From positions 230,702,001 to 230,766,000 of the forward strand of contig OZ024742.1 in NCBI GenBank assembly GCA_964016885.1: DNA of 64,000 bases, written 5' to 3'. The position numbers and the translations under genes are program-made. The DNA comes from Eledone cirrhosa. Its lineage: Eukaryota. Below are positions 1 through 64,000 of this stretch, piece after piece. The notes under the pieces were generated by a model. That model was not told the origin of the DNA. It saw only the letters and a program-made list of their open reading frames with translations, and ran no database searches. Within the stretch, counting starts at the first letter, position 1; every line of letters begins with the position of its first letter.

Positions 1-218
1 GAACTTTGACAATATATAAACAACCATCTGGTTGTGGAACCAACCAACCAACCGGAAATTTATAAATTCCTAAATTTATAAATTTATTATAATAAATTGA
101 AGTGAAAGCAACTGGTGCGTGTGTTTCTTATTGGCAACATGACCCTCCCAAAGTATAACAATATCGGTTTCAACACACATTTTCAGATAAAGAATCTTGC
201 TAAACAAATTCAGAAACG

Positions 219-293
<75 letters not shown>

Positions 294-1117
294 TCACTTC
301 CACTCTTACTTCTGAAATTTCTCGTTTCTTTTTTTTTAATTTTCATTAAACATCCAACTTATCCTTATACATACATCAGTATGTTATTCGTTACTAACTC
401 CCCTCTGAACACCACCACCATTTCCACCAGAAAAGATCTACCATTAACGTCATCTTTTAAGGAATTGTTGTTATTCATAAAAAGCTACAAGTATTCTAAT
501 TTGTGTTATTTTGAAATTCTCTCTTGGGAAGTTTTCTTCTTCGTTTTATTTTAAGCGTCCCCTCATTCTCGGATCCCCGTTGGTTGGGACAATATAAATC
601 AATTCAATGGCTTACTCGTTAAGTTGGCTTGTAAGTGGCTGAGTACTCCACAAACGGTTAAGTGTAACACATTTCTTATGTATATTCAGCATGACATACT
701 GCGTGAAAGGCTTCGCCCGTTGAATTTCAACTCAAGTTCAGCCGTTCTTAGTGCCTCCTTTTTTGTTACCCTCCTCTTCATTATTGGTTCAAACTCATGG
801 CACATTAGCAGAGTTGTTAAAACAAAATGTCTTGCAGTGTTCGTTCTGGCATATTGACTTCAAATCCCTTTGCTTTTCCTTTTTTCGAGGTCGATCAAAA
901 ATGTATCAGATCGATACGTTTTCCATATCTCTTTCTCACCCCCCCCCCCTCTCTCGCTTTCACACACATACACTCACACAACATGTCTCTCTCTCTCTCA
1001 TTCTCCTTCTCTGGAGACGGAATGTGCTCCACCAGTTTAAAAATGCCTAAGACACGACATGTTACTACAGCACCGCCAGGATTCGATTAGGAGTAACGGG
1101 TCCATACATACATACAT

Positions 1118-1620
1118 GATGGCTGTCCCCTCGTTATCGAGTATGGCCATTGCATGATATACCATTATTAATAATTATTAATTAATTCTATCGTGCAATG
1201 CCTGTGCGTGAAGATATTTTTTTTAAAGTGAGGAAAGACTGTGCACTGAGCCAATCCCACTCTCTGGGCGACAGTAGCTATAGCCCGAAGAGAAGGTAAG
1301 ATCAACATCATCGGTAACTACTGAGCCGCAGGTTTTATATCGGAGTTATCCCAGTTTCCTGAGCTGCCTTCTCCTAGAAGAATGCCCTGACAAAGGCTAG
1401 AGGTCCTTCACTCCCAGTGGTTTAACCCTCGCGGTACATGTGTATATACATATTTACACACTTTTGGATGGCCGTTGACTCTTATGAGTTCTTCCGCCCT
1501 TTGTCAGGTTTTGTTTTTTCTCCTGCAGGGCGTCCAAAATCACCCTCCTCACCAAATAAACTTGGTGGGGTTGCCGGGTTAGTCACAGACAGCCTGACCA
1601 TGCGACAGGTTGTACTGGGT
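1118..1620 (-). mobile_element. Diverged member of the (TACA)n-flanked RTE-derived non-autonomous family
   Basis: Collinear similarity to 4609-5210 and the reverse complement of 46779-47390 (tgacaaaggcta, ttttggatggcc, ggttgtactggg); bounded by TACA repeats. Confidence 0.7.
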
Positions 1621-1631
1621 TACATACATAC

Positions 1632-2152
1632 ATGAGGACTACTGCGTCTTAACAGACGATTGCCGTCTCTTATTGATTCTTCGTTATCATCCCATCTGCG
1701 TCCCTGACTACGTAGATGACTTTGTAGGCCAGCTGTAGATCTGCATGGTTTACGACACAGGTGACAAAAGAATGCTGTGCTTTCCACAGGACCGGTGTTG
1801 TCACCCTGTGAGACACAATCTTTATGTACCACCATGTGTCTTCTTAGTCCGGAACTAGTTCTACACACTTCGTTGCATCACGCACGTAGTCTCGCCAGGC
1901 CTTTGTTGGGTGGTGTTGCAGGTGGTTATCCTTTCATGTGACTTCTGGTGATTAACATAACCAGCCTTTGAGAGGATATAAATTGTATGTCCAACCACTA
2001 AGGACTTCATTAAGACTGTGTCCACAGCCCTTCCGGAGCTGACACTTCAGTTGTTTATGTTCTAGACGACATTCCACAACAGTATAGCAACTGACCTTTA
2101 TGCTCTTTCTCAACTCAGCCCTATTTAGAGCTATCGTCTCCCAGTTGTCTAT
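1632..2152 (-). mobile_element. RTE-like LINE 3' end remnant with C2H2 zinc fingers
   Basis: Minus strand encodes IDNWETIALNRAELRKSIK, CRTSSGLRRHMVVH and CHLCRKPCRSTAGLQSHLRS, typical of RTE ORF C-termini; frameshifted; ends in a (TGTA)n tail. Confidence 0.65.
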
Positions 2153-2175
2153 ACATACATACATACATGCATACA

Positions 2176-2581
2176 TGGTGGCTGCCAACTCGTTTTCGAG
2201 TATGGCCACTACTTTATATCCATGTAGGAGAACCCCTACTGATGCGCTGAACGAGTGTGACTTTTTAGTCCAGCCAGCGACTTGAAAACTCTGGTACAAA
2301 CACTACACTTGTGACAATTATTGACACATAGTGCTGGGCCCACGGTACCATGTGACGTCACGTGCAGAGAGATCTCCAGATATAAAACAATGCTTGTGCC
2401 GTGAAGCTTTTATAGTGAGCAAAGGCACTGCACAAAGCCAGTCCCACTCTCTTAACCAAGATGATATTTACCAAAAAGAAGAACAAGTCAACATCATTGG
2501 ATACCATCAGGGTTGCAGGTGTTATATCAGAGTTTTCCTTCTCCTAGAATTCTGCCTTGACAAAGGCTAAGGGGTCATCTC

Positions 2582-2582
<1 letters not shown>
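2176..2582 (-). mobile_element. (TACA)n-flanked RTE-derived non-autonomous element, 5'-truncated
   Basis: Near-identical to 4609-5012 and the reverse complement of 46990-47390; contains the zinc-finger remnant CSVCTRVFKSLAGLKSH; TACA repeats on both sides. Confidence 0.8.
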
Positions 2583-2612
<30 letters not shown>

Positions 2613-3512
2613 CATACATACATACATACATACATACATACATACATACATACATACAATTCTTGGTTCAAGTTACCTATGACAAAAATCCTTTTAACTG
2701 TAACCATCATCTTTTTTCAGAATGTGTATCTGGGTGACATTGCACAATGTATCTTTTGCCTTGTGCTTAACTTAGAGTCTATGTTGTTACTGCTGCTGTT
2801 GGTAGTGGTGCTGTTGATTTTGTTGTTGTGGGTGTGGTAGTGCTGCTGAATCTGTTGGTAGCATTGTTATATTGGTGGTGGGGCTTCTGCTGTTGTTGAT
2901 AATGATGGAATGTTGGTAATGCTGGTGGTAGTGGGGGTGGGGTGGGGGTGGGGGTGGATCTGCTGCTACTACGGTTGGTGATGGTGCTGTTGTTGCTGTG
3001 GTGGTGTTGGTTGTTGCTGTGGTGGTTGTAGTTGTTAGTGTTGTTATATGGCGATGATCTTATATTGGTGGTGCTGGTATTGTTGTTAGTGGTGATGGTG
3101 ATGCTCCTTCTTTTGCTGGTGTTGGTGGTGTATATATTGGTGGTGCCATCGTCGTTGTGGAATAGCTCACGTCAACATTACTGCTATGAACCTATGGCTC
3201 AGATTGAAAGGATGATGAAAGCCTTACAGCTGTCTTTTGATCCATCCTATTGCTATGCAGATTATGAGATGCCCGTACTGATATGTGGTATTTGCTTCTG
3301 GTTAAACTTAAAATACAATCAATAGACATCGTTTTTAAAGGAATACAGCAGCTGAAATATTCAGGGCTTTAAGCCTAGTTCACATTTTACATCTCGTAAG
3401 AAGTGTATTAGTTCTCCAGCAATCATGTAGAGTATCTTCATTCCAGGTTCACGATATTTATGCTTTGTTGTTGTGGTTGTTGTAACGGTTGTTACTACTG
3501 TTGTTGCTACTG

Positions 3513-3544
<32 letters not shown>

Positions 3545-4176
3545 GGTGTTGTTATAGTGGTGTTTATTCTGTTGTAGCATGTCCAGCGGATTCGACGGTT
3601 AATATTCTAGTTTGTGGATTAACAAAAAAAAAAAAGCCTTGCTCTTGAAATTAACGTGCATGTGTCAGAGCATTCAACAGACACGTGTACTAAACAACCC
3701 TGCGGTTATGAAAATAATCGACAGAAAATTATAATAATAAATTGAAGTGAAACTCAATTGGTGCGAATGCTTTTATTGGAACCTTGAACCCCCTATATTA
3801 TAAAAATATATATACATGTAATTCATCCACCAATATTTCGGCACTATATATATATCAATACCATTTTGTTTTCCACAAGTCAGCGTCGCCAAACGTTGTA
3901 CTCTGTAAATATTTTTGTATTCTTTTTAATATTAATCATTCTATTCTGTTTCTCTACTAAATGAATATTTTTTTACCGTTTCTTCAAATTCACCGTCGAT
4001 GTCCATTAAAACTCGGTAATTTTTCCATCCCTGTTCAGTCATCTCAGTATATCGTTGAAATGCCTTACACATCACTATCTCATTTTTATTCCACTTACAT
4101 TCAATTTCTGTTTCTTTATTTGTATCAATTCTCTCTCTCTCTCTCTCTCTCTCTAGCCGTCCCCTCTCTCTCGGTA

Positions 4177-4227
<51 letters not shown>

Positions 4228-4253
4228 GCTCTCAGTATATATATATGTATGTA

Positions 4254-4311
<58 letters not shown>

Positions 4312-4313
<2 letters not shown>

Positions 4314-4525
4314 TCGATCGACTTTCGTCAAATCGGACCGAGGAAACAATGTTTCCGTTGGTCTTTCCAATTGCTAATACTCTCTATCGGTCGCAACTCC
4401 AGGTAGAAGGAGCAACGTGCATAAAGTGCCTTGCTCAAGGACATACCGCATCGCCTGGTCCGAGAATCGAACTCTCAACCTCATGATTGCGAATCCAATT
4501 CTCTAACTACTCAGCCACGCGCCTT
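4312..4525 (-). mobile_element. tRNA-derived SINE with 3' GAAA-loop hairpin
   Basis: Reverse complement of 58270-58477; A box (tggctgagtagtt) and B box (gttcgattc); flanked by (TA)n. Confidence 0.75.
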
Positions 4526-4532
4526 CACACGC

Positions 4533-4572
<40 letters not shown>

Positions 4573-4608
4573 TATGTATATATATATATATATATGTATA
4601 TATATAAT

Positions 4609-5210
4609 ATGGTGGCTGCCAACTAGTTTTCGAGTACGGCCACTACTTTATATCCATGTAGGAGAACCAATACCGATGCGCTGAACGAGTGTGACTTTTT
4701 AGTCCAGCCAGCAACTTGAAAACTCTGGTACAAACACTACACTTTTGACAATTATTGACACAGTGCTGGGCCCATGGTACCATGTGACGACAGGTGCAGA
4801 GAGATCTCCAGATATAAAGCAATACCTGTGCCGTGAAGCTTTTATAGTGAGCAAAGGCACTGCACAAAGCCAGTCCCACTCTCTTAACCAAGATGATATT
4901 TGCCAAAAAGAAGAACAAGTCAACAGCATTGGATACCATCAGGGTTGCAGGTGTTATATCAGAGTTTTCCTTCTCCTAGAATTCTGCCTTGACAAAGGCT
5001 AAGGGGTCATCTCTCCCGGTGATTTTGGATGGCCATTGGCTTTTAAGAGCTCCTTTGACAGGTTTTGTTTTTAGTCCTGCAGGATGTCCAAAGTCACCCT
5101 GCTCACCAAGAAACCTTGGTGGGTTGCCAGTTTAGTCGCCAACGACCCGACCATGAGACAGGTTGTACTGGGATACATGTTACCAGTAGCACCAACTGGT
5201 GACCTGACAT
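4609..5210 (-). mobile_element. Near full-length (TACA)-family RTE-derived non-autonomous element
   Basis: Reverse complement of 46779-47390 over ~600 bp; zinc-finger remnant in ORF 4643..4939. Confidence 0.8.
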
Positions 5211-5224
5211 AATATACATATATA

Positions 5225-5301
<77 letters not shown>

Positions 5302-5302
<1 letters not shown>

Positions 5303-5448
5303 GTAATCAATGTGAAGACTAAAATCCAAAGAGGGCTCGATAAGGATAAATATATCAAATATATAAGATATATATAAGATCTTTCAGAAGATCCCCGTAA
5401 GAGTGAAAGCAGCGATTATTTGCTTAAACTTTAATCTGTTATTTTAAT
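5302..5448. mobile_element. Hammerhead element family F (CAGAAGA core), internally inverted copy
   Basis: 5302-5370 is the reverse complement of the family 3' part (compare 27610-27670); 5382-5448 is the ribozyme-bearing part; flanked by (TA)n. Confidence 0.7.
5382..5430 (+). ncRNA. Type I hammerhead-like motif with variant core CAGAAGA
   Basis: ttt CAGAAGA tccccgtaagagt GAAA GCA gcgattatt TGC TT aaact; helix III GCA/TGC; triplet CUU. Confidence 0.55.
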
Positions 5449-5501
5449 ATATATATATATAATAATATATAAGATCAAAAGATGGTTAAAGGAGTTCCAT
5501 G

Positions 5502-5572
5502 TATTTTATTATGCGCATTTCAAAAACAAATATCATCATGCAATAACATTTGCATTTTCGTCAGATAAAATA
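5502..5572 (-). ncRNA. Type I hammerhead ribozyme (left arm of palindrome)
   Basis: Reverse complement of 5710-5780 with one substitution in helix II. Confidence 0.8.
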
Positions 5573-5709
5573 GGGAGACATGATATGAAGGTTAAAACAC
5601 ACTTGTGAATAGTGCAGTTTTAAATCAACATATGTTGATTTAAAACTGATATGTTGATTTAAAACTGCACTATTCACAAGTGTGTTTTAACCTTCATATC
5701 ATGTCTCCC

Positions 5710-5780
5710 TATTTTATCTGACGAAAACGCAAATGTTATTGCATGATGATATTTGTTTTTGAAATGCGCATAATAAAATA
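5710..5780 (+). ncRNA. Type I hammerhead ribozyme
   Basis: tattttat CTGACGA [aaacgcaaatgttat...atatttgttttt] GAAA TGCGCA TA ataaaata; 8-bp helix I, palindromic helix III, AUA triplet. Confidence 0.85.
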
Positions 5781-6329
5781 CATGGAACTCTTTTAACCAT
5801 CTTTTGATCTTATATATTATTATTTATACTCCAGTCCTACAAACTGTAGAGTGCTACTTATGCGATATCTGCATTGCTTTATTGTACTACAATAAAACTC
5901 ACCTCCTACATATACATATATATATACATATACATATATATATACATATATATACATATATATATGAATATTGGAAAATGTGTGAGATCCTTATATTTGA
6001 AAAGAAGGAAAACATTGACTTCACTTGTAGTGTTAAATAATTTGATTTCATTTTATAATATTATAATATTATGAGTTGGTAGATCTAGAAAGTTCTTTGT
6101 TAACTTCGGTGGGAAGAATTTTAAAGATTCCTCGTTAACTTTGTGGGAGAACTTTCTCGCATTCGTCGGGGGCGATTGTCAAACTGAGACCAGGTTGTGT
6201 TGTGATGTGTTGAGATATATAAGAGACATTTGGATGTGTCTGGGGTGTCGGGTGTGGGGCGTGGTGTTAATGAGTGTTGATGACGATTTGGAGGAATTAA
6301 AGCATACACACACACACACACATACACAT

Positions 6330-6458
<129 letters not shown>

Positions 6459-6714
6459 CAGTCAGAAAATGGTGAGGTTGACATAAGATAAGGGTGATTG
6501 AGAAGGTGGTTGTAAACATCCCCTCCTGGTGGTTTTATTTCATTAGTTGACCTTTGATGAGTATATAATGGCAGGGTATTTTTCATATAAATATGAATAT
6601 ATATATATATATGGCTACATACATGTATGTAACCTACAACCACTACTAATATAACGACTCCACCAACCACGGCCGCAACAGCGCCCTTACCAGTATAACA
6701 ACACCACCAATACT

Positions 6715-6769
<55 letters not shown>

Positions 6770-7321
6770 TTCAATATATTTGTTTCATTAATCCTACACA
6801 TCTTTACACTGTCTATCTTTACACTGTCTCTTGCATTTCTTTTACTCAGTCAATTTGCTTCACATTCACTACATTATTTTATCATCTTCACTAGACCGAC
6901 TTCTTCACAAACCTAGTTAAACACTAACCGCCTACCTGCTTCGTACTTTTTTAACAACGTGCACTCTAATATTATACTTTAAAACATTCACTTGAATACA
7001 TACAATTTAATGCATTCGCTTTAATACATACATTTAATACATTCGTATGCTTAAATACGTTCATATGCTTAAATACATACACTTTTATATATTATTCACA
7101 TACTGTTATGTTTCGTTTCCATTATTTAATTCTAACTACTTATTTCTTATGAAAATAGTAATGCGTTGTGCGTGTGTGCGCGCGCAGGTGTGTGTGTGTG
7201 TGTGCGCGTGCCTGTGTGTGTGTTATTGTATACCAAATTTAAGGTCCAACGGCGCCATGACCCCGTTTGTCTATTATTTTTTTTTATTTTTTGTCTTTTT
7301 TAATGTTAGCATGTTAGAAAT

Positions 7322-7353
<32 letters not shown>

Positions 7354-9142
7354 GTTCACATACATGCATACATACATACATACATACATACATACATACA
7401 TACATACATACATACATACATAATTCGTACGTATGTACATACATACATACATACATACATACATACATACATACATACATACATACATTACTCGTTCCAT
7501 CGTGATTTTCAGCTATTTAAGCCTCTCAGCTCAAGAACACCGATTCCATTCCCTTCTCAGCAGGTCATTCGTTTTGAAAAAGCGATATCTTATACCAGAT
7601 GCATTATTTACGCATTAAAGCCCTTTTCTTATGATATCATCATCTTTACCATATCCCCCTCTCACTAATTCTCTCTCTCTCTCCCTCTATCTCTCCCTGC
7701 CACTCTATATCTCTATCATTTTTTCTTTCCTCTTCCCTTTCTCGTTTCGTTTTTCTTTTTCATTTTCTTTTTTTTTTTCGTTTTTTAATCTCGTAGTAAT
7801 TAAAAAAATAAAATAAAATGTTACATCCAGTGATGACCTGGGAGATAAATGAAAGCGTGTGGATGTTGCGACAGGCAGCAAAGCAGGTAGAAAATCAATC
7901 TATCATACTGTACATAATTAAATTCTTTTCATCAACTGAGGATCTCATTTTTATAGGAATGGGTACGACATCGATTGGTAATAGAGATATTGAGAGAGGC
8001 AGTGCCTAGGTGTTTAGTACTTTAGGCTAGCCTCACACTATGTGCCCCTTCTTCCAATTATGCACCCATTATCTCAAATAAAATAATTTGAATTTAGTTT
8101 GTTAAGTTGACAAACCTATTTTTTAACACTTCTTTTGTAAGTCGAATGATAGTATTGAACATTTGGCCGATTGTGCCTGTAAGATTGAAGCCGTAGAGGA
8201 AAACAATGTAATGGTGCTAGCCCTTGATAGTTCTCTAATCTTCAATCTGTAGAGTTTATTGCTTGACTCTAAGTGGTGTTAGTCCTTGTTGGACATCAAC
8301 ATAATTTCTGTATAGGGTGTATAACAACAAAGGAAAACTGAAGGAAAATCTACAGCTCACAACTATACATGTGGCCTTCTGAGAGTTTGTCTCTCATAGA
8401 AGATTTTTCAGAGATTTTGATGTTAGGGCCTCAGTCCTATCTTGAAGAACAGCATGAAAGCAGCCAGATCCAGAAATCGAACCCAAAACCTTATGATTGT
8501 AAGCCCAACAGCCACCATTATTTTAATTTAGTTTCACTCGATTTTAATATAATACTCCATACCTTTCTGTAACCTGTCCCTGTAAAATATTTTACACGTT
8601 CTTATTATCATTACTTGGATAGTTTTAAGTCAGTTCCTATTGCATTGGCTGTTGCGCATTAGTGTTCCTGAGGTGTGTACAAAATGGTGGGTTCTGATTT
8701 ATATAGCTGTGTGGTGAAGTATAGACCCGCCTTGTGGTTTCTTGTATTATTTTTGTGTTTATTGTAGTATGTGCAATGTGAGTTGTGTTATTTTATTGTG
8801 TATTAATCTTGTAGATTATATATTGTGTGAGTTATCTATGTATATATGAGTGTATGTATTTTATATTGTGTCGCGTTTAGAGATTATTCTATTTGAGTTG
8901 TGCCATTGGATCGATAATGACTTGCGCAGGGTCTACGTCCTTTCTAACAGAGCTATCTTTTAGGGGGAGAATGTGCAGTGTTATGAGCCATGGCATATAT
9001 CATCATCAGCAGCAGCAGCATCATCATCATCCATATCACTTCACAATCTCTCTTTTCAAATCTTTTCCTGTTCTCTCTCACACACATTGTGTTGTCATCT
9101 GGAAATGCAATATTATAGTGTAACGTCTTTCATTATTATTAC

Positions 9143-9176
<34 letters not shown>

Positions 9177-10922
9177 GATGTTGTTGTTATCGTCGATATT
9201 TTCGTTGTTGCTTTTGATGCTGTTGGTAAGCAGATTTAAAGTTGTTCTGAAAGAGAAATCGGATAATCTCCCTTTTCATTCCATCCAACCCCACCACTCT
9301 ACCACTCTCCTACTCTCCCACTCTGTAGATATAAGGTAAGAATCTTTAGATTAATGCCATCTATGAAGCTGAAGGGGTATTGCGACAGAATTATTGTCTA
9401 CCGACACGCATACAAACACAAGTATCAAAAATACTGAAACTGAAAGCATAGAGGACATCTTTCAGTATGTGATAGTGTATGTACATTTATTTGGTTGATA
9501 TGTAGTATTGTTTCCTTGTGTACATATGCGCGAGCGTGTGTGTTTATTGCGTTGAAACGTACCTTTGTGTAGTTTACAAGATTCAGTGACAAACTTTGAT
9601 ATTAGCTATATATCGCTGGCAGAATATTTGAATGTTATCGCATCCTTTTCTTCCTTGATTAGTTTTGGTATGATATTAAAGAGTATAGGGCCAGTTGAAG
9701 TAAAATAGTTCTGTTGTATAGTTATATATACATATATACACAATATAGTGATACATATATATATATGTGTGGGGGGGGGGGGGTGAATGTATTGAACAAT
9801 GAAATCAAAAGTTGAAGTATAGTGCTTAATCAGTTTATTGTTTTCCGACCGTTTTGGAAGGCTAATTGGTCATGGTAAATCGAGATTTTTACTAATCGAT
9901 TATATAAACACAAACATATATATATATGATAATCTTATGTATTCTTTTTCTTACAACATAGCTATGAATGTTTCAGCAAAACGATGTGATTGTTCTCTTA
10001 ACTCCTTTTATATATATATATGCGTGTGTGTGTGTATTTGAGAGTGTGTTTGTATTTGAGTGAGTCTGCGATTGATTTTGTATGTGTGTGGTGTATAGGT
10101 ATACTTTAATGTTGAATGAATATATTGAATCTTATAGACCCCAGTAAATAGTAATAGTGGAATAGTAACATATGAAGGGGGCGGGGTGATTCTGTGAGAA
10201 AACAATAAGAAATCAATCTTAAAACAAAAAACAGAAACTAAGTAAATCAATCTGACAGAGAAAGTTTTAGGTAAATATAAGATTCATCAAATAGTTATTG
10301 TGAACTACACCCTCGGAGAAATATATAAGATTTCAATTGATTAGTCAAGTCTTTTATTTAATTATGAGAGCAACTCCTTACATTCCATCGATTAATTTTT
10401 AAATTACTCGGCCTTGGGTATAAACTAATTAGGTTATTTTCTTGGTGGTTGTTATAATTTGTCTCTCGTTTACCGTTTCTCTCAGAGAAATATATTGTTA
10501 AAATCCCCACAAGTAAAACGAAAGAAGCTAGAGTATAACATTGTAGAAGACAAGGCGCCGTGATGTTTGGCTGTCTCGAAACCAATTGTGTTTTTGGTAA
10601 ATTATAAAAATAGGAATCAATGAGAGTGTGAAATTAGTAAATATTTTAGTCAGACTTTGGGAATCTGTGTGCACTATAATATAGGTATGTGAGAGTGTGT
10701 GTATGGGTTAATATGTGTGTATAAATGTGCGATGGGTGAAATTGTGAATGTGTATCTGTTGTGTGTGTTTGTGGGTGTGTGGTGGTGAGTTTGTGTGTAT
10801 ATAAATATGTATGAATGTGCAATTGCGAGGAGTTATGCGTATGTGGATATGAGTATAGGTAAGCGTGTGTTAATACATGTAGGCGTGGCTCAATATGCGT
10901 GTTGTTAGTTTATGGATGTGTG

Positions 10923-10995
<73 letters not shown>

Positions 10996-11084
10996 ACGTA
11001 TGTATATAGATGGTTGTGAAGGTATAATTGTTACATATTTAGACCAGGCTTTGTGAATATGTATGTGTTAAGTATATGTGTAAA

Positions 11085-11410
11085 GATGCGTGGCTAAGTG
11101 GTTAGAACTTTGGGTTGACAATGATGAGGTTATGAGTTCGATTCGTGGACCGGGTGGTACATTGTATCCCTGAGCAAGATACTATATGTTTTAAGTTGCT
11201 CCAGTTCACTCTGCTGCAGAAATGAGTTGCGACGTCTCAAGCTATAATAATCTTTGACTTTCCTTTGAATGACATCGGTGGCGAAGACTGGCATGCGTGG
11301 ACAACTTCTGGCTTTCCATAAAAACAATTTGCCGGGCTTGTGTCTAACACGGGAATTTTTTCTAGGTGCAAAACCCAAGGTCATTCGTGACCGAAGGGGA
11401 TCTCTACCCT
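11085..11410 (+). mobile_element. tRNA-derived SINE
   Basis: Head gcgtggctaagtggttag...gagttcgattc, then the ccctgagcaaga core shared with 58270. Confidence 0.65.
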
Positions 11411-11594
11411 TAGTGTGTACGTGAAGGTGGATGTGTGAGAGTATGTGAATGTATGAGTGAGTGTGCGTGTGGGCACCGACATGTGTAAATATGCGTGATG
11501 GTGAAATTGTAAAAGGTTTGTGCATATGTGTCAATGTATTTATTTGTGAAAGTATGGGAAAAGTGTGGATATGTATATATATATATATCAGATT

Positions 11595-11779
11595 GGAGGT
11601 GGTAAAAACTAGTTGGTCCATTACTCACCAGAGTACTCGATACATGGGGTAGTAGAGCGGGTAATATGAAAAAACTCAGGATCCCGACAGCTGAACTCTG
11701 GCCGTTTCAACAGCTAGATCCGAGTTTGGATCTAACTGTTGAAACGGCCGAAGCTCAGCTGTCGGGATCCTGAGTTTTT
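11595..11779 (-). mobile_element. Hammerhead element family G, fold-back copy
   Basis: Imperfect palindrome 11670-11779 containing GAAA CGGC...GCTG TC gggatc; tail homologous to 28183-28260 and 39130-39205. Confidence 0.7.
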
Positions 11780-11780
11780 A

Positions 11781-11844
<64 letters not shown>

Positions 11845-12328
11845 GTGTATGAGTGTGTGTGTGTATGTATGTATGTGTATAGATAAATGTACACACGCAC
11901 ACATACACACACACGCACACACACACACATATATATATGAGTCTGTGTATCTGTGTATATTCAAGTCGAACTTTGTGAATATCTGCGTTAGTCCAATGTA
12001 TATATGAAGGTATGTATGTGCGTGTGTTAGTGAATGTGAGTCATATGTGTATGATTGAACTTTGATTTTGTCTAACTTGAAAGAGTTGTTTTTAATTTGT
12101 TTTATCTTTTACGGGCGATCTTCATGGACTGATTGCTTACTGGCTGAGTTTATATATTCAATAGCATGCTGGTAGAATCTTTACAGCGTCGAAGTAATCG
12201 CCTCTGTACTTTTTATAGGTCTCCACGTGCTAAATTCAAATCCCACTTTCATTCTAATCAAATATTTGCATTTCATTCTCTCGAGGTCAATAAACAAAAT
12301 ACCAATCTACTTCTCACCCCACCCCCTC

Positions 12329-12373
<45 letters not shown>

Positions 12374-12388
12374 TTCTGACCCCCATCT

Positions 12389-12457
<69 letters not shown>

Positions 12458-13213
12458 TCTTTATACAAAATGGGCCGTGTTCTGATATAGAGATGGATGG
12501 GCTCACCCATGTTTGGAAGAGATGCCCGAGATACGCTGCATATCATGAATCCACCAGGAGAGAAACAGACTAATATTTCATTGATTAAAAACTTCATGTT
12601 CATTTGTATATACTATTATTCTGGTTACATGGGCGTTAAGCAAGTGATATTACATATCTTCCTTCTGAACTGGATGCCATTCAGTTGCAAGGAAAACGTC
12701 TAGCTGCTGTTGCTGTACTCATTTTCAATTGAGAGAACAGGGGAATACATAAAAGAAATTGCCTTGTTCAATGATATATATCTGTGGAACCCAAGACTTG
12801 CTATGAAACCCAAGACGTTGTGAACGTAAACTAAACACCTTAACCACTAGGTCTTGACCCTTCATATAAAGATGCAATGTATGTAAAAATAACAACGTCA
12901 CTTAAACATTTAATCGTCAAATGTTTGTGGTATTTCACGTTTATTTTTATGAATGTTGTAAGTGAAATAAATCTATTGAATAATATTCCGTGCCTAATTA
13001 ATATTTAGATCGATAATTTGACGCATCAAGCTATATACAGACTAATGGTATCCGCTACTGTTATGCCTTACACACACACACACCCCAACAAACACCAACC
13101 AACACGCACACCAACACACACACACACACACACCACACACATATGTATATATATATATGTCTGTAAGTATATATATATGTATATATATGTATATATATAT
13201 ATATATATATATC

Positions 13214-13355
<142 letters not shown>

Positions 13356-13421
13356 TGTATATATATATATATATATGTATGTGTAGGTATGTATATATGT
13401 ATTTATATGTATGTCTGTAAG

Positions 13422-13460
<39 letters not shown>

Positions 13461-13579
13461 GAGAGAGAGGGAGATACAAAAAACATACACGTCATGTGTA
13501 GGGACTAATGGTATACGCTGCCATCATGCCATGTGTAGACATACATATAGAAGCTAATTGTATATTCTATCCTAAAGCC

Positions 13580-13615
<36 letters not shown>

Positions 13616-14174
13616 TTGCGTGTACGTGTGTGCGCGCGCGCGTGTGTATGTGTGTGTATGTATATATATACATATAGATATATATATATATATGTGTGTG
13701 TGTATGTGTGTCTGTGTGTGTGTGTTTGTCTATATATATATATATACATATATATAATGCGCAGGATAATTTTATATGCTAACATAGTCTCTATTCAGAC
13801 TAATGCAAGCTTATATACATTAATGTGATGCACCACCATAACAACCGTTAGAAAATACTGCATTGCATTTGACTTTGTTGCATATACCATGTTAGTAGAA
13901 ACATCTGCAACTTAAACTGGTAGTCTCTGATTGTTTTTTTTTTCTTGTTCGATAAATTTCTTTACATACGTATTTATGGTATAAATTACTGGAAATATTT
14001 TTAAATATTTAAAAGATAATGTGGAGCAAAATAACAAAAAAAGGGGAATTGGAAGGACCAAAGGGAGTGGGCAAACTCTTCATCCATGGCTGGGCAGTAC
14101 TTCTTTCTCTGTTGTCCCTAACGCGGACATGACTGTGAAAGCAGTGCCGCGGAGACAGCCAGGGACACCTACAT

Positions 14175-14368
14175 CAGACCTGTCAACTCTCCCAGTCCGA
14201 GGGGGAGATTTGCAATAGCATTGGGTTTCGTGAGAAATGTCTTCTCTTGTGAAAATGGGTATAGCTTTCATTAGGTAAAATCTTCCTATTTTGCCTCATT
14301 TCTCCCTGTTTTGAGACACTTTTTTGCATTGTACTCCCCGTTTGGGTTTATAGAGGTTGGCAGGTCTG
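14175..14368. mobile_element. MITE, hAT-like
   Basis: TIRs cagacctgtcaac / gttggcaggtctg; flanking near-direct repeats cctacat / actacat. Confidence 0.65.
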
Positions 14369-14979
14369 ACTACATCCTCTAACACTCGAAACAATGTGAA
14401 TAATCTACATCACTGTAGTCGGCCGGGTCAACGAATGTAATCCTACGCGATTATCCACCGTGCTAGATATAGCAACTGAATTTCTTCCAATCATGCCATA
14501 CTATCTTAAAATTTAATCGAAAAGAAACGATGTATAATATAGTTCTAGATAAATAAAAAGACGTGGTGATTAATCCTGAAACACTTGTGTCACAAGACTG
14601 CTCAATCCAAGCTGACCAAAAGTTCTTAAAAGTTATTCAAGTTATAACTAATTTGAATGGGCTCCTGTCGGTTTAAACGAGGAATGGTGTAGTTGAAACA
14701 GATACGTGTAAACTTAACATTACAATGGAGAGATTTAGCGTGATACTGTGAGTGACAAGGCAAGTCATTTGAATTATAAGTACAGTCTATCCTATAGGCT
14801 TTCAAACAGTTCCCATCTTTACAATTTCATTCACAACATACGAGTCTATTCCAGACTATGGTAAATAACACCCAATATGAAACATAGTGGAATCGAAACT
14901 GGGAGATAATTATTGTGAAGATAACCTATTGGTCATATAATAATGTTGTGTCCAATATAATTAAAGGATAAGTAACTAC

Positions 14980-15150
14980 TGGGTTGGCAGTATAGGTAGA
15001 GTCAGACACCAAGCTTCGTGGCATAGAGTTATGTCCCTTTACGTTCTGGGTTCAAATCCTGCCGAGGTTAGCTTTGTCTTTCATCGTTACGGGTGCCGAT
15101 GAAATAAAGTACCAGTAATACACTGGAGTAATTGCTAATCTTGTGCCAAT
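14980..15150 (+). mobile_element. Abundant tRNA-derived SINE, diverged copy
   Basis: ttggcagtat...gttcaaatcc...tttcatc...gtaccagta; same family as 31216-31402. Confidence 0.7.
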
Positions 15151-16000
15151 TATACTTGCATTATATTTTTAAGAATCTTTTCATTTGTGTTACAATAGAT
15201 GATTATGCATTTTCAATAAATCATGTTACTGAGATTGCTAGCACAGACATGGTTTAAACCCCACAGGTTTCTGGTTTCAGCCCGGCTGTGCGACATCTAC
15301 TGTAGCCAGGTTAATCAATGCCTTGTAAGTGGTGTTTGGTAGGTGAAATCTGCGGATGCCCGTCGCGTATATATTTTTTCCGTTTCGTATTCGTTGCTGT
15401 TGTTGTTACATGAAATAGCTGCCATTCCCCGGTCTATATATTATTCATAGTGTTTCCCCCGAACGTCGTAATGATTTCCTTCTGGTGGCAAGAATTAATT
15501 CATTTCTCGCATCATACTGTCTCGAGAAAAATAAAACGTCGGCGTGAAGAGATTATGAATATATTTGCTTATGTGACTATTATAAATCGTATACATATTC
15601 TAACTACAATATATATTGTTCAATCATAGGCAATACTTAATTATTTATGACACTTCATCAGAAAGCCTATAGTAGTGGAATTCAACTGTTCACCGTGAAG
15701 TAGATTTCAGTAATGAGATTTTCGTTTAAGAAAATGTAAATAATTTAAGAATAGCATGAAATACAGTCAGTTAGTGTGATAGAAGAGAAGAGAGGGAGTT
15801 GTGTAAAGAGTTCAACACTATCAAATCGGGTGCTGTGATTTGGAACAATTATTCTTTGACCGTTGTTATAGGTAAAGGTTTTGTTTTTTACCATATATGG
15901 GGGTATAGAAGGTATAAAGAGAGGGACAGAGAAAGATATGGTAGAGATTCAGGGTAGGCTAGATTGAATGAGAAGGAAAGGAATATATATATATGTGTGT

Positions 16001-16048
<48 letters not shown>

Positions 16049-16355
16049 TAAACGGAATAGAAAATGCTGACAATTGTTCACAGTTGAAAAATGGTTTAAT
16101 TAGGAATAAAAGAGTATTAGCGATTGTATGGGTTAGTATTCAGTTGTGGTTTTAAGTTTTTAAGTTTTTACCGGTTGCGCATTTCTAAATGCTTTTCAAA
16201 AATAATTTTGAGATAGAGTGTCCGTGCTGTTTGCTCTGATCTGATTAGTTTTGGGAATTCTACCTGTTTTTATATCACAATAAATTAACGGAGCCACAGA
16301 CTCTCGCTAATCCCTATCAGTAATGTGCTCAAAGGAGAAGGAATCCCGAGCCCTT

Positions 16356-16613
16356 TATAATACAATATGTAGACAAGATAACACACTAGAGAGATAGTGC
16401 GCCATCAGTCAAACAGGGAAAAACCACCAGTGTATGGAATCTATAGCCTATGAAAAGCAGAGCAGACACACAATAATTAAAAGTATAAATTAAAGTGTAA
16501 ATACATACCTCGATAAATATCGAGGCTATAGATTCCATACACTGGTGGTTTTTCCCTGTTTGACTGATGGCGCACTATCTCTCTCTCTAGTGTGTTATCT
16601 TGTCTACATATTG

Positions 16614-16620
<7 letters not shown>
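16356..16620. repeat. Inverted repeat, ~95-bp arms, abutting (TA)n
   Basis: 16356-16449 is the reverse complement of 16523-16620 apart from a (TC) length difference. Confidence 0.85.
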
Positions 16621-16681
<61 letters not shown>

Positions 16682-16692
16682 TTATATATATA

Positions 16693-16907
16693 TAGAAGTG
16701 GCTACACAACAGTTAGTTCACCATACTTAGAACAATTGTTTCACCTTAGCGGGTCCTCAGCTGGTAATGGACCCGTTACGAGCTGAGGATCCGCTAAGGT
16801 GAATTGTTCTCGGTGTGGTGAACTAACTGTTGTGTAACCACTTCTACCTAACTCGTCCCATGGACTGAGTGCTCTACCACTACGGATATTACTTTCCAGT
16901 GTTCTAC

Positions 16908-16910
<3 letters not shown>
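16693..16910 (+). mobile_element. Hammerhead element family D, inverted copy with two ribozyme cores
   Basis: Arms 16693-16766 and 16776-16846; homologous to 35048-35203; flanked by (TA)n. Confidence 0.75.
16725..16766 (-). ncRNA. Minimal type I hammerhead
   Basis: accag CTGAGGA cccgctaaggt GAAA CAATTG TT ctaagt; palindromic helix III. The plus arm (16778-16814) has helix I cgag/ctcg but a 4-nt deletion after GAA. Confidence 0.7.
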
Positions 16911-16963
<53 letters not shown>

Positions 16964-17108
16964 CACAATAATCAAAACTATGTTCAAATCATTTTATTGT
17001 TGTCATCGGAGCACTAGCAAAGTTTTTCTTACTGGTAATAAGGCAGTAATGAGTTACTGACCTTTCCTGTTTATAGTTATATATAATTTATATATAACTA
17101 TAAATAAT

Positions 17109-17889
<781 letters not shown>

Positions 17890-17900
17890 ATATATATATA

Positions 17901-18779
<879 letters not shown>

Positions 18780-20421
18780 TATCATAGCTGGAATCTCTTT
18801 GGCCAATTTCAGAAAGCCTAGCTCGAGTATACTCAACAACAGTTTCACAAGATTCAGCATTTTCAATAAATGTTAATACTGTTATCGTTTATGGAAATCT
18901 CCTTTCAATCTTTCTTCCAGAAATAATCATTTCTAAAATAAATACAAATTTGAGTGTGGAGAGATTAGTATATTAAATCGACCACAATATTTCACTGGTA
19001 CTAAATTTTATCCTATTCGCAGAAGGATGAATCTAGATATTGCAAAGCATTTTATCGGTCACCTTAAAGAGTATTACATTTATTATGGCTAGAGGCGACT
19101 GCATCTTGTTGTTCAGATAAAGTAAATTCCTTTAACGTTTGTAGAAAGTTTCTGAAAACTTCAGGTATATTTCTCGCTCTTCATATCAAGATATAAATGC
19201 GTGACTAAGAATTCAATAATATATATCTCTCTCCCAATCTCTATCTCCCCTCTTTTCTCTTTCTCTCTTATCTCTCTCCCTCTCACTCTCCATTTACTCT
19301 TCTCACTCTGTCTCCCTAACTCTATCTCCCCTTTTTTCTCTCTCACTCTCCTATCGCCACCTCTCTATCCAGTGTAGTAATTAACCATTACTGCATCCAG
19401 GATAATCCTATACCTAATATATATATATATATATATGTATATATATGCACACACACATATGGAGATATAAAAGATACAGAAGAAGCGAAAACAAACCAAA
19501 CAGTGAGTGTGTTCTGTAATTATTTCTGGCAATATTATTACAACAATATGACCCTCCCCAAGTATAACAATACATATATATATATATATATATATTTATA
19601 TATGAATCCCTTTCTCTTTTTTGATATCCCAATCTCTCCCACTCTCCATCCTTTCCCCTGTCTTTCTGCCTACACCCCATACTCTTATTCTGTTTTCTCT
19701 GTGGAGGAGAGCGTTACCCTTAAGCAGAAGATTTGCTCTGAATAGTGTGTCTGTCCCACATTCATCTCCATATTGAAACCATTCTCTTCATAACAGCATC
19801 CAGATCCCTTCGGAGATTTCAAAACTGTCATATCATTACTTGAATATATTCAAATATTCCTCTTCTCCTATATCGGAGATCATGAGACTATGCAACAACA
19901 ACAAAAATAAACAAGAAAAAAATATAAATAATCAATAATAATTAATCAATTTGAAAAGAGCAAAAAATGAAAATATTATTTATATTTATATTTACTTCGG
20001 CTACTAAATTAGTAACCGGAATATTTATGTAATAAAACAAAATCAATATTTCAGGACTTTGTGACGTTTCAGCTGTCATAAAAGAGAGCCGCTAAATTCT
20101 AACTGCTTTATATGAAATGGGTGAGATAATCTCGTGTCTGGCAAAACTTAAATCTGCTATTTCCATTATGTAATGTTCACCATGAAACACTCTTTCGTAC
20201 TAATCATGTTTCAATTGAGCTGTCAAAATATAATAGCAAGCTGATCAATTAGATGCCCGATTTGACATCTCTCATTCGCGGTTTTTACTTTTTCTCTTTG
20301 ATTTTATGCTACGTACGAAATGGATGTTTGTTCTTTTTATACTGCTGTAATTTATATATAAGTGTATATATGTATGAACCTAAATATGTACATTTATTCT
20401 TACACTATTTGTATGTGTAAG

Positions 20422-20492
<71 letters not shown>

Positions 20493-20554
20493 TTATATAC
20501 TTATATATATATACATACATATATATATATGAGTGTGTGAGTGTGTGTGTGTGT

Positions 20555-20663
20555 ATCCCAGGTTCAATCGGGGGTAATCACAGTAAGTAAGGTACTCAGT
20601 ACATAGCAGAGTATAAATATTTAATATAGAAAAGGCTTCTACAGGACTAGAACTGTTTCATTC
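20555..20663 (-). mobile_element. Hammerhead element family E, 3' half
   Basis: Reverse complement of 54799-54910; contains GAAA CAG ttctagtc CTG TA gaagcc. Confidence 0.7.
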
Positions 20664-21134
20664 ATTTGTTTGCATTCTTAACATGGTGGATACCTAAATG
20701 TATTCGTGAGTGATTAATAATATAATGTGATAATATTATTCATGAAGTTGTTTGCAAGCAGTCAACCTCGTGAACACCATGTGTGTTTTCTAGATGACAA
20801 CGTCATTCATTTGTTCCAGTGGTAGCTGAATGAAAACAATCGACAATTGTTTCGGTGTTATTGCTCCTTATCGAAATTGTGCATTCTCTCGTCACTGCTA
20901 CGCGCTGGAACTGCTGAAAATACATAGTATTCTTAAATGCATACATCAGCTGATTAGCCTTATTTGCATACGATCGATTTTACAGTTGCTCTGCCAAAAA
21001 TTTAAAACAAAACTTTTTTCATCCTTTGCATGGTGGATACCTAAATGTATTCGGCAGTGAATAACAATATTATTATAATATTATCATAACATTATAAATA
21101 TTCAGTTTATTTACAAAAGCAAACAGCCTCTTGA

Positions 21135-21258
21135 ACTCGGCTCGTCTCGCTTGGAGACGGTTGCTTCTGACAGAACTCGCTGGCGGCAGTTTTTAAGGAC
21201 TTTACCTCCACGGCTTTCTCAAGAAGAAGAAGAAGAAGAAGAAGAAGAAGAAGAAGAA
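21135..21258 (+). mobile_element. RTE-like LINE extreme 3' end with (GAA)n tail
   Basis: Encodes LETVASDRTRWRQFL (A-x-DR-x-x-WR terminal motif), followed by (GAA)n. Confidence 0.55.
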
Positions 21259-21729
21259 TATTCGGTCTTAACCTAAATTAAATATATGTGTATGTGTGCG
21301 TGTGTGTATTGAACAATGCAAATAAAACAAAAGTCCCCAGCATAGCCTCAGCCGGATGGCTGGAACGGGTAAAAGAGTATAGGTCCTTAATTAATTCATT
21401 GTTTTACGATCGTTTCAGAGGGTTTCTTCATCATGGTAAATCTATATATTGACTAATAAATAGTTGTTATACCTATTCAAGTCTCGATATACTAAATCCT
21501 TCTCATTGTCTTCCTTAGAAACAATGAACTTTAATTTGTATTTGCGAGATATATAAGGAGACTTAAATGTGCTACTCGGATATCCCTACCGATAGATTTA
21601 AATAAGTAAATGCAGATGGATGCATAAATATATGATAAAGAAATAGAAGCAGAAGGATAATCAGAAGAAACAAAGACAAGGAGTAGAGAAAGTGGGTGGA
21701 AATATGCGAAAAAATGTAATAGAGAATAA

Positions 21730-22215
21730 TGGTTTCTTATATAGCACAAGCCAAGCAATTTTAGAAGGGAGGGAAATGTCAATTAAATCGACCCCAGTGC
21801 GTGACTGGTGCTTTATTTTATTGAACCCCGTAAGGTTGAAAGGCAAGGTTAACGTCGGCGGGATTTGAACTCATGACGTAAAGGGCCGTAACTCTATGTT
21901 GCAAAACATGGTGTCCGACCCTCTACCGATACTGACAATTCACCACCCTTGTAATAGAGAATAATAAAACATACGTAGGAATAGAAACTATTATAATGAT
22001 TTCTGATTTAAGCACAAGGTCAACAATTTCGAGGAGAGGGGAAAGTCGATTAAATCGAACCGAGTGTGTTACTGGTGCTTTATTTTATCGACCCCGTAAG
22101 AATGGAAGGGAAAGCTAAACTTGGCGGATTTGAGCTTAGAACGTAAAGAGTTGTAACTCTATGCTTCAAAGCATGTTGTCCGACGCACTGCTGATTCTGT
22201 CAATCCACCGCCCTT
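21730..22215 (-). mobile_element. Two consecutive copies of the abundant tRNA-SINE
   Basis: Each has gcacaag...tggtgctttatttta...accccgtaag...ggcgg(g)atttga; copies at ~21730-21950 and ~22000-22215. Confidence 0.8.
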
Positions 22216-22574
22216 ATAGAAACTGATATAATAACATAAACACATAAACAATAGTATAATGGATGAGGGACGAGGTAAATTATAGGGACGCTTTTAGATG
22301 TATAAAACAATTAGTGAGTCAAGAAATAAAAATGTATTTCAACTGCGTGACTGATGTCAGCCATGTATCCCAACTACCACTCGTCTGAAAAGGTAAAGTC
22401 CCATAAAAGATATTCTGATTCGTGTGGCTGTGGACGATATGATATGTGATTGTAAAGGTTGTTGATTTAATTAATTAATCAATTAATCTGTAAATTATTA
22501 TTAATGTTTGCGATTGCATTTCGATCGAAACGGACGTAGAAATTAATAAAATGACCATAAGCACTCCAACACTG

Positions 22575-22760
22575 ATTAGGTAGTTATATCGGTAGAGCGT
22601 CAGATACGATTTTTGCACCATAGAGTCATGGCCCTTTACATTCTGAGTCAAATCCCGCCGAGGTAAATATTGTCTTTCATCCTTACGGGGTCAATAAAAT
22701 AAAGCACTAGTAATGCACTGGGGTAATTGCTGGCCTTGTGCCAATGGTAGAAACAATTAT
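22575..22760 (+). mobile_element. Abundant tRNA-SINE copy
   Basis: caaatcccgccgagg...tttcatccttacggggtc...ggccttgtgcc. Confidence 0.75.
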
Positions 22761-23439
22761 AAGTATATTTAGAATACGTTAGCATAGCCTCGAGTTTTCC
22801 CGCCTCTTGTGAGAAAGATTGTGTAGATTGATACTGTAGTTAGATAGTTCATATAATTGAAATGTTCATATTGGGTCACTAAATCTCCTCAAGAAGTCTG
22901 TGGAATACTTTGCAAGTTACACGCTATGTTTCTTTCAAATCTATGCCACTATGTGGTTAACTTCCGATTTCTATGTAGGCTTTGTATAATCTACCTCTGT
23001 GTTAGAGGTAGTTTTGTCATTTTACGTCTGTTCTATCAGCAAAGTCAACTCTTAATATTTCAACAGACATTCTTCCAAAGTAAGAGATCTGGAATAAAAA
23101 TCACAAAGCATCTCGTCCGACGCTTTAACAGTTCCGCCAATCCAGAGCTCCTGTGTTGTTTATCGATCTCGCAATATGGAAAAAGGCAAACTTGATCTCG
23201 TGGATATTTGAAGCCAGCATAGAGAACCGGTACAAATGCTGCAAAATATCCAGTCTGACACGGTAACACTTCCGTTAAAACACCCACTCGAAACTCGTAT
23301 TTATTCATCGACCTTGAAAAAGTGAAAGGAAGAGATAACTTCGTCGGCATTTGAACACGGAGTACGTAGAGATCGATACCAAATAGCAATGCATTTAATC
23401 TAACGAATCTGCTATTTTTTAAGTCCTGTGGGTGTCTTT

Positions 23440-23499
<60 letters not shown>

Positions 23500-24233
23500 C
23501 CTCCCTCCCTCTCTCTTTCTCTCTCTCTCTCTCTCTCTGCATATATATATATGGTCTCGAATTTACGCAAAAGGCCACCAACTTGGAAGGAGAAGAAAGT
23601 TGATTAAATTGACCCAAATACTTGAGTGATATATTATTTTCTCCGCCCTAGAAAGCTTCGTAAGATTTTGAACTCAAAGCTCATAGAGCCGGAAAAATAC
23701 CACATATCATTTAATTCGCCGCTCTAACGACTTGCCAATTTGCTACATCTCGAAAGTATAGTCGATTAAACAGACCGCAGTAGTTAACAGGTACTTTATA
23801 TTCCCGACCGCAGAAGGATGAATGGCAAAGACGCCCTAATCGTGATTCGAAAAAATACCACGAAGTATTTAATCTTGCGCTCTAACAACTAAACTATTTT
23901 ATCAGCATCTCGAAATATATTTTACCAGAAATGTAAAGATATATTCTTAAACTTAATTAACGGTTACTTCACCTGAAAAAAAAATACGAATTAATATTTT
24001 TTTTTTTTTCTTTTGCTTTTCATCAAATAATAGCAACTACAATAGTGTAAACAAACTATTTTAGGAGTAGGAGATATAAATCAATATCCTATTTTCCCTC
24101 TCTACTATATGTGGAACAGTAGGTCTAGCTAAAAAAAAATCAATTTTATACTTATCCTTAACGTTTTACCGACATATTTAGGTAAGATTCTCACACACAT
24201 ACACATACTTAAACACAAAAACTCTCTCTCTCT

Positions 24234-24284
<51 letters not shown>

Positions 24285-25223
24285 GCATAAATATATATAT
24301 TAACATACATACATATATATATTTACAGATATGTAGACATATCCATATATATATATGTACATATATATATATGAATATATAGATATACATATATACACAT
24401 ATGCATATATACATATATATCTACATATGCATATATATATATATATATATATACACATATGCATATATACATATATATCTACATATGCATATATATATAC
24501 ATATATATATATATATACGTACATATATATATATACATGTATATGTATACATGCATATTTATATTTATATATATGTGTGTGTGTAGGTATATATATATAT
24601 ATATTTATCTATGTGAGTGAATTTTGTTAATGTATAACACCAAAGTAGTGCAATGAGGTTTACTACTTATGAATAAAGATATGAGTACGTCTAACCTTTT
24701 ATATGAATATGTTATACAATTTTTTTCTCTTTGAAAAACTTGTAACTTTACAGGCGTAACATTACATTAGATTTATCTTTCTATAAATATTATAATATAA
24801 TCACTTTTTTTAGATCTTTGCCACCTACTCAATGTCCGACCTTCTGTACTCCATCTAGAGCAACAAGGAATTAAGCTCATCTTGGCATCGCCATGTCGAA
24901 GGAATTTCATGTTGAAATAATTGTTTCTACTTTTGACACAAGGGCAGCAATTAACCAGTGTATTAACTGGTACTTTATTTTATCGACCCCGTAAGGATGA
25001 ATGGCAAAGTTAACATCGAAGGAAAAGAAAAGTCCCACTTCAGTTACATCTGACTATTGGATTTGCACCCATGACTGACTAACCTTGGAGCTTGCCTCCC
25101 CGAATGCAAGGCGTTTTATGGAAGACCCACTTTCATTTATATATGCTAGACTCACCACTTCATGCAACTGAGGAAAGGCAAAAGCTGATACAGCTCGGCA
25201 CGAATATCGTCGCGACTCATATA

Positions 25224-25308
<85 letters not shown>

Positions 25309-26208
25309 TGTATATTTACTGTATACACTATACATGATGTTGTTTAAGAGAAAGGCAAATGGTCACACTAGCATTTTGCCAGCTGTGTAAACTAGAGTAA
25401 CATGAAAAAGTGCCTTGATCAAGGAAATAACGTGACGCCAGATCCGGGAACCAAACTGACCACTTTACGATCATGAGCCCAATACGATAACCTTTAAGCC
25501 ACGCGCCTTCACTAATCGAAAGAATAATGGCTATAACTCTACATTTCAGAAGTTCTGAACCGTTATTAGTGAAAATGTTAATTTATACACGTTTAAAGTG
25601 TAACGCACAATGTGTTTCAATAAGTTTAACTGACGCATGTTTACTGCTTAACTAACAATACTGAATCGTCAACTGACGTTTATAATGAATATTTGTAGTT
25701 ATGTCCTTCAACATCGAATAACACTGTAAGATTATAATGATAATTGTTATTTCGACGTCATAGATCGATGAAAAGGCTATGGAGTTAGAGCGTGGGACAA
25801 AATGTCTTTCACCCATCTGACGTCAATAAATTATAAAGTCATTGAATTACTGGAGTCTATTTAATCGTGTTTCCCATGTCAATTTGAAACCTTTATTCCG
25901 TGTTGTACTTGTCTACCAAGTTGATTCGAGACTGTTTCGATGGAATCATTTAAGCCATTGAAAATAGATACAAAACATGTGCAATTTACATTTGTTTTGA
26001 GATATCAAAATATTCCTGCCATTATCTACGACCTGGGTTTATTTTAGCATATTTAAGGAGTTTTCCACGTTGAAATAGCATTAATTCCAAATTCAATCTT
26101 TTTTGATAGATCAGTTTGTGTTGATAACCAATCCTATATATACACACATACATAGACACATACAAAAACACCCAATATATATACACACACATATATATAT
26201 ATATATAT

Positions 26209-26312
<104 letters not shown>

Positions 26313-26432
26313 GTGTGTGTGTGTGTGTGTGTACGCATACTGGGTTTCAGAATAATGTTTACAACTTTAAATCATTTTAAGTCTTGGTAAAATTTTTCCA
26401 CAATTTGACCAAATAATATTGCTATACTTATG

Positions 26433-27075
26433 TTTGGTGCCTGGCTCCATGACCTTCCCTCCTTCTCCGTTGGCATGCAGCTAGACAACCATAGCCTCCG
26501 CATCGGCGTTTCCCTGAGGCTCGGCCTCCGGATCTGCCAGCTACACCCATGTCGCTGCGGTTCCACCGTCGACTCTTTCGGCCTCCACCCGCTTTCCTGT
26601 CGCCACAGTGTCGACCGCATTCCACGCCATGCTGCCCTCAACGAGGTCATTAAGCATAGCTTGGACGCTGCAGACTTCCCAGCTCGAGCCGGGGGGGCTG
26701 GATCGAGGGGACGGCAAAAGGCCAGATAGCATGACCATCTTCCCGTTCCGTGGTGACAAACCCCTCGTCTGGGATGCCACTTGCACCGAAATTTCTGCAG
26801 TCGCAACCTGGTGCAGTCTGCGACTGACCCAGGTTCGGCTGCACGTCGGGCTGAGGGGGCCAAACTCCTCAAATACCGGTCGCTCTCCGACAGGTTTGCG
26901 GTTGTACCCCTGGCAGTGGAGACTTCTGGTGTCCTCGGCCCCAGGGCTACCTCCTTACTCACCACAATAAGCGCTGAGCTGGCCAGCCGCAGGTGTGAGC
27001 CCCGCGAGTTGGAGTGGCATTCCAGCGCGTCTCCCTTGCCGTCCTCCGGGGAAACGCTTTCTCCATTATGTCCGC
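26433..27075 (+). pseudogene. CRE-type non-LTR retrotransposon C-terminus (zinc knuckle + restriction-like endonuclease), frameshifted
   Basis: Across three frames: GAWL...LRLG...CRCG...H.LSC...RHAALN; GKRPDSMTIFPF...LVWDAT; AE..K..KY...F..LAVETSG..G; RGNA. GC-rich island. Confidence 0.8.
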
Positions 27076-27402
27076 CGGGGCTGGAGGTGGGCCGCATCGC
27101 GTACGGTTGTAGTTGTTGTAGAAGTAACAGGAAGACAACTGGAAAGTTTGATTTTCTACTTTATCATTTACTTCTGCACTGAAATATATACATACATATA
27201 AGAAAAAGATATAGAGACCGATATAAAATTCCCCTACAATCTTGCTTGTTGTCTTTCTTTATCATCTTCGCCCACTTATTCGTTATATATATATATATAT
27301 ATAGTCCCCCCCCTCCCCCCCACACACACACACTCTCAAAAGCGTGAAACTAATAAACTAGCTTTTGTACTGCCTCTCTGTTTTTTGTTCCTGTCTAATA
27401 TT

Positions 27403-27439
<37 letters not shown>

Positions 27440-27443
<4 letters not shown>

Positions 27444-27672
27444 TAAAATAACAGATTAAAGTTTAAGCATGGAATCACTGCTTTCACCCTTAACGGGATC
27501 TTCTGAAACTAACAAAGTCAATCTGTAAACGCAGAACCGTTAAGGGTGAAAGCAGCGATTCTTTGCTTAAACTTTAATCTGTTATCTTAATAAATATTTG
27601 CTCTACGGTTCTTATATATTTGATATATATTTATCCTTATCGAGCCCTCTTTGGATTTTAGTCTTCAAATTT
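27440..27672 (+). mobile_element. Hammerhead element family F, inverted copy
   Basis: Arms 27440-27496 and 27538-27594 are reverse complements; 3' tail shared with 48775-48890 and 5302-5370. Confidence 0.75.
27460..27510 (-). ncRNA. Type I hammerhead-like motif with variant core CAGAAGA
   Basis: agttt CAGAAGA tccc gttaa gggt GAAA GCA gtgattcca TGC TT aaact; helix I agttt/aaact intact. Confidence 0.65.
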
Positions 27673-27680
27673 ATTATTAT

Positions 27681-27746
<66 letters not shown>

Positions 27747-27774
27747 CATACATACATGCATATATTCATACATT

Positions 27775-28085
27775 ATAGCTGCAACTCGATTTCGTGTAAT
27801 TCCATCGCTTGGAACATCACGGACGTGGCTTCATAGTCATGCTAGGGACTTACAGATGGCCAGTAATACTATGCATTACAAAGAGATCAAGCGATGCCTG
27901 TGCTTGAAGCTTTTTGAAATGAGGAAAGGCTTTGCACTGAGCCAATCCCACTCTCTGAACACCGAATGCATTTGCCCAAAAAGAAGAATTGGTTTACATC
28001 ATTGGATGCAAACGAATTCGCAAGTTTTATATCAGAGTGACCTTATCCTAAAGAGATGTCTCAATGAAGACTAGAAATCTCTCGC
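27775..28085 (-). mobile_element. Old copy of the (TACA)-family RTE derivative
   Basis: Shares gaagctt, gcactgagccaatcccactctct, catcattgga and tatatcagagt blocks with the other copies. Confidence 0.55.
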
Positions 28086-28122
28086 TTAAAATACATACAT
28101 ATACATATCTATATATATACAT

Positions 28123-28182
<60 letters not shown>

Positions 28183-28184
<2 letters not shown>

Positions 28185-28369
28185 CAAAGGAAATGTTGTA
28201 AGGAAACAGATGGACCATAACGCACCAGAGTACTCAATGCTTAGGGTAGTAGAGTGGGAAATAGGAAAAAGTATGACCCCGACGGCAGAGCTCAAGCCGT
28301 TTCGACGGCTATTTCCAGAAATAGCCGTCGAAACGGCTTGAGCTCTGCCGTCGGGGTCATACTTTTTCC

Positions 28370-28372
<3 letters not shown>
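28183..28372 (-). mobile_element. Hammerhead element family G with perfect 55-bp fold-back
   Basis: 28261-28315 is the exact reverse complement of 28318-28372; contains GAAA CGGC ttgagctct GCCG TC ggggtc; inside (TA)n. Confidence 0.8.
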
Positions 28373-28448
<76 letters not shown>

Positions 28449-28456
28449 GATTCCTC

Positions 28457-28491
28457 CCGAATGAAACAGTTCTAGTCCTGTAGAAGCCATT

Positions 28492-28500
<9 letters not shown>
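28457..28500 (+). mobile_element. Family E fragment (hammerhead 3' half)
   Basis: cgaatGAAACAGttctagtcCTGTAgaagcc. Confidence 0.7.
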
Positions 28501-28553
<53 letters not shown>

Positions 28554-29105
28554 CTTTCAACTTATAAGGAAAATGTCCTCCGAATTCCAATCTGATTACT
28601 TAAAAGAAAGCAATGAACTGATTCTATAACATGTTGATAGGATGTGGTAGTGAACATCGATTTTCTGCTCGTGAATTCACAAATGTTTATCGAGTAGCTC
28701 AATACTCTATTAACGATAATTGAATATATTAGAAAGAATTGGTGATTTCTCGATTGAAGTATTGCTCCCGACCGCCCACTCTCTATTTCTAGTTCTAATT
28801 CTTCCTTCCTTTAATATTTCTGTATCTCTCTCTGCACCACTTTTTGTTGCTTACTCTTTCATTTTCGCCACCTCTAACGTTCTAATCTCTCTTCTGCTTT
28901 AATCAAGATACGATGATGAATGTAATGTGTGCCTCTAACTATGATATGTTGATACTTTTTTACGTCATTGCTTAAACAATATATCGGCATCTCTATATAT
29001 GGAAGCTTGCGTTCAACCACAGCCACTGCATATTATTAATGGACAAGCATACCACATACCATATGTCTCTTATGTAATTTATATCTGTGTTACATTACAT
29101 GCTAC

Positions 29106-29164
<59 letters not shown>

Positions 29165-29209
29165 GGCTACATATCTCTCCCTCTCTCTCTATATATATAT
29201 ACATATATA

Positions 29210-29273
<64 letters not shown>

Positions 29274-29307
29274 ATATACATATATATATGTACATATATA
29301 TATACAC

Positions 29308-29353
<46 letters not shown>

Positions 29354-29545
29354 CATCTATATATGTACATATATATATATACACATATATATACATATAT
29401 ATATGTATATATATATATGCATATATATATATATGTATACACATATATATATACATATATATATGTATATATATATATACATATAATATATGTACACACA
29501 CATATATATATATACATACATATATATATATATGCACACACACGC

Positions 29546-29601
<56 letters not shown>

Positions 29602-29614
29602 CCATATATATATA

Positions 29615-29699
<85 letters not shown>

Positions 29700-29737
29700 A
29701 CACACACATATATATATATACATATATATATATATAC

Positions 29738-29768
<31 letters not shown>

Positions 29769-30084
29769 TATATTTAGAACGGACTACAGATTGAGAAGAT
29801 AATTTGAGGTAATGGAATAGAATTTCTATAGAAGATTAGGTTGAGATAGGAAACGAATTTATAACCAAAGACGTAATAAATTGTAAAATGAAGTCATAGA
29901 ACAATATGTCTTGTCAATTAATGATCCTTCTGGAAACCAAACGGTGGGAAAAATATTGATAGAGCCGTAGAAGCATTGTATGGACTCATTAAGGAATATT
30001 ACATACACATTGATATACATGTTTACACACATCTACATACATACGGACAGACACACAAATACATACATACATGCGTATATATGC

Positions 30085-30130
<46 letters not shown>

Positions 30131-30138
30131 CTATCTAT

Positions 30139-30389
30139 CTAAGGCGGGTAAAATTCCCGAGATCCATGGACGAGTTCTCTCCAGCAGTCTCTGTCCCTCA
30201 TTATCGCTGCCATATCCTGCATCTCCAACAGACCAGTGTCTGTCCTTAGGCCATCAACATATGTTAACCTTGGTCTTCCCCTTCTAGTGTGTCCATGTAG
30301 GGGCTCCCAAAGGAGCACTGAGTGCAATGTCAACTCTGGATGTCGGCGAGCATGTCCAGCTAACCTCAGTCTCCTCTGTGTCACTTTTG
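30139..30389 (-). mobile_element. RTE-like LINE 3' fragment
   Basis: [16 protein letters not shown]...[10 protein letters not shown]...RDCWRELV; near-identical to 62628-62878. Confidence 0.85.
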
Positions 30390-30429
30390 CGTGTGTGTAT
30401 ATATACATATGCGTGTGTGTGTGTGTATG

Positions 30430-30460
<31 letters not shown>

Positions 30461-30554
30461 CGAGAGAGAGAGATGAGGGAGAGATTGCGAGATACATGTA
30501 GATACTATCGACGGTAACAATATCACGACTATCATCATCTTTACCATAATAATA

Positions 30555-30825
30555 ATAATTGTTTCTACTTTTTGGCACAAGGCCAGCTATTACTCCAGTG
30601 TATTACCGGTACTTTATCTCATCGACCCCGTAAGGATGAAAGGCAAAGTTAAGCTCGGCGGGATTTGAACTCAGAATGGCAAGCGCCGTAACTCATTGCG
30701 TCAAAGCATGGCGTCTGACCCTCTACCGATACTGCCAATCCACCATAATAATAATTGTTTCTACTTTAGGCACAAGGCCAGCAATTACCCAGTGCATTAC
30801 TGGTACTTTATTTTATCGACCCCGT
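30555..30825 (-). mobile_element. Abundant tRNA-SINE plus adjacent partial copy
   Basis: Family motifs at 30555-30745 and 30750-30825. Confidence 0.8.
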
Positions 30826-31048
30826 AATAATAATAATGATTAACTTCGTTATTATCAATGTTTCCATGTTCGACGCCGTCTTCCTCTCATCATCATCTTT
30901 GTGAATGGAATACATTGTACATATGATTCATTGTAGTGATTGACTCTTTTAACACTGTGAACACTCGAAACTGGAGCTCCTTATATAACTTCTAAAGTTT
31001 TTCCAGCATCAAAATGTAGATATATGTGTGTGCCTGAGTACATATATA

Positions 31049-31148
31049 CAGGCTGTCCCCAAAAATGTATACAAACTTCAACATCGTTCTAATAAATATT
31101 GCTTGTAGAGGTAATCAAAGTGTGTATACATTTTTTAGAGACATCCTA
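31049..31148. mobile_element. Tc1/mariner-type MITE
   Basis: Imperfect ~30-bp TIRs caggctgtccccaaaaatgtataca / tgtatacattttttagagacatccta, flanked by TA. Confidence 0.65.
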
Positions 31149-31215
31149 TATATGTGCTTGAGTGTGTGATTTGAAGATGTATGTACGCGTGTGAGTGTAT
31201 TTATACATATATTAT

Positions 31216-31402
31216 GTGGATTGGCAGTATCGGTAGAGGGTCGGACGCCATGCTTTCTAGCATAGATTTACGCCCCTTTACAGTCTGAGTTCAAATCCCG
31301 CCGAGGGTAGCTTTGCCTTTCATCCTTACGGGGTCGATAAAATAAAGCACCAGTAATGCATTGGGGTAATTGCTGGCCTTGTGCCAAAAGTAGAAACAAT
31401 TA
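31216..31402 (+). mobile_element. Abundant tRNA-SINE (reference copy)
   Basis: A-box-like tggcagtatcgg, B box gagttcaaatcc, central gcctttcatccttacggggtcgataaa domain, AT-rich tail. Confidence 0.85.
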
Positions 31403-32178
31403 TTTATATCTGTATAGACAATACTTTCCAATTTAGCCACAAGTCTACGAATATTTGAACTTAGCTTTAAAGTTATTATTGACTGCTACTTTATACTATC
31501 GACCTCGGATGGACAAAAATTAAAGTAAACTTCGTTGAAAGTTGAACTCAGATTGCAAGACATGTAATAATTTACCTTCGACGCTTCCTACGCTCTATCA
31601 ATTCTGCCAATCCACCACCAGTTGACAGATACTTTATTTTATCGACCATGGATTTATGAAAGTCAAAGTTGACCTCGACGTGGTCTGCAAATAAAGAGCT
31701 GGAACATCGCAAAACATTTTGTCCAGCGCTATAACGATTCTGCCAAATCAAAATATTAATAAATAAAACCAACACACGTATTTAATTTAAAATCAAGGCA
31801 AGCAATATTTGGATGGGGTGGGCGATAAATCTATTACATTGACCCCCAGTGCTTGGTTGGTACTTTATTTTATCGATCCCGTAAATATGAAAGGCAATGT
31901 TGGTCTCGACGGTAATAAAACTCAGAGTGTAAAACGCTGGAATAAATACGCCAAAGCATTTTTTTGCGGACGCTCTGAGGATTCAGTTAATTTGCTGCCC
32001 TTATATATAGAGAGAATACGGGTTTCCAATATAGCAACTAACCAGAAATTTGACAGAAGAAATCGATTATTGAAAGCCGACTCCAGTGTTCTTCTTCTGC
32101 TGTTGTTGCTGCTGTTACTACTACTACTACTACTACCACTACTACTACTACTACTGCTGCTACTACTACTACTACTAC

Positions 32179-32233
<55 letters not shown>

Positions 32234-32304
32234 ACTACTACTTATATGTCTTAATTCACAAAGAACGAGGCTCTCTAAGAATGTCTATAATTTGATTGCT
32301 CTTA

Positions 32305-32525
32305 GAGCGGTGGGTTGGCAGTATCGGTAGAGCGTCAAACACCATGCTTTGCAGCATCGAATTATGGTCCTTTACGGTCTGTGTTCAAATCCCGCCGCGG
32401 TTAGCTTTGCCTTTCATCCCTACGGGGTGGATGAAATAAAGCACCAGTAATGCACTGGTGACGATTTAATCGAATTTCCCCTCCCCTTTAAATTGCTGGC
32501 CTTGTAACCATAGTAGAAATCATTA
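32305..32525 (+). mobile_element. Abundant tRNA-SINE copy
   Basis: Same motifs as 31216-31402. Confidence 0.8.
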
Positions 32526-33298
32526 TTTTGATTGCTCTCAAAAACTACTTATTACCATGAGCAGTAGAGGATCTACTTGATTCGGAAGACACCAATTATC
32601 TCGTCATACAATGAAACATAACTGATTGTTAGAAACAGAAAGGGGAGATATTATTCTCTCCACACTTTAATGATGAAATGCTAAGTTGTTCTCGGTGGGA
32701 TTAGAACTCAGAACGTAAAAAGCTGGAACAATTAGCGCAAAACATTCTGTCCGACGCTGTAATGATTCTGCCAATCCACCATGCTTATGTATAGAAAATT
32801 ATATAGCAATGAGATTGTTACCACTCTAAATTAAAGGTTTAGATGAATTTAAATAAAGCTCTATGAAATGCTCATTTACATATTTAAAATGTTGACAGTT
32901 CCACATCCGTAATGTGCGTTTATATGGACAATTCATTGACTTCACAGTAATCCTTTTAGTTTAAGTGATACGTGGGATGTTTATGAATATTTTAAACAAA
33001 CAAACATAACATTCGAATCCCACTCCCAACCACCCTCACTTCAAGATGGCAGAATTAAGAATTGTCATTAAAGTTAATACAAAATGAAAATCCATTTCTA
33101 CATGCAAACATCAGATCACTTCAACACCATTCAGTGATTCAATAATGTAATTTACATAATATTCGTTATTGGCTGTATAATCCGCAGACAAAAGAGGCAC
33201 TATACCACTAAATATATATGTTGGGATAGGTGTGTGTGTGTGTGTGCATATATATATATATGTGTGTGTGCGCGCGCGCGCGTGTGTGTGTGGGTGTA

Positions 33299-33337
<39 letters not shown>

Positions 33338-33697
33338 CTTTCACCGTATTTTTTACTAAAGACATTTTAGCCTGATAATGGGGTTTAGAATCCTCAGATA
33401 AATGAAAAAAGATGAGTATTGACGTACATGGGAGTCGAACCCACATCTTTGGTTAGCCAGATCACTGTGCTACCATTACACCATTTACTTGTCATTTATA
33501 CTCGCTAAGAATGTAGCTTCTAATTTGAATGGAAAGAGATGGGTCATGTGTTGGTGTAATGGTAGCACAGTGGTCTGGATAACCAGAGATGTGGGTTAGA
33601 CTCCCATGTACGTCAATACTCATCTCTTTCCATTTATCTGAGGGTTCTAAACCCCATTATCAGGCTAAACTTTCTTTAGTCAAAAATACGGTGAAAG
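33338..33697. mobile_element. Head-to-head inverted pair of a tRNA-headed element
   Basis: Arms 33338-33483 and 33552-33697; head tggtgtaatggtagcac...gggtt(c/a)gactccca has A and B boxes. Confidence 0.75.
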
Positions 33698-34749
33698 CTA
33701 TTCTATTTTCTAATTTCAAACCTGCTCACTGTTTTAAAACATACTTACTTGTCATATACATATGTGCATATATACTTATGCGTATGTATATGAGTGAAGA
33801 CACGGGATCCAGTGTTGGGGTGTTGGCTTGATAATCATATGTTCCTGGGTTCGATCTTACTCAGACCAAGCTACGCATTATGTGTTTAAGAAACTATAGT
33901 TTACGCTGCTCCAATCTACTCAGCTCAAAAAGCTTACGTTCCAACTGCAGCTAAAAGTATTCCTTGTGATGGACTGTCGTCCTATCCAGGAGATGTCTAA
34001 GGTCATCATTCACAATGGAGTATCACTTTTGCTAAGGATTTTAGGTGCTGAACCAGTCGGGAGCAGAAATAAACATCCTCTCTACCCTTAAGTTCCTCCT
34101 CTCTAGAGGTAGTGTAACACCAGAGATGTAAGATATAGTAGGAGAGAAGCCTGCGCCTACACAAGGTTGGTACTTTCTTTATCGCAAAGTCGAGCGCAAC
34201 AGGATTGGCATTCAGAGCACGGGATCCTGGATTAAAAATCCATTGAGCTTCTTAATCGATGCTCTGAAAATTCTTTATTGATCATTAGCCTTGCTGGGCT
34301 TTCTTAGCCTTATTTTTAGCTTAGATGTAACATTTTCATAATGTCTGCCGTAATATCTAACGCTCTAACGATTCTGCTAAATCTACCGTCTTTTAACACG
34401 TATAAGCAGGAAAGGTTACTTCTATTTCCATGTGATGTTATAGAATGAAGAGGAGCAAGAGAACAGCATGTTAAGTCTTTCTAATCTGTGGTTTATGCTT
34501 AAATAACTCCGATTTTTTTTCATGCCTTTATATTTCGAATCATGAGTTATGTTCCATTGTATGATCAGATAATTGGTTCCATCAGAACTGGAATCAACTA
34601 GTTCCTCTACTGCTCATGGTGAAAGTCAGGTTTACAGTATAATCAAAATACACAAAACATTTTTACAGGGTCATGTTCTTCGTCAACACAAACACATAAA
34701 TAGCAGCAGCAGCAACAGTTGCAGCAGCAGTGGCACTAGTAGTAGCAGC

Positions 34750-34807
<58 letters not shown>

Positions 34808-34930
34808 AGTATTGCTGAGACAATATAAAATATGTATATAAAAATCTTTCAGCGGCGATTATCGAGTTCTATCTATACTTCTCGATATTTCGATATATAT
34901 ATATATATATATAATATATATATATAATAT

Positions 34931-34997
34931 ATAGAAATAGCTTCTACGGGACTAGAACTGTTTCATTCGGGAAGCCGATTGAACCCGGGATAAACTT
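34931..34997. mobile_element. Family E rearranged fragment
   Basis: Reverse complement of GAAACAG...GTAgaagc joined to the family end ccgattgaacccgggataaac. Confidence 0.6.
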
Positions 34998-35047
34998 ATA
35001 TATATATATATAGTGGTAGTAGTAGTAGTAGTAGTAGTAGTAGTAAT

Positions 35048-35202
35048 ACAACAGTTAGTTCACCATACCGAGAACAATTTGTTCACCTTATGAAACAATT
35101 GTGCTCGGTATGGTGAACTAACTGTTGTGTTACTACTTCTACCAAACTCGTCCCATAGACTGAGTGTTCTACCACTACGGATATTACCTTCGAGGGTTCA
35201 AC

Positions 35203-35203
<1 letters not shown>
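35048..35203 (+). mobile_element. Family D, second fold-back copy
   Basis: Palindrome 35048-35130 around GAAACAATTG; tail matches 16830-16905. Confidence 0.75.
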
Positions 35204-35267
<64 letters not shown>

Positions 35268-35570
35268 AAAATTAACAAACAAAAGACAACGAACAAAAAA
35301 ATAAAGGGAAAACATAATAATTTTTGTTTACATAACAACAAACAGAAGACAAAATCCACGGTCTTCGACCGTCGAGGCTGGCTTTCACAGTTTCGACCCT
35401 TGTCGACGGCACTACTGGTCTACCCGGGGTCGCAGCGTCCGACACAACCTAAAGCGCTGTCCGCGGAGTAAAAGACAAGACAAAACAATAACTTATAACA
35501 ATTAAACCATAACAGGTCCAACTAGGAGCGATAGTCTCGTGAAAATGTATGTGTATATATTTATATATAT

Positions 35571-35661
35571 ACGAAGGAATTGTGGTAAGGAACCAGATGG
35601 ACCATAACGCACCAGAGTACTTGAAACGGCTTGAGCTCTGCCGTCGGGGTCATACCTTTTC

Positions 35662-35662
<1 letters not shown>
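35571..35662. mobile_element. Family G inverted fragment
   Basis: Minus-oriented tail joined to plus-strand GAAACGGC...GCCGTCggggtc. Confidence 0.7.
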
Positions 35663-35693
<31 letters not shown>

Positions 35694-35869
35694 CTGTGTG
35701 TGTGCGTGTGTGTGTGTGTGTGTGGTGATGGTGTCTGTATGTGTGTAATCATACTTTCGTAAATCCGAACCATAGAAGATATCTAAAATAAAAAACATCT
35801 GCCTTTATTTAATAAGTTATAGTAAGCATTATTGCGTATGATTAGTCTTATTATTATTATTACAACATT

Positions 35870-36035
35870 AGGGGCGGTGGATTGGCAGTATCGGTAGAGG
35901 GTCGGACGCTATGCTTTGACGCATAGAGTTGCGGCCCTTGCCATTCTGAGTTCAAATCCCGCGCGGAGTCGATAAAATAAAGTACCAGTAATGCACTGGG
36001 ATAATTGCTGGCCTTGTGCCAAAAGTAGAAACAAT

Positions 36036-36037
<2 letters not shown>
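35870..36037 (+). mobile_element. Abundant tRNA-SINE copy with internal deletion
   Basis: Family head and tail present; central block missing. Confidence 0.75.
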
Positions 36038-36070
<33 letters not shown>

Positions 36071-36933
36071 ACGGGTCTCTGCAGGTTCCATTTAACCAAT
36101 TACTTTCACAGGGTTTTGGTCAACCTTAGGGTACTGTAAAGACAATTGCCTATGTGCTGCGCAGCGGGCCTGAACCCAGAATCTTGTAGTTGTTTAATGT
36201 TTAATATTTATTTTATTACGTTTATAATTTCTTGAGAAGACTAAAAGGAAAAAAAGGAACTAAGAAATATGTGATATGTATAATAGTATTTTTTTGTATC
36301 TCAACAATTGAAACTTTCTTCATTAAACTTTAGCTTTATCAACCAGGTTATAATTAAAATTGGAAAAGTAAAATGCATATACACAAATGTGTGTGTGTGT
36401 GTGTATTAGTGTGTGTTATGTACGCATGCTCATTTTCTCTTTCTCTCACTCAGCCTGTCTGCCTCTCTCTCTCTCTCTCTTTATTCGTGTGTATTAATAC
36501 ATTCATATATTAATTCTTGCATACATACATACACACGCATACCCACACATGCATGCATACACGTATGCATACATACACAGACACATGCATACACCCCACA
36601 CATACACGCATACGTATTTATACATACACACAACCCCACATGTATAAACATCATTATATTAATTTCTACAGTGTTACACAGTTAATGACTGCATACTTTG
36701 TGTCAGTAAAATCATTTTTTTCTTGAATTGTCTTCTATCCAAAATGGGGTTTCAACTCCTTGGAGAAACGAAATACTATCTAGCTGCCATCTTTAATTTC
36801 ATTTTTCCCTGAAGGCTCTTGAATTTTGTTGTAGCTGCAAACAAAACGCCCAACAATAGACCATATATTTGTATTATTTTAGCATTTCTTTTCATTTTCA
36901 TGTTATAATGCAGTTAAGACTTAGATAAAATAA

Positions 36934-37006
<73 letters not shown>

Positions 37007-37449
37007 ATAAAGGCTTTTATTCAGTTATGTATTTTTGTCGACTACAACAGCTATGTTTAGAATGAAACAAGACTATACAAAGGATATTTTACGTATATTT
37101 ATATATTTAAACATTTCTTTTATCTAGGCAATCCTATTATTTTAGAATCATTTACAATACAATTGTATCGATGCGTCTGTTTCGTGAATGTTTGGTTATA
37201 TACATGTAACTGTGTATTGCGTATAACTGTTGACGTGTGTCGTTATGACAATATGGTCTTTCTCTTTATTCAGGATATACAAATATTTATAAATATCATT
37301 TTGCTAACATAAACAAATGCACACACAAGTATGCTTATAGAAAAATAGCTGTCTTTTGTCTCTGTAAGCATATATGTAAGTATATATATATATATATGTA
37401 AATAGGCTTAAAAATACCCCCATACGAACATGTTTATAAACGTGTACCC

Positions 37450-38010
<561 letters not shown>

Positions 38011-38244
38011 GCATATATATGGTGTTTCGATATATTCAAAGTATAATCGCATAATTAATCAACTTACTTACGTATGTATGTGTACTTATACATCAATATA
38101 TGATACAACGAAGGAATATATTCCTGTATATTGAACAATACGGGTAAAGTTGTGAGAGAATTTCTTTCAGTTAAAGACAAACAGTTAATATTTAATTATA
38201 TACATGTATATATGTGTGCGTGTGTTCGTGTATGTATAATTATA

Positions 38245-38584
<340 letters not shown>

Positions 38585-38766
38585 TCAGAGATATCCACGG
38601 TAAGTTGTGGGGTCGAAACACCATATATATATATATACAGAGAGATAGAGAGAAACAGAGAGAGAGAAGGGGGAGTCTGCGGTGCTGAGACCAGGGAGAC
38701 ACAATTAATGGGAGTACTCAATGCGTGGGGAGATTCAGAGTGGGTATAGATATACATACCGGCTTG

Positions 38767-39012
<246 letters not shown>

Positions 39013-39018
39013 ATATAT

Positions 39019-39203
39019 ATAGGAAAAGAGTCAGGACCCTGACGGCTGAGCTACAGCCGTTTCGACAGCTAGGTCTGAACCGTTCAGACCTAGCTGTCGA
39101 AGCCGTCGGGGTCCTGACTCTTTTCCTATTACCCACTCTACTACCCAGTATAGAGTACTTTGGTGCTTTATGGTCCACCTGGTTACTTACCACACTTCCT
39201 TCG

Positions 39204-39205
<2 letters not shown>
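39019..39205 (+). mobile_element. Family G fold-back copy (distinct subfamily)
   Basis: Palindrome 39019-39129 centred on gacagctaggtctgaac-c-gttcagacctagctgtc; minus arm reads GAAA CGGCTG tagct CAGCCG TC agggtcc. Confidence 0.75.
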
Positions 39206-39258
<53 letters not shown>

Positions 39259-41934
39259 CATATACATATAATTATTATTACACATGTTTATGTTTATTCC
39301 TGAATCCGCACAGTTTTCATCACTTGTTGACTTGCAAAAACGAACATTTCGACATATTCAGGCAGTACCACCAAAGGAAGTAATGGTTCTACGTCACGTT
39401 ATTTTTGCAGCCACTAACCCTAACCAGAAACACCTGTAGCATCTATATGTGTGGTTGTGGATTAGCAGAGCCTCATATCAGTGGTGGAACACGCATTTGT
39501 CTTGGCTCTCCGCACATTTTGTGACCTTATGCCTTAATAAGAAATTGTATGTTTATACGTGCATTTATTTTTGTGTGTGTGAGTGTAATAGTTTCTAATT
39601 TAGACACACTGCTAGTAATTTGATGGACAAGAATACATTGATCACAGTACTTGACTGGTACTTTATTTTATGATCCTCGGTAAGATAAAATGCAATGTTG
39701 ATCCCTCCTGGATTTGAATTTGAATGTAAATTGCCGTAAGAAATACTTCAAAGCAGTTTTTCCTCGATGATCTAACGATTCTGCCAATCCACCGACTTTG
39801 TGTTCGTGACTATAATAGTTTTACGTAAATGATGTAGAATTACAATACCAACCCCTGAGTGTTGTGTGTGTTGGAAATCTCCCGGGTCCAATTACGTCTG
39901 TTGCTGTTGTTTGATCAAAGGAACGGCTCACTTGAGAAATTTACTTTAACGTTTGAATGGCTGAGCATTCCACAGACATGTGAGCTCTTAATGTATTTCT
40001 CAGGGAGATTCTGCATGATATACTGCGTGACATGGCTATTTATTTGAATTGCAGATACATCTCATTCTCACCAGTTGATTGAACTGGAACACCATAAAAT
40101 TTAGTGAGTTTCTCAGACTAACGACGCGCAGTCTATAATCGAACTCGGGAATTTATGATTGAGTTGAACAATCAAACAAACAAACTACGCATCTGTAACA
40201 AAATAACAATAGAATTGTTTTAAGTTTCATGAGATGCTGTAATTACGACCCCTATTAGTGCAATAAAAACACTTGTCTACAAATATCTCGACAGGTTCCG
40301 GGTTCGATCCCATTGCTCGACCTCTTGGGCAAGTTTAATTTACCCTGGACTAGGATCGATCTAAGAAACCTGAGTGAAATTGCGAAGACAGAAATGGAAA
40401 GAAGACCGTCGGATGAACTGTCCCTTTAATTCAATGATCCAGTCTTGTCATACAATTATATTAAGGGTACATGTGCTGTTGGAATGCCCAGCTTCTTACA
40501 TTTTAATACAAAATGGAAATTTCCAGTAATTCAAAAGACTAACATTGACACACGTCACACCGAATCTCGCTGCATATTGCCTTAAAAGTACACACATTTG
40601 TGGATTTTTCAGTAATTTATATTTTAATTCATTAAGCAAGGCAAGCTTTTACTTTTCTAACTGAAAAAATGTGTGTGCCTCTGCGTGTGGTGATAGATGT
40701 TGTAGATATCAGCAACCTATACCATCGCTATTCAAATCATACTGAACAGTGTGGAAGAACGTTCTTTCACGTACACAAGCTAGCCCATGATCCCAGCAGA
40801 CAGAATGGAGCAATTGTTACCGCGGAGAATAGCGAGGAGTCGCGTTGAAATAACTATTCCAACTCGCGGGGATTATTCTTGCGTGTGGCCAATTCTGTTC
40901 CCATATCATTACAGAGGGAGAAGGTCTCCACCGCTACGTTGATCGAATAACTGGAACGCTCATCGTCGAAACAGACGTAGTTGCATTCCTTTCCTTTCCA
41001 TTCCAATATCTCTATAGAATGTCTGCTAAAAGAACTTTTTAATAAATTAAAGCCTGATTTTTAAATTGACTTTCATTTTGACTTATTTGCACTTCAATTA
41101 GATTTACTACTTTGCAACTGACGATATGGAATGTGGAGTCCAATCTGGAGAAAAAGATCGATATTGCACCAACAGCTTCTGAGGCTTCATGCACTCTTAA
41201 GCATTCGTTGTTTGTCTTTCAGAAGAATTAGTGACTATTATCTGAGATCTAATGCATTTATGTAATGGACTATATCTCGTTACATGTTTATAGTGTGTTT
41301 ATTGAGTCGTTTCTGCCCCATGTGGAGGAAGAATCATGCTTGCGAGACGAATATTTAACCACTTAGTCATATTATCGCTACCCCAATGATGCAGGCCCTA
41401 ACAGTATGGGGGCGCCGAATTTTTCGAGCGAATACAAAGATTACGTCAGTATTCTGTTCTTGCCACATGGAGCCATTCAGAGTGAGTAAGGATTTTTGTA
41501 TCTGTAATCCAAAGTTCCGGCCTCATCATATATCATATCATGCTGATCCGACATGGGAATATTGTTAAGTGTATTGTCTGTGTTATCCTCTTACACTATA
41601 ATACAAGATCGACTGTTGTATATTGTGTCAAGTTCATTAGACTTGGAAATCCTGTTAAATGTGCACGTGTCTGTGAAATACTTAACGAATTATAAGTTAA
41701 TACAAGTTCCGTTGATTGAAAGACTGTATGCTCATCGTCGAAAATAGCGTTTTTTGTGTATTTTCAACTAATCTGACCTCCGACATGCTTGCCATCGCCC
41801 TCATTTTTTAAAATAGAATGGCGGGAAACCCTCTGATTGTCTCAGCTTTGGAGATTTCCTCAGTGCCAATAACAAGGCGCGGAACGGGGACACTCTGAGT
41901 TATAGATAAGCACCTCTCAGACATTTACATTTAT

Positions 41935-42628
41935 AGAAAAGCAATCCCTTGATACTGAAGAATGTGTTGATCCTTCATAATTTTGTACTGTTGTGGAAAG
42001 AGTTGTATGCTTAATTATTTAAGTATTCCCCAATTTCGAAATCCAACATTCGAGTTAAACCTAGCAGTGTGAGAAAGCAATCCTTGCCCCACAAAACATC
42101 ACAGAGAATGTCATCAACAAAATCTCCAAAATAGCCAGACCTATAAATCTATCGACAAGGTTGTCAAAGAGGACCACGTTTTTCATTATCCCAATTTCTA
42201 AACAATCTGGAACAGTTCGGTATGCTCCCCCACAACCTTGAATTGAAGAAGGGCACAGTCACCATGCTACCCAGAAAGTTGGATCAGCCAAGGTTGTGCA
42301 ATGGAACGCGTATAGTTGTGACTAAATGACTGCCTCGCATTATCGAAGCCAAAATCCTCACTGGATGTGGTAACGGGGAGATTGTATTTATAACTAGAGC
42401 ACCTCTAATACTAACAAATGTCTGTTTTAGTTTCAAATGATTACAATTCCAAGTTACGCAATGACCATTAACATGCCACAAGGACAAACACTGCAGATTG
42501 TCGGTCTCTATCTAGAAAAGAACTGTTTCTCACATGTAGGTTCTTCCTGAGTAGGAAGACCCCACAAACTCTTCATATATGTTCCAAATGAAAAAGGTAA
42601 AAACATTGTATACACTGAAGTTCTATAA
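41935..42628 (+). pseudogene. Helitron RepHel PIF1-like helicase C-terminal remnant
   Basis: Broken frames give AILAP, FLNNLEQFGMLPHNLELKKG, PRLCNGTRIVVTK, IIEAKILTG, YAMTINMPQGQTLQIVGLYLEKNCFSH, KNIVYTEVL*; stops and frameshifts. Confidence 0.85.
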
Positions 42629-42819
42629 ATGTAAAATACATTTTTCTATTATTTTCTTTATGTTCTGTATTTAGATATTCTAAATAAATTTTCAAAATTA
42701 TGTTATGCAATATTTTATCACCTTTTACTGTAAGGAAAATGAACATTATGACAGATGACAATAGATGCCTTATGAATAGATTTGAACACAGTACAGACCG
42801 GGGTGAATGAGGGCGATAA

Positions 42820-42898
<79 letters not shown>

Positions 42899-42933
42899 AA
42901 GAAACGGAGGTGGTGCGACGAATAAAATTTATT

Positions 42934-43030
42934 AGACATACTACAATCGTTTCTCTGGAGGCCAGCTCGAGGCACGATCGATGCAATGATTGAACCTGAC
43001 TCTGAACTCGCAAGGTCCTCAGATACGTCT
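42934..43030 (-). ncRNA. Type I hammerhead ribozyme with extended helix II region (family H, element ~42898-43100)
   Basis: agacgtat CTGAGGA [~62 nt] GAAA CGATTG TA gtatgtct; 8-bp helix I with two G-U pairs; GUA triplet; element lies between (TA)n tracts. Confidence 0.72.
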
Positions 43031-43098
43031 CGATTCTTCGAAGCAGAGTTTCCAAATCGGCCTGCCGCATAAGGACACTTTAAGCATCCTACAGCAAT

Positions 43099-43149
<51 letters not shown>

Positions 43150-44347
43150 CAAAATGACAAACAAACAAACAAATGCAGGAGTTAATAGTACAGAGTATTA
43201 TTAGCTTCACGCTTGGTGAGAATGGGGGAGATTACGACGTTTAGGACATAAGGACATAATATATGTATATACATATATAAATGGGGATAGTGATAAACTG
43301 GGTATATCGACTCATCATATTTCACTAGCTTACACTCTAGTTGGACCCATACCTACCATGTTTTCTTCTACATACCTTAAACAAATCCTGACGGGTTTAC
43401 CTTGCCCTATAAACCTCCATTCGAAGGGAGCCCTTCATAGGTTTCTTCGTGAACATGCATAGCAGGTCATCAAGTAGTTTCCACCGTCGTACGCTGAAGG
43501 TATTTTGAAAATTTGAAAGAAAAAGATTTGAAAGAAAAAAATGGATAAATGCCCACCGCCCACCTGACTATATTCACTGCCCCACATATGAAATAAAAAC
43601 TCCCAGCGCCCCCTTTCAACACAACAGCGCCCACGTTGAGAAACACTGCCGTAGATTATCTCAGCCGGGCCCTTATCATGACCTCTTCATTCGTGGTGTG
43701 GTCATGCCAAGAAATCTTATATATAGCCCCAAGCCAACGTCTATGAAAGACAACTGGTGATGGAGCTTATATTCAATGAATATAAATGTAAACAGGATTT
43801 AAACTTCTTAGTTGTGTATTACATGTTAAAGATTACAATCATTATATAGTATAGAGTTATTCATATAAAGAATATCGATTTCTTCTCTTTCTAATCGGTT
43901 AAAGAGAAATAAAGAATTGACTATGTTAAAAGTAATATATTATTGGTATATGTTTTACGTACCATGTAAAGAGATGGTGAGGGAGGCAGATAGAACGAGA
44001 GGAAAAGAAACAAAGAGGAGAGAGAAACAGAGTAAGGATGAGAAAAACAGAGAAAGAGAGAGAAAAACAGAGAAAGAGAGAGAAAGAAAAACAGAGGGAG
44101 TAAGAGAGACGGAAAGAACCCCTGCGAGATTAAATAAGAGATGGGCAATTAGAGAGAAAGAAAGAAAGAGAGAAAGGGAAGGGTGGAGCGTTTGCGATAA
44201 AATCGAATCGATTCGCACTAAGGATCAATAAATGATTCAACACTTATTTATGTTCACAGTGAAAAACAAACTAGAAAACTCCATATATATATATATATAT
44301 ATATTGAAGGGTGTTTATATATATGCACACACACACACACACGCACG

Positions 44348-44442
<95 letters not shown>

Positions 44443-45737
44443 TCATATTTCAGTGTAGTATTCTAATAAATCGTAATTTCTAGTATAGTCACAGGCAGGA
44501 ATGTTTGGTTAGGAAATGTTCTTCGCACCCACATCATTTCGGGTTCGGTCCCACTGTGCGTTGCCTTGGTCAAATATTCATTACAATAGCTTCAGCCTAG
44601 TTATTTCTTCTTGGGTGATCGATACATTGAAGAGATGAGGAATTATTAAACTACATAGACCTAAGTAATTGGCATTTGTCGGATCCAGATGTATGATAGG
44701 CAAAGTTGACCTCGGGTATATTTGAACTCAGAATGTGAAGTACCTGAACAAATATCCATAGACACAAAACTACAAATCTGGAGTAAGGATGTAGTCAATT
44801 TAATCGATCCCACTACTTAACTGGTACTTTACTTTATCGACACCAGAAGGACAAAACATAAAGATGACCTCGGCTGCATTCAACCTCAAAACGTAAAGAG
44901 ACGGAACAAACATCGCAAAGCATTTTGTGCAACATTTTAGTTAGTCTGTAAATGCATCGCCCTAATAATTGGTAAAAAAAAACATAGAAACAAGTAGAAA
45001 AACAGGATAGAAAGACGAAACAACACGAAAGAAAACGAAAAAATATACTAATAAACTATAATCTAGTTTTGGAATTTTGTTAATATCATAAGAGGAAATT
45101 GTATTTAAGATAAAATATATGACTACACAAACATAGTTAATGTTTAAAACAAAAATTGAATTTGATATTAACTGTGAGATGAAAGAACCTGATTTCAATT
45201 TTATTTTAACAGAAATTTTCCTTTTGATAAAAAAATGGTGTACAAATGCTTTTAGTTCACTTTTTGAGGTGTAATCATTTCTATGAGAGATAGAAAAACA
45301 TAAATTTCGAATAAATCGACTATAAAAGGTAATTATTTTAACGGAACTGGAAAAATGATAAGCGATGTCAATCTGAACTCAATTTTAACAAAGAATGACT
45401 CTGACAGTAACCCTCGACCCATTGATTTTGATGGAATATTCAATCAAAACTCAATAAAAGTGTCTCCTAAATGATTCTACGAGTAATTTCGGAGCTACCA
45501 AATTTTCACCCTTCCCTTCTTTTATTGTTTAATCAGGGACGGAAGGGCAGTGGCCATGACTCATTTAAGGGTCGCCGAATATTGGGCACAACTGCTTGTA
45601 ACAAAGTAAAATATTTAATGTACCCCAAAACCAAGAATCATGTTAAACCGGTCGATGAATTAAGTCGAGGACTTTAGTAAGCCGCCTAAAGTATCAGTCA
45701 ATTACTGTGTTAAGGCGTCAAATTGACAGAGTTATGT

Positions 45738-45796
45738 CCAGAAATAGCCGTCGAAACGGCTTGAGCTCTGCCGTCGGGGTCTTGAAAATGTTCCTA

Positions 45797-45797
<1 letters not shown>
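45738..45797 (+). mobile_element. Family G fragment
   Basis: ccagaaatagccgtcGAAACGGCttgagctctGCCGTCggggtc followed by (TA)n. Confidence 0.7.
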
Positions 45798-45833
<36 letters not shown>

Positions 45834-46778
45834 CCCCCCCCCCCCATCTAAATGCCCGAAGTTGATCATAAGACTTCATCGCTCAAGTACTGACTGGGTC
45901 GATATAATCGACTCTTCCATTCCACCAACACTCTGGCCTTGTGCTTTATATAAGAAATTATTTTGGGGGCAGAATCAAATGATATTCCTTACTCATTACC
46001 TTCTGAGCTGAACTGCTAGAGAGCTCATCTTTACATTACATATTTCCAGCACTGATAAAATAAAGCACCAGTAAACTACAGGTATCGATTTAATTAATTA
46101 TACACTTTCCCCAAATTTATAGTCTTGTGCTTATTAGATATTAGTATTGATTTTAATAAATGTATTTTTAGATAATATATAGTATCATTAGCTATTACTT
46201 TAATGTTTTCCCTCATTAGTTTTCTCTAACACATTGTGAAAACATCAAACAGTGTATTTACCCATCAATCTGATTAACAATTAATATGAACAATTATATG
46301 ACTTATTCAATGATGAAACAACAACAATGATCATTTTAATTGTTCAGGATAAATTTACGATTTACGTTCAAGCGTCGGATTAAATGATTCCGTGATTGTT
46401 CCGGCTCTCTGCGATCGGAGTTCAGTTCGCGCCCAGCTCACCTTTACCTATCATGCTTTCCGGCTGTTGATTGACAAATTTGTTAAAACGTCGGGCAACA
46501 TACTTTAGAACATGTGATCCGGTTCTGAAAGCTAGATTTTTTTTAGAGGCGGTCTTTATTCGCTTCGTCGTAGCTATGTCACTGGGTTATGAGAATTTTC
46601 ATGGGAGTTACACGTGTCACCCATTGCACCATCACCCCTAGTAGTTTATCGCAGTTGGCTCGGGGTTGTTTATTCGTCCGGCTGTTGCCCACTTATACCA
46701 CAACTAGCCATGATATCTGGTGGCTGTACCGCTATTCACCATCTGCGATGTATGTATGTATGTATGTTGGTATGTTTA

Positions 46779-47390
46779 TGTCAGATCACCAGTTGGTGCT
46801 ACTGGTAACATGTATCCCAGTACAACCTGTCCCATGGTCGGGTCGTTGGCGACTAAACTGGCAACCCCACCAAGGTTTCTTGGTGAGGAGGGTGACTTTG
46901 GACATCCTGCAGGACTAAAAATAAAAAAAAGTCAAAGGGCAAAGGAGCTCTTAAGCGTCAATGGCCATCCAAAATCACCGGGAAAGATGACCCCTTAGCC
47001 TTTTCCAAGGCAGAATTCTAGGAGAGGGAAAACTCTGATATAACACCTGCAACCTTGATGGTATCCAATGATGTTGACTTGTTCTTCTTTTTGGTAAATA
47101 TCATCTTGGTTAAGAGAGTGGGACTGGCTTTGTGCAGTGCCTTGGCTCACTATAAAAGCTTCACGGCACAGGCATTGCTTTATATCTGGAAATCTCTCTC
47201 CACTTGTCGTCACATGGTACCATGGGCCCAGCACTATGTGTCAATAATTGTCACAAGTGTTGTGTTTGTACCAGAGTTTTCAAGTCGCTGACTGGACTAA
47301 AAAATCACACTCGTTCAGCGCATCGGTAGGGGTTCTCCTACATGGATATAAAATAGTGGCCGTACTCGAAAACGAGTTGGCAGCCACCAT
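46779..47390 (+). mobile_element. Full-length (TACA)-family RTE-derived non-autonomous element
   Basis: Flanked by (TGTA)n; 3' part carries the zinc-finger remnant CHKCCVCTRVFKSLTGLKNHTRSAH. Confidence 0.8.
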
Positions 47391-47664
47391 GTATGTATGT
47401 ATGTATGTATGTATTATATTGTGTGCGTATTTCACCTTGTAGCTGATCGCAGTTATGAGCGGCCACGATGGAAAACTTTTATTGCAAGAAACTGCCACAT
47501 AATGATATAAAATATTTTACCTCACTCTGTTCTACATATATGTAACAAATGTTTGTAACGTGTATAACACGTACCAGTACACGTTTTACAACAACCTTAA
47601 TATCATATACATCTGTGTCTGATTGCATGGGTGTGTGTGAGTGTAAGTGAGTGTGTGAGTGTGT

Positions 47665-47722
<58 letters not shown>

Positions 47723-48030
47723 AGAATGATTAAATGTTTTCAATCTTTCAGAAATCCTTACTATTTTTACTATTTTGTGTCTGAAAACCAAATTCGTTAA
47801 AGTAAGAATTTTTGCGTTTTTTTTTTCATATATTGTTTTATTATATATATTTATTTATTCTTCATTTTGTGAAACAGGAAATTTAAAAGAAATTTTGTGT
47901 ATTTCAATGTTTGCTCAGATAACCTGAGGATGAAATTAAAATTTCGTTTTCATTTAAAAATTTAAAAAAATTGTTAAACTCTTCAAACATGTTTAATACG
48001 TCTTTAAGAATCTTTTTCTGCATACAATAT

Positions 48031-48145
<115 letters not shown>

Positions 48146-48774
48146 TTTTTGTTTTTTGTTTAATTTTGTGTTTTGTTTTTTCTCTGTTTTATCTCAATTA
48201 GATGATTTTGCCGATGGAAATGATGGATCAGAGATGGAGTTAATTGTTTAAACAATCAATGTTCTGTTGTTGTTGTTGTTGTGTTAATTAATTAGAAGTT
48301 AATTGAAGTTAATGAATGAATGGCATGTTGGGTCAATTTCAGTCCCTTTGATTATCTGCTATGATCAATATAAAAATAGAAATGAAAGGAAACGAAACCT
48401 TGACCTTGACTTTAATGAATTGTTACACATACATTAAACATGGCATTTATCACGACTTACGAGGAGATCACTGTGCGATCGATTGACAAATATTACTCGA
48501 ATCACATCCTACTGTGTATAAAAGAGGACGAATACATCAAATATTGTAGTTCTTGGTGCATTTAATTTACTGAAAGGTAAAAGATGTGATTGCCACGGCT
48601 GGAATTCATTAAATTATATTAGAATTTAGTCATGCGACTAAAGATAAACAACAAACAAACAGACACACACATACAGACACACACGCACACACACGTATAT
48701 ATATATATATATACGTGTGTGTGCGTGTGTGTCTGTATATATATATATATATACTGTATATATATATATATATA

Positions 48775-48952
48775 TTAAACTTTAATCTGTTATTTTAATA
48801 AATATTTGCTCTACGGTTCTTATATATTTTATATATATTTATCCTTATCGAGCCCTCTTTGGATTTTAGTCTTCAAATGTATTATTATTACTATATATAT
48901 ATAGTAATAATAATAAATGTGAAGACTAAAATCCAAAGAGGGCTCGATAAGG

Positions 48953-48965
<13 letters not shown>
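48775..48965 (+). mobile_element. Family F copy starting at the predicted cleavage site, with 3' fold-back across (TA)n
   Basis: Begins tt|aaactttaatctg; 48834-48892 is inverted at 48903-48965. Confidence 0.7.
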
Positions 48966-49019
<54 letters not shown>

Positions 49020-50199
49020 AGAGATAAGGAGCTAAGAGAACAATCACATCGCTTTGCTGAAACGTTCATATCTATGTTGTAAGAAAACGAATACATAAGA
49101 ATATCATAACTCTATATAAGTTTGAGATAATCAGAAAGACTGTACATAGGGTTGTACAGCGCTCATAAAATCTCGCCAGAAACGAGAAGTCTCAAATCAG
49201 TAATCTTAAGTCAGTCTTCACAAAGCTCATCAAAAACAAAAGATTCAGGGTTCAGTAACCGCATATACGTCTCCACAAAACTGATCCACACTAAAGTTCT
49301 CTATGAATTTTATTTTTTATTTAAAAGAGTGGTCTCACTTTTACTTATTGGGACCTATTACTTTGTCGTTACCATATATACATTTACCAATGACACAATA
49401 TAAAGTAGATGCGTTACGTAATACTATTGATAGAGTATCGGGATAGAGTGAGAATCAATCAATACTTAATACTGAAACACCAGCAACCTTCTGCTAGACT
49501 ACATCCAAGAATAAATAACACCGATTGTGGACAGTATATTTCTATGCAAGTAATTTGAAATTAGGAGGAATTGATTGACAATTTCAATAGACGTAGCTAT
49601 AGACTCAATTGAATTTGTCCAGCGAGTTTGTTATCAAACTTCACTGAAAATGGCTTGATTTTCTCTATTGTGTGATAACTACCCCTATGTTTTCATATGA
49701 ACTTCAACCGCTCTTAGATAAAATGGTAAAGTAAAAATACTCTGGAGACCTAGCGTACAGTCATACGACGAGATACTGCACAGTAAAACCTGATTTCGTT
49801 TTTCAATGACAAAATTTCACAATAGTGTACTGATTATTGGTATACCAATACTGAATGACTCTAATATTGTGTAGAAGAGAGATGAAAGGATTCACACTGG
49901 TCTAGCCGTTGAATTAAGCACATTACGGTGGAGATACAATGTGTGTGTCATCACATTTATTTTTGGTGTGACTGACGCCTGGAATAGTATACAATAACAT
50001 CTATGAAGACATGGGCAGTTTACATGTATGGAAAGACACGTTCAGACGAGAGTAATACAATATGTAAGTATTGTTAGTGTATTTGTTAACATTTAACATG
50101 GTTATGTATGTGTTTGAAAGTGTACCAAATTCCTTTGGAACAAAGGCATTTCTTGACTTACTTCTCAAGCCATGAACGTTAGAGGTAATAATAATAGTG

Positions 50200-50395
50200 A
50201 TTTCTACTTTAGGCACAGGGCCATCAATTTGGGGGCGGGAAAAAGTCGATTAAATTGACCCCAGTTCATTACTAGTGCTTTATTCATCGACCACATAAGG
50301 ATGAAAGGCGAAGCTAACCTCGGAGGGATTTGAACACAGAACGTAAAGAGCCATAACTCTATGCCATAAGGCATGTTATCCAGCGTTCTACCGAT
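50200..50395 (-). mobile_element. Abundant tRNA-SINE copy
   Basis: Family motifs on the minus strand. Confidence 0.75.
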
Positions 50396-51478
50396 ACTAC
50401 TACTACTAATAATAATAATCTAAAGATATGGAAATAGGGGCAACTTCTAGTTGGAGTTTGAAATAAGAAAAATCAAACATCAGTGCCTTGAGGATTACTG
50501 AAAAAATATTTTTTAAATCCTGAGAATATACAGGGCATCCCAAAAAGATTGTTGGTAAATTCCTCATCCGCCGCTTCCATGTGATCAAAGTATTGTTGAT
50601 GTTACTACAACTTACTCAGCATTTCAACAGCCAAGAGTGTGTGCAGTGCTGCGAACACGACCTCTACTCACCTTACTAGGGCTACAGGGACTAGAACAGT
50701 AGTCGAAATAAACGAACATTCTGGGCAATCTTGTATGACTTGGTAGTGGTTGTGAACAAATACAAAGACTCTTTTGATCCCTCTCCCTTGATCTAACGGA
50801 ACATTTAGAATGTAGAAATGAAAGAGGGCTACATTAGCAATAGGCTACTATTCTCTTTATTGACCCCGATAGAATAAAAGTTAAAGTGTATCTGGGCGGG
50901 GTTTGAACTCAGAACGGAAAGACCCAGATAAAACATTCAGTCTAACAGTCGCTATGTAAAGCGACACAGTGGCCACATTTACAGGGTGTATTAGTGAGTA
51001 AATAAATGTATATCCACAGGCAACGTAACATAAAGGTATTTCGGGTATCTATCACGTACACCCATGTTTGCATCTCTCAGATCCATGAGAAAACAGGGTT
51101 AATAATGTTCACCGCAGTATAAAGTAAGCAAATAATCAGATCGGTGGCGGGGCTGGGAGCATTTATCAAGAAAATATGCTGATACGAAAAAGATGGCAGG
51201 ATTAATAAGATAAGAAGATTAAGATAGACATAGGAACTTTCCAGAAAGTAATAATATCTGCAAGTTTTGTAATGGTATTCACACACAGTATATTATTTAC
51301 CAAGTTGTGCAATATATAGTCTATAAGAAAGGGAATTGTTTCGTACGTTTCTTAATACATGAATAATAATAATTGTTTCTACTTTTGGCACAGGGCCAGC
51401 AATTATTCCAGTGTGTCACTGGTACTGCACACTGGGATATGTGTGTGTGTGTGTTTGTGTGTGTATGTGTGTGTGTGT

Positions 51479-51523
<45 letters not shown>

Positions 51524-51622
51524 CGTGTGTGTGTGTGTGTGTCTGTCTGTCTGTCTGCCTGTAAATGTCTGTGTACGTGTATACATACATATAAATATGT
51601 TTATATATAGTAAATGTATGTA

Positions 51623-52019
51623 CTAGGGCAATCCCAAAAGTAAGGTCTCCTTCCGATATTGCAAATGTTCCGTTAAAACCCTGTGGATGGTGCTTCGGGA
51701 AACCTCAGGAACCAAAATGCAGAGAGCATCCAGAGTGATCCGCTGATCTTTACGCATGTTTTCCTCGGAAGGAGACCTTACTTTTGGGATTGCCCTCGTA
51801 TATAATAAGTGCGCGAAAGTCGCACTTGGTGGTAGGGTTCAACGGGAGCTCTGTTCTCAACGGCTGGCAACCCAAGATTGAGCATCCCAGCGAAGCGAGC
51901 GCATGCTTGTTTGGGAGTGAAGGAGGAATCACCAATCACAACAGTGTTGCCAACAGCCGTACGAACAGTTTCTCTGCGTCCCCAACGCTTTGGAGACCTT
52001 ACTTTTGGGATTACCATCG
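51623..52019. mobile_element. Mariner-type MITE (51623-51798) with an additional right TIR at 51992-52019
   Basis: TIR c(t/g)agggcaatcccaaaagtaaggtctcc and its reverse complement, with TA flanks. Confidence 0.8.
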
Positions 52020-52081
52020 TAATATATACATACAGATATATTTACATAATATATATAGACAGAGAAAGAGAAGGGAGAGAA

Positions 52082-52136
<55 letters not shown>

Positions 52137-52203
52137 TATCGTCTGATACATATAAAGTATATCTGGGTAGGAAATTGTCGTATTACTACGATTTATTAGC
52201 AAA

Positions 52204-52520
52204 ATCGTCTACATCTTGATATATACATACATACACATACATATACATCGACTACATCTTGATATACACATACATATAAATCGACTACATCTTGATATAT
52301 ACATACATACACATACATATACATCGACTACATCTTTATATACACATACATATAAATCGACTACATCTTGATATATACATATATACACATACATATACAT
52401 CGACTACATCTTTATATATACATATATACACATACATATACATCGACTACATCTTTATATATACATACATACACATACATATACATACATACACATACAT
52501 ATAAATCGACTACATATTTA
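52204..52520. repeat. Minisatellite of atcgactacatctt plus variable TA/CA spacer (~34-44-bp units)
   Basis: About eight copies of atcgactacat separated by microsatellite-like spacers. Confidence 0.85.
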
Positions 52521-52597
52521 TATATACACACTCTCACTCAAACAGACAGATATTTATGGATACACGTGAATGTTTGTGTGCGAGTCTATCTCTATAT

Positions 52598-52900
52598 GAT
52601 TGGCAGTATCGTTAGAGATTCAGACACCATGCTTTGAAACATGGAGTTACGTCCCTTTATGAGCTGAGTTCAAATCCCGCCGAGGTTAACTTTGCCTTTC
52701 ATCTTTACGGGGTCGATAAAATAAAGTACCAGTAATGTACTGGGTAATTTGCTGGCCTTGTGCCTAATATAGAAACAATTATTTATATAATAATTGTTTC
52801 GTCTTTTGGCACAAGGCCAGCAATTATCCCAGTGTATTACTGGTACTCCTTGTGGCAAAGCATGGTGTCTGACCCTCTTCTGATACTGCCAATACACCGC
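52598..52900. mobile_element. Tail-to-tail pair of abundant tRNA-SINE copies
   Basis: Plus copy 52598-52780; minus, internally deleted copy 52790-52900. Confidence 0.75.
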
Positions 52901-53618
52901 TCTTGGTTATATATATACATACATAATATATATATATATATATAATTTTTTTTTTTTTTTTTTTTCTCCTAGACTTAATAATTAACTGATTAATTTAATT
53001 AGACAATTCTGTTGATTGGTTAATTATTTGTGTTTGTTTAATAACATCTGGTTGAGAGCTTTTATTCTGAATGTTAGCGGAAATTAGAATATTTCTTTTG
53101 TTAACACTTTGAATCTACCCGCTAAAAACCGGGGGTTGCTTCCCTTGTTGGAAATAACACGTGGAAATGTACGGTGGCTCGCTTATAGCAGCAGCATTTA
53201 GCTCGTCCACTCCAGTTTTTTGGCAGAACGGAATCCCTGTTCGATCATGAAATGAATCCTCTGTTCGAGCGTGCCTGTTACGTAAGTTGAATATTTGATT
53301 TCGGATTCATAGAAACACTTTAAACGTTTATCGTTTGTTTTGTCCAGGTGTATTTTTTAACCTGTTAGTTATTTCGTTACTTTGGTATTGTGTGTTTGGT
53401 TTTGCCTACTACAATGTTCAATTTGTCAAGCTATTTAAACGTATGTTATTACTCTAAGGACCTACCCTAATTGGGTGCTTTGCTAACTCATTCATATTGT
53501 AGGTCGACTTAGGTTGCCTCTGGCCAAAGCTTCGATTTGACTAAGCTTCCGCTTGTATATATATATATATAAGCATATATATATATGTGTGTGTGTGTAA
53601 ATGTAAGTATGCACAAGT

Positions 53619-53655
<37 letters not shown>

Positions 53656-53679
53656 CAAACAAATCGAACATTATTATTA

Positions 53680-53852
53680 TTGGCAGTATCGGTAGAGGGT
53701 CGGACGCCGTGCTTTGACGCATAGAGTTATGGCCCTTGCCATTCTGAGTTCAAATCCTGCCGAGGTTAACTTTGCCTTTCATCCTTACAGGGTCGATAAA
53801 ATAAAGTACCAGTAATACACTGAGTAATTGCTGGCCAAAAGTAGAAACAATT
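53680..53852 (+). mobile_element. Abundant tRNA-SINE copy
   Basis: Family motifs. Confidence 0.8.
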
Positions 53853-53909
53853 ATTATTGTTCGATATAACCTATACGTTCATATATATATATATGTATAT
53901 ATGTGTGAG

Positions 53910-53946
<37 letters not shown>

Positions 53947-54370
53947 TCACGTGTTTATACTTTCATTTATATATCAGCTGTCATGGGGCGAGAAATAAAA
54001 TTCTAATTTTATTTTTCAACAGACAGACACTCACACAAATACATATGTATAAATATGGAGGATATGCGTGGACAAATGGTCAAATGGAAAATGTTCAATG
54101 AGAGCTTATTTAGTTTATATTAAAGTTCATATATTTAACATGTGGTCGTGACCTTAAGTTTCGGGATCCAGGTATGGCTACTACAGTATAATTGAGCAGC
54201 GGTACAAAACTGACCTCTCTCGTCTGGCACAAGGTCACATTTTTGTCCTTCTGCTTTACGAGAAAGGTCAGTTTTGAACCACTAATCCACTATATAGTGG
54301 TAGCCATGATTGGACCACGTATACGTGTTAAATATATCTATCTATATATATATATATATATATATATGTG

Positions 54371-54451
<81 letters not shown>

Positions 54452-54530
54452 GAAGTATTTCCGTCGGAAACCACTGGTAAATGAAATAATTATCTTATGT
54501 TGTTTATTAAATAACTAAATGAATAAATAA

Positions 54531-54577
<47 letters not shown>

Positions 54578-54645
54578 AAAGAGGCTGTTTGCGTAATTAC
54601 AAACGAATCGAATATTAATATTAATATTCAAAAAACTCAGATTAC

Positions 54646-54682
<37 letters not shown>

Positions 54683-54686
54683 CATT

Positions 54687-54738
<52 letters not shown>

Positions 54739-54751
54739 TACATATATATAT

Positions 54752-54912
54752 ACTAGTGCTATAACTGTTTCATTCGATAGAAATCATCAGGAAGCCCCGA
54801 ATGAAACAATTCTAGTACTGTAGAAGCCATTTCTATATTAAATATTTATACTCTGCTATGTATTGAGTACCTTACCTATTGTGGTTACCCCCGATTGAAC
54901 CCGGGATAAACA
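54752..54912 (+). mobile_element. Hammerhead element family E, inverted copy supplying both ribozyme halves
   Basis: Minus arm: ggcttc CTGATGA tttctatcgaat GAAA CAG...; plus arm: GAAA CAA ttctagta CTG TA gaagcc; helix I ggcttc/gaagcc. Confidence 0.75.
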
Positions 54913-54938
54913 TATATATATATATGTGTATATATACA

Positions 54939-55790
54939 TCCTCAGTGTATACTGATTACTGTTCAGAGCCATCCTGAGCATTCACGTGTAGCACCCATCC
55001 ACCATCTGAGTGAGATTCTTGGTCAGTGTCCAAGTCTCAGACCCGTACAGCAGCACAGACTCCACTACAGCAATGAAGAGGCGGATCTTCAGGTCTTTAC
55101 AAATGTCCGACGTCCACACAGATCTCAAGCTGTGGCATGCCGCCCAGGCTTTGCTCTTCCTCTCGACCACATCATCTTCCGTATTCCAAATCTTTGCTCC
55201 CAAATACAGGAAGTCCTCAACCAATTCTAGCGGCTTCCCGCCTACATTAGTAATCTTCTCTGGCTTCTCAACATTCTCTACCAGATATTACGCCTTAATC
55301 TAATTCATTCTCAGCCCCACACTCATTGACACAGTCTCAACCTCCTGCATCAAATCCTCTGTCTCCTTCACTGTGTTTGTCACCAAAACTATGTCGTCGG
55401 CAAATTCAGCATCCGATATCTTTTTCGCCTTAACTCTCCTGCTCTGAGCCGGTGTTACAGTAAAGCCAGAGTCCTGGTATTTCTCCAGCACAAGGCTCAT
55501 ACAATAGTCCACTGTACGGGAGCCTCCCAAACGTCAGCTCAAAAGTGACACAGAGGAGATTGAGGTTAGTTGGACATGCTCACCGACTTCCAGAGTTGAC
55601 ACTGCACTCAGTGCTCCTGTGGGAGCCCCTCCATGGATACACTGGAAGAGGAAGACCGATGTTAACATATGTTGATGCCCTAAGGACAGACACTGGCCTC
55701 TTGGAGACGCAGGACATGGTAGCGATAATTAGGGACAGAGACCGCTGGAGAGAACTCGTCCATGGATCTCGGGAATTGTACCCGCTCTAG
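54939..55790. mobile_element. RTE-like LINE with 5' inversion (minus 54939-55513, plus 55514-55790)
   Basis: RT motif EFADDIVL and FLYLG...LLYGSETW on minus; RLRLVGH...RGRP...RDRWR on plus; flanked by (TA)n. Confidence 0.88.
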
Positions 55791-55821
55791 ATATATATAT
55801 ATATATATATCTATACCTCTC

Positions 55822-55861
<40 letters not shown>

Positions 55862-55865
<4 letters not shown>

Positions 55866-56045
55866 GTTTCTACTTTAGGCACAAGGCCAGCAATTATCCA
55901 GTGCATTACTGGTACTTTATTTTATCGACCCCGTAAGGATGAAAGGCAAAGTCAACCTCGGCGGGATTTGAACTCGTAAAGGGACGTAACTATGCTGGAA
56001 AGCATGGCGTCCGACCCTCTACCGATACTGCCAATCCACCGCCCT
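55862..56045 (-). mobile_element. Abundant tRNA-SINE copy
   Basis: Family motifs. Confidence 0.8.
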
Positions 56046-56399
56046 TATAAAGTATTTTCACCATTATATATATATATATATAATGGTGAAAATACTTTAT
56101 CTTCAAGATATATTTTGATATCAAAATTCTCTATGTACCCTTCAAACAAGCTTTTCTGTTGAGTATTGAGTGTATAAATGTGTGTGTATAAATGTGTGTG
56201 TTTCCTTGTGCAAGACACTATCATACAGTCATATTAATACAGATATATGTCTATGTATCTATATGTAGCGTTCTAACAATTACATAGCCACATATCCATA
56301 AATAAAGGCGTACAGTTGTTTGACAGGAACCCAATATAGAAATATGATAAACATGAATCTTACCACATTATTTCTTTGAAATAATGAGGTATGATTTAA

Positions 56400-56560
56400 G
56401 GTGGTTGATTGGCAGTATCGGCATAGAGTTACGGCCCTTTACGGTCTCAGTTCAAATCCCGCCGTGGTTAACCTTGCTTTTCAACCTTACATGGTCGATA
56501 ACATATAGTACCAGTAATGCACTGGGATAATTGCTGGCTTTGTGCCAAAAGTAGAAAGAA
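56400..56560 (+). mobile_element. Abundant tRNA-SINE copy
   Basis: Family motifs with a deletion in the head. Confidence 0.7.
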
Positions 56561-56783
56561 TTATTTCATTGAAAAAGTGTAGTGAACTTTCCATTCGATT
56601 TGCTGAAACATCATGTCTATGTTGTAAGAAAATAAATGAGTATACATGTTTATGTATTCTTTTTTCTCCTCGTATCATACGGAAGCGACATAAAATATTG
56701 ATGAGGTTTCTGTAAACTTCTTTTTATTTTACTATATACGACCAAAATACTAGTTAAACATGTATGTAGGTATAATGTATATA

Positions 56784-56831
<48 letters not shown>

Positions 56832-57185
56832 AAGGCGCATGTTAGGCTCACTATCCTAAGTCGTAAATCTGATTTCAAAGTGGAAGGATCATTTTGTCCA
56901 TGAAGAGCACTATTTTTCATTTTTTCAGCTGTAAACAGTGTGTTGTACCAGCATTTCAAAGGACCAGCCTTGTCAAACATTGTCTTGCTGAATATCCATG
57001 ACAATTCCATTATCGGTAAATGTTTCTATGAAATGCTCAGCCATGGACAGGTTATTTTTACGAGCAGGCTGCTCCCTTGTTTAAACAACTGAAATAATTA
57101 TCGTTGAAACTGACGAAGATCCAGCACACGTATACACACATGTATGTATGAAATCAAGTATTTTGGAAAATCAAGCGCATTGATC

Positions 57186-57225
<40 letters not shown>

Positions 57226-57864
57226 CACAAGCTGCAAATGGTTATAATTCTCTAACTAAATGTATAGGCCATATTTGATTAGCTTTTCAAACCAATTCAA
57301 CATATTCAAATAATCAGCTATCAGTTTGTTAAATGGCCACTAAGGATAGACTGCCCAAACTGACGTGGAAAATTGCCAAAATCGTACTGAGGAAATTGAG
57401 AAGGAAATAATGGTTGTAGTATTTTACCGAATTAAATATGTGATATTTCTTACAAATAAAAAAAGAAAGAACAAAAAAGAAAGAACAAATCTAATCTATT
57501 TTTGTATTTCATATTATGTATTTGCTATAATTCAACGAAACATTTTAAGATAAGATTTTATATAAATAAAGAATGATATTAACTTTGAGAAAAATATACT
57601 GGAAAGGTGAAAAAAAAAAATAGGTAGAAAATACAATAATGAAGAAGAAATCAAGAGAATTAAGAAAGTAGAAGACAAAAGTAGTTTATATAAATATTTT
57701 TAAAACTTTCTAAAGTATACTAAAGCAATTCATAATATATAGTAAAGAACAGACTCCGATTCGGCTCCAAGCTAACTGGCTCCGATTTATATTAACTCTG
57801 TATCTATAAATGCACTGAGTACTATTCTCTCTCTCTCACTTTCTCTCTCCATATATATATATGT

Positions 57865-58160
57865 AATTGTTTCTACTTTAGGCACAAGGCCAGCAATTAC
57901 CCAGTGCATTACTGGTACTTTATTTTTTATCGACCCCGTAAGGATGAAAGGCAAAGTCAACCTCGGCGGGATATATATGTAATGGTTTCTCATTAGGCAC
58001 AAGGCCAACAATTTGGGGAAAGGGTAAAGTCGATTAAATCGACCCAGTCCGTTACTGGTACTTTATTTCATCGACCCCCGTAAGAATGAAAATTAAAGCT
58101 AACCTCGGCGGGATTTGAACTCAGAACGTAAAGGGCCACAACTCTATACTGCAAAGCATG

Positions 58161-58162
<2 letters not shown>
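57865..58162 (-). mobile_element. Two partial tRNA-SINE copies
   Basis: 57865-57972 and 57980-58162. Confidence 0.75.
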
Positions 58163-58202
<40 letters not shown>

Positions 58203-58229
58203 CATGCTTTGCAGTATAGAGTTGTGGCC

Positions 58230-58266
<37 letters not shown>

Positions 58267-58269
58267 GTA

Positions 58270-58477
58270 AAGGCGCGTGGCTGAGTGGTTAGAGAATTGG
58301 ATTAATGAGGTTGTGAGTTCGATTCCTGGACTGGGCGATGCGTTATGTCCCTGAGCAAGACGCTTTATTTCACGCTGCGCCTTCTACCTGGAGTTGCCAC
58401 CGATAGATAATATTAACAATTGGAAAGACCAACGGAAACATTGTTTCCTCGGTCCGATTTGACGAAAGTCGATCGAC
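58270..58477 (+). mobile_element. tRNA-derived SINE with 3' GAAA-loop hairpin
   Basis: A and B boxes; homologous to 4312-4525. Confidence 0.75.
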
Positions 58478-58699
58478 TGTCGATATATATATAAACTATA
58501 GTGGGGAGATCTATATATAAGCGAAGTTAGATAGAATTCTTTTTTGTCTATCCTGTTTATACTCCCAGAATTAGAGGTTTTTCTCATTCAATTTTGATAT
58601 ATAATATTGCTTCTCTGAGAGATTTCTTTCATCGAGATGTTTAACTATTAGAGACAAATTAACCTTTAATTAATATATCTAAAATGTCTAAAATCTGTC

Positions 58700-58937
58700 T
58701 TAAACCAGAAGGCTCATTTGGCCGGTGCTTATCGCGGTTTCATGGCGTGAAGTGACTGTGAGTACAAGACTCCCCCTTAACAGGACGCCAGTCTATGGCA
58801 GGGTTAAACCCCGAGTATACTGGAGCAGCGTGAAATGAAGTGTTTTAGTCAAGAACACAAGACACAACCCAGGAATCGAACCCACGACGTTATGATCGTA
58901 AGTCCAACACCCTTACCCCTAGGCCACGTGCCTCCAC
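58700..58937 (-). mobile_element. tRNA-derived SINE
   Basis: Minus head ggaggcacgtggcctag...gggttcgattcc. Confidence 0.6.
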
Positions 58938-58942
58938 AATTA

Positions 58943-58999
<57 letters not shown>

Positions 59000-59763
59000 T
59001 AAAACCGCCTTTTGCAACAGTAAATAAAAACAGAAAATAATTTAACAAATGTACTTAAAATATATAACGAGTGAGCGAATTAGAGAATAATCCTAAGAAT
59101 GAGTTAAGAAAACAGGCTAGGATATATTTTTATTATATATAACAGAGAGGAACGATACAGTAAAGACCACAAATGTAAATAATTTGTTCAATGAATTGTA
59201 TCTAAGATGGATAAAATATACATTTATGTGTATGTTTTATTCTAAGGATTTAAAATTATTTTGAGAATTTGTATCTTTAGAAATTGAAATGTTCAAGGAC
59301 ATGATTACAGAAAAAAACGCGTGTATTACGAAATTAATGCTAAACCGTATTAGTGAAATTTATACAAGAGCTAATCTTATAATGGTAAAAACTACGTTGT
59401 ACTGAATGATGCTCAGCGATAAAGAACATTTAGAAATATAGTTTAAGAATATAAATAAGTTTTAAAAATTTTTTTGTTTAAAAAGAAATTAATATTCTGT
59501 TTCACAAAATATTTCAAATGAAAATGAATTAGCTATGTAACAATTAAGAATAATAGGAATTTATTTCATGATTAAGTAACCACAAAGATTTTGACCGCCT
59601 AAATATTCTAAAACATTTATTTACAAATAGGTGATAATTTATATTTTATACTGACAATCATCTTATAAATTTTTAAATCTTTGATTTATATCATTGTATT
59701 ATTTTTGTTTCGCATATGTTTACTGAATAATATCCATTCTTTTAGTAAAATTGAAATGGCATA

Positions 59764-60120
59764 ACCATCTTCCCGTTCCGCGGTGGCAAACCCCTCGTCT
59801 GGGCTGCCACTTGCACCGACACTTTCTGCAGCCGCAACATGGTGCATTCTGCGACTAACCCGGGTTCTGCTGCACATCGGGCTGAGGAGGCTAAATTCCT
59901 CAAATACCGGTCGCTCTCCGACAGGTTTGCGGTTGTACCCCTGGCAGTGGAGACTTCTTGTGTCCTCGGCCCTAGGGCTACCTCCTTACTCACCATCATA
60001 GGCGCTGATCTGGCCAGCCGCAGCTGTGAGCCCCGCGAGTTGGAGTGGCTTTTCCAGTGCGTCTCCCTTGCCGTCCTCCGGGGAAACGCCTTCTCCATTC
60101 TGACCGCTGGGGCTGGGGGG
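59764..60120 (+). pseudogene. CRE-type retrotransposon RLE 3' fragment
   Basis: Highly similar to 26734-27085; AE..K..KYRSLSDRFAVVPLAVET...LFQCVSLAVLRGNAFSIL. Confidence 0.8.
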
Positions 60121-61200
60121 GGGGTCGCGTATCATTCCATATTTAATTACGGTCGGTATGTGTATGTTTATGTTTTACAAAAAAAAAACTACAGTTCGCT
60201 GGCCACTGTTATAAAGTAAAATATTAACTATCAACTTCATTTAACTAACACATGAATATATGTTTATGTAACTGAATGATTAGAACAATGAAAATGAGCA
60301 TGGATAAATAGAAGAAATATATCAAAAGTATTCACCACTGTAACAGAAGTAACGGTTAAAATAACAACATAAAACTAATCACCACCAACATGTAATTCTT
60401 ATCTACATTGCAATTTCTCTAACAAATGCAACATTTTTCAGTTATAATTTTGTCAACGAAAATTACATTACTAACTCACCTCTACATATGGATGAGTCGT
60501 TTAGAAGTTGGCTTTGAAATTAGGAGGAGCCGGGCTCTATCCTTCTGTGTGACTCCCGGAACCAGTGTGTTTACCATAACTTTTGAGTGACTCGCGCTTT
60601 TTGAGGCGGGTGGGGACATGTAGCTGGAAATTGGGAGGTTGGATGGACATTGCCCATAATTCAAAAATTCAATGTCATATATTGTTTCACACTAATTAAA
60701 CCCCGGAAATTATATTAAATGTACTGGTGTCTGGAAAAACTTAATCAATGACCTGTTAATTTACAAAATGGACGTTCATTTGGTAGATTAACTAAATCCT
60801 TATTAACAAAATCGATCAATCGATTGTACAATAATATGTTATAAAGCTTCACTTTTATTATATATGAGACTTTGCTGTCAATTGTTACTCGAATTAAGCG
60901 GCAATTAGCAGAAGAGTTCTTGATATTCGTTCCAGATCTCTGCACTCTGAGTTCAAATCCTAATCGGGCCAACTTTGTTTTTTTATCCTTTTGGAGTCAA
61001 GTGATCCGATCAATATAATCGATTTTAATTTCCCCCGTTTGCTGGCTTTGTGCGTAAATTTGAACCCATTAAAGGCTTTCAACTTGCAGAATGGTTAGAG
61101 GTACCTTGGGGTATTATAAATCCCACCGCGACAAAATGTACATTTCATGCTGTCGGGTTCTATAAATGAAGCACCATTCAAGCATTGAAATTGATTTGTC

Positions 61201-61351
<151 letters not shown>

Positions 61352-61943
61352 GTAGATAGATAGACAGATAGATATATCTCACACACGCACACACACAAAC
61401 ATTCTCTTTCTCTCTCTCTCTCTCTGTCTCACTCTATTTCTCTCTCTATCTATCGCTATCTCTCTCTCACACAAAGGAGTGTTCTCATCAATATCCCAAC
61501 AACCTATTCCCCACTACCATACCGAGGTCATGGACAGAAAGAAAGGAAGCTTTTACTCTCGTATTCTAATTACATAATCTTTGATGCTATTGTTCCCCCT
61601 TTAATAACATATCTAGTTTTCAATTATTCCACCCATCAATAACAAATCTTTGGTAAACTATTGTTTTCTAGCTTCATTAATCTTTCCCTTTTTGTCTGAT
61701 TGTAAATTATTTTTCCACCAATAGTTTTCTAGCATCTTTCTTTTATGTTTTTTACTACTTGTCTTTCGCTTCGTTTACTCTTTTACTATGTACTTTTCCT
61801 CATCTTCCTAATATATCTTTCCCCAAAATTAACATGATTCTGTGCTGGAATAAAATCTCGTTTTAAACAGTTTCATCGACTAACTCTCAAGTATCCACTA
61901 TATTTTTTTTACTAACTTCTGTTTCATATATATATATGTGTGG

Positions 61944-62006
61944 TGTGGTGACAGTCAAGTGTGCAATTTTCAACTGTTGAAAATTGCAAACTTGACTGTC
62001 ACCACA
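61944..62006. repeat. 31-bp-arm hairpin immediately 5' of a hammerhead
   Basis: tgtggtgacagtcaagtgtgcaattttcaac-t-gttgaaaattgcaaacttgactgtcaccaca (one mismatch). Confidence 0.85.
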
Positions 62007-62011
62007 CATTA

Positions 62012-62050
62012 TGAACCTGAAGATTGAGAAAGCATGAAAGTACTTGTTCA
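62012..62050 (+). ncRNA. Minimal type I hammerhead ribozyme (family I)
   Basis: tgaac CTGAAGA ttgagaaagcat GAAA GTAC TT gttca; helix I tgaac/gttca, palindromic AGTACT helix III, CUU triplet. Confidence 0.75.
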
Positions 62051-62202
62051 ATTAACACTTAACATTTAATATTCTATCATACTATTTCATTCTAATACCA
62101 TTATAAATTTTAAATGATTGTAAATAAAACGAGTAAATCAGACAAAGTTGGAATTCCTTTTATTAATATAATCTTCTATACACAATCATACACACCCGTG
62201 TA

Positions 62203-62269
<67 letters not shown>

Positions 62270-62324
62270 TTATATATATATATATGTATATATATTTATA
62301 TATATATATTTATATATATATATT

Positions 62325-62417
<93 letters not shown>

Positions 62418-62466
62418 GTATATATATATGTATATGTATATATATATATGTATATGTATATATGTA

Positions 62467-62577
<111 letters not shown>

Positions 62578-62578
62578 G

Positions 62579-62616
<38 letters not shown>

Positions 62617-62627
62617 TATCTATCTAT

Positions 62628-63210
62628 CTAAGGCGGGTAAAATTCCCGAGATCCATGGACGAGTTCTCTCCAGCGGTCTCTGTCCCTCATTATCGCTGCC
62701 ATGTCCTGCGTCTCCAACAGACCAGTGTCTGTCCTTAGGGCATCAACATATGTTAACCTTGGTCTTCCTCTTCCAGTGTGTCCATGTAGGGGCTCCCAAA
62801 GGAGCACGGAGTGCAATGTCAACTCTGGATGTCGGTGAGCATGTCCAGCCAACCTCAGTCTCCTCTGTGTCACTTTTGAGCTGACTTTTGGGAGGCTCCC
62901 ATACAGCTCTGAGTTTTTCATCCTCAGTGTATACTGATTAATGTTCAGAGCCATCCTCAGCATTCTCGTGGTTGAGGACTTCCTGTATTTGGGAGCAAAG
63001 ATTGGGAATACGGAAGATGATGTGGTTGAGAGGAAGAGCAAGGCCTGGGCGGCGTGCCACAGCTTGAGATCGGTGTGGAAGTCGGACCTTCGTAGAGACC
63101 TGAAAATCCGCCTCTTCATTGCTGTAGTGGAGTCTGTGCTGCTGTATGGGTCTGAGACTTGGACACTGACCAAGAGACTCACTCAGATGGTGGATGGGTG
63201 CTACACGAGA

Positions 63211-63212
<2 letters not shown>
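62628..63212. mobile_element. RTE-like LINE with 5' inversion (minus 62628-62970, plus 62970-63212)
   Basis: Plus strand VEDFLYLG...DGCYTR continues on minus strand as TRMLRMALN...EFYPP*; embedded in (TA)n. Confidence 0.88.
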
Positions 63213-63244
<32 letters not shown>

Positions 63245-63249
63245 GTATA

Positions 63250-63314
<65 letters not shown>

Positions 63315-63343
63315 GTATATATATATATATATGTATATATATG

Positions 63344-63382
<39 letters not shown>

Positions 63383-63387
63383 GTATA

Positions 63388-63510
<123 letters not shown>

Positions 63511-63533
63511 GTATATATATATATACATATATG

Positions 63534-63592
<59 letters not shown>

Positions 63593-63623
63593 GTATATAT
63601 ATGTATATATATATATATATGTG

Positions 63624-63656
<33 letters not shown>

Positions 63657-63659
63657 GTG

Positions 63660-63768
<109 letters not shown>

Positions 63769-63821
63769 ATATATATATTTATATATATATATATGTATAT
63801 ATATATATGTATGTATGTATA

Positions 63822-63970
63822 ATTGGCAGAGTGCATTGAACGTCGGATAGAATGCTTTATGGTATTCTTTCCGGCTCTCTACTCTCTGAGTTCAAAACCT
63901 ACCGTGGTAAACGTTGCCTTTTATCCTTTCGAGGTCGATAAAGAAAGTACCAGTCTACTACTGGGGTTGA
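63822..63970 (+). mobile_element. tRNA-SINE copy (related subfamily)
   Basis: ttggcaga...ctgagttcaaa...gccttttatcctttcgaggtcgataaa...gtaccag. Confidence 0.7.
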
Positions 63971-64000
63971 TTCTTTCTGTTTATCTCTTTCTCACTTCCT

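What the first reader, a model, noticed from the sequence alone, without database searches (positions are those of the whole stretch)
5461..5824. Large fold-back palindrome placing a hammerhead on both strands
Arms of ~170 bp differ at only two positions and each carries a full hammerhead (8-bp helix I, AUGCGCAU helix III). The centre is itself palindromic (aatcaacatatgttgatt) with a ~19-bp tandem duplication, the signature expected of hairpin-primed fold-back synthesis. A read-through transcript would form long dsRNA that sequesters the ribozyme. The two mismatches argue for a real insertion over a chimeric read (inference).
Basis: partly seen in the sequence, partly recalled or inferred. Interest (0 to 1): 0.7.

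Follow-up and report, generated by a model that had tools for sequence, protein, structure and literature searches.

The report
Head-to-head Penelope retrotransposon stub
This mirror-image DNA is two short end pieces of a very abundant Penelope-like jumping gene, joined head to head inside a TA repeat, which is a known way for this class to insert; its sister copies suggest the two halves were likely copied separately up to the RNA's predicted capped start rather than by one strand folding back on itself.

Summary
The palindrome is real: 175-bp arms (5459-5633 / 5649-5823), two mismatches, a 19-bp central duplication, and a type I hammerhead motif in each arm. It is not unique. The right arm plus 5829-5907 is the pseudo-LTR (pLTR) and 'tail' of a Hydra-clade Penelope-like element with about 11,000 exact-match arms in this genome; the left arm is the inverted, tail-less pLTR. 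Inverted pLTRs, one-sided tails, palindromic junctions and hammerheads in pLTRs are all published.

Simple hairpin fold-back fits poorly. All 67 of 67 head-to-head sister loci carry exactly one tail, and in 3 the two arms do not overlap at all. Arms break sharply at window 5649: a non-native base precedes it in 4,262 of 11,147 arms, against 201 of 12,347 at a control site. G is the commonest non-native base, as expected for a copied cap. Best model: two target-primed cDNAs run off a capped RNA 5' end and are then joined. No RNA or long-read test was possible. The scan has reported this architecture and this reading on other DNA of this genome.

The parts
5447..5460 (.). Left (TA)n target tract; the exact arm end is blurred by TA microhomology, no target-site duplication can be read
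5454..5633 (-). Inverted pLTR without tail (element positions 0 to about +179, position 0 at 5633)
   Evidence: L001 left arm 0-179
5502..5572 (-). Type I hammerhead motif of the inverted arm, pointing outward
   Evidence: hit 5498-5576 includes 4 flanking bases each side
5615..5648 (.). 34-bp perfect palindrome centred on ATAT (5630-5633)
   Evidence: sequence
5630..5648 (+). 19-bp duplication of element positions 0 to +18, ending in G; junction insert
   Evidence: D6; the same 37-mer junction in 13 of the first 100 of 152 rows
5648..5649 (+). G at -1 followed by position 0: family-wide 5' breakpoint, inferred capped RNA start (native base at -1 is C)
5649..5828 (+). Sense pLTR (0 to +179) of a Hydra-clade Penelope-like element
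5710..5780 (+). Type I hammerhead motif; predicted cut after 5772 (+123); palindromic helix III AUGCGCAU at 5764-5771
5829..5907 (+). 79-nt tail (+180 to +258), equal to the start of the element body upstream of the ORF; present on one arm only
   Evidence: (L086, L090, L092, L095, L096 continue from the tail into the body)
5908..5966 (.). Right (TA)n/(TACA)n target tract

Best explanation
The palindrome is a short head-to-head insertion of a Hydra-clade Penelope-like retrotransposon (inverted pLTR, pLTR and tail, in a TA repeat), likely made when both ends of a cut in the TA repeat primed reverse transcription and both copies ran to the RNA's predicted capped start. Shown: identity with the 3' pLTR of RT + GIY-YIG elements, two fixed outer ends (+179, +258), one tail per insertion, a sharp inner breakpoint at position 0, and excess G at -1. 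Inferred: (1) the element's endonuclease cuts both strands of (TA)n; (2) one 3'-OH primes at +258 and the other at about +179, most likely on the same RNA or on RNAs of one source locus; (3) RT runs off the 5' end at position 0, often adding a C opposite the cap; (4) the two cDNA 3' ends are joined through the self-complementary ATAT or other microhomology. At this locus the left cDNA would have annealed through ATAT, copied 15 nt to G(+18), slipped, and re-paired that G with the cap-derived C, which gives the 19-bp duplication. The two hammerheads are passengers of the pLTR; each is likely weak as a monomer and would be buried in any read-through RNA.
For: Identity: longer copies carry an ORF with DKT, YRDDG, CNCPVKNKC (CxCX5C), a GIY-YIG-like LIYECKV...YFG stretch, CNLC and LCLH directly upstream of this pLTR, the Hydra diagnostics of PMC8557442 section 11. 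Abundance: 11,147 exact 22-mer arms (sum); 1,920 candidates for an RT stretch. One tail: 67 of 67 head-to-head loci, from 120 loci examined. Separate priming: in L108, L115 and L127 the tailed arm covers only +183, +207 or +221 to about +258 while the other arm covers 0-179 and starts with G, the geometry of L1 twin priming (PMC11702581). Both +179 and +258 are also ends of long single copies (18 and 10 of 30 arms). Breakpoint: non-C before position 0 in 4,262 of 11,147 arms (38%) against non-C at internal +16 in 201 of 12,347 (1.6%); in 30 arms picked by the hammerhead only, 15 start within 5 nt of 0 by script, 14 after removing L148 on inspection. Cap mark: G 2,111, T 1,581, A 570 at -1; control site G 31, T 42, A 27 in the first 100 rows (hand count). 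An extra 5' G marks capped full-length L1 insertions. In vitro, an anole PLE cuts and extends both strands, prefers AT-rich DNA, starts at two internal RNA sites that bound the tail, and is predicted to be a dimer (PMC11167929). Same template: arms of one locus differ by 0.017 against 0.055 between loci; 48 of 55 loci show no difference at common variant sites.
Against: No RNA evidence for a start at position 0. None of 8 upstream direct pLTRs of long copies starts at 0 (starts -1567, -892, -225, -157, -31, -29, -17, +116), although a full copy of an RNA capped at 0 should; this is unexplained. Of 30 sampled G(-1) arms, 10 have a G that the partner arm's own sequence could supply, 11 do not, and 9 could not be classed; the control site also shows many G, probably because G there completes a GTGCAC palindrome. 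The near-identity of the two arms fits fold-back copying or later gene conversion equally well. Position 0 is itself a self-complementary, TA-like site (CATATG), which could attract junctions without being an RNA end. Copying the same 0-179 segment twice from one RNA needs strand displacement, which is not shown for this enzyme. This locus differs between arms at +142, a common family variant.
Confidence: 0.62

Rival explanations
1. Fold-back or self-priming (first reader; published for PLEs): one cDNA, or an antisense template, snaps back at the palindromic CATATG, copies itself, and joins the other target end by TA microhomology at +170 to +179.
For: Perfect palindromes centred on ATAT are a common junction (many pairs 17 bases apart; gap -4 loci). 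Arms of one locus are nearly identical. Arkhipova et al. 2013 read such junctions as self-priming. The +170 to +179 segment is TA-rich.
Against: Arms that do not overlap, or a tail-less arm reaching further 5' than the tailed one (L108, L115, L127, L113, L152, L029, L143, L154), cannot be copies of the tailed cDNA without later deletions. +179 is also the end of single long copies. Both arms carry G(-1) in L027, L030, L107, L111, L130. An ATAT snap-back needs a loop of 2 nt or less (inference).
Confidence: 0.2
2. Twin priming is right, but position 0 is not an RNA start: it is a pause or microhomology hotspot (CATATG, just downstream of a long pyrimidine tract) on longer RNAs, and the G comes from end-joining.
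For: CATATG is self-complementary and TA-like. 0 of 8 upstream pLTRs of long copies start at 0. 10 of 30 G(-1) bases can come from the partner arm. A second, smaller cluster of 5' ends lies at the other palindrome, helix III, +109 to +116 (L006, L036, L046, L090, L095).
Against: The break is at one base, and G outnumbers A 3.7-fold there against about 1.1-fold at the control. 11 of 30 G are not supplied by the partner arm.
Confidence: 0.12
3. A ready-made palindromic master element (MITE-like, non-autonomous) is copied as one unit, and the varied centres arise later from cruciform breakage.
For: The window's exact 19-bp junction recurs at 13 of the first 100 rows (11 after merging three tandem-duplicated places on C2). 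Many loci share the same outer ends.
Against: Junctions are very diverse. Palindromes occur in at least two subfamilies with both arms matching the local subfamily. Private changes can be shared by both arms (L021). Long inverted arms occur on ORF-bearing copies too.
Confidence: 0.04
4. Assembly or library artefact (chimeric fold-back read).
For: No record spans this locus in the four runs laid; palindromes are hard to assemble.
Against: Asymmetric ends (tail on one arm only) at element-defined positions, two arm differences, and 67 loci with the same rule. An artefact would mirror the tail and the flank.
Confidence: 0.02

Closest known systems
Hydra clade of Penelope-like elements (Craig et al. 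2021, PMC8557442), e.g. Hydra-1_Obim
   Same: C-terminal GIY-YIG-like EN, DKT, CxCX5C linker, CxxC and CxH, (TA)n target, hammerhead in the pLTR. By eye, the printed Hydra-1_Obim protein shares SDKTNNLY, KFIQFDI, YRDD and the RW motif with our ORF.
   Different: A different family: its listed hammerhead differs and it is noted as having no pLTR. Our RWK is RWI, the tail is 79 nt rather than 30-40, and the ORF has an N-rich stretch of about 50 aa absent from homologue P0002.
PLE insertions with inverted 5'-truncated copy, one-sided tail and palindromic junction (Adineta Pen2a/Pen2/Pen3a, PMC3846280; Fig. 2 legend of PMC8557442)
   Same: Head-to-head inverted pLTR, tail at one end, palindrome at the junction.
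   Different: Here the whole insertion is a 454-bp stub without ORF. The paper reads the junctions as self-priming on a possibly antisense template; my data favour two primed cDNAs and a cap mark.
Poseidon element of Anolis in vitro (Frangieh et al. 2024, PMC11167929)
   Same: Two internal RT start sites bounding the tail, AT-rich target, both strands cut and extended, hammerhead not needed for insertion.
   Different: Other clade. The two parts of four that I read do not model inverted copies or 5' junctions.
L1 twin priming and cap-derived extra G (passages of PMC11702581)
   Same: Second target end primes on the RNA, inverted segment, microhomology junction, extra G at complete 5' ends.
   Different: In L1 the two segments barely overlap and the second site is random; here it is fixed and the arms usually overlap fully.
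Metazoan PLE hammerheads and non-LTR retrozymes (PMC4209133; bioRxiv 2026.07.22.740005)
   Same: Type I motif with short palindromic helix III, expected to work as a dimer and weakly.
   Different: Retrozymes are head-to-tail tandems with both ribozymes on one strand; here they are on opposite strands and cannot form an intramolecular dimer.

Membership tests
Penelope-like element (EN+) | Single ORF with RT and C-terminal GIY-YIG endonuclease upstream of the pLTR | tested here: met
   ORFs in L032, L086, L090 adjoining this pLTR. Motifs read by eye; Pfam gave no significant hit on the 595-aa piece. The window copy itself has no ORF.
Penelope-like element (EN+) | pLTRs from partial tandems, direct or inverted | tested here: met
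   8 of 20 long loci have an upstream direct pLTR; several have inverted ones
Penelope-like element (EN+) | Tail at one end, equal to the start of the element body | tested here: met
   67 of 67 loci; continuation into the body; 79 nt, longer than the 30-40 described
Penelope-like element (EN+) | Hammerhead motif in the pLTR | tested here: met
   (motif only)
Hydra clade | DKG changed to DKT | tested here: met
   HSDKTNNLY
Hydra clade | CxCX5C linker; CxxC and CxH around the EN E and N | tested here: met
   CNCPVKNKC, CNLC, LCLH
Hydra clade | RWK motif | tested here: inconclusive
   RRLRWI at the matching place
Hydra clade | Insertion into (TA)n | tested here: met
   flanks
Hydra clade | Placement in the clade by RT phylogeny | not tested
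   reference sequences were seen only as paper text
Active hammerhead ribozyme | Self-cleavage at 5772 | not testable with these tools
   Core intact; monomer fold unfavourable, intermolecular 8-bp helix III predicted
Non-LTR retrozyme | Head-to-tail tandem of hammerhead-bearing units | tested here: not met
   arms are head to head
MITE / DNA transposon | Symmetric terminal inverted repeats and a fixed TSD | tested here: not met
   ends are asymmetric (tail) and are RT-element 3' ends; no TSD readable in (TA)n

The most novel reading that the evidence does not exclude
Penelope-like elements build their hallmark inverted ends by programmed twin priming: one RNP extends both ends of a cut from two fixed RNA sites and copies the same capped leader twice. 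This leaves thousands of cap-marked palindromic stubs, and the joint is finished by reiterative G-to-cap-C realignment reminiscent of telomerase repeat addition (ATATGTTG-like units stacked at L120). The genome would then record the element's start site and insertion chemistry at single-base resolution.
Probability: 0.5. Interest if true: 0.55.

Novelty: new member of a known kind. Interest (0 to 1): 0.3.

Why it matters
The locus is ordinary: one of thousands of stubs of a known retrotransposon class, with a published architecture. The family statistics matter more. How PLEs form tandem and inverted ends is named as an open problem (PMC8557442), and the one printed reading I found is self-priming (PMC3846280). 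The one-tail rule, non-overlapping arm pairs and the one-base breakpoint with excess G make a twin-priming, capped-start model directly testable in the existing in vitro system. My searches found no paper applying twin priming or a cap mark to PLEs, but older PLE papers outside the library were not seen. Thousands of such hairpins could also feed dsRNA pathways if transcribed (untested).

Tried and rejected
Rfam: no hammerhead match at gathering score. Pfam and PDB on the 595-aa ORF piece: nothing significant; the homologue search gave 21 proteins, 20 without a name. Sequencing runs: no RNA holder listed, which is no evidence on expression. Four runs laid on 5300-5960 gave only short, multi-copy pieces, none spanning the locus, so neither the junction nor editing could be checked. 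Hammerhead cleavage as the cause of the fold point: rejected, since the predicted cut is at +123 and the fold is at 0. The first genome search was biased towards arms starting at the junction, so frequencies come and whole-genome pattern counts. Look-up of earlier notes by sequence found nothing. Pattern counts are exact-match arms, not insertions: a palindrome counts twice and diverged copies are missed.

Full report
OBSERVATION. The inverted repeat is there: 5454-5633 / 5649-5828, 98% complementary. Mismatches are at 5458/5824, 5491/5791 and 5554/5728, so the core arms are 175 bp with two differences. The 19-bp duplication is 5630-5648 / 5649-5667. Each arm holds a type I hammerhead motif pointing outward. 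Helix I has 8 bp and the core is intact. Helix II opens with three A-U pairs and helix III has 2 bp plus a palindromic GCGC loop. The catalytic fold scores -6.7 against -11.3 kcal/mol for the best fold, and two molecules can pair AUGCGCAU over 8 bp. This is the usual dimer-type, weak metazoan PLE hammerhead (passages of PMC4209133). A read-through RNA folds into a -292 kcal/mol hairpin that buries its one sense ribozyme.

WHAT IT IS. The right arm has 589 first-look candidates in the genome, many with the same head-to-head partner on other contigs. [quoted passage not shown] Its motifs DKT, YRDDG, CNCPVKNKC, CNLC and LCLH and its (TA)n target match the Hydra clade (PMC8557442 section 11). By eye it resembles the printed Hydra-1_Obim protein but is another family (supplement hits). 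With position 0 at window 5649, the pLTR is 0 to +179 and 5829-5907 is a tail to +258; in full-length copies the tail runs straight into the element body. The window insertion is therefore (TA)n, inverted pLTR, pLTR, tail, (TA)n. Inverted 5'-truncated copies and one-sided tails are described for PLEs (passages), as are palindromes at head-to-head junctions, read as self-priming (passages of PMC3846280). Earlier scan notes call this genome an octopus; I did not check that.

OUTER ENDS. From 120 loci (L001-030, L035-064, L105-164) a script kept 67 distinct head-to-head pairs, requiring both arms to reach +150 and the 5' ends to lie within -45 to +60 bases. All 67 have exactly one tailed arm. Both ends also close single and long copies: 18 of 30 hammerhead-picked arms end near +179, 10 near +258. 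This matches the two internal RT start sites that bound the tail in vitro, where both target strands are cut and extended (PMC11167929, parts 1-2 of 4). In L108, L115 and L127 the tailed arm covers only +183, +207 or +221 onward, and the other arm covers 0-179. A fold-back copy of the tailed cDNA cannot contain sequence that the cDNA lacks, whereas twin priming gives this directly (passages of PMC11702581). Later deletion is the alternative, but it would have to spare the partner's first base each time.

INNER END. Whole-genome exact counts of the base before the 22-mer at position 0 are C 6,885 (4,356 with the native TTTTC), G 2,111, T 1,581 and A 570. Non-native bases make up 38%, against 1.6% (201 of 12,347) at an internal C, +16. 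G:A is 3.7 at -1 and about 1.1 in the first 100 control rows (hand count). The 30 G arms sampled have varied upstream contexts and none is a native variant. The G could come from the partner arm in 10, could not in 11, and 9 were unclassed; L111 and L112 are one insertion. An extra G marks capped complete 5' ends in L1, and TTTTC-A resembles a pyrimidine-A initiator (recalled, not tested). Against a simple start at 0: none of 8 upstream direct pLTRs in 20 RT-picked loci begins there, and no RNA data were available.

THE JUNCTION HERE. The top strand reads inverted arm to ATAT, then element +4 to +18, then position 0 again. The insert ends at G(+18), so the right arm is preceded by G. The same 37-mer occurs in 13 of the first 100 of 152 duplication-type junctions listed, 11 after merging a tandem trio (hand count). 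Other loci restart after G(+4) or G(+7). Inferred path: annealing of the two cDNA ends through ATAT, short extension, slippage, and re-pairing of a G with the cap-derived C. Whether the RT or a host end-joining polymerase does this is not known.

ONE TEMPLATE OR TWO. In 55 loci with at least 100 shared positions the arms differ by 0.017 on average against 0.055 between loci (5,918 pairs), and 48 show no difference at common variant sites. Both arms thus usually derive from one source, which fits one RNA copied twice, two RNAs of one locus, fold-back, or gene conversion. L017 has three linked subfamily differences. The window's +142 difference is a common family variant; its +79 difference lies in a CpG.

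REALITY. No laid record spans the locus, so this copy is unverified by reads. An artefact would mirror tail and flank; the family-wide asymmetry argues against it.

NOVELTY. Architecture, class and ribozyme are known; the family appears to be a further Hydra member. Searches for Penelope with twin priming and with pLTR, transcription start and cap listed no paper making this model; I saw only the listings there. Older PLE papers and bioRxiv supplements were not seen and may bear on it. Of the retrozyme preprint I read part 1 of 5. Earlier notes of this scan reached the same reading on other DNA of this genome; I saw them before running the cap and tail counts, and they are not independent support.

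VERDICT. Real, a new member of a known kind, interest 0.3. The mechanism is a testable inference at about 0.6.

Noticed in passing
window 11670-11779, 16356-16620, 16609-16970, 22060-22722, 27436-27597, 28261-28372, 35034-35142, 39019-39129, 48821-48975, 52725-52847, 54174-54307, 58129-58234: Further palindromes or inverted pairs of unrelated sequence, several next to (TA)n; probably stubs of other TA-targeting elements.
   Followed up: no
window 33334-33701: Palindrome (84%) whose arms each hold a tRNA-like motif (Rfam tRNA at 33545-33615 + and 33428-33483 -): a head-to-head tRNA-derived element next to (TA)n.
   Followed up: no
window 18185-18276 (-): Second hammerhead motif, unrelated sequence, palindromic helix III region ACCATGGT.
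   Followed up: no
window 5300-5450: The left flank is a piece of another short repeat family, with copies at 27417-27680 and 48775-48986 that are themselves partly palindromic; the insertion is nested among TA-targeting elements.
   Followed up: partly
L120 (about 1470-1520, oriented): Several ATATGTTG-like units stacked at the junction, like reiterative copying of a template end.
   Followed up: no
L006, L036, L046, L090, L095: Second small cluster of 5' ends at +109 to +116, at the palindromic helix III and short of the predicted cut at +123.
   Followed up: partly
L086 about 2586-2620: Just downstream of the tail a CGGTTGAGCGCT motif resembles, by eye, the 5' region of Hydra-1_Obim; a possible RT-binding signal.
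   Followed up: no
L086 ORF, residues about 590-660: Asparagine-rich stretch between RT thumb and EN, absent from homologue P0002; N-rich inserts are described for Adineta PLEs.
   Followed up: no
window 5991-6167 and L006 1175-1348: Both insertions have the same repeat (88%) at a similar distance beyond the tail, on different contigs.
   Followed up: no
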